NCBI GenBank assembly: GCA_965240325.2
Contig: OZ251223.1
Coordinates: 1,426,001-1,490,000 of the forward strand
Reading direction: 5' to 3'
Source: Rebecca billardiae RCC1528
Taxonomy: Eukaryota > Protista > Haptophyta
Length of the DNA stretch: 64,000 nt
Part shown: piece by piece, positions 1 to 64,000 of the stretch
Layout of the letters: every line of letters starts with the position of its first letter
Numbering within the stretch: the first letter of the stretch is position 1
Program-made: the position numbers and the translations under genes
The notes under the pieces: generated by a model
The model's input: only the letters and a program-made list of their open reading frames with translations
Databases searched by the model: none
Told to the model about the DNA's origin: nothing

Positions 1-2
1 GC

Positions 3-1343
3 ATGGGCGTCACGGCCGGGATTGACGAGCTCCCATACCCGCCGCCGGGCGTTCCGCCGGAGGAGCGCGTCCGCGGCGTCAGCCTCGGCGGCTGGCTCCT
101 TCTGGAGCCCTTCATCACGCCTGGGCTCTTTGACCGCGCCAACGCGCTGCTGGAGGCGAGATACAGCCGCAGCGCAGCAGAGCGGCCGCGGGGCTGCGAG
201 CGCATCATCGACCAGTGGTCGCTGCACGCATGCCTCGGACACAACGCGTCGTTGCAGCTGGTCGCGCCGCACTGGAGCTCGTTCGTCCAGCGTGACGATC
301 TGCGCACTCTGCGCGACGCCGGCATCAACGTGATCCGCGTGCCCGTGCCGTACTGGCTCGTCGACATCGACGCGGACGCCGGGGAGCCGTGGTGCGGCCT
401 ATCCGAGATGCAGCTCGCGTTCCGGCGCGTGCTTGGGTGGGCGGTGGAGCTCGGCCTCAAGGTCTTCGTCGATCTGCATGGCGCGCCAGGGAGCCAGAAC
501 GGCTTCGACAACTCGGGCCAGCACGGAGCCACGCGCTGGCAGGCGTCCGGCGAGGGCGGGCTGCCCAACGTGGCGCGGACGCTCGTCGTGTGGCGGAGGC
601 TCGCGCGGCTGCTGCGCGAGTTCGCCGCGTCCGCGGACGTGGAGGTCTCGGACGTGCTCGCGGGGCTCGAGGTGATCAACGAGGCGCCGTGCTTCGAGGA
701 CGAGATCGACCGCGACGTGCTTCGCGCCTTCCTCGTCGACGTGTACTTCCAGCTGCGCGCGGATCTCGGCTCCGAGATCGTGCCCATCTATCTGCACGAC
801 TGCTTCTTCCCGCACGACTGGTCCGACTTCATGCGCGGGCCGCGCTTCCGTAACGTCTTGCTCGACCGGCACGAGTACCAGGTCTTCGACGTGGGCCAGC
901 AGCGCTGGCCCCGCGAGGAGCACCTGCGGCTCACGTGCGAGCAGGGCTTCTCAGTCGCGCAGGACCAGGCGAGCCACGGAACGATTGTCGGCGAGTTCTC
1001 GGTCGCGGTGAACGACTGCGACCGCTACCTGAATGGGTGGGGGCAGGGCTCGCGGTTCGAGGGCACGCCGCCGTTCTCCAACGAGCGCGTCGGCTCGTGT
1101 GACCCGTACCGCAACGCGTCGCTCTTCACGCCGGAGTACAAGCGCTTCCTGCTGGAGTACGCCGAGCTGCAGATGATGTCGTGGGACCGCGGCGTCGGCT
1201 GGATCTTCTGGAACTTCAAGACGGAGGGAGGCAGCGCGCCGCACTTCGACTACCTGCTCGGGCTGAAGCACGGCTACCTCCCGCCCGTCGCGGGCGAGTA
1301 CTCCTCGTCCTGCCCCGCGAGCATGCGCCGCACCATGGTATGA
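3..1343 (+). CDS. GH5 exo-beta-1,3-glucanase (glucan 1,3-beta-glucosidase); may be 5'-partial
   Basis: RGVSLGGWLLLEPFITP, IRVPVPYW, DLHGAPGSQNGFDNSG, INEA (acid/base Glu), VGEFS (nucleophile Glu) and GWIFWNFKTE match the fungal Exg1-type GH5 pattern; ORF starts at the window edge. Confidence 0.93.
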   Translation: MGVTAGIDELPYPPPGVPPEERVRGVSLGGWLLLEPFITPGLFDRANALLEARYSRSAAERPRGCERIIDQWSLHACLGHNASLQLVAPHWSSFVQRDDLRTLRDAGINVIRVPVPYWLVDIDADAGEPWCGLSEMQLAFRRVLGWAVELGLKVFVDLHGAPGSQNGFDNSGQHGATRWQASGEGGLPNVARTLVVWRRLARLLREFAASADVEVSDVLAGLEVINEAPCFEDEIDRDVLRAFLVDVYFQLRADLGSEIVPIYLHDCFFPHDWSDFMRGPRFRNVLLDRHEYQVFDVGQQRWPREEHLRLTCEQGFSVAQDQASHGTIVGEFSVAVNDCDRYLNGWGQGSRFEGTPPFSNERVGSCDPYRNASLFTPEYKRFLLEYAELQMMSWDRGVGWIFWNFKTEGGSAPHFDYLLGLKHGYLPPVAGEYSSSCPASMRRTMV

Positions 1344-1959
1344 CAGCGACAGCCCGGGACGCCGGCTCATTGCTTACGCGCCGTTATTATTATGGCCCGC
1401 GGTGCAGGGCGGAGCGCGTAGCGTGGAGCCCCACCGGGGGCCCTCACTACGTTGTCAAAAAGATCTTTTGATCAAAGAAAAGGGGACGGGGGACGATTTT
1501 TAGGGTTGTTGGAGGGTGAGTTTTCGATTTTTTGAGGGGTACGGTACAATGCTGTCCATCCCAAGCTTAAAAGGCCGCGCCCGGGTCATTTCGCGTATGT
1601 CGTTGGACGGCCGTCACATTGTCAGTAAACGAATCTGCGCCATTGTGGTAATGCCCGGGGCCGGACTCCGCCCAGCACCAGACAACAGTGATCCACTCCG
1701 GACTGGGCGGTCCGGCGATCGCTCCCGGCGATGAGTCGATGACCAGTGGACCTCTCGACCCGCAGTCAAACGCCGGCGACGCGGCGCGGGCGCGCAAGAC
1801 AGATCAGAAATCCTGATTCCTGGACGCGCACGCGAACCGGCTCGGCATGCGGAACGCGTTGATGCGCTTGGGGACGCACGACATCGGGCCGTTCTGAAAC
1901 GACACCGGGCGAAACTCTACCGCGTGCACGCGCGGACCGGCGGACCGCAGGCCGCGGCG

Positions 1960-3370
1960 TGACGACTGCGACACTGCGCGACGCGAAGGAGCAGGTGCTG
2001 GCGCCGCAGATGGCGGTGCGGGCGTTCTGCCCGAGCTGCAACAACCCGCTGCTCTCGGGCCAGGTGCATCAGCGCATCCAGGACCGCCGCTGCCACGCGT
2101 GCTAACCAAGGTGGTGGGCAAGTTGCGTGCGCCGAAGACACTACGCGACCTTGTGCGAGCAAGGCGTGCCAAGATGATCGACACGGCGAAGCAGGTGGTG
2201 ATCGAGGCGCTGAGCCTGATCATGGTGAGGCGCATCTTCTCGACCTGCCCGACGCGCAGACCACGCAGGCGTCGCTTCCGGGCGCGTGGGACTCGCGCAC
2301 CAAGACGGTGTGGCGCGTGGACCCTGTCGCCAAGGCGGTCAACTCCGCCTGGCCGCTGGAGGTGGTCGCTCGCCGCGCCTGGCCAACCTGGTGCACGAGG
2401 GGCCAGCTGATGGCGGCGGTGGTGCCACCGATGAAGCTGATCTTCGTGCAGCGCAAGGACGCGTCGGGCCCGTTCTCCCACGTGCTCAAGATCGTCTTCC
2501 GCGTCGCGACGATGAGCGTCGCTGCTCTGTGCGCGGCGCGCGCGCGCGCGCGCGCGCGCGACGGGCACGTGGCGCGCCGACCAGCCGTACGGCGCTGACT
2601 GTTGACGCACCTCGCGCATGCGCTACCCCGGCCGCGCCGCCGCCGCCGCCGCGCAGGCATGCTCTCGTAGGAGGAGACGGCGGAGCTGCGCGCACACATG
2701 GCCGCGCGCGGCTCTCGGTCGGACGGTCGGCGATCACGGGCGCGCTGCCGGCCCGGCGCGCCGCTGAACGACGAGTAGGCCGCGCTGGAGGAGTACGTCC
2801 GCCGCCGCGCTCCGCCTGCGCGAGCAGCGCTCCGCCGCGCCCGACCCGCTGGCCGAGCAGCTGCGCAGCGACCGCGCCATCGCAGAGCAGCTGCAGCGCG
2901 AGGAGATGGCGGCACGCGCGGGCGGCGCGCCCGTGACGCTGCACTCGGCCGAGGTCGACGAGGACGCGCAGATGGCGCTGGCGCTGCTGCTCGTGTGCGA
3001 GGCGTGCGACCAGGACACACGCGCGCTGCGCAACGCTGAGCGCCGGATCCGTTTTCGGCGCCGTAAGGTACGCAAGGCGCTGGCAGCGGAGCGCACCGGG
3101 GCGGCGGCGCATGCGCGCACGCGGCGCGCTCGCGGTCGATGCGCGGCAACTCCAACCGCCTCGGCAAGCGCAAGCAGCGGGACGATGGCGGCGCCGCGGC
3201 GGCGGGTGCGATGAACAAATCGGACGAGCGCGCCAAGTCCCGACGCATCGCCAACGCCGCCAAGCTGTTCGAGGACATGGACGGCGACGAGATCGCGGCC
3301 GCGGCGCACGCGGCGGGCAAGCTGGACTGCCAACTTGCGACGCGTCTCGCAGACTGCCACTGCCACTGGG
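1960..3370 (+). pseudogene. Fragmented coding-like region with a CxxC..CxxC Zn knuckle and MIU/UIM-like acidic helices
   Basis: Gene-like peptides in shifting frames: ...RAFCPSCNN...RRCHAC*, LTKVVGKLR..., DPLAEQLRSDRAIAEQLQREE, DEDAQMALAL; stops and frameshifts with no convincing splice sites. Confidence 0.3.
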
Positions 3371-3549
3371 CCTGGCCCATTATAAATCTTCATACGACAT
3401 TGAGCAGCTACGACATTGAGCAGCCGAGCAGCCGACGGAGGGTGCACCGCGGGCCCCTAACTGCGTTGGTTCTACGGAAGGACCGCGGAACGCGGTCATA
3501 TATTGATTATGTGATCTCCGCCTCACTATGTAACTATATATATATAGAG

Positions 3550-3627
3550 TCTGTTCTGTCATCTGTAGCAGACTGCAGTCACTCAGAATCTGTTCTGTCA
3601 TCTGTAGCAGACTGCAGTCACTCAGAA
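3550..3627. repeat. Perfect 39-bp tandem duplication
   Basis: TCTGTTCTGTCATCTGTAGCAGACTGCAGTCACTCAGAA x2. Confidence 0.9.
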
Positions 3628-3921
3628 TCGATCTCCTCTCACTCTGCCGAGTCCGGCAGTCGCGCAGCAGGCTACGACTAGATACAATTTCATCGAGTCT
3701 GAGTCACCGCACGAGGCCGAGGCCCGTCGTCGTTGTGGCTAGAAATATGATGACGACGATGATGCATGATGACTACCTGCTGCTGATGATTGTATTGTTT
3801 GGGCGGATGACGATTGACGATGCCGACAGCAGGCAGCATGACTGCCGCCTTTATTCTGTCGGCTGATGATCGCGCTTGGAGCGGGGACGGGCTCGGGAGG
3901 ATCCTGGGACGGGCGGGATGC

Positions 3922-6258
3922 TCACATCGAGCCCATTGCCGGAGCCTCCACGCCGTGCCCGGATGCGCGGCCACGAAGCATCTGCTTCGCGACTCGGCGC
4001 TTCTGCCGCTTGAGGCGCGTCTTCTCGTCCACGCCGCCAATCGACTCTGGGTCTGCCGCCGAGCGCTCGCCCAGTGGCTTTGGCTTTGGCGACGCGTGCG
4101 CCGGTGGCGGGTGCGCACGCGCCGCCTGCTGCCGCTGCCTGCGCTCCGCGCGCTTGGCGCGGTGCCTCCCGGGCGCCTCCGGGTACTCGAGCCCCGAGCC
4201 CTCGAACGTGGGGTCGAGGTACGCCGTGATCAGCTCGCCCACGTGCTCGCGCATCGCCGCCGCCTGACTCACGTGTCCAAACTCGCGCGGCAGCCGCTGC
4301 GCGAGCCAGAGGTACGCGTCGAGGGTGGCGTGTGCGCTCTCGAGCTCGCGGATCTCGTTGGGTGTGCGCGGCACGGCGCTCGGCGGCTTCACGCGCAGGC
4401 GCACGGGCTGCCGCCTCTCGGCGTACGCCGCGAAGTCCATCGCGAACCAGTACAGCGCCGCCGCCTGCCGGTCGTTGCCCACGTCGATCGGCGCGAGGCA
4501 AAAGGTGAGGCGCTCGCCGACCGACTCGATCGGCACCCAGTCGAGCAGCTTGGCGACGCGCAGCATGTCGTCGACGGGGGTGACGAAGTACAGCCCGCCG
4601 TCCGTGTGCAGCGAGCGGAAGTACGCGCGCAGCAGCCGCGAGAACGTCTTCTGCCCCGAGACGCGCGAAAACTGCTCGAGCTGCTCGTCAGTCGGCATGA
4701 GCCCGCACGCGTCGACGGGCGGCAGCTCGGCGCCGAGCGCGTCGCGCACGAAGGCGAGGTCGGCGTTCGAGGAGAGGCAGCTGACCACGCCGGAGGGGAA
4801 CTCCGAGCCGAACCGCCCGGCGCGCCCGCCGATCTGCTTCACCTCCGTCGGCAGCAGCCGGCGCATCTGCACGCCGTCGAATTTCTCGACCTGTGAGAAG
4901 ACCACGCGCCCGATGTTGAGGTTGAGCCCCATGCCGATCGCGTCGGAGGCGACGAGGACGGCGCCGCCGTCGCCGTTGAAGATGGCGGCCTGCGCCTTGC
5001 GCGTCTCCGGCGGCAGCGCGCCGTACACCACGCACGTCTTGTGCGCCGTGCGCTTCTCGATCCGGCGGCGCAGCTGGTAGATCTGCGAGCGCGAAAAGGC
5101 AATCAGCGCGTCGCCCGGTCGGAGGTGGTCGACCGACTGCACGCGCTCCGTGGCGACGGCGAGTGGGGAGAGGCGGGTGTAGCGCTGGACGGCGACGTCG
5201 TCGCCGGTGCGCTCGGCGATGCGGTGCACCAGCTGCACCGCCGAGTCGTCGCCGCACAGGTGCACCTCGTCCGCGCACACGCCGAGCAGCGCGCGCGTCC
5301 ACGCCCAGCCGCGCTGCTCGTTCGCGAGCATCTGTATTTCGTCAATCACGGCCACCTCGCGCCAGGCGCTCGTCGAGGTCATCTCGACGGTGCACGCGAC
5401 GTGGCGCGCGCCGTCGTGCTCGACGCGCTCCTGCCCCGTCACTAGGTCGCACGCCACGCCCTCCTCGTTTAGCCGGTCGTGCACCTCCCAAGCGAGCAGC
5501 CGCAGCGGGCCGCAGTACACGCCCGATCGCGCGCGCTTGAGCGCCTGCATCGCCGCGTGCGTCTTGCCCGAGTTGGTCGGGCCGACGTGCATGACGATGC
5601 GCCGGCGGATCGCGCGCGCCTGCGGGTACCACTCGTGCGGCTCCGTCATGTCCACCGCGCGCTCGCGCAGCTCGTCGCGCGCGCCGCCCAGCTCGTCGGC
5701 GTAGTCGCCGAGCGGTCCGCTCAGCAGCGCATGCACGCCCGCGCTGTCACCCGCGCTCTCGAGCTCGGCGAGCTCTTGCATGAAGCCATCGGGCGCGCGC
5801 GCGCGTAGCCACGGGACAAAGCCCGCCTCCACCTCGCCCGCGAACCACTTCGCCGCCGATTCGCCCTTGGACACGCCGCCCGCACGGCGCGCGAGCTCCA
5901 AGCGCGTTTGCTTGCTCTTCTTGAGCAGCGCCCGCACGGCGCGCGTCAGCGCGGGCGCCGACGCGGGTTCGGCACTGGCCGGCGAGCGCGCGCGCGCGTC
6001 GGTGCGTGTACCGTCGCTTCGCACGCCGCTCCAGCCCTCGTCCACGTCGCACTCGTACGCGTCCGCGGAGTGCGTGTGCAACGTCGTCGTGCGCTCCGAG
6101 CCGTGCGCGAGGACGCGACCGTCACGCGCAGCCGATGAGCAGAGTGCGCGGACGGCTCGACGGGACAGCTCGCTCTGGGCAGCACCTAGACGCATGGCTG
6201 GCTTCCATGCCGCACACCTCTGGCCCCTGGCGCCCACGGTCGCCAGCCGAACAAGCAT
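3922..6258 (-). CDS. SUV3: Mitochondrial ATP-dependent RNA helicase SUV3
   Basis: MHVGPTNSGKT (Walker A), GVYCGPLRLLAWEV, IDEIQM, VASDAIGMGLNLNI, KQIGGRAGR; Arg-rich presequence from ATG 6258. Confidence 0.95.
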   Translation of the reverse strand: MLVRLATVGARGQRCAAWKPAMRLGAAQSELSRRAVRALCSSAARDGRVLAHGSERTTTLHTHSADAYECDVDEGWSGVRSDGTRTDARARSPASAEPASAPALTRAVRALLKKSKQTRLELARRAGGVSKGESAAKWFAGEVEAGFVPWLRARAPDGFMQELAELESAGDSAGVHALLSGPLGDYADELGGARDELRERAVDMTEPHEWYPQARAIRRRIVMHVGPTNSGKTHAAMQALKRARSGVYCGPLRLLAWEVHDRLNEEGVACDLVTGQERVEHDGARHVACTVEMTSTSAWREVAVIDEIQMLANEQRGWAWTRALLGVCADEVHLCGDDSAVQLVHRIAERTGDDVAVQRYTRLSPLAVATERVQSVDHLRPGDALIAFSRSQIYQLRRRIEKRTAHKTCVVYGALPPETRKAQAAIFNGDGGAVLVASDAIGMGLNLNIGRVVFSQVEKFDGVQMRRLLPTEVKQIGGRAGRFGSEFPSGVVSCLSSNADLAFVRDALGAELPPVDACGLMPTDEQLEQFSRVSGQKTFSRLLRAYFRSLHTDGGLYFVTPVDDMLRVAKLLDWVPIESVGERLTFCLAPIDVGNDRQAAALYWFAMDFAAYAERRQPVRLRVKPPSAVPRTPNEIRELESAHATLDAYLWLAQRLPREFGHVSQAAAMREHVGELITAYLDPTFEGSGLEYPEAPGRHRAKRAERRQRQQAARAHPPPAHASPKPKPLGERSAADPESIGGVDEKTRLKRQKRRVAKQMLRGRASGHGVEAPAMGSM

Positions 6259-6473
6259 GCGCTGTCGCACTCCGCGCCCGCCTCGTGAGCGCGGACGATG
6301 CAGCGACGATTCAGACTGGGTGCCTCGGTCCGGTCCGGATGGGGAAGCACTCCTGAGTCCTGACGACGGCACCCCGAAGCACTGAAACCGTTGCTGCAAC
6401 GAACTTCGCCGCTCGTGCAGCAAACGTGCAGGGCTGCCGGGGCCGGCTTGCCCATCCACACGAGGTCGCACGC

Positions 6474-7103
6474 ATGTCGAGCGCACCACAGCGCTTGCTG
6501 CCCGTCGCCGGCGCGGTGGTGGGCGCATGCCTCCTGCTCGGCTCGTCCATGCAGGTGAATGATGTCTCACGCCGTGTCTTCTCCCGCTCGTCGATGCGCT
6601 TCTCCAACTTCACTCTCGACCTGACGCCCGCGCAATTCTACGGGAAGATGATGAGCCGGTCGACTCTGCGTGACTTCTTCCCATTCGCAGGCTCGGCAAT
6701 CGATGCGCCCGCGGCGTTTGGCTCGGGGGCAATCTCGCTCCCCATCTGGCCTGCTGGCCAGTACATCCTCTACGACTTGAGTTGGGAGTACTCGGGCATC
6801 GTCTTCTCGTCCACACCGACTGTGTTCAAGTACCGCGCATGCTTCATCCACCATGGCAACGTGACAAAGGCGGAGACGAATAAGTGCCTGGTGACACTCG
6901 CGGACAAGGTGACCCTTGCGCCTGCCGACGAAGGGAAGCGCACAGTCGTCCAGCGTCAGGTCACCAACGTGCAGCCCAACATCCCTCTCGCCGGTCTGAT
7001 CATCCCGCTGCTCGGCTTGCACACCGAGCTGCACCACCACGTCGTGGTCAAGCGCGAGTGGCAGATGGCCGCGGACAGCGCCGAGGCGAAGAAAGCGAGT
7101 TGA
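6474..7103 (+). CDS. Hypothetical protein with N-terminal hydrophobic segment (possible SRPBCC/START-like fold)
   Basis: Coding-like composition; MSSAPQRLLPVAGAVVGACLLLG anchor; beta-rich middle and C-terminal helix; divergent from SUV3. Confidence 0.7.
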   Translation: MSSAPQRLLPVAGAVVGACLLLGSSMQVNDVSRRVFSRSSMRFSNFTLDLTPAQFYGKMMSRSTLRDFFPFAGSAIDAPAAFGSGAISLPIWPAGQYILYDLSWEYSGIVFSSTPTVFKYRACFIHHGNVTKAETNKCLVTLADKVTLAPADEGKRTVVQRQVTNVQPNIPLAGLIIPLLGLHTELHHHVVVKREWQMAADSAEAKKAS

Positions 7104-7794
7104 GCACGGTGACGGCATAACAAACCTTACGTGCGTCTTGCCAGTTGCCACGCGCCCGGCGCCAACTGTTTGCGGGCTCGATAGACGGCGACGCGCGCGG
7201 ACTGCGCCGCACTGAGGTACGGCGTCGGCGGTGACAGGCGACGGTGTGCCAGGACCCTCCTCTGTGACATGCCCCACTCAGCGAGCGCAGTCACAGTAAT
7301 ACTGCTCGATCTTAATTAGGGCATTTCGCCGTTGGGCGTCGGCCCGAGCCTCCGCGGTCGCGTCTGCGCGCGGCTTGGACTGCGCCCGCGGCGTCTGACG
7401 CCGGTGAGTGCCGCCAGCTGAGTCAGTTGACCACGGTGCTGACCGGGGCCGACTGGCCACGGACCGGCGCGCGGAGGGTCGCGGGCCACAGATCATTGCC
7501 TGTGGCAACTGATCCGTGATCGGCAGTGATGACTCCTGTCAGGACCGCGGCGGTCACTCTCGGGCCCCATAGTAGTTAGCCTAGTAGTAAATCGTCTGTA
7601 ATAGTATGTCAGCACGGCTCAGATCCCCATCAGTTACTACGTATCACGAATTCTGATTTATATTCCTGAATGTCAATGACACATTCAGTGACAGACTGAC
7701 ACTACGGAGTACGGTCCGATCGGCCAAGTCAGACCGGCGTATTGTCGGCCCGTCGCCGAGTGCGGCCCCGAATCGTGCTGTGTACTGTACAGTA

Positions 7795-7971
7795 CAGTTT
7801 ACTAAGAATAAGAGACGCACACAGGCAGTAATACTCAGCATCTGACTGTAGCTAGGCGCTGGTGACTACTGACTGGTGAACCGTGAGCAGGTCGCGGCAG
7901 CAACATGAGCTCAGAGCCGGAGGCCGTAATCACGCCTTAACCAAGTGTGCACGTTAAAACATAGTAAACTG
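7795..7971. mobile_element. 177-bp Tc1/mariner-type MITE
   Basis: TA|CAGTTTACTA ... TAGTAAACTG|TA: 10-bp TIRs with TA on both sides; its left end recurs at 23836-23862 and 31839-31871. Confidence 0.65.
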
Positions 7972-8281
7972 TATTACTTTTCGCTGCTTTTGCCCACGTT
8001 TAAATTCCCCTTTATAACGGGCTCCGGGTGATCAGACTGGCGGCCGAAGCCTCCAGCCCTACCCTGGCCAGCCCCCAACCAACCACCACCCTCACCCAAC
8101 CTCAAACCACTGACCGATACACCGAGTGCCTTGACACCACTCCGCTGTGGACGTGTCCGGGCCTTTGGAACCGCATGTCCGGCCGGGACGAGACTGGGCA
8201 ACACAACGGTGGCGGCTCTCGACCCGCTTCAACTGTGCTGAAGCCGCCTCGGGAGCCGGCGCCGCTGGTGGAACGACACCG

Positions 8282-9049
8282 ATGCACCCGGTGGTGGCCA
8301 TCGCTCGCGATGCTCAGGCAGAGGCCGAGCGCATGCAGCGTCTCGCCGCGCTCAGGGCGATGGAGCGCGAGTACGTCAAGGTGCGGCACATGAACCCGCG
8401 CGAAGCGAACACGTGGCTTGACAACAAGCAGCAGCAGGCAGCTCGGCGCGTGCAGGGTCACTGGCGCGGAATCCGCGTGCGCCGCACGCTCGGCGTCATC
8501 TCCTCCGCCCTCGAGGCCAAGCAGCGTGAGCGAGCAGCGCTCGCCATCCAGGCGCAAGCGCGCACGCGACTCCGGCATCGCCGGCAGGCCGGGCGGCTTC
8601 GCGAGCAGCGGGACGACACGCGCGCCGGGCTGGTCCTCGAGCTGCCGCTCATCCAGAAGCGCATCCTGGACGAGTGCGAGAGCTACCGACTCGTGGACGC
8701 GAGGACGGTCGCTGACGTCGTGTCGGACGCCGCGCGCGCGCTCTCAGATTGGGGAGAGGTGCGGCAGCGCAGCAACATCTGCGCCGTGCAGCGGCAGCGG
8801 AAGCGCGCAGAGACGGCGGAGCTGTGCGCGCGACTGCGCGCTGTGCGCACGCTCGATGACTGCGCCGCACTCGCTGACATTGAGCATCTCCGTGGTGCAA
8901 AGCGGGGGGCTGTGGCCCCTGAGCACGTGAGGCTGCACGAAAGCTTGATGCGCGCTGCGCAGCTCGAGGCAGAGGCTGCCGAAAAGGCGGCGGCGGCGGC
9001 GACTGGGGCAAGCAGCGGGGGCCACTCAAGCGCCGCCGCCGCCATCTGA
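8282..9049 (+). CDS. IQ-motif protein resembling the C-terminal half of IQCB1/NPHP5 (ciliary transition zone)
   Basis: Two IQ motifs (AARRVQGHWRGIRVRR, AALAIQAQARTRLR) followed by helical segments in the order recalled for the NPHP5 C-terminus. Confidence 0.65.
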   Translation: MHPVVAIARDAQAEAERMQRLAALRAMEREYVKVRHMNPREANTWLDNKQQQAARRVQGHWRGIRVRRTLGVISSALEAKQRERAALAIQAQARTRLRHRRQAGRLREQRDDTRAGLVLELPLIQKRILDECESYRLVDARTVADVVSDAARALSDWGEVRQRSNICAVQRQRKRAETAELCARLRAVRTLDDCAALADIEHLRGAKRGAVAPEHVRLHESLMRAAQLEAEAAEKAAAAATGASSGGHSSAAAAI

Positions 9050-11029
9050 GCGCGCTGCATCGAGTGTGGGCTTCTCCGTGGAGTGCTGTCGCGGCGGAGC
9101 CAGCTGTGGACATGCCGCTGCCCGGCTCTTGCTGGTCGGCATTGCAGAGCCAGCACTCTACCCGCTTGCCGCTTCGGCACATAACCGCTACACGACGCGA
9201 GGGCGGCTGCTGGCGTTTACCGACCTATCCCCTTACCGCAGTCTGCTTCTATACGAAGCAGATTTGGGTGGGCGGCGGCGGGGGGGCGCTGGGCGCGCAG
9301 GTAAACGGCGCGAGCAGCCCGCTCGCTGGGGGCCATCTTTGGGACCATACCCATCGACGACCCGAGCCTCGCGGCCGCCGCCCTTCCCCTTCTCCCGCGC
9401 CACGGCGTCCCGAGACGGAGTGCCAAACGAGCGTTTGAACATGCCACGCAGCAGATTTGGAATGGTGCTCAAACCGCTGCGGAGGTGATCTTCAGGCTGC
9501 GGCGTGATGCTGACGGAGCCGGACTCGGGGTATCACAGCCTGTCACGGTGTCGTCATGGATCAGGATGACTGGACGGTCGCCGTCACCGATGGTCACCCG
9601 TCCGCCGACGGTCGGTGCGGGCTGTTGTCCGAGTCGGGCTCTCGTCTCAGCACTCTCATGCAGACTCAATAGTCAGTGAGTAGTCTCACTCTCAGTCTCA
9701 GCAGAGCTTCAGTTGACAAGTCGCCCCGACTCCCGAGTCAAGACTCACAAGACACAAGAGCATGAGATCATCCGCCTCCTCGAACGGCGGGGGGCCTCTC
9801 CGACTCCGACTCCGGCTCTCGATCGCAGAGTGATACTATGCAGCAGTATGCTGGTCACACTAAGAGCATCGGTAGTCACTAGCCACTATAGCGATAGAGC
9901 TGCGCATGAGCACGAGCCACGAGGAGGCACGGTTTGACAGTTTCAAGCTAGCTAGTACCTATAACTATTACTGTAGCTAGTAGTATTACGCGTACGTGCG
10001 AGCCGGGCACTCGTAACGGGCAGTGACGGTAGCTACGGGCACGCGCGCGTCGCGCATGCGATGAGCGATCGTCGACGCCAAGAGGCAAGACACACGTAGG
10101 CGAAGAAGCGAAAATCCACCACTCCCGCCAAGCGCCTATCTGACGACTGGAAGACACTGCAGCTTGCACTCATCGGTGTACACACGGCTTGCAGCGTGCC
10201 GCGCAAGGAATTCGGAAGGAGCCCGACCCGTGCCTCATCAGCGTGTTACGCGCAGACTGGGCCGACTGGCTAGTGGCTGGTGGCGCTTTCAGCGTGATCG
10301 ACAGATCGGTCATTCTTTAACGCGCGCAGAGTATAGACAGTACAGTAACGCGCGCGGTAGCTTATAATGTACACTGTCCACTTGTAATCATCCGTCTAGG
10401 TCGGTCGCCCACGTGTTTGAAGCAGCTGCAAGAAGTGCAGCCGGGGCCCCGGGTGTTGCGGGCTAGTCAGAGCGCCCGCCAGCACGACGGCACGGCTCGG
10501 CGCCGCCGCGGGTTGCCATCATCATGCCCATCATCATGATCATGGAGGCGGTGAAGCTGGACTTAGCTGGAGGGACTAGGAATGGCGGCTGTCTTCGGAG
10601 AGTGAGTAGCTAGGGTTAGGGTAGCAGACTCGAATATTCTCTATAGTCTATAGAGGCCCAATATATAGACGACCGGATGATGCCTGCCGGACCATGCACC
10701 GTCTCGGACTAGCCGTGTTCAACTTCAACGCCCCAGGCGCGCGTGATGGGTGGGCCTGGGCGTTGAACAGCAGACGGTAGCCGCCCTTATTCCGGGAATA
10801 CTGACAGTAGACGACAGTAGACGACGTAGTCCCGCCGCCGACGGACAAGTACGTCAGAGGGCGAGATAGTCGCCGGGCTCCAGTTGCGGTGCCAGCGCCA
10901 ACGGCCAAGCGAGCGCGGTGCCGACGCCGTCACGAGATGTCAGCAGCCCGTCCCCCACGCGGCGGGTCAGGTCACGCATGACTCCCTTTTGCATCGGCGA
11001 TGGTTCACTCGATCGGGCTCTCAACTCAG

Positions 11030-12037
11030 TCAGTCGGCGCGGTAGAAGGGCGAGTCGAACCACTGCTGCATGTGCCCATACAGCGCGCGGACCTCGGCGT
11101 GCAGCTGGCGGCTGGCACCGTCGCGCTCGAAGGAGAGCGAGCCCAGGATGCGGCTCACTGTCGCGTCAAAGTGCCGCGCCGAGTCCACGGGCATCTCCGC
11201 CAGCGTCGTCCACAGCATGTCCTTGCGCCCGGCAGGCGGGAGCGCCATCACCGCGCGCAGCGTCGCGATGTCCTCGGCGTAGTCCTGCTCGAGTATGGAG
11301 TGGACGCCCTGCCGGATGAGGCGGAGCACGAGGGTCCAGCGCGAGGGGACGCCGCCGTCCTCTGCCTCGGCCGCCTGAATCGCGAGCGACAGCCAGTTGA
11401 CGAAGTCGCCGTCAAGCTCGTTGCGCTCGTGCAGCTCGCGCGCGAGCGCGTCGAGCGCCACGTTGCCGCCTCGCGCTGCCGCCGCGCACAGGGCCTGCAC
11501 CTTCGCGAGCTGGCGCGCATGCATCTCGGAGAGGGTGTTCTGCGTCGAGTTTGCGATCGAGACGACAAACTCGTTGAGCTCGAGCAGCGCGCCCGCGTCC
11601 TCGGCGCTCGGCGACGCCGCGAGCTTCTCACGGACCAGCGCGATGTAACGCGGTGAGATGAGGACACCCATCTTCTCGCGCGCGAGGAGCGGGAGCTCTT
11701 CGGCGCGGCCGGCCCGGACGGCGTCGACGAGGGCGTCGACAAATTCCGCCTCCTCCTTCGAGCGCAGACGACCGCGCGCGTCGGACTCGACCAGAGCGCT
11801 CGCCATCGTGTCGAGGAGGGAGCTCGTCTGCGGCCGCGTGTCGACCACCTCGGCCGGCAGCCGGCTCCCATCCTCCTCCGCCAGCGCGCCCGCGATGGGG
11901 CGCGCACGTGCCGTGCGCGCTGCGCGCGGCGGAGCCAAGCTCGCAGGGCCAAGCCAGCGCAACCCGGCCGGCCCTACGCGCACACTGCTGCAGGTGCAGG
12001 CGAGCAGCCAGCCGGCGACGAGGCGAGTCGACGCCAT
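11030..12037 (-). CDS. Hypothetical all-helical protein, probably plastid-targeted
   Basis: MASTRLVAGWLLACTCSS signal-like peptide + Arg/Ala/Pro-rich transit-like segment, then a globular helical region. Confidence 0.75.
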   Translation of the reverse strand: MASTRLVAGWLLACTCSSVRVGPAGLRWLGPASLAPPRAARTARARPIAGALAEEDGSRLPAEVVDTRPQTSSLLDTMASALVESDARGRLRSKEEAEFVDALVDAVRAGRAEELPLLAREKMGVLISPRYIALVREKLAASPSAEDAGALLELNEFVVSIANSTQNTLSEMHARQLAKVQALCAAAARGGNVALDALARELHERNELDGDFVNWLSLAIQAAEAEDGGVPSRWTLVLRLIRQGVHSILEQDYAEDIATLRAVMALPPAGRKDMLWTTLAEMPVDSARHFDATVSRILGSLSFERDGASRQLHAEVRALYGHMQQWFDSPFYRAD

Positions 12038-12289
12038 GGTTGGACCAGACCGCCCAAACGGAGTCCGGGAAGGCCGGAAGGCATCCGGCCGCCCGGCCGG
12101 GGCGGCGGCAAACGTGTGGTCACGGCGCCCGCCACTCGACGGCACGGTGCCCACGGGCAAGCCTGGGCCTTGCTCACCAGGGTCCGGAGCCCGGGACCTT
12201 CCTCGGCACGCGCTGCGCACATGATTTACAGAACGGGCGGCTGGCGGGCGTCTCCGCGAATAGAGGCGACGGCGTTCGGATCGTAGGCG

Positions 12290-14185
12290 ATGTCCACTGC
12301 GCACACGATGTGGAGCGTCCGCTGTCTGCTCATCGTCCTCGCACTGCTGTGCCACGACGGCGCGCACGCCGCAGCGCCGGCACGGAGCAGGCTCGTCAGG
12401 CCCGCCCTCGCGCGGTCGCGCGTCCCGCGCGGCATCAGCCTCCACGGAGGCCACCACCATCACCACGACGACGATGATGACGCTCATCATGGCGCGGCCG
12501 ACGCGCTCGGACTGGGCGAGCTGCTGCGCCACGCGCGCGCGATGGTGAATCACCGGTGGTGGGCGCCAGCAGCCGGTTCGGCGAGGGGCAGGCGTCAGAA
12601 CACGTTCCTCGTGCACGCCGAGGACCGCGTCACTGTGATCGGTGCCGCGGTCAACGTGCTTCTCTCCGTGTGCAAGTTTGCAGCGGGCATCTATGGCCGC
12701 GGCGCGGCGATGATTGCGGACGCGGCGCACTCGACGAGCGACTTGGTCAGCGACGTGGTCACGCTGTGGGCCGTCCGGATGGGCCGTCTGCCCCCGGACG
12801 ATGACCACCCGTACGGTGCGCGCGCGCATGCCTGCGACCTGCCCGCGCGCGCCACCCCGGGGCCGCGCGCCTCACGTTCGGTCGCGCCCCGCTTGCCCTG
12901 CTCACGCGCCGTGGGGGCAGGTCACGGGCGGTTCGAGACGCTAGGCTCGCTCGTGATCGCGGTGATGCTTGCGGGCACCGCCTGGGCCATCGGCGCGCAC
13001 TCCATGTCGAGTGGGCTCATGATTGCCGCCGGGCACTCGGCGGCCATTGCGGCGGGGGCGGCGCCGAGCGCCGCGGCCGCAGGGCACGTGCACACCCACG
13101 CCGGCCCGGGAGGCATCTCGCTCGCCGCGGCGCTCCTCTCGCTACTCGCGAAGGAGTGGATGTACCGGCTCACCGCCGCGGTCGGCCGGCGGCAGAACTC
13201 CTCCGTGCTGATGGCGAACGCACTGCACCACCGCTCGGACGCGCTGTCGTCTGTCGTCGCACTCGTCGGCATTGGCGGCGCGATGCTCGGCGTGCCGCTG
13301 CTCGACCCGATCGCGGGGATGATCGTCGGCGCGATGCTCGGCGTCGCGAGCCTCAGCGTCGCGAGCGAGGCGCTCACCCAGCTCACCGACGCCGTCGACG
13401 AGTCCATGATCTCAAAGATCGGCGCGCTGACGACAAAGGCGGAGGGCGTGCTGGACTACAACGACCTGCGCGTGCGCTGGTCCGGCTCCAAACTGCTTGT
13501 GGACGTGTGCGTCGTGACCGAGCCGACCATCTCGGCGTCCGCGGCGAACGACGTGGCGGAGCGCGTCCGGCTGAACATCCTCACCGCGATGCCCGCCGTC
13601 TACGAGGTGCTCGTGCGCTCGACCCCCCGAGCCTCTGAGCAGGGGACGCCGACGCAGGGCGAGCACGCGACGCCGCCCGAGTGCCCGATCGCGGTGATCA
13701 ACAGGCGACCGCGCTCGGACGTGGAGGAGGACGTGATGTCCGCGGTGCAGGCGGGCTCCCATGGCGTGGAGGCGATCGAGCACCTCACCGTGCACTACCT
13801 CTCGTACGACGTCGCGGTCGAGGTCGCCATTAAGGTGCGCCGCGCGCTCGACCCGCGGACGGCGCGCCACGCTGCATGCCCGGCGCCGTCGCGCCCTCGG
13901 CTGTGTGCTCACCCCGTGCTGACCGGGTGCGCCCGTCGTCGCGCTCGGCGCGTGCGCGCACAGGTGGACCCGAAGCTGCTCGTGAGCGACGCGCGCGAGA
14001 TCGCCGCCAAGGCGCGCGACCGCATCCTCACCGGCGTGGACGACGTCGCGCACGCAGACATCCACCTCGACCTCCTGGGCGAGTCGCCCGAGTCCATGTT
14101 CGACGACGCGCTCGCGCGGCAGGAGGAGCCGCCGACGGAGGCGGCGATCGGGCTGCAGGGGCCGTTGCGAGAGCCGCAGCCGTGA
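12290..14185 (+). CDS. Cation diffusion facilitator metal transporter (MTP6/MMT1-like); introns 12816-12920 and 13835-13963
   Basis: ADAAHSTSD and LHHRSDA metal sites; removing the 105-nt intron restores HPYG|HGRFE; two C-terminal dimerisation domains; signal peptide and HHHHHDDDDDAHH tract. Confidence 0.92.
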   Translation: MSTAHTMWSVRCLLIVLALLCHDGAHAAAPARSRLVRPALARSRVPRGISLHGGHHHHHDDDDDAHHGAADALGLGELLRHARAMVNHRWWAPAAGSARGRRQNTFLVHAEDRVTVIGAAVNVLLSVCKFAAGIYGRGAAMIADAAHSTSDLVSDVVTLWAVRMGRLPPDDDHPYGARAHACDLPARATPGPRASRSVAPRLPCSRAVGAGHGRFETLGSLVIAVMLAGTAWAIGAHSMSSGLMIAAGHSAAIAAGAAPSAAAAGHVHTHAGPGGISLAAALLSLLAKEWMYRLTAAVGRRQNSSVLMANALHHRSDALSSVVALVGIGGAMLGVPLLDPIAGMIVGAMLGVASLSVASEALTQLTDAVDESMISKIGALTTKAEGVLDYNDLRVRWSGSKLLVDVCVVTEPTISASAANDVAERVRLNILTAMPAVYEVLVRSTPRASEQGTPTQGEHATPPECPIAVINRRPRSDVEEDVMSAVQAGSHGVEAIEHLTVHYLSYDVAVEVAIKVRRALDPRTARHAACPAPSRPRLCAHPVLTGCARRRARRVRAQVDPKLLVSDAREIAAKARDRILTGVDDVAHADIHLDLLGESPESMFDDALARQEEPPTEAAIGLQGPLREPQP

Positions 14186-14523
14186 GCGCACCTCGGCATG
14201 GCTCCTCGCACATCGCAGCGCCCTTCGGCCCGTGCGTGCCTCGAAGCCAACCGGTTTGCTGTGGCTCCAGGGCTCCTACGAGTACTACGACACTCTTTAA
14301 CTGTAGCTACGTCTGCTGACTGCTGCTGACGATAATGAACGACCGAACGCCGTTGACGTTGGATCGTGGAGCCAGTCCGTACGACGCGCCGTCATACTCT
14401 GTCCGTCGCCGTTACGGTGTCGTCACGTCGTATAGTTACTAGCTACAGTCTACACTCGTCGACGTAATGATATGATGTCGGGGTCAAAGCAGACGAAGGA
14501 TCCACACGCACTCATCGCAGGAG

Positions 14524-15942
14524 TCAGCAAGGGCCCTCGGGCGCGGCAGAACTCTCTGAAAGCTCCGAGTCGCTCGTCTTGCCACGGACACGCGCAGCGG
14601 CAGGGCTGCCAGCGGTCCCACCGCTACTGCTCGAGGCGGCCGCGCTCCGGCGTGCCGGGTCGAGTGCCTCCATGATCGCGTAGGGATCGACGTTCACGAT
14701 CGTCGCGCCGTGCACGAGATCCACGCCGCCCACGTCTGCCGTGCGGCTCTCGATGTCGCCGCGATCGAGGATGGCCGCGACGACCCGCTCGCTCGCACCC
14801 TCCTCCGCCGTGCCGCGCAGAGCAGCGCTCCCGCCGCGCATCGGCGGCAGTGTGAACGCCATCGAGAAGGAGCGGCAGTGCCGCCCGTCGATCAGCGCGC
14901 GCAGCGCGGCGTGCAGCGCCGGCGCGAGCGCGCTGAGCGGCGCTCCGGCGTCGCCGACGACGAGCAGCTCGCCTGCGGGCGCGCGCGGCGTGAGGCTCGC
15001 GAGCACGCTCGCTGCGCCCACGCGCGTCGCCAGCCCGAGCGCGCTGTGCGCTGCGACCAGATCGGTGTAATAGCGATCGGCGCGCGGCGCGCCGCGCGCG
15101 GCGGCGTACTGCGCACGCGCCGTGCGCAGCAGCCTCGCGCGGCCCGGCGCGGACGGGGACAGGTACATCTGCATGTGCGGGTGGATCTGCGAGGCCGAGC
15201 TCTTGCCCATCGCGTTCCACCACAGCACCGGGTGCCACTCGGCAGGCCCCGGCTGCTGCGCGCGCGCCGGCCGCTCCCCGCCAGACTCGATGTGCTCGCG
15301 CGTGCGCTCGTACCAGCGTGTGACGACGTCGAGGCCGTCGCGCAGCTCGTCGAGCGTCACGCCCAGCGGGTCGTGCCGCCGGAACACCAGCATGCCGTGC
15401 GCGCCGTCCGCCCTGAACGCGTTGGCCGCCGTGAGCGAGTGCGCGCCATGGAGCCGACCCCACGGCTCCGACGACGTCATCGTCTCCGGTGCGCAGAAGT
15501 CGCAGCTGCCGGCGCCCTCGGTCGCGCTGATCTCGGAGTACGCAGAGCCCGCGCTCGGCTTGGTAAACGCGATGGGCTTGTGCGCGCGCAGCGGGTTGTA
15601 GTGCGCGGTGCGCGCCTCGACGAGGTCCGTGATCACGATGGCGCGCTGCGCGGCCGCCGACCGGAGCGCGTCCTCGTCAGACTGGCCGTCCGAGCGGGTC
15701 CAGCGCGCCATCTTCGGTGCAAATGAGTCGGGAATCACCATGTCCGACCGACGGGCGGAGACGTCGAAGATCGAGCGCACCGCGTCGCGCTGCCCGCCCG
15801 GCAGGCCGTCGATGCGCTCGGGCAGCGTCGCGATGGTGCGACTGAGGCACGCGCCTCCTTTCGGCGCGGGCGACGAGGCGCTGGCCTGCAGCACGGTTGC
15901 AAAGAAAGCCGAGCGCGCGATACGCCAGCGGGCGAGCGCCAT
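14524..15942 (-). CDS. GalT-like HIT-superfamily nucleotidyltransferase/phosphorylase; start uncertain
   Basis: YNPLR, CDFC Zn motif, AHGMLVF, WN..KSSASQIHPHMQ (HxHxQ catalytic motif of the GalT branch). Confidence 0.75.
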   Translation of the reverse strand: MALARWRIARSAFFATVLQASASSPAPKGGACLSRTIATLPERIDGLPGGQRDAVRSIFDVSARRSDMVIPDSFAPKMARWTRSDGQSDEDALRSAAAQRAIVITDLVEARTAHYNPLRAHKPIAFTKPSAGSAYSEISATEGAGSCDFCAPETMTSSEPWGRLHGAHSLTAANAFRADGAHGMLVFRRHDPLGVTLDELRDGLDVVTRWYERTREHIESGGERPARAQQPGPAEWHPVLWWNAMGKSSASQIHPHMQMYLSPSAPGRARLLRTARAQYAAARGAPRADRYYTDLVAAHSALGLATRVGAASVLASLTPRAPAGELLVVGDAGAPLSALAPALHAALRALIDGRHCRSFSMAFTLPPMRGGSAALRGTAEEGASERVVAAILDRGDIESRTADVGGVDLVHGATIVNVDPYAIMEALDPARRSAAASSSSGGTAGSPAAARVRGKTSDSELSESSAAPEGPC

Positions 15943-16177
15943 CGTCAGCCCGCCCGCCGCGAACACCGCCGTCACGACTGTCGCCAACGACAGCCTCGTG
16001 GTGGCGGTCGCACGATGGCGGACGAGCCGATCTCGTCTGACAGTCCAGCGAAGAGCAGCGCAGCCACCACCCTTGCGCAGCCGGTCGAACAAGGGAGCGG
16101 AGCTTCCGGACGAAGGCGCGAGCGCTGGCCCTGCGCCCACACGTTGTGCCGACGCGTGCGGCCACTAGCGGGTCGGC

Positions 16178-18656
16178 ATGAGCGCCGTGCGCAGGGCGAG
16201 TACCGACGCGTCGAAGAAGACATGGACGGACACGGACTCGGACGATGACGCCTTGTCTGCCGCGCGCGATCCGGTGGGCCTGCACCTGATGGCCGTGATC
16301 CCAGAGTCGCAGCTGCTGGGGCCACCCGCCGCCGCGGACCCGTCGGCAGCGACGGTTGCGCTCTCGCAGAGCTCGCTCACGACGGTGGTCGTGTTCGGCG
16401 CGGATGGCAACCTCGCCCGGCGCAAGACCTTCCCCGCGCTCTTCAACCTCATGTACAAGCAGCTCCTCGACGACGACGCGGTGATCATCGGGTACGCGCG
16501 TGCGCCGATGGACACGGAGGACTTCCGCGCGATGGTGAAGAAGTCGATCTACTCGCCCACCGTGGCGAACCAGCCGCGCAACACGTTCCTCGCGCAAGTG
16601 ACGTACGAGAGCGGCCAGTTCGACAGCGAGGACGACTACCGCCGGCTGCGCGCGGCGATCGAGGCGCGCGAGGAGGCGCAGGTGCGGCTGTGGCACCTGT
16701 CCGCGCACGGCGGCACGGTCGCGGTGCGGCCGCCGCGGCGCGTGCGGCTGTACTACCTCGCGGTGCCGTCGTTCCTGTACTTCGACATCTGCCGCGGCCT
16801 CAAGCTCTCCGCCATCGCCGCCGACCAGGCCGTCGACCGCTTCGTGCTCGAGAAGCCGTTCGGGCGCGACACGGAGACGTGCGACGCGCTGCTCGCGCAG
16901 CTCTCGGCCGTGCTCACGGAGGACGTGAGCTACCGGATCGACCACTACCTGGGGAAGGAGCTGATCATGAGCCTACTCGTGCTGCGCTTCGCCAACATCT
17001 GCTTCGAGGCCATCTGGAACCGGCAGAACGTCGCCTCGGTCCAGGTGATCTTCAAGGTGCGCGCGCGCGCGCGGCTCGGCCCGGCGCGCGCGCCGGAGCG
17101 GCCTCCGACCGGCCCCGACCGTGCGCGCTGTTGGCTCCGCTGAGCGCGCGCGCCGCTCTCCGCGCCGCGCCGACGCGCCCCCGCCGCCTCGCCCGCGCGC
17201 CCCGCGCACGCCGCCTCCCCGCCCGCCCCGCCCGCCCCTGCCCCTCGCCCGCGCGCGCGGCCGGCCGCAGGAGCGGGTCGGGCTGGACGGGCGAGGCGGG
17301 TACTTTGACCAGTATGGCGTGATCCGAGACGTGATGCAGAACCACCTGACGCAGATCCTGGCGCTGGTGGCGATGGAGCAGCCGCTCTCGATGGACGCGA
17401 AGCACATCCTGCAGGAGAAGATCAAGGTGCTCAAGTGCGTCCGCCCCATCGCGCGCCGCGACCTCGTCGTCGGCCAGTATGCCGGGTACTTGGATGAAGA
17501 CTCCATCACCAACAAGCAGTCCACCACCGAGACGTTCGCCGCCGCGGTCGTCAAGATACACAACCCGCGCTGGGCGGGCGTGCCCTTCGTGCTCAAGGCG
17601 GGGAAGGCGCTGAACGAGTCGCGCGCGGAGGTGCGCGCCCGTTGGCGCGCGAGCGCGAGGCTGCGTGGGTGTGCAGGCACACCATCGGCTCGTGTGATCA
17701 ATCGCACCCCGGCCTGCCTCGTGCCCTCACGCGTGCGCGCGCGCGCGCGCGCAGGTGCGAATACGGTTCCAATCGCCGCCGGGCGTCGTCTCCGAGTTCA
17801 AGGGCTGCCCCGAGAACGAGCTGATCATCCGCGTGCAGCCCAACGAGGGCATCTACTGGAAGATCCAGAACAAGGTGCCCGGACTCGACTTCGAGGTGGC
17901 GCCCATGCGGATGGACCTCACCTACCAGCAGGTAGGTCTGCACGCACACACCCAACGCGCGCACCCAACGCGCTCGAGCGCGCTCGCGCGAGCGCGTCAC
18001 GCGTGCGGCCGATGCGCGTCGGCCACGGGTGGCGGCCTCAGCGCGCGGCGCGCGGCCCCGTGCGTGCGCGTGCGCAGACGCACCGGAACAAGCGGCCCGA
18101 GATGCCCGAGGCGTACGAGCGGCTCATCCTGAACGTGCTGCGCGGCGACAAGTCGCACTTTGTGCACGCGGACGAGCTCCGTCTCTCGTGGCAGATCTTC
18201 TCGCCGGTGCTGCACGAGCTCGAGCGGTCGGGCGAGCGCCCGCACGCGTACACGCGCGGCACGCGCGGGCCCGTCGCGGCGGACGAGCTCGCCCAGCGCT
18301 ACGGCATGCGCAAGTTCGGCTCGCAGCGCTACGACTCGTCGGCGGCGACCGCGGCGGCGCTCAACGCCGTCTCGCTGGCCAACCAGCGTAACTCTTCCTC
18401 GGGGAGCGCGATCGGCGGGCGCGCGCGCGCGGCAGGACCGGCGCTGAACGGCGAGAGCGATGCGCGGGGCTCGGGCAGGAGAGGCTCGGAGCCGTCGCTG
18501 GATGCCACCAGCCCCGACGGGCCCAGCAGGCGCCTGCGAAATCCTTTCGACAGCAGCGACCCGTACGGCCGACTGTCGCCCGGGCCGCAGCCGCACCCGG
18601 ACGGACCGATCGTGCCTGTGGTGATCGACCACCAGAGCAGTAACATCGACCCTTGA
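16178..18656 (+). CDS. G6PD: Glucose-6-phosphate 1-dehydrogenase; introns 17057-17270, 17631-17754, 17932-18077
   Basis: VVFGADGNLA, LEKPFG, YRIDHYLGKE, GYFDQYGVIRDVMQNHL, PEAYERLI; the GT-AG introns restore the frame. Confidence 0.96.
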
Positions 18657-19189
18657 CGTCGGTCCGACGGTCCTTGAGGCTAAGGCTTGCTTGCGCTGGG
18701 CGGAGCAGCGTCGGCGCGCCTGGCTTGCCGCGTGATATGTGCTCGACGACGGTGCTAGGCGGCTAGCTGACGACATGATGCACTGCTGACAGCATTGCGC
18801 CGCGCAGTCTTAGTATACTACGTCTACCGTGGGCGGCTGTGGTCACGGCCACGGTCACGGCCACGGGTCAGGGTGACGGCCGGGCTCACTGTGAATTACG
18901 GACACGGGCTGCACTCACTCTGCGAGTCTGCGGCTCACTCCGCTCACTCAGCGGCCCTGAGTGACTGACTCTGAGACTGAGTGTGAGTCACTACTCACTC
19001 AGCCGGCCGCGGGTCGGTGAACTTACTGACGACAATGCTGTAGTTCTATTCTGACGATGATGACTCGGACTTCTCATCGTCACTCGTCGTCAGCGGGCCG
19101 ACTACACTCGTCGTCACAGTAGTCAGCAGGCGACGAAGTTTGTCGTCGTCCTCCTCGTCTTTCACGTCACGTCGAGGTCGTCGTCGTCG

Positions 19190-20617
19190 TCAATCATCAT
19201 CAGCGTCGTCGTCATCGTCGTCAGCGCCGTCATCGTCTTCGCCCTCGTCATCACGATCGTCGTCGTCCTCGTCCTCCGCCCCACGTTCCTCATCTTCCTC
19301 GTCGTCTTCGTCCGGCTCCTCGTCGGGCTCCGCCCTGCCGACCGAGGCTGGCTCGTCGACATCGTCCTCGTCGCCGCCCTCCGCGCTCGCTGGCTGCAGC
19401 CGAGCGCTGCCCATCGTCTCAGACATCTCCAGGCCCTCCTCCTCCGCGTCGTGTGGCGGCGCGCCTTCGGCCTGCGCGCCGCCCCAGCCGCGTGCGGACT
19501 CGAATGGCGACATGTCGACGTTGTCGAGGTCGAGGTCACCCCCACCGAACCCGGCCTCGCCCAGGTCCTGCAGCTCCTCGCCCGGCAGCGTGGTCTGCAG
19601 GTAGTGGTCCACCAGTGGTGGGCGCGCGCCGCCGTACTCGGCGGCCGCCTCGACCTCGGCGGCGATGGCCTCGTCCGGCTCCCAGAACTGCTCGAGCTCG
19701 CCGCCCGCGCCGCCGAGGAAGTGCGGCACCTGCTCGGCCGGGATCCCCCGCGCCGCGAGGTGCTCCAAGAAGTCGCGGCCGAGCACGTGCACCTTGGCCG
19801 CCGTGAGCGGGTGCATCCAGCGCCGAGCAATCTTCCAGCCGGCGGCGAAGAGCGCGGGCGCGTTCACAATGTACAGCGCGTGCAGCGTCTCGGGGAAGAC
19901 GGCCTCGTGGAAGTGGATGGCGCGCCGCGCGACGCGCTGCAGCCTGCGCGAGAAGTGAGCGGGCGAGAGCCCCGCCAGGTCGACGATCGCCACGTGCTTG
20001 TACACGCGCTTGCCCGTGCGCGCGACGCGCCTCAGCTTGAGCGTGCGCAGCGCCTCCTGCGTGAACACGAGGTTGAGGAAGAGCTCGACCTCGCCCTCGT
20101 CGCCGTCGAAGGCGGCGAAGAGCTGGCGCGGGTCGATCGCGCCGAAGCGCTCGAAGTACAGCGGGTGGCCCTCGCCGTCCTCGCCGTGCACGCCGCACGG
20201 GTACAGCGAGCAGAACTGGCCGCGCCTCGGCGCGCCCGTCGCGAGGATGGCGTCCGCGCCGACCGCCTCGCGCTTGAGGAGCATCGTCTCGAGCGCGTCG
20301 GCGGCGGCCTCCTCCCAGTCCGCGCCCGCGTGCGCGTACCCACGGATGGCCGTCAGCAGCAGGTCGTCGTCCAGCCCCGGCCGATCTCTGAACCGTCGCC
20401 GCAGCGCGGCCACGAGCCTGAGCTCATCTGAACTGAGCGGCGCCCATTCCACGGCGGGCGCAAAGTCGGGCTGGTCGCCGCGCTGGCGGGCACCGCCACC
20501 ACGAAGCGCGCTCAGGTGTGCACGAGAGAGCTCGCGCTTGCTCTCCGCGCGCAGTGCGCCCACGCCGGGAGCCCCGACGAGGAGCGCGACGAGGATGACG
20601 CCGGCGACCGCAGCCAT
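19190..20617 (-). CDS. Sec14/CRAL-TRIO lipid-binding protein with signal peptide and acidic C-terminal tail
   Basis: GEDGEGHPLYFERFG, VAIVDLAGL, FPETLHALYIVNAP..F...WKI...MHPLT..KV, VPHFLGG; D/E-rich tail. Confidence 0.9.
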   Translation of the reverse strand: MAAVAGVILVALLVGAPGVGALRAESKRELSRAHLSALRGGGARQRGDQPDFAPAVEWAPLSSDELRLVAALRRRFRDRPGLDDDLLLTAIRGYAHAGADWEEAAADALETMLLKREAVGADAILATGAPRRGQFCSLYPCGVHGEDGEGHPLYFERFGAIDPRQLFAAFDGDEGEVELFLNLVFTQEALRTLKLRRVARTGKRVYKHVAIVDLAGLSPAHFSRRLQRVARRAIHFHEAVFPETLHALYIVNAPALFAAGWKIARRWMHPLTAAKVHVLGRDFLEHLAARGIPAEQVPHFLGGAGGELEQFWEPDEAIAAEVEAAAEYGGARPPLVDHYLQTTLPGEELQDLGEAGFGGGDLDLDNVDMSPFESARGWGGAQAEGAPPHDAEEEGLEMSETMGSARLQPASAEGGDEDDVDEPASVGRAEPDEEPDEDDEEDEERGAEDEDDDDRDDEGEDDDGADDDDDDADDD

Positions 20618-20653
20618 CGCCACGTCATCAGTGGCTCTGGTGGTAGCTTAGTA

Positions 20654-21435
20654 CAGGGTCTCCAACATTAAACTGGACACTTTGGGCAGCAGCTCAGCGT
20701 ACGGCCTGTGGCTGCCTCGCGCGGGGTCAGGAGCGGCCAGCTCGGCTCGTGTGCACCCCACTAGGTCTGTCTGCGACCGCGCATAGCCGGGCAGCCCGCG
20801 TGGAGCACCCCTCTGGGTCATGCGGACAGTCGGCACAAGGCTGGTCGTGAGGGCCGTGAAGCAGCCGTGTGGCTTCTGCGCATGTCTGTAGCCAGCAAGC
20901 CCGCTCAAGGCCGCGCAGATATTATTACGTGGCATGGTCGATGACTATGCGGCATGCGCTCGACAGCCCTGGGCAAGCCCGGACGTAGCGCTACACCAGG
21001 AGTATATACGGCTCGATCGGACCAGCCTACCAGTTGCGCACCTCGCTTGCACAGCTGCTGCACAGCCCATCGATCGGCTCTGGCCGTGCAGGCAAGGGCT
21101 ACAGTCGGCGCCACTACCCGCAGCGAACGCTGGAGACCCACCAGTGCGCGCACCAACCCGCCCGCCGCCAAATGCAACCGTGCGCCAGATACGAATTTTA
21201 GCAGGCATGCCACCCGCGGGGGCTCCGTGGACCTGTTCAGAGCCAACCGCTAGTCGGTTGAGCTGTACATCCAAGCCAGCCCTGGCCACACGCTGAGCGC
21301 GCCGCTCGCTGCACCCACACCCTGTCGTCATCCGAGGAGTAAGGTCCATGGCGCTCATGCGAGCCTCTGGCCCATCTCATCGTTAGCAGCCGTAGTCAGC
21401 AAAAATCAGTGTCCGAACAATTGTTGGGGACCCTG
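20654..21435. mobile_element. 782-bp TIR-bounded non-autonomous element, copy 1
   Basis: CAGGGTCTCCAACA ... TGTTGGGGACCCTG (14-bp TIR, 1 mismatch); apparently identical to 22960-23741. Confidence 0.85.
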
Positions 21436-21519
21436 TGTGCACACTCGCCTGCCGCATGTTGAGTGACTGTCAGCCAGGGAGCTGAAGACGACGGCTTCTC
21501 AGAGGCCGCGCGAGCTCGA

Positions 21520-22522
21520 CGGCGGCGCGCGCGGGCACGGTGGGCTGGCGCGGCCCCGGCGCGCGCCCATCCGGCCGCACGCCGCCGCGCCAGCCGCTCC
21601 TGCACGCGGGCTGACCGAGGCGCCAGCCTCACCCAACCGCCGCTGCTTGCCGTGGAGCTGGTCGGGAGATGATGGGGTGGGTCGGCTGCTCCCAGAAGCT
21701 CTCCACGCGCGCCGCGCGCGCTGCATACGGGTGCGGCGGGTCGGCGCGGCCCCGCCGCGCGCCCATCCGGCCGCGCGCCGCCGCGCCAGCCGCTCCTGCA
21801 CGCGGGCTGACTCAGGCGTCAGCCTCACCCAACCGTGAGCCGCCAGCTGCTTGCCGTGGAGCTGGTCGGGAGAGGATGGGGTGGGTCGGCTGCTCCCAGA
21901 AGCTCCCCACGCGCGCCGCGCGCGCTGCATGCGGGTGCGGCGGGTCGGCGCGGCCCCGCCGCGCGCCCATCCGGCCGCGCGCCGCCGCGCCAGCCGCTCC
22001 TGCACGCGGGCTGACTCAGGCGTCAGCCTCACCCAACCGTGAGCCGCCAGCTGCTTGCCGTGGAGCTGGTCGGGAGAGGATGGGGTGGGTCGGCTGCTCC
22101 CAGAAGCTCCCCACGCGCGCCGCGCGCGCTGCATGCGGGTGCGGCGGGTCGGCGCGGCCCCGCCGCGCGCTCATCCGGCCGCGCGCCGCCGCGCCAGCCG
22201 CTCCTGCACGCGGGCTGACTCAGGCGTCAGCCTCACCCAACCGTGAGCCGCCAGCTGCTTGCCGTGGAGCTGGTCGNNNNNNNNNNNNNNNNNNNNNNNN
22301 NNNNNNNNNNNNNNNNNNNNNNNNNNNNNNNNNNNNNNNNNNNNNNNNNNNNNNNNNNNNNNNNNNNNNNNNNNNNGTCGGGAGATGATGGGGTGGGTCG
22401 GCTGCTCCCAGAAGCTCTCCACGCGCGCCGCGCGCGCTGCATACGGGTGCGGCGGGTCGGCGCGGCCCCGCCGCGCGCCCATCCGGCCGCGCGCCGCCGC
22501 GCCAGCCGCTCCTGCACGCGGG
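21520..22522. repeat. 204-bp GC-rich tandem array interrupted by a 100-N gap
   Basis: Units start at 21661, 21865, 22069 and 22273; the array resumes at 22377; degenerate partial unit upstream. Confidence 0.95.
22277..22376. other. Assembly gap (100 N)
   Basis: Run of N. Confidence 1.
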
Positions 22523-22959
22523 CATGGCTGCCGAAGATCCGCACGGAATCGGCCGGGCATCAGACAGCAGTACCCGAATAACGGTTCGAATCGCTCAGTA
22601 ACGTCGAAAGCAATGCCTGCCGGCCGCGGCGCGCCGGCGCGCAGGTCAGCACGGCGGGCACGCGCTGGTACGGACCACTGTGGTGCTCCTGCGAGCAGCT
22701 GCTGACGCGTTGGCGCGATGAGACCAGCGTCCTCGCAAACACGTGACCAGGTGGCCCAGTGCCACTGCCCTGCCTCCACACGCTAGTCGAGGGAGTGACG
22801 CGTGCCGAATGTGTCTCGCCGGATGACCACCAAGGCTGCTGTCAATAAATATGAGGTGGGTCTCGTCGACAACCCGAACTGCTGGGTGTCTATTTGAAAT
22901 ATACTCCGCAGATTCTGCCAGTGGCAGCTACGGAGCTACGCTCGTCGCCGAGATACCTT

Positions 22960-23741
22960 CAGGGTCTCCAACATTAAACTGGACACTTTGGGCAGCAGCT
23001 CAGCGTACGGCCTGTGGCTGCCTCGCGCGGGGTCAGGAGCGGCCAGCTCGGCTCGTGTGCACCCCACTAGGTCTGTCTGCGACCGCGCATAGCCGGGCAG
23101 CCCGCGTGGAGCACCCCTCTGGGTCATGCGGACAGTCGGCACAAGGCTGGTCGTGAGGGCCGTGAAGCAGCCGTGTGGCTTCTGCGCATGTCTGTAGCCA
23201 GCAAGCCCGCTCAAGGCCGCGCAGATATTATTACGTGGCATGGTCGATGACTATGCGGCATGCGCTCGACAGCCCTGGGCAAGCCCGGACGTAGCGCTAC
23301 ACCAGGAGTATATACGGCTCGATCGGACCAGCCTACCAGTTGCGCACCTCGCTTGCACAGCTGCTGCACAGCCCATCGATCGGCTCTGGCCGTGCAGGCA
23401 AGGGCTACAGTCGGCGCCACTACCCGCAGCGAACGCTGGAGACCCACCAGTGCGCGCACCAACCCGCCCGCCGCCAAATGCAACCGTGCGCCAGATACGA
23501 ATTTTAGCAGGCATGCCACCCGCGGGGGCTCCGTGGACCTGTTCAGAGCCAACCGCTAGTCGGTTGAGCTGTACATCCAAGCCAGCCCTGGCCACACGCT
23601 GAGCGCGCCGCTCGCTGCACCCACACCCTGTCGTCATCCGAGGAGTAAGGTCCATGGCGCTCATGCGAGCCTCTGGCCCATCTCATCGTTAGCAGCCGTA
23701 GTCAGCAAAAATCAGTGTCCGAACAATTGTTGGGGACCCTG
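22960..23741. mobile_element. 782-bp TIR-bounded non-autonomous element, copy 2 (direct orientation)
   Basis: Offset 2306 bp from copy 1; identical ORF translations and the same termini. Confidence 0.85.
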
Positions 23742-23958
23742 TAGCTTACGGAGTTACGGTACACATCAGCGGACATTTTCGTCCGTTTGTAACCGCTTCA
23801 GCGGGCGTCGATCTCGCTTGGTTGAGCCAAAGGAAGAGCTGTATGCGTCTCTTATTCTTAGTTTCAAACGGTCAGGTTAGTAGTATCGACTCTCTCAGTG
23901 ATGGCACCGCCTATTACGACGCTCGAGCCTTCTAAGCCTCGGAGTCTCAAGAGGCTAC

Positions 23959-24473
23959 AGGCAAGCGCGGGCAATAAGAAGTCAGAGATCTCACGGCTAG
24001 CCTCGGTTTCTTAGCCGTGACACTCGGTAGCCCGAGCGCCTACGGAGTCTCAGTTTCTTAGCGCTAGGTCCGCCCGCCGCGCAGGCGCGGGGGGCGCAGG
24101 GGGGCAGAGCCCCCGCTGAGTCTTTAGGCCCGGCCGGCGAGGCCGACGAAAATTTTGGGCCTTTTTGGAGCAAGTCTGGCATGATATTGCATGGATGCTG
24201 CGGTGCACTGGCCAGGAGTCAGTCATAAGGAGAAGTCGGGACTTGGCCTGTACTCGTAGTCGGGCCGCGCGCCGCGTCCCCGACGGGCCGACTGCGCCTC
24301 GCCCCTCGGCGGACCACTCGTCAGCCGGGACGACGTAGTCCCGGTTTCTTAGTGTGACTATGCGTATAGCGAACCAGCCAATCGCTAGCCTCAGTTTCGA
24401 TCTAGGCCAGATCCGCAGATAGCAAGCCCCAGTTTCTTAACGTGACAGCTGGCCTTATTGCCCGCGATTGCCT
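23959..24473. mobile_element. 515-bp MITE-like element with 20-bp TIRs and subterminal repeats
   Basis: AGGCAAGCGCGGGCAATAAG ... CTTATTGCCCGCGATTGCCT (1 mismatch); four internal C(G/A)GTTTCTTA motifs; no TSD found. Confidence 0.65.
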
Positions 24474-24633
24474 CGCAGTACACCTAGTACGGCTGAATAG
24501 TTCTACAGAAGATTCTACTGTAGGAGTTCAGTGTCATGACGAGACTGAGTGTCTCAGTCGTCATTGATGCCGCCGGTGCCGCACGGCAGTCTCATCGGAG
24601 CCTATTCAGACTCAGTCTGAGTGGCTGCCCTCG

Positions 24634-25860
24634 TTACAACGCAGCCGCTGCGTGCCACGCCGTGCAGTGCGGCTTGTGCGTTTTCCACGCGCTTCGCAGG
24701 TGCTCGCGGCAGCAGAAGACCGCCACGAGGCACCGCTCGCACTTCTTCACGCCACGGCCCGACTTGGCGCATACCAAGCAGCACGCCGCAGCCACCTCAC
24801 GATCTCCGGCATAGTTGCCGAGCACCTCGCTCGGATCCACCGCGGAGCCGTCAAGCTCGTGCCCGCGGCGCAGCAGCCGCACTCCCTCCGCCACGTCGCG
24901 CTGCACGGCCCCGCCTGCAAGCAGCAGGCGCGCCAATGTCGAGTGGTCTTCTGGCTCGCCGCAGTCGACGGCCAGCCGGTACCAGCGCACCGCCTCAGCC
25001 ATATCCTGCGGCACGCCCTCGCCTCGTTCGTAGAGCTCGCCCAGGGTGTTCTGCGCAACTGCATCGCCCTGCTCTGCCGCCAGCCGGTACCAGCGCACCG
25101 CCTCGGCCCAGTCCTGCGGCACACCCTCGCCGTGTTCGTAGCACATGCCCAGGTTGGTCCGCGCACGTGCATCGCCCTGCTCGACCGCCAGCCGGTGCAA
25201 GCGCACCGCCTCGGCCATATCCTGCGGCACGCCCTCGCCTCGTTCGTAGCACCAGCCCAGGTTGGTCTGCGCCCCTGCGTAGCCCTGCTCGGCCGCCAGC
25301 CGGAACAAGCGCACTGCCTCGGCCATATCCTGCGGCACGCCCTTACCTTGTTGGTGGCACACGCCCAGGTTGGTCTGCGCAACTGCATTGTCCTGCTCGA
25401 CCGCCAGTCGGTAGCAGCGCACCGCCTCGGCCCAGTTCTGTGGCACGCCCTCGCCTCGTTCGTAGCACCAGGCCAGGCGAGTCTGCGCACCTGCGTAGCC
25501 CTGCTCGGCCGCCAGCTGGAACAAGCGCACTGCCTCGGCCATATCCTGCGGTACGCCCTCGCCTCGTACGTGGCACCAGCCCAGGCTGTTCTGCGCAGCT
25601 GCGTAGCCCTGCTCGGCCGCCAGCCGGTACCAGCGCGCAGCCTCTGCCCAATTCCGCACGGCCGCCTAGATCTCGCCCAACCGTTGCTGCGCTTGTGCAA
25701 ACCCACGATTCGCTGCGATGGCATAGAGGCGAGCCGCCTCGCCGACGTCCCGTGCGACGCCGTCGCCCGATTCGGTGCGCGTCGCCAGCAGGAAGGTCGC
25801 ACGTGCGTCGCCCCGCCCCGCCCTGTGCCGGAGCATGCGGACCGCGGCATCGCTTGCCAT
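24634..25860 (-). CDS. Sel1-like repeat protein with C-terminal MYND zinc finger; in-frame TAG at 25666-25668 (possible pseudogene)
   Basis: 36-aa Sel1 repeats (AQTNLGWCYERGEGVPQDMAEAVRLFRLAAEQG); CLVC..KCERC..VFCCREH..AWKTHKPHC MYND; upstream Sel1 unit is in the same frame beyond LGEI*. Confidence 0.85.
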
Positions 25861-26038
25861 CGTTGATTGACGACGTCGTACGTCGTCACGACGTTCACTC
25901 TGAACTCTGGAACTCGTCACCTTTCAGGTTCAGACAGCCCTGTTTGGGCGCCGCGCAGCCTCGTCAGGAGCCTCCTTTCCCCTTGCTGCCACGACTGGCC
26001 GCCCTTCTCCGAGTGGGCGCGGGCACGTGACGCGCAAA

Positions 26039-27475
26039 ATGCGCCGGCGCCGGCGCCTGCAGCCCTTGCCTGTGTGGGAGGAGGTGGCGGTCCTCGCCGC
26101 GTTCGACGAGGCCGACGTGAAGCACGTGCACGCCACCGCCCTCTACGCCTGGCTCGCGCGGCACCCGGAGGCGTGCGCGTGGGAGGACGTGCGGTGGGCG
26201 GAGCTGGATGGGTTCCCCGCGCGCGCGCGCGCGGCGCTCGAGCGTGACTTCGCGCTGTACACGAGCCGAGTGGAGACGGAGGACGCGGCGGCGGATGGAT
26301 CGACCACAAAGCTCGCCATCAGGCTGCAGGACGGCCACGCGATCGAGGCCGTCCTCATCCACCACGAGGGGCGCCGCACGCTATGCCTAAGCTCGCAGGT
26401 CGGCTGCGCGATGGGCTGCTCGTTCTGTGCGACGGGCACGATGGGCATCCTCGGAGACCTGGTGGCCGGCGAGATGATCGAGCAGCTGCAGCACGCGCGC
26501 GCCCGCGCGCCCACGCGCAACGTCGTCTGGATGGGCATGGGCGAGCCGCTGAACAACTACGACGCGGTGCTGCGCGCCACGCGCTCGATGATTGACGTGA
26601 CTCGCTTCTCGCTCAGCCCGGCGCACGTGACGATCTCGACGGTGGGCATCGTGCCGCGGATGACGCAGCTCGCAGCGGACGAGCCGCGCGTCAACCTCGC
26701 CCTCTCGCTCCACGCGCCGACGCAGGCGCAGCGCGAGGCCATCATGCCCGCGGCGCGCGCCTACCCGCTGAGTGCGCTGCTCGGAGCTCTCGATGAGTAC
26801 GTGCGCGAGGCTCGCGCGCGCACGCGGCCGGAGAAGAGCGTGATGATCGAGTACATCATGCTCGCGGGGGTGAATGACTCGCTCGACGATGCGCGTGCCC
26901 TCGGCCACCTCCTCGGCTCGCGCCCGGTCGTTGTCAACCTCATCCCGTACAATCCGACGGACGCGACCGCGGGGTACTGCCGCTCGGCCGATGCTGACAC
27001 AGATGCGTTCCTCTCCGCGCTCGTGACGGAGTTTGGGCTGAAGACATTCGTGCGACGCACGATGGGCTCGGACGTGGCGTCGGCCTGCGGCCAGCTCGTG
27101 CGCGAAAAGCAGCGACCGCGCGCGCTTGGCGACATCGAGGATGCTGGCAGCCGCGCACGTGGCCGCCCGGGCGCCCGCCCGCAAGCGCGCCGCCCCCAGC
27201 CGCAGGGTCCCGCGACAGAGCCACCGCGCACGCGAGGGGCTGCGAGCCCATCGTCGCGGCCCGACGCGCCTGCGGGCACACGGGAGGCACAGCGATCAGT
27301 TGCGCGCGGCGGCATTGACCGGGTGCCTTTGTGGATGATCACGCCGGCGCGTCTCGGTGTGCTCCTTGCAGCAGTGGTTGCCGCTGTCGCCAGCCTGTGG
27401 CAAGGTGGTCTGACCGCGTTGCCGTTGACACTCTCAGGCACGGACTCACGCGCTGGTGGGCACATCGGACTCTGA
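26039..27475 (+). CDS. rlmN: Radical-SAM RNA methyltransferase, RlmN family, with C-terminal hydrophobic helix
   Basis: CLSSQVGCAMGCSFCATG (CxxxCxxC), MGMGEPLNN, LALSLHAP, VNLIPYNP, ASACGQL. Confidence 0.93.
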   Translation: MRRRRRLQPLPVWEEVAVLAAFDEADVKHVHATALYAWLARHPEACAWEDVRWAELDGFPARARAALERDFALYTSRVETEDAAADGSTTKLAIRLQDGHAIEAVLIHHEGRRTLCLSSQVGCAMGCSFCATGTMGILGDLVAGEMIEQLQHARARAPTRNVVWMGMGEPLNNYDAVLRATRSMIDVTRFSLSPAHVTISTVGIVPRMTQLAADEPRVNLALSLHAPTQAQREAIMPAARAYPLSALLGALDEYVREARARTRPEKSVMIEYIMLAGVNDSLDDARALGHLLGSRPVVVNLIPYNPTDATAGYCRSADADTDAFLSALVTEFGLKTFVRRTMGSDVASACGQLVREKQRPRALGDIEDAGSRARGRPGARPQARRPQPQGPATEPPRTRGAASPSSRPDAPAGTREAQRSVARGGIDRVPLWMITPARLGVLLAAVVAAVASLWQGGLTALPLTLSGTDSRAGGHIGL

Positions 27476-27886
27476 GCCGCGCGACGCTCAGTCGTCGCAA
27501 GGCGCGCAAGCAATATGACCTTAGCCTCGATCTATTCTAATTATTATTCAGCATTATAATAAGTATTTTAAATATATATATTAAAATAATAATAGTAGTA
27601 GGCATCATTTAGCTTTAAAAATAATACTGCCATATTATTACTAACTCGGACTACTCGGAGTCTCGGATCTGTCGGGCCGCTGAGTCTGTCCGAGACGGGC
27701 CGCGTGCCGGCGTGTAGGCATGAGTACCGAGTGCTCGCGGACCGCGCGTCCCGGAGCGGACAAATTATTTAATGTCTCATTCACAGAGTTACACGCTGGT
27801 ACAGGTAGTGGTGCATGGAGCAGAGACAGATGAGGTGAGCCGCCGGCGGCCACATTCACATTCACTCACCATTTTATTAGTATACG

Positions 27887-28147
27887 GAGAGAGAGAGAGA
27901 GTGTGATCGAGCCAGAGAGAATATTACATACACGTACTACACACACACATATATATTACTATATATATTACTATATATATACGAATCAGTATATTGGCCA
28001 GATATTGATACTGCTAGTGAAAGTAGTGAATCTGAGAGAGAGAGAGAGAGGCTCGGATCGAGAGAGCCGAGAGACGGATATCGAGAGCAGAGAGAGACGG
28101 ATCGAGAGATCGAGAGAGGGAGATTTCGAGCAGAGAGAGAGAGAGAG
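27887..28147. repeat. Degenerate (GA)n/(TA)n/(CA)n microsatellite tract
   Basis: Visible dinucleotide runs. Confidence 0.8.
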
Positions 28148-29458
28148 CGTCCGATCATCACTCACTGCGCGCGGAGCACATGCAGCAGGCGGCTCTCGAC
28201 CGGCCCGCAATTCAGACAGTCTACTCGGGCCCATAGTAGATCGATGATATTAGCAGCAGATTCGGTAGTAGTGACGATGTCGATGATGTGTCCGCGTGTC
28301 TAGTGCGTCTACGAGTGCCAGGCCCAGTGGCACTCCCGTGCCGTGCGGCTGACGATGAGCGGCCGACCGACAATATGAACTATGACATGTACAAAGGCGA
28401 GTGCTGTACCGGCCGGCGGGCGGCGGCCGCGCTGACAGGCCGAGTGAGCTAGTCACCACGTCCGCTGCGAGCATTATTATTGCTCTGATTGCTCAGTCCG
28501 ATTAGCCGTCAGCTGCACAGCAGGGCACTACTGTCTACTCGCCACTCGTCAGAGGCCGCGGGTCATGTTACGCGTCACGGCCGTGGCTGGAGGTCAAGCC
28601 GCCTCTTTCCGGTGATCGCTGGACGAGTGGACGCTGGGAAACACTGGGAGGCCATGCGTGCGATGGCGCTTCACCCGCCGTGAGCCACGTCGTGTCACGA
28701 GGGCCCGGCTTTTCAGTTTTCGTACCGAGCCCGAGGCGCGCCGGTGGTTCGCGCGAGGTCACTGACATGCGCAGTGCGTGATCCCATGGCCGGTTTGAGC
28801 GCTCGCCGGGCAAGTCTGGCGTGGATCGTTTCGCAGGTCCGACACGATCACGAAGGGGACTGCCGCAGAGTCACAGTTCGCGGCCTGACCGAGAGTACGC
28901 GCCGGTCAGCTCACACCATCTACGATGGCCATACCAGGGCGGGCGGAGAGAAAATGCCAAGTCAATCTGCACGCGAGACGATGAGGGGAGCAGTCGCGCT
29001 CCGGAGGAACACACGTCTCGGCGCAGCCTCGCGCGAAATCCGCGCCGTGCGCCAAAACCCAGAGAGCCAAGGGTGGTCTTGGGACCAGAGTGGTGGGCGG
29101 CCCGCCGAAACTCGAAAGGGCATCAAACCAAACAATGGTCGTAACAAATCACCTACCCGTAAAGACTCTATGATCAAACCGCTAGTAATTCGACCGCACC
29201 GCTATTCCACCAAGGGACGTAATTCATTCCACCAACCCATAATTCTTGCCAAACGACGACAAAGGCACTCCTTTTTAGCCCAGCGCCATCAAAAGGCCAT
29301 CAACCTGTACCGCCATCTATCTACGTGTGTTCAAGTCTCATAGGCGACTTCGTTTCCACTTGACGGATCGGTATTGGATCCCCGTTTTAGAGTTGATGGC
29401 CCCGGGTACCGCTTGAACCACGGCTCGCCAGTGGCGCAACAAGCCACGCGCCCACGCC

Positions 29459-30214
29459 ATGACATCCCCGCACCGCTCCTTCACGCACGGCATCAACGGC
29501 ATCCGCACAGAGATGGAACAAGCGCGGTGCATCGAACCTTCGCCATCGTGCGGCGGCGCTGGCGTGAAGGCGTTGTCCTCAGGCGTGTTGCCACCACAGG
29601 CCCCGGTGGGGGATGTCGATCGTGGTGGTTCCATGCCTGGTGGCGCCAGCACAGCCGCGGTACACCTACCGCCGTCCTTTCCTGGAGCACGAGGGCAGCT
29701 GCTCTTGCAAACGCTGTCGTCGGTCAGTCAGCTCGAGCAGTGGCTACCTCGCGTGGTGGCGGCCGAAGGCCTGCAGCCGTACCAGCAGGTCTGGTGGGGT
29801 CGGCAGGAGAGACCGCGGGCTGCAGCCGCGGAAATGCCTCGTGCATCTACAACGCATCCACAAGGTGCGTGGGGATTGCTGCCGCAACGCCCTCTGAGCG
29901 ACGGGCAGTCACGTGCAGCGCGACAGCAGCCACCGCCCCCGCCTGCTGAGGCGACGTCTGCCGGAATGCCGCAGCCGAGCATGGCGAGGGCCAACTCCAC
30001 AGAGAGCGTGCGCGAGGAAATGGCCCGGCTGACTGTGCGGCTGATCGTGTTGAGTGAAGAGCAACATCCACAGCGCGAGCAGCACGTGGATGCAGTTCTC
30101 ACTCTGATGCGTGAGTGCCTGGAGCAGGCCTGCGGGGGCTTTGGTGCGGCCGAGGCGAACTCTGAGGAGGCCTCGCAGCCGGGGCGGCAGGCTGCGCAGT
30201 GGCATCGGACGTGA
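29459..30214 (+). CDS. Hypothetical Gln/Pro-rich protein
   Basis: ATG-initiated 251-aa ORF with a C-terminal helix; no recognised domain, weak codon bias. Confidence 0.3.
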   Translation: MTSPHRSFTHGINGIRTEMEQARCIEPSPSCGGAGVKALSSGVLPPQAPVGDVDRGGSMPGGASTAAVHLPPSFPGARGQLLLQTLSSVSQLEQWLPRVVAAEGLQPYQQVWWGRQERPRAAAAEMPRASTTHPQGAWGLLPQRPLSDGQSRAARQQPPPPPAEATSAGMPQPSMARANSTESVREEMARLTVRLIVLSEEQHPQREQHVDAVLTLMRECLEQACGGFGAAEANSEEASQPGRQAAQWHRT

Positions 30215-31116
30215 GCGCCCGCCGACCACTTTTCGCCATACCAGCTGCGTGTCCGTCTCGCCTGATGAGTGATGCCGCGCAGCGAGCGTCACTGCTGGTG
30301 CTGCTTGCCGACAGCTACTGGCTCCTACGCACGGGTCTGCGACGAAGACGAGCGTCCGCTGGTTCTCTCTACACTGCATGCCAGTGGCCCGCAGTACCCG
30401 CCGCCGCTCGGTCCGCGTAAGGTAAAGGGGTCCGTGTGGATGGACGCCAATCACTAATCAGCCATTCAGCCAACTTCTAATTCAACTTCATCCTACTGTC
30501 TACTGATATATATGCCAACATGCCCATGCAGCGGCATAAGCACCCGTGGCATCGGGTATGAGTATCAGTCGGCAGCTCGGTCAGTCACTAACTCCCGGTA
30601 CCGTATTTAATTAAGCCGCGCTGCGAGCGGTCAATCAAAAGCCCTGCACGAGGGCTGGACGGCACACCACGGACCAAACTGCGGCATCGGCCACGGGCAT
30701 GCGAGTCCAAACGTGTGTGCCCACCGCCCGCACGGGTCCGCCCCGGCACGGTGATGTGCGTGTATTGTAGCGCGAGGGCCCGCTCATCGCCGATGGCTCG
30801 CTGCATGCGACGGCCGGCACTCCCGCTGCTGGGGGATGGAGGCAAGGTGCGACGGGGCGGCCCGCGTACGGAATGCGGCGGCGTTTGGAAGATGGGGCTC
30901 GCAGAAGCCGTCCCATGATGCCTCTCCGCGGCCACCAGCTCCCGGAGGCCGCCGTCAAATGGCAGTCCGCCGTGGTGTCCACGAGCAGAGCAGTCTGCGT
31001 TGCCGCTGCACGCCGCGTCAAGGCTGCAGCCACGCGTCACCAGGTGATCATCGGGTGGAGGATCAGGGCATGTCTCAGGCGCGTAACCGACTCGGGCTAG
31101 TGCCTATGTGATGCGC

Positions 31117-31680
31117 TCACGCCAATGATTCGAGCTGCCCTCGAATGGCCAGTACTTCGCGCTGCAGCTGTGAAGCTCTCTGCGAGCGCTCCACCAGCCG
31201 GGCCTGCACGGCTTGCTGCAGAGCAGAACGCTCCCGAAGACGAGCGTCGAGCATGCCCACGAGGCGCTCCATGGCCTCTGCGCCGCGCTCTTCGAGCTGG
31301 ATCTCCTCGGCGAGATCATGGCCACGTTGTTCCTGCTCAGCCAGCTGCGCGCGCGCATGGTGGATTCCTTGCCGCACGCGCCTGTGCTGCGCAAGCTGAG
31401 CACTGGCTTGGCGTGAGCACTCAGCCGTTGCGGCAAGCGCGAGCTCGGCTTCCGTGCACAGTGCCTCGTGCTGCGCACGCAGCTGCGCGACGAGCGCTTC
31501 CAGCCACCTGCCATGCTCACGGAACTCGTGACGCATGAGCTGCAGCTTCTGCCGCAGCTCGACGCGCTCAACGAGTTGTGCGTGCACGGCGCGCGCAGTC
31601 TGCTCCAAGGCGGCCGCGTCCTCGAGGAGTGCCCGAGTACGCGATATGCGTGCGCTGCGAGGTCGCGATCGACGTGCCAT
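31117..31680 (-). CDS. Hypothetical coiled-coil protein
   Basis: ATG ORF, heptad-like L/A/E/Q/R composition. Confidence 0.6.
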   Translation of the reverse strand: MARRSRPRSARISRTRALLEDAAALEQTARAVHAQLVERVELRQKLQLMRHEFREHGRWLEALVAQLRAQHEALCTEAELALAATAECSRQASAQLAQHRRVRQGIHHARAQLAEQEQRGHDLAEEIQLEERGAEAMERLVGMLDARLRERSALQQAVQARLVERSQRASQLQREVLAIRGQLESLA

Positions 31681-31958
31681 GGCTCACTCGTGCTGGTTTG
31701 CTGAGCTCGGGCGGCTGGGTGGTGACGCCGCTGCCATCATCGTCGTCGTTACTGTACCGCATCCTTCGCGGTGTCGTGATAGAATACGAGACTGCACGTA
31801 ACCGTATATCATGACGGATGTAATCTCGCCTGCCTGAGCTGTGTGCGTCTCTTATTCTTAGTAAACTGTACCATACCGTAATTACTGGAACGGTACACAC
31901 ACCAATTAGCACTTGTCACAGAAGAACTGCGTTCCGCTCGTTTTCGTAACGGCGCTCC

Positions 31959-32513
31959 ATGGCAGGCGGCGACGGTGTCATTCGTGAGTTACAGGTGCGA
32001 TTGTATCGAGATCGTGGCGATCTGCACCGCGTGACGTCGAGCTTGGAGGCGCTGCAGCTACAAGTGAGCGAGCATCGCGAACATCTCCTCGCTGCGGATC
32101 TGTGTGTGCAGTCAATGCAGCGACTGGAGGCGCAGTTTAAAGTGCAGCTGGCCACAGCTTCGGAACGCCTGGCAAGTGAACAGAACCGGTGCACGGAAGC
32201 GAGCGAGCTTCTCGCTCGCGCACACACGGAGAAATCAGACGTGCTTCATGAGCTGAAGGCGGTGGCGCAGCGTGCTGCCGCTGCCGACGCGCGCCTTGCT
32301 CACAGCCGAGATCGCCACATGCGAGCACGCGATTTGGCGCGCACACGTTTGAAACAGCTCAGTGTGCTTGAGAACGACATCAGGGCATCGGAGGGCAGGC
32401 TGCGGGAGGCGGAGGGACGGATTCGCGCGCTTCAGCGTGATCGCGAACGCTTGCGCGCGCAATCTGCCGCGTGGCAGCTCCTATCTGAGTCCGCTAGCCG
32501 CAATGGCCAATGA
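31959..32513 (+). CDS. Hypothetical coiled-coil protein
   Basis: ATG ORF, heptad-like composition, divergent from the previous gene. Confidence 0.6.
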   Translation: MAGGDGVIRELQVRLYRDRGDLHRVTSSLEALQLQVSEHREHLLAADLCVQSMQRLEAQFKVQLATASERLASEQNRCTEASELLARAHTEKSDVLHELKAVAQRAAAADARLAHSRDRHMRARDLARTRLKQLSVLENDIRASEGRLREAEGRIRALQRDRERLRAQSAAWQLLSESASRNGQ

Positions 32514-34133
32514 GTCCCGGAGCGGCCCGCGGTCCGGCGCGTGTTACTCGCGGCGGGCGCGGTCCGCGCGCGGGCCACGCAATCCCCGGCCCCGGCTCGT
32601 CAATGCTGAGTCACACCTCGGACGGTTCACGCCCCGGGCTGACGGGTCACAGTATCACGGGAGTGTGAGCCCGATCGAACGGCGGTCTGGCAGATGCAGC
32701 ATGAGGCACGCGGTCGACGGCCGGATGCCGGGACCCGCGTCGTCGTAACACGGACGCGAACTGACCGTATCAACAGATTCAACTTCCCGAAAACTTTGAA
32801 GAGTTCTGATTCCGTCAGACTTAATGACGCGTCTGACGCCCAGACCGCGTCACACAATACACATGATTCGCCATTCATCGGTGCAGCGCCCGGCCGTCGA
32901 GCTTCCGCTGCGGCTGGCGGCGATGCGGAGTGATGGGCGACTACGAGCGGGCGGGGGGCCAGGACAGGAGTCAGGACGACGGCGAGGAGCGCTCGCGGCT
33001 CGGATCGACTGGTGTTTGTTACGGTCCTGCTGCTCGATCTGCTGCGGCTACCGCGAGTCTTGCAGTGCGAGTGACCGTCTTCGGTCTTAGCATAAGGGCC
33101 TTACCGGTTACCGCATTACTAGGGCCGGCCTGGCTCAGTGGCTGCCCGTCGACAATGTGACACTAGTGCCACGTCGTTGAATATATATATACCGTACTGA
33201 GTACTGACCCGTCACCGAGTGACCGTGGCCTAACTGGCACTTCAGGAAAACTTAGGTCGCGTAGTCACTATATAGTCCCCTCCATCGACAGGCCGCGGGC
33301 CTCCTCGGGACTCGGAATCCGGGACCCGGCCTGCTACTCGGTCAGGAGCGCGCAGCCATCTCATTCCGTTAACTAACAGAAACAGTAACTGCGCGGGCTC
33401 AGAGTCAGACACAGCCACTGAGACTCCGAGTGGCACAGACCGAGTCAGCTCCGGCGACTAACGGACCGAGCTGCCAGTGGCCGCGCGCTCGGACCCGGGC
33501 TGGGCGGCTGAGTCACTCTCCGGGTTCATCTAGTGAATAACTAACAGTTCTGTACGGTCTTAGGCTTAGCCTGTGAGTGAGTCGGTGACTGTGTGTCGAA
33601 AGTCCGACTAAGACAGAAAATCCGAGAATAGTTAAATATTAATATATATGACCTCATCCTCATCCAGGCGCCCACGCGGGCGCACGGGGGCGACAGCCGC
33701 GGCTGCCGCTTGCCGGAGCTGCTCGCCGCTAGGTCGGCGGGCGGCGACATCGACTACGACCTCACCCTCATCCAAGTGCTCCGGAAGGCGCTCGGCCGCG
33801 GCGGCATCTGCCGTCGCTGCCGCGTCGGCCCCAGGCCGAGGCCGGTGCTCCGCATCCCGGCCCCGCTCCCGTAGGGGGGCAGGGCTGCGGGTGGCGCACT
33901 GTCTGACCTGGACGGAAGGCGCGGACGCATTCTATGTGTCTGTTGCACTCTGAGCCTGACGCTTGTCCGATGCTGCCACGTCGTTAAATATATATATATA
34001 GTCTATTACTGATGTATATTAATTAGGCTCAGTATAACATAAACATGCAGTCACCTAATTGTTATGCGGATTGGCATCTCAATGCTAGTGTACACTCGGT
34101 GTCGAAGCCGTCTTATCAACAGTGCATACCACG

Positions 34134-34955
34134 TCACCTCGACATGTAGACGATGGGTGACGAGCCTGTTGCTGAGTCACTGCGTGTGGTCGTCGGCGGT
34201 TTGGCAGTGGCGGCGGCCTGCAGCACGTCTCCGTGCCGTCGGGCTCCGGCACAGGCATCCGGCTCTCCGCAAAGGGGCGCATCCATTGTGCGGCTCATTT
34301 CTGCGACGTCATCCAGGGGCTCGTCGCACGCCGCGTCGGTCGTGAGCTCGTGGCTGTGCCGCTCTGAGCCGAAGCGCTGCCATTCGCTCGCCGCGCCGGT
34401 GCTGTGCGAGTCCTCGCGCACGAGCCAGTGGTCCGCGGTGCGCAGGCGCGTGCGCTCCATCTTCGCCTCGGGGAACGAGCGCCGGGCGGGCGCGCGCGCC
34501 GGCGATGGCTCGCGTGCGGAACACCACGAGTGCTCCTCGCTCGTCACTCGCGTCGCTGAGGCGGCGAGTGACTCGAACGAGCCCGAGCACGACGCCACCT
34601 TTGGCATGCCCGCGAGTGCGTTGGGTACACAGCGCGTGTAGGACGGCGGCGTGTGTGAGGACTTGCCGAGGCGGTCGCGCGACAGTGTGGGGCTCACGCT
34701 GGATGACCTCGTTCGGTCGCCATCGCGTTCACGAACGCCACTTTCCGAGCCCGACTCGTCCTCTGGCTCGCTCATCGGCCCTTCCAGTGGCGGCTGACGC
34801 CGGGCCCAGAGCGCGGCGCATCGCGCGGTCGCGTCGGTGTTGGTCGGGGTGAGGTTGCCCGAGCGGCGTCGCTTGAGCTTGGCAAGCGTGCGCATGCCCG
34901 GGGGCGTGGTCGCCAGCGAGAGCGAGGCAAGCACGGCGGCAGGGCTATTGCTCAT
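34134..34955 (-). CDS. Hypothetical Ser/Arg-rich disordered protein
   Basis: ATG-initiated 273-aa ORF flanked by AT-richer DNA; KLKRRRS possible NLS. Confidence 0.55.
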   Translation of the reverse strand: MSNSPAAVLASLSLATTPPGMRTLAKLKRRRSGNLTPTNTDATARCAALWARRQPPLEGPMSEPEDESGSESGVRERDGDRTRSSSVSPTLSRDRLGKSSHTPPSYTRCVPNALAGMPKVASCSGSFESLAASATRVTSEEHSWCSAREPSPARAPARRSFPEAKMERTRLRTADHWLVREDSHSTGAASEWQRFGSERHSHELTTDAACDEPLDDVAEMSRTMDAPLCGEPDACAGARRHGDVLQAAATAKPPTTTRSDSATGSSPIVYMSR

Positions 34956-36282
34956 CGTGACGGGCGCGGTGGGCGCCAGGGTTGTCGTGGTTGCTGGTGC
35001 GTTGGAGCTACTTCGGTAGGTCGCGAGTACTCTGGTAGAGTCGTAGGTGGGCGAGGGTACCTAAGAATGTGGGCGGGGTTCCACCTCAATAATTGTGTCG
35101 GCCGATCTGACAATCTCGGCGGTGATGAAAGCCGAGCACGTATTCCGGACTGGTTCATTACCGCGTTCATTGGCCACTCAAAGAGGAAGAGCTGGCCGGG
35201 AAACAAATTCTACCACAATCTCGGGCACGTGAGATCTCAATCGCGTGCGAGATCGTCGGCTTGGGGGGGTTTATAACCGGGATGTGTGGTTGTGGTGATT
35301 GTCCGGGTATGGCGCGCGATGATTTTCTGTAGTCCCGAGCACGTAAACGCGGCTATCTCTCTTCTCCCGAGCTGACTTTGGAGAGTTGTAAACGCCACGC
35401 TGACGAGCTCGATGGAGAGATCGCTCGAAATCCAAACCCGAGACATAGGACTGTATTCAACGTTACAAGTGATGAATAATCGCTGCATGGTTGTGATGCA
35501 AATCACGGCTGTAGGTAGGCCAACTCTTTTTAACTCCCCGGCTAATAATGGGTCAACGACGCTTGGTCAACCAAAAATCTGGCGAAATCTGCGTAATTAT
35601 CTTTCAGCAGACTGTCTTTTTCGGGACTATGGTAAGCACCAGATCGACATCTTGCCAGATCGACATCTGCCGCGCTCCGGACTTTGGTTGGGCGCGACGA
35701 ACGAAAAGCGATGGCGGGCGTGACTGCGCCTCGCGCACTCGGCCTTTGGGTGGTGTGCTCGCGACGTCGGCGTTGTTGGGGCGGTCGAGCCGGCGGGCAC
35801 AGGGAGGCCGTCAAAGTCGACGAGCGTTCGCTCGCGCGACGCGGCCGCGGGCGTTCGGATGGTCCAGCCAGCACTCGTCCCCGCGCTGCGGCGTGTCGTC
35901 GTCCGTCCGGGCAGCGGCCGCGGCGCCGCAGAGCACGGCCAGCTCTGCAGGGACATGCACTGCTCCATGATCGTCCAGCTGGCATCGAACCGTCTCGCTG
36001 CACATCCGCTGACGTTCGCCTCGGATGCGGCCGCGCGCCGCCGCTCGAGCTCGCCCTTCGGCTGTCGGCAAGACAGGGACTCGATCGGGCAGCTCAGCAT
36101 GAGATGACGATGACGCCGCAGCTCCAGCACGTGCAGGGCGCGCGGGTGGCTTGCCAACCGCGTGCTATGACCGGCGTTGGCCTTGCCAGCTGCATAATCT
36201 ATGACAACGCGCTGACCTCGAGCGCATGGTCGCGCGGGGCCGAACAACAAGAGCACTATGCAGCACTCTTACAAGCCGCCTC

Positions 36283-36631
36283 ACCGAGTTGTCAACGCAG
36301 CCGGCCCGGCACGACTGCCAGGCGAGCGGGGCTCCGAGGTGTCCTTGTCAATGCGGTGGTGCCCGCGTGATCCTTTGCCCGATGGTCCTGGCGCCCCCAC
36401 CCAGGACGAGTGGGGCCGAACAACACTTTTAGCAGCACTCTCCCGAGCCGCGCCTCAGCCGTCAACGCGCGAGCCGCGCCTCAGCCGTCAACGCGCAGCG
36501 CCGGCCCGGGCACGACCGTGCCACGAGCGGGGCTCCGAGTTGCCTCCTTGTCCCGAATGCTGTGGTGCCCGCACCGGATCCTTTGCCCGATGGTCCGGCC
36601 GCGCCCGCCCGGGACGAGCGGGGCAGAACAG
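36283..36631. repeat. Diverged tandem duplication (~145-bp units) with a nested 26-bp duplication
   Basis: GATCCTTTGCCCGATGGTCC and surrounding sequence occur twice; GAGCCGCGCCTCAGCCGTCAACGCGC x2. Confidence 0.7.
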
Positions 36632-36972
36632 CCTGGTAGTGGTTTAGATGATACCGTTCATCCCCCCTGCCCCCCGGCCCCGGACCAGGGCGACCACGCG
36701 CACGACGGTGAGTCGGGTGAGTCAAGGGTTGGTCCGTCAGTGCGGTCCGGCCAAGGGCCGTAGTCCGGCTGCAGACTGGCCAGCTGCCCAGTGCCCAGAC
36801 CACGCCTCCCTTCGCCAAGTCCCTTGGTGTCCACGACTGACTGACTCTGCACGAGTGCATATCCGGACCTACTCCGCTGGGCGCTGGCGCGACCGAGCCA
36901 CCCGGACCTCCTGCCGCAAACGGGATACCCCCGCTCGCGGCCGAGTGGCGGTGCGGTGCGTCACCGAGAGGC

Positions 36973-38013
36973 ATGATGCTCCTCCTCGCGCTCCTACTCG
37001 CGAGCGAGGGGGTGGCGGGGGGCGGCTCGTGCGCGCGTGGGCACGTGGGCGCACGCGAGGGTGCGGCGAGGGCCGGCTCGTGCGCGCGCGCTCACGTGAG
37101 CGCTCCCAGACGCGTGTCAGCCGTGGGGTCCACGCTGATGCCCGCGTCCGCGAGGGTGAGGCGAGTGCCGCACGTGCGGCGAGCTGCCGTCCAGTGCAAG
37201 GGTCGGTGGGGGTACCGCAAGTTCGACGTGAGCATGTGGTATCCGAACGCAGACCTGTCGTCGCCCGCGGACGCCGAGTGGATCAGCGCGTATGCCCCGC
37301 ATCACACCAAGCTGCAGCAGCTCGAGCTCGAGGTGGAGCGCTGCGAGTTCCTGCTGGACGAGGCGGTCGCCAAGGAGTCGTACGACGAGGCCGAAGGGCT
37401 GCGCGAGCGCATCGAGCGGCTGCGGGCGACACACCCGATCTGGTCGGTCGAGGAGGACCTCTCCGACGCGATCGTCCGCGGCGACTTCGACACGGCCCAG
37501 CGCCTGCACTCGCGGCTGGAGGACATCCGGTGGAACCTCGGGCTGCCACGGTTTCTCGTCGGCCAGGTGGTCCAAAACAGGCAAGGCGACTGGCGCGGCG
37601 TCGTCGTCTCCGTCGACCTGCACTGCCAGATGGACGAGCGGTGGCTCAAGGAGGCGTACGAGGCGAACGCGCTGCGGCTCGATGAGCACGCAGCCAACGC
37701 GCAGCCGTGGTACACCTGCCTCGTGGACGTGCGCGATGACGAGCTCACGCCTCGCGAGCTCTACACGCACCAGGTGAACCGCTACTCGCAGGAGACGCGC
37801 CCGCCCGTGTACCTGCCGCAGGAGGCCATCGCGGTTTGCCAGGACGACAATGCAGGCTTCGAGCACCCGCTGCTGTCCTCCCTCTTTGAGTCCGCAACCG
37901 CCGCGCCTGCGCCGTCTGGCACGCCGGTCGGCCTCGGCGTGCGCTTCAAGCCGACGATCAAGTTGCGATTCTGGCAGCGTGCGCAGCATGCGCGCCTGCA
38001 GAGGCGGCGATAG
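36973..38013 (+). CDS. ClpF-like plastid protein: two UVR motifs + YccV/HspQ domain
   Basis: LDEAVAKESYDEAEGLRERI and LSDAIVRGDFDTAQRLH (UVR); FLVGQVV...WRGVVVSVD...QPWYTCLVD...YLPQEAI...FEHP (YccV); signal + transit-like peptide. Confidence 0.82.
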   Translation: MMLLLALLLASEGVAGGGSCARGHVGAREGAARAGSCARAHVSAPRRVSAVGSTLMPASARVRRVPHVRRAAVQCKGRWGYRKFDVSMWYPNADLSSPADAEWISAYAPHHTKLQQLELEVERCEFLLDEAVAKESYDEAEGLRERIERLRATHPIWSVEEDLSDAIVRGDFDTAQRLHSRLEDIRWNLGLPRFLVGQVVQNRQGDWRGVVVSVDLHCQMDERWLKEAYEANALRLDEHAANAQPWYTCLVDVRDDELTPRELYTHQVNRYSQETRPPVYLPQEAIAVCQDDNAGFEHPLLSSLFESATAAPAPSGTPVGLGVRFKPTIKLRFWQRAQHARLQRRR

Positions 38014-38965
38014 CATGTTTGACCCACGTACGGTCACCCGCCAGGCAGAGTGTCGCCTCTGCAGGCACGGTCACACTCGCCACTACACTGTCACTCACGT
38101 CTCACTGAGTCACTATTTAAAACCGTGCTGTGAACGTCACTGTTTAAATAATTATGGCGCACGGCCCCCCCCCCGAAAGGTCTGAGCGTGAGCGAAAGCC
38201 GGGGGGGGGGGGGGGGGGGGGGGCGGCGCACGTGCTCCGCAAAATCAAAAAGAGGATGCGCGCAGGATTTTGGGGATTTTTCCGGTAGGTGGCCACCGCG
38301 TATGAGTGGATATCGCTGCCGCAATGATTGCGTTTGTACTGCCCCTTAATTTTAACGATAGTAACACTTAGGGGAATGCAGGGTGGAATAGCACATAACA
38401 CCAGCCGTGTGTTAGAACATTCCGTCATACTAAGATGCCTGAATTGTAAGAGCCTGAAACAGCTCGCCAACCATAGAAACGATAGGTCGCCGTCAGCTTT
38501 GATTCACGCGCTTCTGAAAAACAGCGTTTTAGATTAGACGCATCCCTCTTCTCTTAAGAGAACTGCGCTTCAAAAACACCGTTTCAACGAAAGACGATCG
38601 CCCGCCATTCAACTGAAACGAGATTCTGCATAAAGCGAACCAAACATTTGGTTCGGTGGCAATCCAATTCTTGTATTTCAGATGAACGACACAGCCTGAA
38701 GGCGAACATTCTCGCTCTCGACCCATATGATCATTTGTTGATGAGGCCTGAATTCGCTCATCAACAATGATGGCAGCGACGCGATATTAATATATATGGT
38801 ATTGCGCGGGTAGCTTGAATCGACGTTCCCGCGCGCCCTGGTTCATACGGTTATCAAGGTGGTAAAGTTTTATAATGGTACGAGCTAACGAACCGTCATT
38901 TCTGGGCTCTCTGCCTATCTCATCTCTGTCCGTTTTTGGACGGTTGTCGCCTTAATCACATACTC

Positions 38966-39450
38966 AAGGGTCACGAGGGGAGGCGGCCCGACCTTCGCCG
39001 GGCCGCTCGCGCCGGGCGCTCCTGCGGCCGTGAGGTCGGGTAGTGCGGAGGCGGCGCGGGGCTTGAGCCGTCGCAGAGCCTCCCGGCGCTCCTCGCTGCG
39101 CCGCGCGCCCGGGCGCGCCGTCGCAGCTGCGCACGCATGACTCGAAGAGTCGAAGGGTCACGAGCTCGGAGAGGCGGCCCGACCTTATTCGCCGGGCCGC
39201 TCGCGCCGGGCGCTCCTACGGCCGTGAGGTCGGGTTGCGGAGGCGGCGCGGGGCTTGAGCCGTCGCAGAGCCTCCCGGCGCTCCTCGCTGCGCCGCGCGC
39301 CCGGGCGCGCCGTCGCAGCTGCGCACGCATGACTCGAACGGAGTCGAAGGGTCACGAGCTCGGAGAGGCGGCCCGACCTTCGCCGGGCCGCTCGCGCCGG
39401 GCGCTCCTGCGGCCGTGAGGTCGGGTTGCGGAGGCGGCGCGGGGCTTGAG
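38966..39450. repeat. ~190-bp GC-rich tandem array (about 2.5 copies)
   Basis: AAGGGTCACGAG... units at about 38966, 39153 and 39347. Confidence 0.9.
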
Positions 39451-39451
39451 C

Positions 39452-40774
39452 GCGGAAGCGGTGGTGCGAGGCCGGCTCGGCGCGGCGGGGCGCACGCTCG
39501 ACGCGCGGCAGGCCGAGGCGGTGCGCTCGGCACACGGAGAGACGCCGAGCGCGCTGCACGCCGTGCTGCTCGCCGACGCGGCGGCGGAGTGGCGCTCGGG
39601 CGAGCCGCCGCCCGCGCACCTGCCCGCCGACGCGCGCGCCGCCGTCGCCGCCACCTTCGAGCGCGTCGAGCGGCTGCACGGCGCGATGCTCGTGCGTGCG
39701 GCGCCATCTGCGCGTCGCGCCGCGGCCTCTCGAGTGCCGAGCTGGAGGACTCGCTCCCTCTGCACGAGGACGTGCTGGGCGTCCGTGTTCGAGTTCTGGG
39801 TGCCGGCGGTGGTGCGGCTGCCCGTGTGGCTCGCCGTGCGCGACGCGCTTGGCTCGCTGCTCGCCGGCGGCGACGGCCCTTTGCGCTGGTACCACCGTCA
39901 TCAGGTGGCCGAGGCGGCGGCGGCACGGTGCGCCCGCGCGGCCGACGCGCACGCGCTCGCGGATTTCTGGGCTGGCACGTGGGCGGGCGAGGCCGCCAAA
40001 CCGCTGCGCCACCCGAAGGCCACCGGCGGCGAGGACGGGCGGCGGCGCGTCGCGCCGCAGCCCCTGCTCCTCTCCGCCACGCGCCTCGGCCTTCGCCGGC
40101 CGCAACGCCGCCGTGCTCAATGTGCGCCGGTGCGAGGAGCTAGTGCAAGCGCTGCTCGCGGCCGGGCGCGCCGCCGACGCGGCGCGCGAGCTCACCGACG
40201 CGGGCGCGGACGGGTGGGAGGCGCGCGCGCGGCACGGCCTCGAGACCAAGTACGTGCGCGACCTCGCGGACACGGCCGCGGCGCTCGCCGACGCCGACGC
40301 GCGCGGCGGCGGCGGCGGCGAGCCGGGCGCGGCCGCGCGCGCGGAGGCTGCAGCGCTGCGCGCGCGCGTCGCAGACTGGCTGCAGCTCGCGCGGCTGAGC
40401 GCCTCCGCCGCCGCCGCGGCGCCGGGCCGCTGCCTCGCGCTGTGCCTCGAGCAGCCGGTTGGCTCGGCGCCGCACGAGTCCGCGTGGGCGCGGCGCGCGC
40501 CGCGCGCCGCGCACCCGGCCGCCCGCGCCAGCTGGGCGCGCGGGCGCGAGCACTGCGCGCGAGCGCCCCTGCTCGCCGCGCGCGGGCCGTGCGAGGCTGT
40601 GCTGCTAGCGCACGCCGGCTGGGTGGAGGCGGTCGCACTCTCGGCCGACGGGCGCGTCGCGGCGAGCGCGGGCGACGACAGCGACGCGGTCGTGCGGCTG
40701 TGGGCGTGGGACACCGCCGAGTCGCCTGCGTGCGCGCGCTCGAGGGGCACTCCGGCTGCGTGAAGACTGAATGA
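39452..40774 (+). pseudogene. Frameshifted fragment of an NWD1/NWD2-type NACHT-WD40 (STAND/NLR-like) gene
   Basis: Across frames: AAGRTL..EWRSG..FERVERLHG / ICASRRGLSSAELEDSL / FWVPAVVRLP..LRWYHRHQVAEAA..LADFWAG..VAPQPL / LNVRRCEEL..; WD40 AHAGWVEAVALSADGRVAASAGDD..VRLW, then LEGHSGCV*. Confidence 0.72.
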
Positions 40775-41482
40775 ATGAAGAGCCGCGACACGGCGCAGCC
40801 CCCCGAGGCTGTCGATCGCGCGTCGATTACTCGCGCCCGCGCCTCCTGCACGGCGACGCGCCGGGCGCGCGCATCGTGATTCGGTGAAGAACGCGACCGA
40901 ACTACCAGGGCCGTGCGCCCTCAACTTCGTTGTTTACTACCCGAAGATCGGCGTAGCCGATCATATAATAAATAACACCGTGATGCTGCTACTATTTAAA
41001 ACCGTGCTGTGTCATTGACACTGTTGAAGCATGGCGCCATGTGTGATGTGATCCGATCGTCGGATTCGTCGGATCGACGGCGGATGCCATGATCATGATG
41101 CCACCGACACATCATGCGATGTATAAATTAAATAGTATAATGTCGTATATCTGACGCCGACGAGTAACTATGACGACTTGAGCAACAGGTGCCATGCGCA
41201 TGTATCATATATAATATCATCGGTTATTAACGACAGGAACAAAGGCCAAGGGCAACCTTGAGGCAGGGCGTAAGGCGTAGGCTGACAGCGCGCCGAGTCA
41301 GCGTGACTGCCTGTCCGGGACAGGCATCGAACGGCAATCGGCATGCCGAGCCGTCACGCCGCCGCAGGCAGAGAAAGCCCGGCATCGCAGTGCTCATACC
41401 ACGGCCGCGCAGGCGCCCCCGGAGCGCCTCAAGGTGGTCGCGTCGCACACGTGACGATGACCATCGCGCAGACGCCGTAGAC

Positions 41483-42917
41483 CTACTCGTTGAACTCCCA
41501 GACGTTGATCGCGTGGTCCATGCCCGCGCTGAAGAAAGAGTTCCCGGGCCCGAGGCAAAGGGCCCTGCACGGCTGCTGGTGCTTCAGCAGCAGGCCACGT
41601 CTTTCGAACTTGGGCACCTGCGCGGCGCAGCCCGCACACGCGCCGAGGCGGGCGCACGAGGCAGAGCACGCTCAGTCACCAACGTGCCGGCGGAGATGTA
41701 CGCGCGCGAGCGGGGGTGAGAGAGAGCGCAGGCGGACACACCTCCCACAGCTTAATCGCGTTGTCGCTGCACGCAACGACGAGAATGGCGTTCCCGGCGG
41801 CGTCGCTCGCCACCTTGAGCGACGTGACAGCCGAGGGCTTGCGGTCGCGGTCGGTGACGAGGTGGGTGTAGATGACAGCCATGCCCTGCGTGGTGTCGTA
41901 CACTGCGCGTGCGGAGCGCGCGCCCGCCGCGCAGCGCGCGCCAGCCCGCTTCAGATGGAGAGGGGCGGCTGCGGCGCGGCGGGCGAGGGCGCGGCGCGTG
42001 CGCGTGCGCAGCGGCGCACCGAAGACGTTGCCGTCGAGGCCGGCGCTGAAGAGGTACACGTCGAAGAGGGTGAGGCCGATCATGAAGTCGCCGTGCTGCG
42101 TCGGGACGGACGCAACGCCCTGCCCGGTCGACAGGTCCCACTGCTTGATCGTGTTGTCACGCGAGCAGCTGTACAGCATGGTGCCGGCGACGCACAGGTC
42201 GTGGACCGGCGCCGTGTGGCCCTGCAGCACCCCCACCAGCGCAAACTGCCCGCTCGCCGGGTCCTGCTCCGCGCGCGAGCCCGCGCCGCAGCGCAGCCGG
42301 CAGCCAGCGTGAGCGTGCAGGGGCCGCGCCGGCCGGCCTCCAGCGCGACGGCGGCGGCGGCTGCGAGCGCGACGGCCGAGGCGCGGCGCGCGGCGCGCGG
42401 CGCGCACCATCTTCCAGCATCGGATCCCCGCGTCGTGCCCCGCGGTGAAGAGCATGCCGTTGCCCTGCAGGATGGTGTACACGGGGCCGTCGTGGCCGGC
42501 CAGGTCCTGCGTCGCGTTGCTCTCCATGTTCCACACGCGCACGACGTTGGGTGCGCCGGTCTTGCCCATGCCGGCGACGAGCCAGTCGTCCTCGACCATG
42601 AGCGAGTTCACGGGCTGCCCCACCTCGAGCGCGCCCTGCTGCTGGAAGTTGCCCTCAGGCCAGCCCCAGATGCGCACGCTGCCGTCCGACGAGCCCGAGA
42701 AGAGCTGCTGGCGCTTCTGCGAGCATGCTAGGCAGTTGATCGTCTGCCGGTGGCCGGTGAGCGTGCGCAGGTGATTCACCTTCGCGTTCGCCCCCGCGCC
42801 CCGGCCGCCGCCTCGTCCGCTCCCGACGTTGCTCCATCCCCGCCCGCCGCCGCGGGGCACATACGAGCGGCCGCCGCCGCGGAACCCGCCGCCGCGGCCG
42901 CGGCCCCTGTAGTCCAT
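41483..42917 (-). CDS. RGG-box WD40 protein, similar to the WD40 part of plant ZFWD proteins; introns 42264-42407, 41903-42019, 41618-41741
   Basis: MDYRGRGRGGGFRGG; GH...WD repeats; C-terminal YTH...ILVVACSDNAIKLWE|VPKFERRG...GPGNSFF pattern. Confidence 0.88.
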
Positions 42918-43981
42918 GCCGCCGCCACCACCACCGACGGCGAACGGGCTCCGGATGGCCCCCTCAGACGCACACCCGCCGCCGAGCGCCGCGGACCACC
43001 GCTTCCCGCGAGGTCGGCTGGACAGCACGTGGACACGCGCGCCAGCGCTCGGCAGCAATCTGCTCGGCACACCGCTGGAGCCGACGCCACGTCAAACAGT
43101 TCAGGTGTGCACTTGCTGGCACGATGGCGGCCGTGGCGCGCGCAGCAGCAACCAGCAAGCATGAACAAGGATCATGAACAAGGGTGGCCCCTCGAGGCCA
43201 ACCATCGACGCTTGGACGCCTACGGCCGCGCCGAGCGACGACGTCGAGCGGGCGCGCGCGCGCGGCACGACAGGTAGACTCCCGGCGAAGCTTGCTGCGC
43301 GGCAAGCTGTCTGAGGGCGTGCTGCGATGCGCGTGAGGCGGCGGCGCGTGCCTGGGGAGGGGCGGCCGCGCGGGCGAGCACGCGTGGCAGGGCGTCCGCG
43401 TGCTCGGGCCGTCCCGGTCCGTGCCCGGGCGGTCCGTGCCCGACGGACTGCCATCGTCATCTAAGTACTGATGGGGTGTCACACTGTCACTGGGTGGCCA
43501 TTAGTCGTCACGGCGAATCAGTCAGTTATTTTAAATTGTCAATTGCTGATTGATGAAACCGCAGCCTGTGCCTGTGGTGTCAAAGGTCGCATTCCGTTGC
43601 CGCATTGCCGCAGGCGGATGACAATGCTCAGATTGGCGCGCTCGGGACACTGACCGGCGGGCTTTTATTGTTCACCTGCCGGCCAGCAAGTCTGGAAAGT
43701 GGAACTGGAAGTCAGCAACGGCGCGCACTGACGCGGGCGCGATCGCCCGATGGGGCGATGGGCGACGAACGTACACATCTGACTGACATGCTACGCATCA
43801 TGCTTCCACTGCGATGTCAAGCGTGAGGGACGGTTGAATCGGTTAATCGGTAGGTTGATTCCAAACCGTGAAACCGCGCGTCACCCGGGGCAGCCCACAG
43901 CCGTGGCCGCGCGCTCGCCGCCGACGGCGCGGGGCACCGCGCCTCGCGCGACGGCAGCAGCGCACTCGGGCTGGGCGCCCC

Positions 43982-46898
43982 TCACTCGAGCAGCGCGGCG
44001 TGGATGTGCCGCGCGACCGCCTCCGGGTCGTCCCAGTGCGGCAGGCAGCCGACGGCCGGAATCTCGACCAGCTCGCACGAGCCGGGCGGGAGCCGCGCCT
44101 GCAGCAGCTCGGCGTCCACCTTAGGGTGCAGCCTGTCCTCGGCGCCGAGAAGGATGCGTGTGCGCGCGCGCACGCGGCCGAGCGTGCCCACGTGGTCGTC
44201 CGCCGCCATCGCCTCGAGGCTCGCGCGCCACACCGCCTTGGGCACCTTGAGGCTCTCGCGCAGCACGACGGCGCGGAACCACTCGGGCAGCTCGGCCGGG
44301 CGCGCGACGACGCGCGCCTGCCACACCTGCACAAACTGCTCGTCGATCGAAAGCAGCGGGTCTCGGAAGAGAGGGCTGGGGTCGTCGGGGCGCGGCGCGG
44401 GCGGGCACCGCCGAGCGTGAGAGCGCGCGCGCGGGGGAGGAAGGTCGTGTCGCGCCGGGCGCGGGGGCGGGGAGCTGCGCCCCCCCCCCCCCGCGCTCTG
44501 CGCGCGGCATGTGGCACGCGGCCGGCCGGGGCGGGGGCGGGTCGCGTGCTCACACGGCGGCGCGGCGCGGCGCGCGCGCACATGAGCTTCTGCGCGACGT
44601 GGTTCTTCTTGCCGACCGGCGCGCACGCCATGAGGAAGAGCCACTCCACACTGAGCTCGCTCTCCTCCGCGCCCGCGGCCGCGGCGAGCGCGCGCGCCAC
44701 CAGCGCGCCCAACGAATGGCCGACAACGCTCACACTGGTCACGCCCAGCCGCGCCAGAAGTGCGCGCACGTCCGCAGCGAGCGCTGCCGCCGAGTAGAGC
44801 TTCTCGAGGGCGGCGGACTGCGCGCGGAGGGGGGGTGTGCGCGCGGCGGGCGCGGCACGCGGGGCGGGCGGGGGCGCGACGCGCGGGGCAGGGCGCGGGG
44901 CAGGCGCAGCCGAGCCGCGGTCGGTCGAGCGCACGCGCGGCGGGCATGCGCGCTCGGCGCGGCGCGCGCCCGCGCTGCGAGCGCCGCGCGCGCCGCGCGC
45001 GCCGCCCGAAGCGACCGCGCGCGCGCGCGCACGTTGGCAGCGGCCGTGCCGACGCGCTCGGCCGAGTTGTTCGCCGCCGCGGTGCCTGGGTTGAGCCACG
45101 AGTCGCCGAAGCCGCGCAGCGAGACGCTGAGCACGCGCAGCCGAGGGTCGAGGTGAGAGCCGAGCAGCCGCCAGCCGTGGAGCGAGTCAGGCCAGCCGTG
45201 CAGGAGCAGCAGCACGCGGCCGTCGCGCGCGCCCGCGTCGGTGTAGTGCAGCGACGCGCCGTCCGCGAGCGAGAACCGCCCCTCCGCGCCGCGCAGCACC
45301 GGCTCGTCCAGCTCGGCGACCGCTCGGTGGATCGCGTCCCAAAACGCTTGCTCGTAGCCCTGCAGCATGCGCGCCGCGCGCTCAATCTCTGCGCGCGGCA
45401 CGCCGCGCGCGAGCCCCGCCGCGACGAGCGCCACCAGCCGCGCCTCGAACTCCGCGAGCGCCGCCTCGTCCGCGCACGCGTCCAGGAACGCCGTGTGCTC
45501 GGCGCCGAGGCCGAAGTCGCGGCGCAGCGCCGAGGCGAGCGCCGCACACACTGAACCGAACGGGCGCGCGGCGAGCGCGAGCGCGCCCGCGGCCACCGCG
45601 GCGTCCGCGTCCGTCGCCAGGCTCGAGATGTACGCGGCGCGCGCGTGCGCGGCCAGCATGGGCTCGTCTGTGTGCAGCGCAGCACGGCGCGGCGCGGCGC
45701 GGCGCGTGTGTGCGCAGCGGCAAGGGGAGGGAGGGAGAGCGGGGGGGGGGGCGCACACAAATGCAGCGGGGGTTGGCATGGGGTAGGTAGGCGCGTGGGG
45801 TAGGTAGGCGCATGGGGTAGGTAGGCGCGTGGGCGGCGCCTGGGGAGCCTTCCGCCCGCGCGCAGCACGCCCGCACCGCCCCCGCGCGCGCGCCCGCCCG
45901 CGCGCGACACCCACACACACACACACCCGCGCGCGCGCACAGTTCTCGAGCTGCGCCTTCTCGAGGCCGAGCGCGTGAGCGAGCGCCTCGAGCTGCTCGA
46001 GAGCGGCCGCGCGCCGGCCGGCCGCGCCCGCGCCCCACCACCACCCCGAGCCGAGCGGGGGCGCGCTGCGCGAGGCGCGCTGCGCGCGCTGCGGCGCGAT
46101 CGAGCCGCCGAGCACGCCGCCCAGCGCCACCGACTCCAGCCGCGCGGTCCGGTGCTGCTCGAGCACGAAAGTCCGGAAGGAGTCGAGGTGCAGGCGGCCC
46201 GCCGCGGCCGCGGCCGTGATCGGGTGCGAGCGGATCGCTGCCTCCGCGGCGCGCGCGGAGGGGTCCGCGCGGATCTCTTCGAGGAGCGCGCGCGCCGAGG
46301 CGAGCGCCGCGGCCGACGGCGCGCCCACGCGCAGCTCGCCCGACAGGCAGAGCAGCACGCCCGCGCCCACCAGCCACATGGCGCCCAGCGTCAGCACGGC
46401 CATGAGCGCCCAGTACGCAGGCGCGCGCGCGAGGATGATCGCGCCGCACCGGTCGCGCTTGCGCGCGCCGCGGCCGGCCGCGAACGGCGCCGCGATGCAC
46501 CGGTCGCACCGCTCGCCGAGGCAGAGCCGACCGTTCTGCAGCGTGAGCGCGCGCTCGGCCGCGCGCGCGCACTCGTCGAGGGCAAGCCCGCCGCCAAACG
46601 TGCGCACGAGGCACTTGGAGCCGCAGCGCACGCCCGTCTTGTCCACGCGCCAGTGAGACGCCGGGCCGCACTCGCCGAACACCAGGTTGTGGTTCAGGCA
46701 GAGCTGCGTGTCGTTGAGCACGAGCCTGTCGCCCGCCTCCGGCAGCACGCGCGAAAGCACGCTCGATGCCAGCTCCCGAGCCGAGGCCAGCGCGCTGGGC
46801 GGCGGCGGTGCCGCAGCCGGCGCGGCGGCCGAGGCCCCGCGGGCGCCAAGCCCGAGGGCGAAGCACGCGAGCGCGCACGAGGCGGCGAGCGAGGGCAT
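43982..46898 (-). CDS. Multidomain single-pass protein: signal peptide, Cys-rich ricin-B-like domain, TM, TenA/THI-4-like domain, alpha/beta-hydrolase; introns 45668-45940, 44818-45032, 44376-44581
   Basis: IRSHPI..G.L..FRTFVLEQ and ERAARMLQGYEQAFWDAI (TenA); LLLLHGWPDS, SLRGFGDS, VVGHSLG, LLGAEDRL (hydrolase); the three GT-AG junctions give one continuous frame. Confidence 0.8.
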
Positions 46899-47100
46899 TC
46901 GTCGGGGGAGCGCTCTGCCGCGCACGCGAGTTGCGATGGGCGTCGGTCTGCCGCAAGCTCGCCGTGGATCCCGAATTCGCCCGCGCACGTCCCGAGTGGT
47001 GAACAAGTGCGCAGCGGGCCAGCCCAGCCCGGCTGCGGAGCGGCGCTCCGGCAAGCGCCCGGCCAGCTGTCCGGGTGGCCACGCGCGCGCGAGCGTCAGA

Positions 47101-48287
47101 ATGGCGATGTTGCAGCGACTGGCGCGGTCCGCGTGGCCGCGCGCCCGCGCCGCGGGCGTGGCGGCGGGTGTGGGGCTCGCAGCCTACGGCGCGTCACGAT
47201 CGTTGGGTCTACCATCCCTCTGCGAGCCTGCGGGCGGCGCCGACGGCAAGCCCACGCCCGGGGCGGACAGCCCAGGTGGCGCGGCTGGCGCCTCGCAGGA
47301 CGACGGCATGCTTGGCGGCCTGCAGTCCACGCTCGACGAGCTGAAAGCGTCGGCCCACGCGACGTTCGTCGCGCCCTTCACAGAGCCCACGAGCGACAAG
47401 CTCCTGCCCGACCTGCCCGCGCGCATGCGCGGCAAGGAGCTCCCCACGCTCGTGCTCGCGCTCGACGACGTGCTCGTGCACGCGTCGTGGGACCGGCAGT
47501 ACGGCTGGCGCTTCGCGAAGCGGCCGGGTGTGGACGAGTTCCTGCGCACGGTCGCGCCGTACTACGAGGTCGTCGTGTGGACCGAGCAGTTCTACCTGAT
47601 GGAGCCCGTCATCGTCGCGCTCGACAAGCACCGCGCGGTGCGGCACCGGCTGTACAAGGACGGCATGGTGCTGCGCGGTGGCAAGTACGTCAAGGACCTG
47701 CGCCACCTGAACCGCGCGCTGGGGAAGACGGTGGTGCTGGACTGCCGCGCAGAGAACGGCATCCAGCAGCCCGAGAACTACCTCTTCGTCAAGCCGTTCA
47801 CCGGCGAAGACAGCAGCGCGATGCCGAGCGCCGCTCCGGTCGCGGCCGCCGCGGCCAGCGGCGCAGCGGCGCCAGCCACCAGCACGCCTCCGGACTCGGA
47901 CCTGACGCGCTTCATCCCGGTGCTGCTCCACCTTGCGCGGCATGCGTACGTGCAGGGAGGCGATGTCCGGTCCGCGCCCACCCGCGCCGCACACGCGTCC
48001 CGCGCGCCCCGGCGAGGCGCGCCCCTGCGCCAGCTCACGGCCGCACGCCTCTGCGCGCTGCGGGCTGACCGTGCCCTGGCCCCGACGCACGCGCGCTGCC
48101 CTGCAGGGAGGAGATCACGCGGCTGTCAAAGGCGGGGGATGACGTGCCGGCGACGTTTGCTGCGGAGTTCGGTGCCAGGCCGGGCGCGCCGGCGCGGCGA
48201 ATCGCGCGCCAGCAGCAGCAGGCAAACGCGGCTGCACCGCCAACGGGAACCATCTGGGAGCGGCTGCGCTCTTCACGCGGGAGTTAG
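47101..48287 (+). CDS. TIM50: Mitochondrial inner-membrane translocase subunit TIM50; intron 47970-48106
   Basis: FTEPTSDKLLPD, TLVLALDDVLVHASWDRQYGWRFAKRPGVDEFL, YVKDLRHLNR, QPEN; presequence. Confidence 0.92.
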
Positions 48288-48852
48288 GCCCAGGAGGGCC
48301 GGCCCACATCCTGGAGGGCCCGCCGGGACGACGGCCCGCAGTCTCACTCGGCCTTAGACCTGTACTGCATCGCGTGCATTGCGTCATTTCACCAAGGTTG
48401 TCTTGGCCGCTTGGCGGAGAACTGGTCGCACGCCGAGTCAAGCTGAGCTGCCATGAGACCTTCGTCAATCATCGTGTATTAGACTTGACGGGGCGGGAGG
48501 GCCGCTGGCGGCCCTTCTGCAAGCGCCAGCTACGGGCGGGCGGCGTATTTGTCGCCAGGCGCGAGAGGGGCTGCCAGCGGGCCTTGCTACGAGCGCCGCC
48601 AGCGGCGCGCGGGTGCAACTGCAAGCAGTATCGACGATAGGGCTGCTGCCTGCTCCGGCTGGTGCGGACCAAGTTTGTTCCCGGGACGAAACAGCCGCCA
48701 GCGCAGCGCTCCCTTTCTGGTGTAGACCCTTCTGAGGTCGGGTGTGTGGCCCATGCGAGTGACCAGCCGCCGGCGTCCTCGTGTGGCGCCACCTGTGCAG
48801 CACGACCGTGTTGGGTCGCATCATAGCTGCCCCTCGGCTGTGCTCATTGACC

Positions 48853-49749
48853 AAGGGCGCGAAAGGGGGTCGCTCGCTAAGCCCCACCCGCTCCGGCCAG
48901 CATGGCTGCCTGGCCGGCGGCGGCGTGCTCAAGCGAGCCGTAAGCCGGGAATCCACGCGCTGGCGGTGCGGTTTTGGCGGCGCAGGGGGCCTCACAGGTC
49001 GCCTGCAGGTATGCTCAGAGCCTTAGGACAGCTTGGTGGCCCGCAACCCCGGCTCCTTGTCGCTGCTTGCCGACTGCAAGCGATCACGCGTCGACCGTGC
49101 GGTCCCGCGTTGCACGCGGCCCAACGTAGGGTGCTGCACATGCCAGCAGATGGTGAAGGGGGGTCGCCCGCCACGCAGACGTCCTCGGAGAGGACATCGA
49201 CCCCCGTGCGTCGCCTTGATTGGGCGTTGTCCCGCAAGGAGTCGCTGAAGGCCTGCTGCCCAGAGAGACACGGACAATGTGAAGTTCTAGCCCAAAAGAC
49301 GAGATAACATTTTGAAATGCCTATGGTTGTTCGTATGTCATTGCATTAGGAAGCACGCAAGCCTGGGCTGGAGAGGTCGGGATCGAGGCGACGCACGGGG
49401 GTCGATGTCCTCTCCGAGGACGTCTGCGTGGCGGGCGACCCCCCTTCACCATCTGCTGGCATGTGCAGCACCCTACGTTGGGCCGCGTGCACGCGGGATT
49501 GCACGGTCGACGCGTGATCGCTTGCAGTCGGCAAGCAGCGACAAGGAGCCTGGGGTTGCGGGCCACCAAGCTGTCCTAAGGCTCTGAGCATACCTGCAGG
49601 CGACCCGCGAGGCCACCTGCGCCGCCAAAACCGCACCGCCAGCGCGTGGATTCCCGGCTTACGGCTCGCTTGAGCACGCCGCCGCCTGCCAGGCAGCCAT
49701 GCTGGCCGGAGCGGGTGGGGCTTAGCGAGCGACCCCCTTTCGCGCCCTT
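48853..49749. repeat. Long inverted repeat / foldback element (arms ~48853-49220 and ~49382-49749, spacer ~160 bp)
   Basis: Near-identical peptides on opposite strands in the ORF track; arms are reverse-complementary with scattered substitutions. Confidence 0.92.
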
Positions 49750-49805
49750 CGGCTTGGTCCCGATGCTGGCTAACCTGACTACGCGCATGCTGCAGATAGA
49801 AAATC

Positions 49806-52259
49806 ATGACGATGGCGGCTCGCGGCGGCACGCGGGCGTCGCCCTGGCTCGTGGTCGCCTGTGGAGCGCTGCTGCACGCTCAGGAGCAGCTGCCCGGCCG
49901 CGCACGCGATCCACGCACCGTGCAGACGCGCATGCCCTGGTGCGGCCGCGCGACTCCAGACGCGACGGTGCATGCGCCGCGCTACTGCGACGCATCGCTG
50001 GGCGACGCGGAGCGACTTGACGACCTTCTTTCTCGCATGAGCGTCGACGAGAAGATTGACCTGATCGGCCACGATGCGACGGCGGGCGGACCGCACGTGC
50101 CGCCGTACATCTGGTGGAACGAGGGCTTGCACGGTGTCGCGCGCTCAAAGGGTGTGCGCTTCGCGGGCAACCTGAGCGTGGCGACGTCCTTCGCGCAGGT
50201 GATCCACCAGGTGGCCTCTCTGAACCGGACGCTCTGGCGCGCGATCGGCGACGCGACCTCCGTCGAGCTGCGCGCATTCATCAACGCGGGACAGGCGGGG
50301 CCCACCGTGTGGACGCCGAACGTCAACCTGTTCCGCGACCCGCGCTGGGGGCGTGGCCAAGAGACGGCGGGCGAGGACCCGACAGTGGTGGCGACGTACG
50401 CCTTCGAAATGGTGCGTGGGCTGCAGGCGGCCAGCGGCGGCCGCCTCCGCGCCGCCGCGTGCTGCAAGCACTTCTCGGCAGCCGACATCGAGGGCGGCGG
50501 CAAGGTGCCCAACCGGCACTCGCTCAACATTAGCGTGTCACAGCGCGACCTGTCCGACAGCTACAACGTGCCCTTCGAGGCCTGCGTGCGCGCGGCGCGC
50601 GTGGCCGGCGTGATGTGTGGCTACAGCGCGCTGAACGGCGTGCCCGCGTGCGCGCACGCACCGCTGCTCAATGCGACGCTGCGCCAGCGATGGGGATTTG
50701 ACGGCTACGTGGTCGCAGACTGTGGCGCGGTGCGCGACGTGTACAAGCACCACGCTTACGCGGCAGACGCGGCAGGGGCGGTTGCGGCGACGCTGGCGGC
50801 CGGGTGCGACCTCGAGTGCGGCGGGGGCGACTACCTGCGCGAGCTGCCCGGCCTCCTTACCGAGCGGCGCGTGAGTGGCGCGCAGCTCAACAGCGCGGTG
50901 CGGCGCGCACTCGGCACGCTCATGCGCGCGGGCGCGTTTGATGCGCGGCCCCCTCCCGGCTCGGTGCTGAGAGAGTGGGCGCGGCTGGGGCCAGCCGACG
51001 TGGACTCGGCTGCGCACCGGGCGCTGGCCTTCGAGTCTGCGGTGCAGGGCTTTGTGCTGCTCGAGAATGCCAACCGCACGCTGCCGCTGGAGGACACGCT
51101 ATGGCCTACGCCCGCGCCCGAGCCCGCCGCGCCGCCGACGGGCCGCTCGCTCAAGCGCCGGACCAGATGCAGCGCACCGCCGGGCAAGCGCACGCTCGCG
51201 CTTGTGGGCGAGCTGTCGGCGAAGCCGCGCTTCCTATACGGCTCGTACGGCGGGAAGCCGCCCCACGCGCGCACCGTGCTCAAGGCCTTCCAGGAGGGCC
51301 CGTTCAGCCCTCGGCACTGGCACGTGTGCCTGGCGCAAGGGGGGCCGCTCCAGCGCCCGCCCAAGGAGAGGCAGATTGCAGACGTGACGCTTGCCGTGAG
51401 CCAAGCGGACGCGGCCGTGGCCGTGCTCGGCTGTCACCTGGACGATGAACGCGAGACGCGCGACCGCAAGACGCTCGCGCTGACCGAGCAGCAGGAGGCG
51501 CTCGCCGTCGCTGTCGCCGACGCAGCACGCGGGCCGGTCATCCTCGCCATCATGTGTGGTGGCCCGGTGGATGTGGGCGCGCGCGTGCGTGCGAGCAGGC
51601 CTGCTGCGGTGCTGTGGGGCGCGTACCCGGGGCAGGCGGGTGGCGAGGCGCTCGCGGCGCTCGTGTGGGGCGCGCGCCACCCTGCCGCGTGCCTGCCCAT
51701 CACGTGGTACCCGAACGAGTACATCAAGGGCGTCTCGCGTGCCGACATGCGCATGCGCGCCGCACCGGCCGCGGCTGCGGGAGGGCGCGCGTTTGCGGGC
51801 CGCACGCACCGCTTCTACGCCGGTCCGACGATCTACCCGTTTGGGCACGGGCTGACGTACGAGCCGATGAGCGTGGTGGGGCTTGTGCTGGATGGCGTCG
51901 CGCAAGTGCGCGTGGAGGCGATCGACGCGGCGCTCGCTGACAGCGCGCCGCACTTCCTGCTTGCACCCCCGCTCGTGCACGTGAGCGTGCGAGTGGCCAA
52001 CGAGGGCGTGCACGACGCGCCGTTTGTAGTGCTGCTGTTGGCTTCGCCGCCGCAGGCGGCGCCCGCAAGCGCACCTGCTGCCGAGGTGGCCGGCTTTGAG
52101 CGCGTCCTCGTGCCCGCGGGCGGAAGTGCGAACGTGAAGCTGCCCATCTCGGCGCACCATCTCTCGCTTGCTGACCAGAGCGGCGTCCGCCGCGCGCTGC
52201 CAGGCGTGTGGACGCTGCGTGCGGGGAAGCTCAGCGCCGCGCTGCACGTCACATCCTGA
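49806..52259 (+). CDS. GH3 beta-xylosidase/alpha-L-arabinofuranosidase, secreted
   Basis: WWNEGLHGV, WTPNVNLFRDPRWGRGQET.GEDP, CCKHF, GYVVADCGAV (nucleophile Asp), YPGQAGG, YPFGHGLTY, Fn3-like tail. Confidence 0.94.
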   Translation: MTMAARGGTRASPWLVVACGALLHAQEQLPGRARDPRTVQTRMPWCGRATPDATVHAPRYCDASLGDAERLDDLLSRMSVDEKIDLIGHDATAGGPHVPPYIWWNEGLHGVARSKGVRFAGNLSVATSFAQVIHQVASLNRTLWRAIGDATSVELRAFINAGQAGPTVWTPNVNLFRDPRWGRGQETAGEDPTVVATYAFEMVRGLQAASGGRLRAAACCKHFSAADIEGGGKVPNRHSLNISVSQRDLSDSYNVPFEACVRAARVAGVMCGYSALNGVPACAHAPLLNATLRQRWGFDGYVVADCGAVRDVYKHHAYAADAAGAVAATLAAGCDLECGGGDYLRELPGLLTERRVSGAQLNSAVRRALGTLMRAGAFDARPPPGSVLREWARLGPADVDSAAHRALAFESAVQGFVLLENANRTLPLEDTLWPTPAPEPAAPPTGRSLKRRTRCSAPPGKRTLALVGELSAKPRFLYGSYGGKPPHARTVLKAFQEGPFSPRHWHVCLAQGGPLQRPPKERQIADVTLAVSQADAAVAVLGCHLDDERETRDRKTLALTEQQEALAVAVADAARGPVILAIMCGGPVDVGARVRASRPAAVLWGAYPGQAGGEALAALVWGARHPAACLPITWYPNEYIKGVSRADMRMRAAPAAAAGGRAFAGRTHRFYAGPTIYPFGHGLTYEPMSVVGLVLDGVAQVRVEAIDAALADSAPHFLLAPPLVHVSVRVANEGVHDAPFVVLLLASPPQAAPASAPAAEVAGFERVLVPAGGSANVKLPISAHHLSLADQSGVRRALPGVWTLRAGKLSAALHVTS

Positions 52260-52782
52260 CATCCTCGGCAACGTCTCACTCTCAGGCACCCCATGGTGAT
52301 TAGCCCCCTGATGAGGGCGTATGCCCGCTCAGAATCCCACCTCAGCACCTACGGTCGCCCACACCTGGTACGACCAGCCCGCGCGGTCTGATATATAGCG
52401 TTTCAGCCCTCACTGGCCTCAGTGCACTCAGTGCAGCCCACCGCCTGGCCACCTGTCACCCACACAGGGCCACGCCCACAGGCCACACCCCCGGTCTGTA
52501 AGTGCATATGATTCAGCATAACCCACCCGCTCGCGGTGATGAGTGACACCACGTGGGGAGGGGGGGGGGGTCCGCCGGGTGGCGATCTTGGCGCCGCGCT
52601 CACCGGACTCAGCTGAACGCCGCCGCCGCCACCACCTCACTCGCGCCTACGGCCGCCAGGGCGAGGCCGCGCGATGTCCAGTAGAGCTTCCGATGGGACG
52701 CAGCGGGGCGGTGCAGTACTGTAGCGATTTACATGCCACCTGACGAGCTAATGCCGAGCATCGTTGGGAAGGTCAGCCAGCG

Positions 52783-53298
52783 TCAGCATCCAAACAAGCC
52801 GCACCCACCACAGAGCAACATGTGGATGCTGCTTATGATACAGCACGCAACCGAGAGCGCGATGATGATGCCAACGATGAGCCTGATTTGTGACTTGTCG
52901 AAGTCGCCGAAGCCGAAGGGCGTGTCGACCTTGTCGCCGCCCGTCTCTTTGGTGCCGAAGAAGTCGCAGCCCGTATCGCAGGGCTCGGTGCGCACCCCAG
53001 TGCCGTCTTCGCCCGAGTGCACGAAGCACCATGGCTTCATCTCCATGTCTTTCGGGTTCCTGCAGTAGTTGTGCGGGCCCACGTCCCCGTAGCCCCTCTC
53101 GCGCACTTCTAGCGAGTTCCAGTTCAAGCACTGCTTGCCCGAGAACGATATGGACACAGTCCCGCTGTACCTATGGTCGCACATCTCTACCGCAGACGCA
53201 GCGCCGGCGAGGAGGGCGACGAGGGCGATAGGTACAGCGGCGCGTTGAGGCGCAGCTCGGCCGCCCAGAAACCCATGAGGCCGTTCCCCTGCCGCCAT
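52783..53298 (-). CDS. Small kringle-domain single-pass membrane protein
   Basis: Signal-like PIALVALLAGAASA; C..YSGTVS.S.SGKQCLNW...HNYCRNP...PWCF...EPC kringle; TM helix; Cys-rich tail. Confidence 0.88.
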   Translation of the reverse strand: MAAGERPHGFLGGRAAPQRAAVPIALVALLAGAASAVEMCDHRYSGTVSISFSGKQCLNWNSLEVRERGYGDVGPHNYCRNPKDMEMKPWCFVHSGEDGTGVRTEPCDTGCDFFGTKETGGDKVDTPFGFGDFDKSQIRLIVGIIIALSVACCIISSIHMLLCGGCGLFGC

Positions 53299-53659
53299 GC
53301 TGACGCACAACACACTTTTACCTGATGCTCCCCCCCCGACTCCTCTACCGTATTGGCAAATACGACAATGTCCGCGCGCGCGATCTCGATTCTTTGTATG
53401 TGGCGTGGGGATTACTTTCATACAAACCGGCCTCCTAGGACAACCTACAAGAATGTGTGGAGAAGTACTCGCTCGCATATGCCATTCGTACTTTCCTATG
53501 CCGTGCTGAACGCCTTGCCGTTTCGATAACCGACCAAAAGCGTCGTCGGTATGCCGCCGACGCCGTTCGAAGCGTGCATGTGGCCACGCCTCCGAGTTTT
53601 TGCAGACAACGAGACGTGTGGCCCTTGCCGCCCTGGCCGGCGCAACGGCGGTGGCCGCG

Positions 53660-55411
53660 ATGGCCGAAAAACCGCCGAAGCCGCCGAGCCCGGCCGCGGT
53701 TGTCCTCGAAGCTCTTTGCCGTACGTCGGCCTGCGTCCCAGAGTGGATGCACGGCCCACGAGAGGAGGTCGAGCGTGCAATTCCGTTTGCTCGTGGCGTG
53801 GTCCGGCGTGAATCCGCCGGGATGCCGACGGAGCCGCTCGCGACGCGCGGGCTGCACATGGCGGGCGTCGACCCCCTCGACGCGACGGAGACGCACATCG
53901 CCATGTTCACACGCGCGCTGCGCTGCACGCCCGCGCACATGCCCGACGCTCGTGCGTGCGTCTGGCGCGCGCTGCGCGAGGCGCAGGGCCGTCCCCGCCC
54001 GGTGCCCGCTAGGCGACAGCCGCGCGCGACGCGCGGGCTCGATTTGCCGGGTGTCGACGCCTCCGACGAGACGGGCACCCAGATTGCTGTGCTCGAGCGC
54101 GTCACACGCGCCGTGCCCGCGCACATGCATCACGTTCTCGCACGCGCGCAACGCGCGCTGGACGTGGCACGCCGGCGTGCCGTTGCTGAGCAGCAACACG
54201 CGCTCACGGACGCGCGCACACGCGATCGGGCGCTGGCGACGGAGGCGCGCCTGGCGAGGCGACGCGCGCGCGCGGCACAAGCGCAGCGCGCACGTGAGCG
54301 CGTGCGCGCACGCGCCCGCCAAAGCGGAGCTGGCCGGCATGTGTTCGCGCAAGGGCGCCAGCGCATCTTTGGTGGCGGCGGCCCGGAGCGCACGCGCAGG
54401 CGGCGAGGCCGCAGCAGGTCCAAATCTCGGAGCCGGCCGTCACGCGCCTTGCCCGACTCACGCGCTGGCGAGCGTCCGGCCGCACCGCGCCAAGCCAACC
54501 TCAACAAGGCTTCTATCATGCGCAAGGCGACCGCCGAGCAGCGCCGCGCGCTCGACGGCGTGAGCGCAGCAGTGGAGCTCGCAGAAGGTGGTGGGGCAGA
54601 GGGCGCACGACGCGAGGCGTGGGTCGCGAGCGTGCGCGCCGCGTGCACGGCGTTGCGCGTGCCCGACGCTCGCACGCTCGTCTCCAACGACGACGTCGCG
54701 CTGCTCGACGTGGCGATGATGACCGTCGCGCGCGCTTGGCTGCTCCGACACGGCCGCGCGCCGCCACCGCATCTGCTCGAGGCACCACCCGCGGCTGAGC
54801 TGCGAGCGCTCTCCGCTGTCGCTCGCGCCTCGAGGGCGGAATCCGGCTGGCGAGACGTGGCGTTCGCCGTCGCTCACGCGCGGCTACGACGCCAGCGGGC
54901 CGCGCGCGCCATCCAACGGCGCGCACGCCCGCTCTGGCGCATCCGCGGCACCGCCGCTGGCGCGAGTGTGGAGTTGGGCCGTGCGCCGCGGCGCGTGGGC
55001 GCGGTGCGCGGCGCGCTCGGCATCGTCTGCATGGAGCGGCGGCGCGCGAGGCTGATGGCCGACGAGGAGATGCTGATGCCCGGTGGCGACTACTTCTACA
55101 CGCCCATGGCGTACGCGCCGGGTGCGATCGCCGGCGCCGAGCTCGCGTCGCCGCTGCAGCTGCCGTCGTCGCACGACCGCATCGCGTCGACCTCTGCCGG
55201 GCAGCACTCGCGCTCAGCCTCGGGCTGCTGCTCTGCGGCAGGCTGCGCCGCGCGCGTGGGCCAATTACGTCTAAGAACGAAACACTGGCGACGCTGTCGT
55301 CAGACCGCCGGGCCCGGGACCGCGGGACGGCGCTGCCGGCGCCACACTGCCATTGGCACTGGACACTCAGCCGGCCTCGTCCGTCGAGTCCGTGTCGGGC
55401 TGGCAGTCTGA
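53660..55411 (+). CDS. Hypothetical Ala/Arg-rich helical protein with one IQ-like motif
   Basis: Long ATG ORF; RAARAIQRRAR; undetected introns possible. Confidence 0.55.
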   Translation: MAEKPPKPPSPAAVVLEALCRTSACVPEWMHGPREEVERAIPFARGVVRRESAGMPTEPLATRGLHMAGVDPLDATETHIAMFTRALRCTPAHMPDARACVWRALREAQGRPRPVPARRQPRATRGLDLPGVDASDETGTQIAVLERVTRAVPAHMHHVLARAQRALDVARRRAVAEQQHALTDARTRDRALATEARLARRRARAAQAQRARERVRARARQSGAGRHVFAQGRQRIFGGGGPERTRRRRGRSRSKSRSRPSRALPDSRAGERPAAPRQANLNKASIMRKATAEQRRALDGVSAAVELAEGGGAEGARREAWVASVRAACTALRVPDARTLVSNDDVALLDVAMMTVARAWLLRHGRAPPPHLLEAPPAAELRALSAVARASRAESGWRDVAFAVAHARLRRQRAARAIQRRARPLWRIRGTAAGASVELGRAPRRVGAVRGALGIVCMERRRARLMADEEMLMPGGDYFYTPMAYAPGAIAGAELASPLQLPSSHDRIASTSAGQHSRSASGCCSAAGCAARVGQLRLRTKHWRRCRQTAGPGTAGRRCRRHTAIGTGHSAGLVRRVRVGLAV

Positions 55412-56307
55412 GTCTCATTCCGATCACATCAGACATCGTCATCAAGGCGGAATCAAGCCGAATATGATAATCAAGCAGCGGCTACGACGGTTCGTCGGTT
55501 GTTACGCCAGGCCCGGAGCCGCGCCCTCTGCTGAGTGAGTCTGCAGCGGCTCTAAGCGGCTGGCACCGTCGCTGGCAGACTGGCTCCGATGGTCAGGAAA
55601 ACGCCGTGCCGAAGGGACGCGGTTGCTCAGTCACCTCACCGTCACGTGTCTTTGGTGCTGAACTGCGGATTGACGAACTTTCGGGAACTGGAGTACTGTA
55701 GTGGAGTTGTTCTCAAGATTTAACAGTCGGACAGTAATCTAGATACTGTACTTTAATCACATCAGTTCGCGACTCAACTTTACTACTACGTAGGGAGCAC
55801 GTCGTCGTCAAGCAGTTTCCTTCGTATCAGACCTGCTTTGCTGCTGTTTGATGTTTATTTGTCCTTGTTTTATTCATCGGTCGTCCACATCATCAGCAGT
55901 GAAGTGGTCAGCCCAGGGGAACGCAGCCCAACACTGTGACTGAGGCAGCAAGCCTCAAACCCCCCGGCCGCGCGACGCCCGCGGCCCGCACGACGCCCGC
56001 GCGCCTGTAATTAACACTGTAAAGTGGCTGAAGTGGCGTGCGGCCTCGCCTCGGGTCCACGCTGGCGAAGGCGGAGGCTTGGCGCCCGGTGGTCGTGCGC
56101 GAGGTGGGCACGGGTCTGGTAGATAAGTAAGCAATTCTCGGCCCGGCCCCCACGGCCACGGTCGGCGGGCTGACGCGCCATCTCACTAGATGGCTCGCGC
56201 CGCTCGAGGCGCTCGACTGAGTTATATTATACGCGGTACTCACTACACTGACAGTCCTGTGGCCTCTTCGTCTGCGACCCCGAATATGGCGAATAATAAT
56301 CCGCCCG

Positions 56308-56310
<3 letters not shown>

Positions 56311-56362
<52 letters not shown>
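56311..56362. repeat. (AT)n microsatellite
   Basis: Perfect AT run. Confidence 0.95.
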
Positions 56363-56364
<2 letters not shown>

Positions 56365-57788
56365 TCGCTGAAATAACTAATCACGGGCTGGCTGACTGAC
56401 GTAGCCGTAGGACCGCCCGCGCGCTCGTACTTCCGTCATACTCATCACTCACTCAGTCACGCCACTGAGTCCAGGATTTTCGGTAAGACTGGCGGCGCGC
56501 ACTGCGTATAGTCACTGACTGCGCCTCAGCAGTTTAGTCTCTCACTCAAGCACTCTCTCAGTAGCGCGCTGACTCTATCGCAGCGCGCGCGTCAACTAAT
56601 AATAATCGCGTCGATCTGTGCGAGGCGCGGCCTCTGCGAGTCACTGGCGGTCGGTGGCCCCCGCCCCCTAGCCCTAGGGTCCCGCGAAGGTAAGCAGCGC
56701 GCTGAGCGCGCACACGGGGGCCACTCGACGACTCCGAGACGAGTACGCTGCGTACCGGGCCACCGGAGCCTGCGGCACCATAAGGCGGCCATGCCGGGGG
56801 GCGTCAGTGCGGGGGGCTATAAGTCACTATATATATAAGTGCAGGGGGGGGGGGGGACCGGACTCCGGAGCCGGAGCCCATCACTTATTTGCTGATGGCA
56901 TATGCCGACGATCCGTCTCAGCAGACGGCGGCCTCGCAGGGCCGCCTCAGGGAGCGGCCTACTGTAGCCGCTGTGTAGGCGGTCCGTAGACTACTGCGTA
57001 GGCGAGTATGCGCCGTATCCGCGAGTACGTATGTTACGGTCCGGACGACGCCGAGCAGCCTGGCAACCGAGCGGCCCGAGTAGTGGGCACGGAGTGAGGC
57101 TGCGCGTGTGCCGGGCGTAGTGTCGGACCTCAATCGGCATGCTCGCCCTCACAGCGCAGCGCGCTGCTCGGCAGTGCGACGCGCCGCGCCGCGCCCGTGG
57201 GCGTGCGCGTAGCGCGTGTTGTGCGGCAGCCGGTGGTCACCGCTGAAGTAAGCGATAGTATATGCTTGTTCGTCATTGTCTTTTGCCAGGGACCCACTGA
57301 CTGTGGATACCTTGGGCAACAGACAACGATTCCCCAATTGTCGTCGGTCCGTTGGTTAACAAGGATGGTTGTTGAAGCCGTTTTCATTGGCTTCAACAGG
57401 CTCGGCTTGCTCGCCGGAAAAGAAGCACCGCTGCCCTGTTTATTCGGGTTGATGGAATCCCGTAACAACGAAAATAAATGCGTGCGGGCGGGTGGGCGGG
57501 AAAGAGCTTGCTGATATTGTACATGTACAAAGGACATGCAAACTTACGACAGTATGTTCAAGCTTGGTATATTCAATGTATCGGCAAGACAACGCCGATG
57601 AGGCGATGACGGGCGCGCCGCGCGCGCCCAATTTCCGACGCGACCAGCTCTCATCCGGGCGCGCATCGTCCCGCCGGCGCAGGCGCACGAGAGCGCGACG
57701 TCCGAGGTGGCCGTGGGCAGGCAGCAGGAGGTAGGTGGGCAGGAGGCCTCAGCAGCTCCTTCACTCGGCGACGGGCGATTCCCCCGCG

Positions 57789-60344
57789 ATGACGGACGGC
57801 GCCCCGCTGCCAGCCGAGCAGCGCGTGCCAGCTCGCATCGATGGTCTCCACTGGCGCGCTCGTCACCGAGCGCGGGTCCTCGCCGGGCTCGCGCTCACGA
57901 CGGCGGCGGCGCTTGGACTGTTCCTCGCATGCGGTACCGCGGCACCCGGCTCGCCAAGTCGCTCGAGCTGGCAGATGCGCTCGTCTCCCGCGCGCGGCGG
58001 GCCGGCGATGGTGACGGAGCGCTTTGAGCTCGCCGTCCAGCGCCCCGTCGACGCAGACGGCGTCGCTCAGGGACTGGCGGCCCTCCTCGGCCTGCGACCA
58101 TCGCGCGTGCGCGTCCGTCCAGCAAACGCGTCGGCGACCAATCCAACGGAGAGCCCGCGCCTCGCCATCTCGGTGGCTCACGAGCGCACCTCGCCCGTGT
58201 GCGCGCTGAGCGTGCTTGGCTCGACGCCGCGCCCCGCGCTCGACGCCGCAATCGGCGCGACGGTCGTGAGCGGCCGGCCGTTCTGCCTGAGCCTACTGCA
58301 CGTGAACGACCAGCACGCGCGCATGGAGCCGGTCAACGCGAAGCTCAACCCGTGGGGCTCGCGCGAGGACGTGGCGAGCAACGCGACGCGGTACGGCGGA
58401 GCGGCGCACGTGTGGGGCGCGATGCGCGCGCGCCGCGCCGCGCTCGAGGCGGCGGGGCGGCACGCGCTCGTGCTCGACGTGGGCGACGAGTTCACCGGCA
58501 CGGCGTGGTTCACGTACTACGGCTCGGAGGTGACGGCGCGCGTGCTGCGCGCCGCGGGGCTGGTCGACGTGATGGTCCTCGGCAACCACGAGTTCGACCG
58601 CGGCGCCGACGGCCTCGCGCTGTTCCTCGAGCAACTGGACGGCGCCGTGCGCGTGCGCTCGCACAACGTGGACGTCTCGAGGGTGCCCAGGCTGCGGCGC
58701 AGGCGGCACGCGGACGCGTTCTACCCGCGCGGGTACCACCTCGTGACGAGGCGGCACGAGGGCCGCGACGTGCGCATCGCCATCGTCGGCGTGACCACCG
58801 CCTCGACCCCCGAGTCGAGCAGCCCCGGCCCTGACGTGATCTTTCGAGAGCCGATCGCCGCGCTGCGCGCGCTCGTGCCGCGGCTGCGCGCCGAGCACGC
58901 GGTCGAGCACGTGATCGTGCTCTCGCACTGCGGCGTGGTGCAGGACGAGCAGATCGCGGCGCGCGTGCCGGGCATCAGCGCGGTGGTGGGCGGCCACTCG
59001 CACACGCTCATACGCCACGCGATCAACGTGACCGCCGCCGGCCGCGCCGAGCACGGCGGCGCGGCTGGGCTGGGCGCGTTCCCCGCGAGCGTGCCGGTGG
59101 TGCAGGCGCGCGCGTACTCGCGGTACATCGGCGAGCTCGAGCTGTGCTGGCCGACGCGGGGGCCGACGGCGGGCCGCGGCGCGGGCGGCGCGGACGGCGG
59201 GCCGAGCGTCGTCGCCACCCTCGAGGTGACAGACCTCCGCGAGGGCCGGTTCGAGCCGCACCCGGCGGTGGAGCGCGCGCTCGCCGAGATGGCGCCCGCC
59301 ATCGTCGGCTTCCAGAACACGGTGGTGGGGTATGCCGAGGCCGACGTGCCGGCCGTGGGCTGCGCCACGGCGGACTGCGCGGCCGGGCTGCTGGTCGCCG
59401 CGGCGTTCCTCGAGTCGGAGTACGCCGCCGCGCACGGCGCGCACCTAGCGCTCGCCAACGCGGGCGGCGTGCGCGCGAGCTTCGAGCGAGGCGACGTGAC
59501 GGAGGCCAACGTGCTCACGGTGCAGCCGTTTGAGAACAGGCTGGTCGCGTGCGAGCTGTCCGGCGCCACCGTACTGGCCGCGCTCGAGTACGGCCTCTCG
59601 GCGCTCCGGTACGACCCGTCCACACGCAGCCACTACGCTGACGGGCCTGCGGGCAGCCCAGGCGCGTTCCCCCAGCTCGCGGGTGTGCAGCTCAGCTTCG
59701 ACCCGCGGCGGCCGCCGGGCTCGCGCGTGCTCTCCGCAACGCTCACGCGCACCGCCGAGCCGATCACGCCGTCGTCGACGCTCGTGCTGGTCACGATCGC
59801 CTACCTGCTGCGCGGCGGGGACGGGTACGACGACCTGTCGGAAGGGTGCGCGGCGCCGCTCGAGGACGGGCCGACCGACGCGAGCGCGCTGACCGAGTAC
59901 TGGCGCAGGCACTCGCCCCTCGACCCCGGGCGCGACCTGCCGGGCGCGACGCATGCCGAGCTGAGCGCCGAGGCGCCGCCTTCTCCGCGCGCGGCGGAGA
60001 AGGCGTGGGGTACCGCGGCGCGCGCGCGCGCTCCGTCCGCGTGGGGGGGGCGAGGGCTGGAGGAGGACTCGACGGCGCCGACGCGCGGCGCCGAGGGCGC
60101 GAGCTACGCCACCCGCGCCGCCCGCGAAGCCAACGAGGCTGAAGCGGCGAGCCTGGCCGCGGCCGAGCTGGGAGGCGGGCAGCCCTGCGTCATCGGCGCC
60201 TGGCGCGGCGCGGCGACGTGGGCGCGTTGCGGCGCGGAGCCGGGCCATGTCCTCGGCAGCCTGGGTGTCGATCGGATGCCCCTTGGCATCGGGCCCGCGG
60301 CAATGACCGAGTCGGCCGAGGTCAGAGAGCAGATGATCGAGTGA
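57789..60344 (+). CDS. Membrane-anchored 5'-nucleotidase/apyrase family metallophosphoesterase
   Basis: LLHVNDQHAR, DVGDEFTG, LGNHEFD, VLSHCG, GGHSH, NAGGVRA, QPFENRL, YLLRGGDGY; N-terminal TM. Confidence 0.93.
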   Translation: MTDGAPLPAEQRVPARIDGLHWRARHRARVLAGLALTTAAALGLFLACGTAAPGSPSRSSWQMRSSPARGGPAMVTERFELAVQRPVDADGVAQGLAALLGLRPSRVRVRPANASATNPTESPRLAISVAHERTSPVCALSVLGSTPRPALDAAIGATVVSGRPFCLSLLHVNDQHARMEPVNAKLNPWGSREDVASNATRYGGAAHVWGAMRARRAALEAAGRHALVLDVGDEFTGTAWFTYYGSEVTARVLRAAGLVDVMVLGNHEFDRGADGLALFLEQLDGAVRVRSHNVDVSRVPRLRRRRHADAFYPRGYHLVTRRHEGRDVRIAIVGVTTASTPESSSPGPDVIFREPIAALRALVPRLRAEHAVEHVIVLSHCGVVQDEQIAARVPGISAVVGGHSHTLIRHAINVTAAGRAEHGGAAGLGAFPASVPVVQARAYSRYIGELELCWPTRGPTAGRGAGGADGGPSVVATLEVTDLREGRFEPHPAVERALAEMAPAIVGFQNTVVGYAEADVPAVGCATADCAAGLLVAAAFLESEYAAAHGAHLALANAGGVRASFERGDVTEANVLTVQPFENRLVACELSGATVLAALEYGLSALRYDPSTRSHYADGPAGSPGAFPQLAGVQLSFDPRRPPGSRVLSATLTRTAEPITPSSTLVLVTIAYLLRGGDGYDDLSEGCAAPLEDGPTDASALTEYWRRHSPLDPGRDLPGATHAELSAEAPPSPRAAEKAWGTAARARAPSAWGGRGLEEDSTAPTRGAEGASYATRAAREANEAEAASLAAAELGGGQPCVIGAWRGAATWARCGAEPGHVLGSLGVDRMPLGIGPAAMTESAEVREQMIE

Positions 60345-60516
60345 TCAATAAGAGCCACCTGCTCTCGAAACACCCTGCTGATGTGTGTACTACAGTCGTC
60401 GTACTGACTGGCGGCCGTGTCTCTAGTAGAGCTGCTGGCGCACGTATCCGTCATCGTCAGACGCGATGCTGTCCGGGCTGTCGCTCGATGACGATATCGT
60501 CAACAATAACAGCAAC

Positions 60517-60594
60517 ATATATATATATATATATGCATATATATATATATATACATACATATATATATGTATATATGTATATATATATATATAT
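60517..60594. repeat. Imperfect (AT)n microsatellite
   Basis: AT run with interruptions. Confidence 0.9.
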
Positions 60595-60692
60595 CATCGA
60601 CAGAGTCGTTGCGGGTGCTGAACTCGTCGACATGATGATGCTGAATCAGACTGATGATTGATGGATGATGATCGAGTACGACTACGACGTCA

Positions 60693-63600
60693 TCACGACT
60701 CGCGTCTTGGCTCTCGCGCGCTGCGTCGTCGTCGCTCAGCCTCATTTGACAGCGCAGCAGCCGTAGCAGACTTGCTCGAAACAAACGACGAGCTGTCGTC
60801 TTCAGCCACGGGGTACTGCGCGAGGAAGGCCGCCTGCACGCGGTTGGGCATGCCCGCTGCGAGCTGCTTCCGCCGCTGCTCGCCGATCGCCCGGAGCTGC
60901 GCGCGGTGGATCAGCCGGATCGCCTGCACCTCGTCGATGCGCAGGCTCATGTACGGCCGCGCCGGCCGCGCGAGCGCCCGGTGCGCGATCGCCACCTTGA
61001 GCCGGTGCTTGCGCCCGCGGAGGTGCGCCTGGATGAGCACGAGGTTGCCCTCGCGCCCGCGCGCGTGCGCGCGCACCTTCGCCTGCATGCGCTTCGCCTT
61101 GGCGCGGTACTGCTCGTCGGCGAGCAGCTCGGGCTGGCCGTCGGGCAGCTCGGTCGACCGGCTGCCAACGCTGCCGCCCGCCGCGCCGCCGTCGCCCTCG
61201 GCGAGCGCGGAGGCGGACGAGCCCGAGTCGCGCCGCGCGCGGCCGCGCCGCCTCGAGGCCGAGACCTGCTCCCGGAGCGAGCGCACCGCCGCCTGCGCGC
61301 GGCTCAGCCGCTTCACGGCGGTGGGCAGCCTGATGATGCGCTGCGCGAGCCTGCCATTGGGCGCGGCCGCCGCCGGGCCGGTCACGTGCGTGCGCAGCGA
61401 GAGCAGTGCCGGCGTGTCCAGCTGGTCGAGCACGCCGAGCTGCGCGCGCCGCGCTTGCAGGTCGTCGAGCAGGAAGCTTCGGACGGCGTGCCGCGTGCGC
61501 ACGCCCACCCACAGCCGCTGGATCTGGGGGGCGCGCGCGCGGCGAGGGGGCACGAGGCCAACGCACGCGCCAGGCGGGCGCGCACCAGAGGTGCCGCGAG
61601 GCGCGTGCGTGTGCGCGGGGCGTGAGCAGGCGATTGCGCGGCCGGGCGCGCGAGCGCGCGTTGCTTGCGCAGGCCGGTGCCGCACTCGAGCCCTCCACAA
61701 CCGCCTCGCTCAGGCCTCCAGAGCCTGGCCGTGCCCATCCGGCCATCGCCACCGTACGCGCCGCACGGCGGGGAGAGGCCCGAAGGCGCGGTGCGGCGCG
61801 CGGGCGCGCACCTTGCACGCCGCCGCGTCGACCGGTGCGGCGCCGGCCGCGGCGGGCGCACCGGCGGCGCCATCCAACCCGCCACCTTCGGCGGGAGCGC
61901 GGCTCGATCGCGCGCGCGCGGGCCCGGGCGCGCGCGGCTGCTCGCGCGACGTGGTGCGCTGTATCAGCGCCGAGCGTGCGAGCTCGAGCGCCCTCTGCGC
62001 GCGGCGCGCGGCGCGCGCGGCGTGGCGGCAGCGGCGCACGCGTGAGCGCGTGCGCGGCGCGGCGCGCGGCGATGCCAAAGCATCGACCAAGGCCGTGGCG
62101 CGGCGTGCGCACGCGCACCTGGTGCTCGCAGATCTTGTCGTACGCCCACAGCTGCGTGCCGTACCCGCGCACGTGGTTGAGGTGCAGCCTCCGCCGCCGC
62201 AGCAGCTCCGCCCTGAGCACCGCCAGCCGGTCCGGGTCGCTGAGTTCGACCGTGTATGCCATGCGCCGCACAAAGATGAGACGGTTGTGCTCGGCGCTCC
62301 CCTCGAGCACGCGCGCCCAGCGGCGCTGCCCGAGGCGCAGCGGGGGCGCGAGGGAGCCGGCCACCTGCGCGCGGGGGCCCGCCTGCTCGCGCGACGCGGA
62401 GCGCGAAGCCGCCGGCGCCGACGCTGACTCCGACAGCTGAGAGGCTGACTCGGCGGCGGCCTCGGCGGCGACCGCGCGCGCGCCGCCCGGCGCGGCCGGC
62501 GCGGCCGGCGCGCCCTGCGCGCCCGAGTCGGCGGCTGAGGCCGCGGCGTCCGAGCGCTCGTCGCCGCCGAGCAGCCTCGCCTCCCACATCTGCAGCTGGA
62601 GCATCAGCAGCATCAGCTGCGCCGTGCGCCGCCCGAGCACGCCGCGCCACCACACCTGCAGCCGCCTAACGGCCGCGCGCGGGCGCGCGAGGCATACGCG
62701 CATGTCTGGCACTCGCGAGGAAGCTTCCAGGAAAGTTCCGATGGCGCTGACGGCGCGGCGCTTGATCGCGATGCGCGTGTACAGCCGGAGGCGCCAGGTC
62801 GCGCCCTTGAGCACGCGCAGCTTCCGCATGAAGTCGTCCACCGAGCGCACGAGCACGATCTGCTTCACGGCGCGCTGGATGCGCGCGTGCGCGCGCGCGC
62901 GCGCCTCCGCGTGCCGAGCCCAGCGCAGCGATCGGCTGAGCGCGGAGCTGAAGCGCGCGTGCACGGCGAGCATCACCCAGACGCTCGCCTGCCGCTGGCG
63001 CTCGCGCTCCTCCGCGCGGATCTGCTCCAGGTTCTCGAACCGCTCGATCCGCTGCCACAGCGCCGCCTTCCGCGCCTCCTCCGCCTCCGCGATCGACGCG
63101 CGTCGCTCCGCGTTGGCGCGCAGCGCGGCGTCGCGCGCGGCCGCGCGCCGCGCGGCGAGCTTGGCGGGCGGCGGCGTGGCCCACGCCTCGGCGCGGTTGC
63201 GCTCGACGTGGGGCAGGCTGCTCGGCATGCGCTCCTTCGCCATCTCATCCGCCTGCCGCACGAAGAGCTTGCGCGCCTCCTCGTCCTCGCGCAGCGTGCG
63301 AAGCTTCTCGGAAATTTCCGACGCGACCGCTCGCGACTGGTAGTTGGCCACCGGCTGCACGATGCGCCGAGTGTACGCGGCCGAGGCGCTCGCGTCGAAG
63401 GGCGAGGCGCGCTTGCGCCGCGCGGCGGCGCCGCCGCCCTCCACCGCCGCCGCCGCCGTCTGCGCCCGCCCCAGCTGCTGCACCAGCGCGTGCGTCATCG
63501 GCGCCGCGCGCAGCGGGCCGCGGTGCCCATCCAGAGTGCTCGCGAGCGAGTGCAGGGCGTCCTCAAACGTGCGCGCGTGCTCGCGCGGCCCCTCGGCGCG

Positions 63601-64000
63601 CTCGGCGCGCAGGCCGGGCGGCGGCGACGCGCCGCGCGAGCCGTACGACGAGCCCTCGTCGCTGCTGCCCCCGAACAGCCCGCCCAGCGGCGACGCCGCG
63701 CGCTCGAGGGCGATCATCGCGCGGTTGGCGCGCCGCGTGAGCCCTGCCAGCGGTGAGGTCGCGCGCACGGATGGGAGCGAGGGCGAGAGCGTCGAGGGCG
63801 AGCGCGCGCGGCCGTCGACTGGGCTGCGCGCGCTCCTCCCGCGCCGCCGTCCGCGCGAATCGCCCCCGCTGCCCGCGCTCCCGCGCGACACTTGCTGCAG
63901 GTACACGCGAGAGCCTGCGCTGATGATCGAGGATGGCGCTGGGGACGTGCTCGGCCGCATCGAGCCGCCCGCGGAGTCGGGCGGCGTGCTCAGCTCGAGG
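60693..64000 (-). CDS. Large IQ-motif coiled-coil protein, 5'-partial; introns 61995-62118 and 61524-61811
   Basis: IQ motifs RRLQVWWRG, CK|IQRLWVGVRTR (formed by splicing), RMQAKVRAH, LIQAHLRGRKHR; frame is open to the window end. Confidence 0.75.

Follow-up and report, generated by a model that had tools for sequence, protein, structure and literature searches.

What kind of gene lies on the minus strand between positions 46898 and 43982 of the window, the 64,000-nucleotide stretch of the Rebecca billardiae RCC1528 genome analyzed here, and what might its product do? A preliminary description had read three GT-AG splices into this region, giving a single frame for an ectodomain, a membrane anchor, a TenA domain and an alpha/beta-hydrolase. 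The splices were recovered as described: four exons are joined by three GT-AG introns into a 740-amino-acid protein, with the start ATG at 46898-46896 and the stop TGA at 43984-43982. All three introns (273, 215, and 206 nt) have the form GTGCGCGC...AG. Exon 1 (45941..46898, minus strand, as are all features below) supplies amino acids 1 to 319 and the first base of codon 320 and contains the signal peptide, the ectodomain, the transmembrane (TM) helix, and the N-terminal half of the TenA-like domain. Its translation shows 100% identity with residues 1 to 319 of the database ORF call P0001, which was all that a word search with the whole protein found, and can be aligned with the orthologs P0002 and P0016. 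Intron 1 (45668..45940, 273 nt, GT..AG) is in frame and without stops, and P0001 reads through it. It holds a 17-nt tandem repeat (3.2 copies) and an (AC)10 run, its 91 codons are absent from P0002 and P0016, and the read-through segment was modeled by AF2 with a pLDDT of only 29 to 39. Exon 2 (45033..45667), 59% identical to P0002, completes the TenA-like domain with its C-terminal half, continues through a conserved linker, and opens the hydrolase. The TenA-like domain extends to about 45216 (amino acid 470) and the hydrolase, with its HGWPDS motif, begins at about 45212, which places the junction of the two inside one exon, as had been claimed. Intron 2 (44818..45032, 215 nt, GT..AG) is rich in GC repeats and its boundaries are less certain: the hydrolase profile continues past it only with a change of frame, and its donor and acceptor were set by frame only, because the junction sits in a variable loop. 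Exon 3 (44582..44817) encodes the hydrolase core with the nucleophile elbow G-H-S-L-G (Ser566 at 44713-44715). Intron 3 (44376..44581, 206 nt, GT..AG) shares its position with an intron in P0002 (locus L005) and P0017, the ORF calls of which run into nonhomologous sequence directly after ...NHVAQKL. Exon 4 (43982..44375) carries the C-terminal third of the hydrolase, including Asp690 (44135-44137) and His723 (44036-44038), and ends with the stop codon.

The region has a GC content of 75 to 80% and long ORFs in all six frames. Given this, and given that P0001 itself runs through an intron, the model could be an artefact of GC-rich DNA, in which the ectodomain and TM helix belong to one gene and the TenA-like domain and hydrolase to another, or in which the parts are chance ORFs. 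Several observations speak against this. Exons 2, 3, and 4 are each read in a different frame, yet they follow one another along the Pfam alpha/beta-hydrolase profiles (Abhydrolase_1 positions 2 to 41 and 49 to 89, then Abhydrolase_6 positions 110 to 216), a succession that chance ORFs of DNA with 75 to 80% GC would not give. The ectodomain, the TM helix, and the N-terminal half of the TenA-like domain form one unbroken exon, and it is within the next exon that the TenA-like domain gives way to the hydrolase. Moreover, every part occurs, in the same order, on an intron-free, transcript-like contig of 2,475 nt (L092) from a Pavlovales alga, on which the called P0016 ORF has 202 nt on its upstream and 149 nt on its downstream side, and in P0002 a single frame holds the parts as far as the conserved intron 3. 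Junction 1 is crossed directly by P0016 and P0002 (...QLE[NS]-Y-EPM...) and junction 3 by P0016 (...AQKL-[IL]-PLF...), so that P0016 agrees exactly with two splice junctions and is compatible with the third. Each part is 40 to 65% identical between species; identity to P0016 is highest for the hydrolase (64.5%), followed by the ectodomain (48%) and the TenA-like domain (40%). An artefact is thus extremely improbable. Judged by these comparisons, the locus is one real four-exon gene, with splicing and expression deduced from the orthologs, and its architecture is shared with at least two other organisms.

The predicted signal peptide (46833..46898, about amino acids 1 to 22) has a hydrophobic core at amino acids 1 to 19 with a Kyte-Doolittle score of 1.67. 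The orthologs likewise start with hydrophobic sequence, namely P0002 and, from an upstream in-frame start (MRTGALVLACML), L092. A single TM helix is predicted at 46344..46415 (about amino acids 162 to 185); the segment from 167 to 185 has the highest Kyte-Doolittle score of the protein (2.23), and a hydrophobic segment is found at the equivalent place in P0002, P0016, P0003, and P0004. A much longer protein, P0005 (2,289 amino acids), which gave 10 weak stretches against the TM and low-complexity region, was set aside as a compositional match. Between signal peptide and TM helix lies a Cys-rich, beta-rich ectodomain (46434..46736, about amino acids 55 to 155, roughly 100 residues). Eight of its cysteines are invariant in four orthologs (alignments A2 and A3), and an N-x-T sequon is present at N62. 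The invariant cysteines and the sequon are thus located N-terminal of the TM helix, and few cysteines occur C-terminal of it. On hydropathy and residue content, from which both the signal peptide and the topology were called, we infer a type I single-pass membrane protein. These data bear out the signal peptide, TM helix, and Cys-rich beta segment noted in the preliminary description. The Ala/Pro-rich stretch that follows the signal peptide brought plastid bipartite targeting into consideration; this was rejected, as the orthologs do not conserve the stretch and its predicted cleavage site lacks an aromatic residue.

The ectodomain had also been called ricin-like, a label that sequence profiles did not support and that fold comparisons backed weakly. 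Its AF2 model is all-beta, with 11 strands, at a pLDDT of 62 and a pTM of 0.59. The top structural matches of this pLDDT 62 model are almost all beta-trefoils but weak, with Foldseek E values of 0.25 to 3.5 and TM-scores of 0.27 to 0.39; with VIA-align, the beta-trefoil matches of the same model reach Z scores of 2.0 to 2.9. R-type lectins (ricin B/CBM13) resemble the ectodomain in being all-beta and Cys-rich and in local C-L-x(5-9)-L-x-x-x-C...W patterns. They differ from it in their usual three-repeat length of 125 to 140 amino acids, against about 100 here, and in their QxW-type repeats, of which three would be expected and one x-W is visible. The fold scores are below significance, and sequence comparisons were negative: Pfam gave no ectodomain match at an E value of 1 or less in four orthologous ectodomains, a PDB sequence search with the ectodomain as the query returned no match, and hhalign of alignment A3 against an actinobacterial Ricin_B alignment of 20 sequences yielded a probability of 0.3% (E value, 0.21). 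Going by these weak model matches, the ectodomain might represent a reduced binding module of the beta-trefoil type.

The protein could be a transmembrane receptor or sensor, in which a lectin-like ectodomain binds an external glycan or small ligand, the TM helix (e.g., through dimerization) switches the cytosolic hydrolase, and the TenA-like domain serves as a coupling or oligomerization module. The type I topology with its conserved, disulfide-rich ectodomain, the weak but consistent agreement of two independent aligners on a beta-trefoil lectin fold, and the highly conserved linker that leads from the TenA-like domain into the hydrolase (LPEPvLRG.eGR) are in keeping with this scheme, and TenA-family proteins are oligomeric. 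Nonetheless, we consider a receptor unlikely: the lectin-type matches come from a model with a pLDDT of 62, the Ricin_B profile comparison was negative, the protein contains no known signaling output domain, and the ectodomain may merely sort or anchor.

The N-terminal half of the TenA-like domain (45941..46301, about amino acids 200 to 319) contains an HPI motif and a low-complexity loop (amino acids 257 to 290). The Pfam family PF03070 (TENA_THI-4/PQQC) matched P0001:195-562 with 24.1 bits (E = 3.5e-5), a score obtained on the intron 1 read-through from two stretches flanking the intron and only just over the cut-off of 22. The same profile scored 49.6 bits on P0002 (E = 5.6e-13; profile positions 2 to 207 of 210) and only 12.2 bits on P0016. 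The helices of the AF2 model have pLDDT values above 90. Foldseek gave a probability of 1.00, and VIA-align placed the model near CADD, UndA, PqqC, and TenA with Z scores of 16 to 20 over 200 to 237 residues (mostly 200 to 225). ESM Atlas feature matches of the N-terminal half were all to TENA_THI-4/Haem_oxygenas_2 families; the C-terminal half produced no usable feature match, nor did a PDB sequence search with the middle domain return anything usable. Profile and model together indicate that the middle domain is a member of the TENA_THI-4 family with a heme-oxygenase-like fold, in line with the TenA assignment first made from the letters of the sequence.

Within this family, profile and fold place the domain equally near CADD and TenA. 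TenA/thiaminase II proteins (Bacillus subtilis TenA, PDB 1yaf/1tyh; archaeal 2gm8, 1udd, and 1rtw) share PF03070 with it, and their fold likeness amounts to VIA-align Z scores of 16 to 18.7 and, among the best rows, target-normalized Foldseek TM-scores of 0.74 to 0.78. Common to both are an N-terminal H-P-x and a C-terminal Y-E-x-x-F-W with the equivalents of Glu205, Phe208, and Trp209; unlike TenA, the domain studied here shares its polypeptide with a TM anchor and a hydrolase. Chlamydia CADD (CT610, PDB 1rcw/8va9) was the top PDB match of the profile of the subfamily to which the domain belongs (E = 1.4e-11) and the top structural match of the model (Z score, 20.1; rmsd, 2.6 Å; 208 residues). 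We take the six metal ligands of CADD, matched to the chain numbering, to be E81, H88, E142, H174, D178, and H181. The prokaryotic subfamily has a conserved counterpart for one of these six, Glu81, and reads Ala, Phe, Phe, Pro, and Phe in place of His88, Glu142, His174, Asp178, and His181. The equivalent of Glu81 is Arg in the protein encoded in the window; thus, a di-metal site is not expected. A CADD-like di-metal oxidase, a group that also includes UndA, BesC, and HrmI, was therefore rejected on the metal-ligand columns despite being the top profile and fold match.

The pocket residues of TenA are likewise largely replaced. In place of the TenA active-site Cys135, which lies in a P-C motif in B. 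subtilis and whose loss had already been pointed out, the window protein has Ala348; P0002 and P0016 carry Thr and Ser, respectively, and 64 of 72 prokaryotic subfamily members carry Asn. Asp44 is replaced by Gln, and Tyr112 by Arg329; P0002 retains the Tyr112 equivalent. TenA_E proteins are defined by a Glu at or adjacent to the TenA_C cysteine position (PMC5635689). The genome's own TenA_E copy reads V-A-E-W there, and the window protein, with L-A-A-R, has no such Glu. With Ala at the Cys135 position and no Glu, the domain belongs to neither TenA_C nor TenA_E by these published definitions. Further drift is seen at residues that are near-invariant in the prokaryotic subfamily: Y115, N138, and W142 are lost in algal versions, and E82 is replaced by Arg in the window protein. 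N138, which aligns with TenA Cys135, has become Ala, Thr, and Ser in the three algal proteins; a position occupied by Tyr in 71 of 72 prokaryotic members reads Arg, Tyr, and Leu; and P0016 has SC in place of the FW motif. Two residues have been kept in all three algal proteins, the equivalent of TenA Glu205 (Glu425 in the window protein) and a Cys that is invariant in the subfamily (C360). Because both are retained, the domain could have remained an active enzyme.

By sequence, the domain is most closely related to stand-alone, mostly prokaryotic proteins of about 220 amino acids (P0007 to P0015), the best of which shows 39% identity over 93% of the domain. This subfamily is present in at least 221 prokaryotic species and is marked by the motif [LI]Q[AGQ]YEL[SML]FW, a Gln at the Asp44 site, an Asn at the Cys135 site, and a conserved Cys 8 residues further on. 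In our tree, the three algal domains form one clade nested in the prokaryotic subfamily with 100% SH-aLRT support. From the sequences, a prokaryotic origin of the TenA-like domain is plausible. Of the proposed transfer from an actinobacterial or archaeal donor, the prokaryotic type is upheld by this nesting; the tree does not settle the donor. The prokaryotic proteins stand alone without a conserved neighbor, whereas the algal versions are fused. When we compared the window's hydrolase with all ORFs of 80 prokaryotic subfamily loci by blastp, no match was found, and clustering of the neighbors at these loci revealed no family in more than 10 of the 80. One member, P0009, has as neighbors an M20 amidohydrolase, an HAD hydrolase, and an ABC importer whose binding protein is of the Bmp type, and P0010 has a hydrolase two genes away. 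Given the outcome over the 80 loci, both are anecdotes.

The hydrolase is complete, as the first reading of the locus had it: profile matches extend across exons 2 to 4, and a putative triad of Ser566, Asp690, and His723, with roles assigned from alignment position, lies in G-H-S-L-G, E-D-R-L, and P-H-W-D motifs. P0016 conserves all three motifs, and P0002 and P0017 share the one that holds the Ser. Exons 2 and 3 each exceed the Pfam cut-off of 25.8 bits alone, at 28.9 and 30.6 bits, respectively (exon 3, Abhydrolase_1, E = 3.4e-7, positions 49 to 89). The P0016 hydrolase matches the profile (PF00561/PF12697) with 63.4 bits over positions 2 to 245 of 245, and exons 3 and 4 are 64 to 66% identical to P0016 (alignment A5). 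By its motifs, the domain is an intact serine hydrolase. Cif-like epoxide hydrolases and haloalkane dehalogenases have a similar H-G-W-P oxyanion motif, a likeness confined to that region; their nucleophile is Asp, in contrast to the Ser in the elbow of all orthologs here. These families and other HGxP-type hydrolases, such as polyhydroxybutyrate (PHB) depolymerase and PcaD/BioH-like esterases, share Pfam Abhydrolase_1/Abhydrolase_6 with the window protein. Unlike theirs, its hydrolase domain follows a membrane anchor and a TenA-like domain in one polypeptide and has a long variable loop after the G-F-G-D-S strand. PcaD-type enol-lactonases are nearest to the C-terminal third, and NCBIfam gave weak PcaD-like matches for exon 4 that approached no equivalog cut-off.

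TenA-family domains fused to enzymes of neighboring thiamin steps are found in yeast THI20 and plant TH2, and one of the readings first proposed for the locus ran along similar lines, namely a unit tethered to the membrane that salvages thiamine degradates. In such a scheme, the hydrolase would deformylate FAMP, replacing bacterial YlmB, and the TenA-like domain would convert AmMP to HMP beside an importer. HMP or AmMP supports growth of haptophytes, including Pavlova (PMC5635689), and no clear YlmB has been found in marine phytoplankton (PMC10470507). Membership in Pfam TENA_THI-4 with the equivalents of Glu205, Phe208, and Trp209, the Tyr112 equivalent of P0002, and the importer and amidohydrolase genes around P0009 also fit. 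Against this stand the Ala at the Cys135 site with no Glu, the Gln and Arg at the Asp44 and Tyr112 sites of the window protein, and the variation of pocket residues among the three orthologs. The NCBIfam equivalog TIGR04306 (salvage_TenA, cut-off 130 bits) did not match P0001:195-562, and P0007, the closest stand-alone relative, scored 14.1 bits. The P0009 neighborhood is not kept over the 80 prokaryotic loci, and a related hydrolase is adjacent in none. Furthermore, canonical TenA_C (contig C22) and TenA_E (contig C8) genes are already present elsewhere in the genome, which makes a salvage function for the fusion speculative, and we regard it as unlikely.

The explanation that we prefer, with a probability of roughly 0.6, is a serine hydrolase that is anchored in the membrane, carries an accessory domain derived from TenA, and is restricted to one lineage, having been found so far in pavlovophyte-like haptophytes only. 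The ectodomain would face the ER lumen or cell exterior, with the TenA-like domain and the hydrolase in the cytosol. The hydrolase, predicted to be of the serine esterase/amidase type, would be the catalytic engine and would work at the membrane surface. The TenA-like domain would derive from the uncharacterized, metal-free prokaryotic subfamily of the TenA/PqqC family. Because the ancestral pocket residues are no longer constant in the algal fusions, ligand binding, or a regulatory or scaffolding role for the hydrolase, is likelier for it than thiaminase II activity. A new kind of transmembrane enzyme, in which a lectin-like ectodomain senses or captures an external vitamin-related or glycan ligand, and the cytosolic TenA-derived domain and hydrolase process a B1-type pyrimidine degradate in two coupled steps at the membrane, as a horizontally acquired, membrane-tethered unit for vitamer salvage or sensing that is specific to pavlovophytes, seems to us quite improbable.

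The fusion represents a third TenA-family lineage in haptophytes, of prokaryotic type, beside TenA_C and TenA_E. This bears on studies of marine plankton in which "TenA" gene counts stand for salvage of the B1 pyrimidine; judged by its residues, the fusion's TenA paralog should be left out when thiaminase II genes are scored. The fusion also draws attention to a large uncharacterized prokaryotic TenA/PqqC subfamily, and it would help to reveal the chemistry of that subfamily if its hydrolase and its TenA-like domain share a substrate.

Each of the folds is already known on its own; the five-part layout seems to be undescribed, as first suspected. A literature search for fusions of TenA with an alpha/beta-hydrolase found no description, and among 1.84 billion representative and 5.8 billion clustered proteins the combination was not found beyond a few pavlovophyte-like sequences. 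A motif scan (HGWPDSL and SLHYTDA) of one JGI metagenome contig set returned only five distant generic hydrolases. In the 72-Mb genome the fusion gene is single-copy. A NIF-phosphatase gene adjoins it head-to-head, and this neighbor is kept at the P0002 locus.

The GC content is 68% in the window overall and 75 to 80% in the stretch around the window gene; at the latter level, long open reading frames (ORFs) occur in all six frames, and an ORF by itself is thus little evidence. To model the gene, the three minus-strand frames were translated, and splice donors and acceptors were then placed. A frame with a hydrophobic N terminus starts at the minus-strand ATG at 46898, and this procedure gave four minus-strand exons: exon 1 at 46898-45941, exon 2 at 45667-45033, exon 3 at 44817-44582, and exon 4 at 44375-43982. 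The three introns (273, 215, and 206 nt) all begin with GTGCGCGC and end with AG, and the spliced product is 740 aa long. Exons 2, 3, and 4 each lie in a different frame and match successive parts of the Pfam hydrolase profiles, namely, Abhydrolase_1 positions 2 to 41 (exon 2) and 49 to 89 (exon 3) and Abhydrolase_6 positions 110 to 216 (exon 4), which directly supports introns 2 and 3. Intron 1 (45668-45940, minus strand) comprises exactly 91 codons, in frame and stop free; consequently, the prokaryote-style ORF call of the gene (P0001, 719 aa) runs through it, and if retained, it would lengthen the protein by a low-complexity loop instead of cutting it short. Within the intron, a 17-nt unit, TGGGGTAGGTAGGCGCG, is tandemly repeated 3.2 times (45779-45833), and an (AC)10 tract occupies 45907-45926. 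Only one copy of the window gene occurs in the genome, which spans 72 Mb in 41 contigs.

With a query covering the ectodomain, the transmembrane (TM) helix, and the N-terminal half of the middle domain, 1.84 billion representative proteins were searched exhaustively by HMMER, and only five relatives emerged. The algal ortholog P0002 (619 aa, 43% identity to the window's protein) lacks intron 1 and spans junction 1 exactly, reading ...QLES-Y-EPM...; the middle domain follows, and then the hydrolase, two thirds of which are covered before an intron at the position of window intron 3. A second ortholog, P0016 (707 aa), lies on an intron-free 2475-nt JGI contig (L092), where the called ORF is flanked by 202 nt on its upstream side and 149 nt on its downstream side. 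In-frame sequence upstream of this ORF contributes a signal-peptide-like start, and the contig encodes all the parts in one frame, from the ectodomain and TM helix through the middle domain to a complete hydrolase. P0016 is consistent with junctions 1 and 3 (the latter reading KL-L-PLF, versus KL-I-PLF in the window's protein), while junction 2 falls at a variable loop in this comparison. From the structure of the contig, we infer that it is a transcript and, with it, the nature of the sample. Altogether, these data demonstrate that the window locus forms a single gene whose four-part architecture is conserved. The three GT-AG splices joining one frame, as read in the preliminary description, hold: the hydrolase profile is continuous over the frames, P0002 and P0016 agree at junction 1, and P0016 also agrees at junction 3. 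Judging from the orthologs, the window copy is presumably spliced and expressed.

The N terminus of P0016 is identical to P0003, an annotated product of GCA_026770615.1, an assembly entered as 'Pavlovales sp.' in a preprint (10.1101/2025.06.04.657860). The P0003 product (222 aa; L007, GCA_026770615.1, 6001-8350) appears truncated. TenA-like homology resumes downstream of it at L007:8204-8350, and the protein encoded by the transcript-like contig L092 is 737 aa in full; most of the gene is probably missing from the public model behind P0003. Two other relatives, P0004 and P0006, share one contig, and P0017 is an additional partial member. Among the proteins and contigs searched, the architecture was seen only in pavlovophyte-like sequences, and no paper found in our literature search describes it, in agreement with the initial impression that it was not a known one.

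A gene for an NIF/FCP1-type phosphatase (window 47101-48000, plus strand; PF03031, E = 1.4e-30) lies head to head with the window gene, about 200 bp upstream; its product is probably TIM50-like, with an N-terminal presequence. P0002 also has a head-to-head NIF-type phosphatase gene upstream, and this neighbor is kept at both orthologous loci, L005 and L006. At 41676-43070 (minus strand), a long ORF carries WD40-like repeat motifs recognized by eye (e.g., GH...WD) and is broken by low-complexity stretches resembling introns.

The Pfam assignment of the hydrolase domain (about aa 472 to 740) is unambiguous. Its nucleophile elbow is G-H-S-L-G, with Ser566, and the triad is completed by Asp690 (E-D-R-L) and His723 (P-H-W-D), all kept in P0016. 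At the sequence level, then, the serine-hydrolase triad of the window's protein is intact, and the domain is the complete alpha/beta hydrolase that had been described. Around the N-terminal H-G-W-P, the domain is similar to Cif-like epoxide hydrolases and to haloalkane dehalogenases; however, those enzymes have an Asp nucleophile, whereas the window's hydrolase has Ser. PcaD-type enol-lactonases are nearest to its C-terminal third, and no NCBIfam equivalog cutoff was approached. Between the window's protein and P0016, identity is 64.5% in the hydrolase, compared with 48% in the ectodomain and 40% in the TenA-like domain, and the linker into the hydrolase is near-invariant across four orthologs. 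We propose that the hydrolase would be the active enzyme of the fusion.

Hydropathy analysis predicted both the signal peptide and the TM helix of the preliminary description, with an N-terminal hydrophobic core at aa 1 to 19 (score, 1.67) and a single strong TM segment at aa 167 to 185 (score, 2.23). On hydropathy, the protein would have a type I topology, with the TenA-like and hydrolase folds both cytosolic. In the ectodomain (about aa 55 to 155), 8 Cys residues are invariant in four orthologs, three of which share an N-x-T sequon; these features fit a luminal or extracellular ectodomain. Neither Pfam nor single-sequence and profile searches of PDB sequences gave a match to this region, and the exhaustive search of 1.84 billion proteins found nothing related to it besides the orthologs. 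An AF2 model from a shallow 4-sequence alignment is all-beta, at low confidence (pLDDT, 62; pTM, 0.59). Nearly all of its top 50 Foldseek matches are beta-trefoils (type II RIP B chains, CBM13, GalNAc-T lectin domains, and FGFs), yet they are weak (E of 0.25 or worse; TM, 0.27 to 0.39), as are the nearly all beta-trefoil matches from VIA-align, which is independent of Foldseek (Z of 2.9 or lower). A Ricin_B profile built from 20 actinobacterial domains aligned to the ectodomain alignment with an hhalign probability of 0.3%. Thus, of the 'ricin-like' label, the model lends slight support to the fold, while Pfam, PDB, and hhalign do not bear out the family, and we treat it as a weak structural lead, not a finding. 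That the protein acts as a receptor, for which family membership and topology are the two positive points, seems improbable to us.

The middle domain (about aa 200 to 470) scores 24.1 bits against PF03070 when read through intron 1 (cutoff, 22), and that of P0002 matches almost the entire profile (49.6 bits, E = 5.6e-13). Its AF2 model has a pLDDT of >90 in all conserved helices, with low values confined to the intron read-through and a single low-complexity loop. The model superposes on CADD at Z 20.1 (rmsd, 2.6 A; 208 residues), on TenA homologs at Z 16 to 18.7, and on heme oxygenases at Z of about 16, with UndA and PqqC also matching; Foldseek returned TenA homologs and CADD at a probability of 1.00. 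The heme-oxygenase/TenA fold on which the original reading depended is therefore present, and it is of prokaryotic type. The position of the TenA_C active-site Cys135 (B. subtilis TenA numbering) is occupied by Ala348, so the Cys is missing, as had been noted; nor is the domain TenA_E, a class defined by Glu at this site (PMC5635689). Arg329 stands in place of Tyr112, and Arg also fills the column of CADD-Glu81, which is usually Glu. The algal orthologs disagree with one another at positions near-invariant among 72 prokaryotic members (consensus in P0007 numbering; window's protein, P0002, and P0016, respectively): Y115 (R, Y, and L), N138 (A, T, and S), W142 (F, F, and L), and F211-W212 (FW, FW, and SC). 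Common to all three are the HP-motif His, the TenA Glu205 equivalent, and the Cys conserved in the subfamily. By these residues, the catalytic signatures that mark TenA_C, TenA_E, and CADD are all missing from the window's protein. A role in thiamine salvage, to which family membership and topology point, is unlikely given that the middle domain has neither the TenA_C nor the TenA_E signature. Rather, alongside a catalytic hydrolase, the TenA-like domain may have taken on a new role in binding, regulation, or scaffolding.

Queried with the P0002 domain, a word-based search retrieved stand-alone proteins of 219 to 227 aa, with up to 39% identity and all with PF03070. Scanning one genome per prokaryotic species with a motif of the subfamily, we found it in at least 221 species, mostly Actinomycetota, with others in Chloroflexota, Methylomirabilota, Nitrospinota, Latescibacterota, Endozoicomonas, and a few archaea. 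This stand-alone TenA/PqqC-family subfamily is large and uncharacterized, has the motif Q-x-Y-E-L-x-F-W-D, and lies far under the NCBIfam cutoffs for thiaminase II (14 versus 130 bits) and CADD (16 versus 200 bits). CADD matches its profile (E = 1.4e-11) slightly better than TenA of P. horikoshii (8e-10) or B. subtilis (6e-8). Residue frequencies in the 72 members, read alongside profile alignments, showed that only one of the six CADD metal-ligand columns (Glu81) is conserved, the His/Asp columns being Ala, Phe, Phe, Pro, and Phe; thus, no di-metal site is expected. The TenA Glu205, Phe208, and Trp209 equivalents are conserved, as is Tyr112 in prokaryotic members. Asp44 is replaced by Gln and Cys135 by Asn in 64 of the 72, the remaining 8 having Asp and Cys and forming a separate, canonical-looking clade; another Cys on the same helix, eight residues after the Cys135 position, is conserved in 63. 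In a quick, unrooted maximum-likelihood tree with long algal branches, the three algal domains group as a single clade (SH-aLRT, 100) nested among the 67 members of the Gln/Asn/Cys subfamily, where their placement is a polytomy. A prokaryotic origin of the TenA-like domain followed by fusion is plausible on this tree; the horizontal transfer proposed earlier fits, but the tree singles out no donor, whether actinobacterial, archaeal, or other.

If the fusion reflected a conserved two-gene module, the prokaryotic relatives would be expected beside a related hydrolase. A blastp search with the window's hydrolase gave no match at 80 prokaryotic loci, and no neighbor family recurred at more than 10 of these loci. 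In single cases, one relative lies in an ABC importer/M20 amidohydrolase/HAD cluster recalling the bacterial FAMP salvage layout, and, for another, an unrelated hydrolase of the alpha/beta type lies two genes off.

Pavlovales have both TenA_C and TenA_E (PMC5635689), and the genome here agrees, with separate canonical copies of both: TenA_C at G000:C22:185683-186270 (L003; Q-D and T-P-C motifs, 122.8 bits) and TenA_E at G000:C8:1907550-1908176 (L004; V-A-E-W, 79.4 bits). The TenA_C gene sits in a 1159-aa open frame and could, in turn, belong to a fusion.
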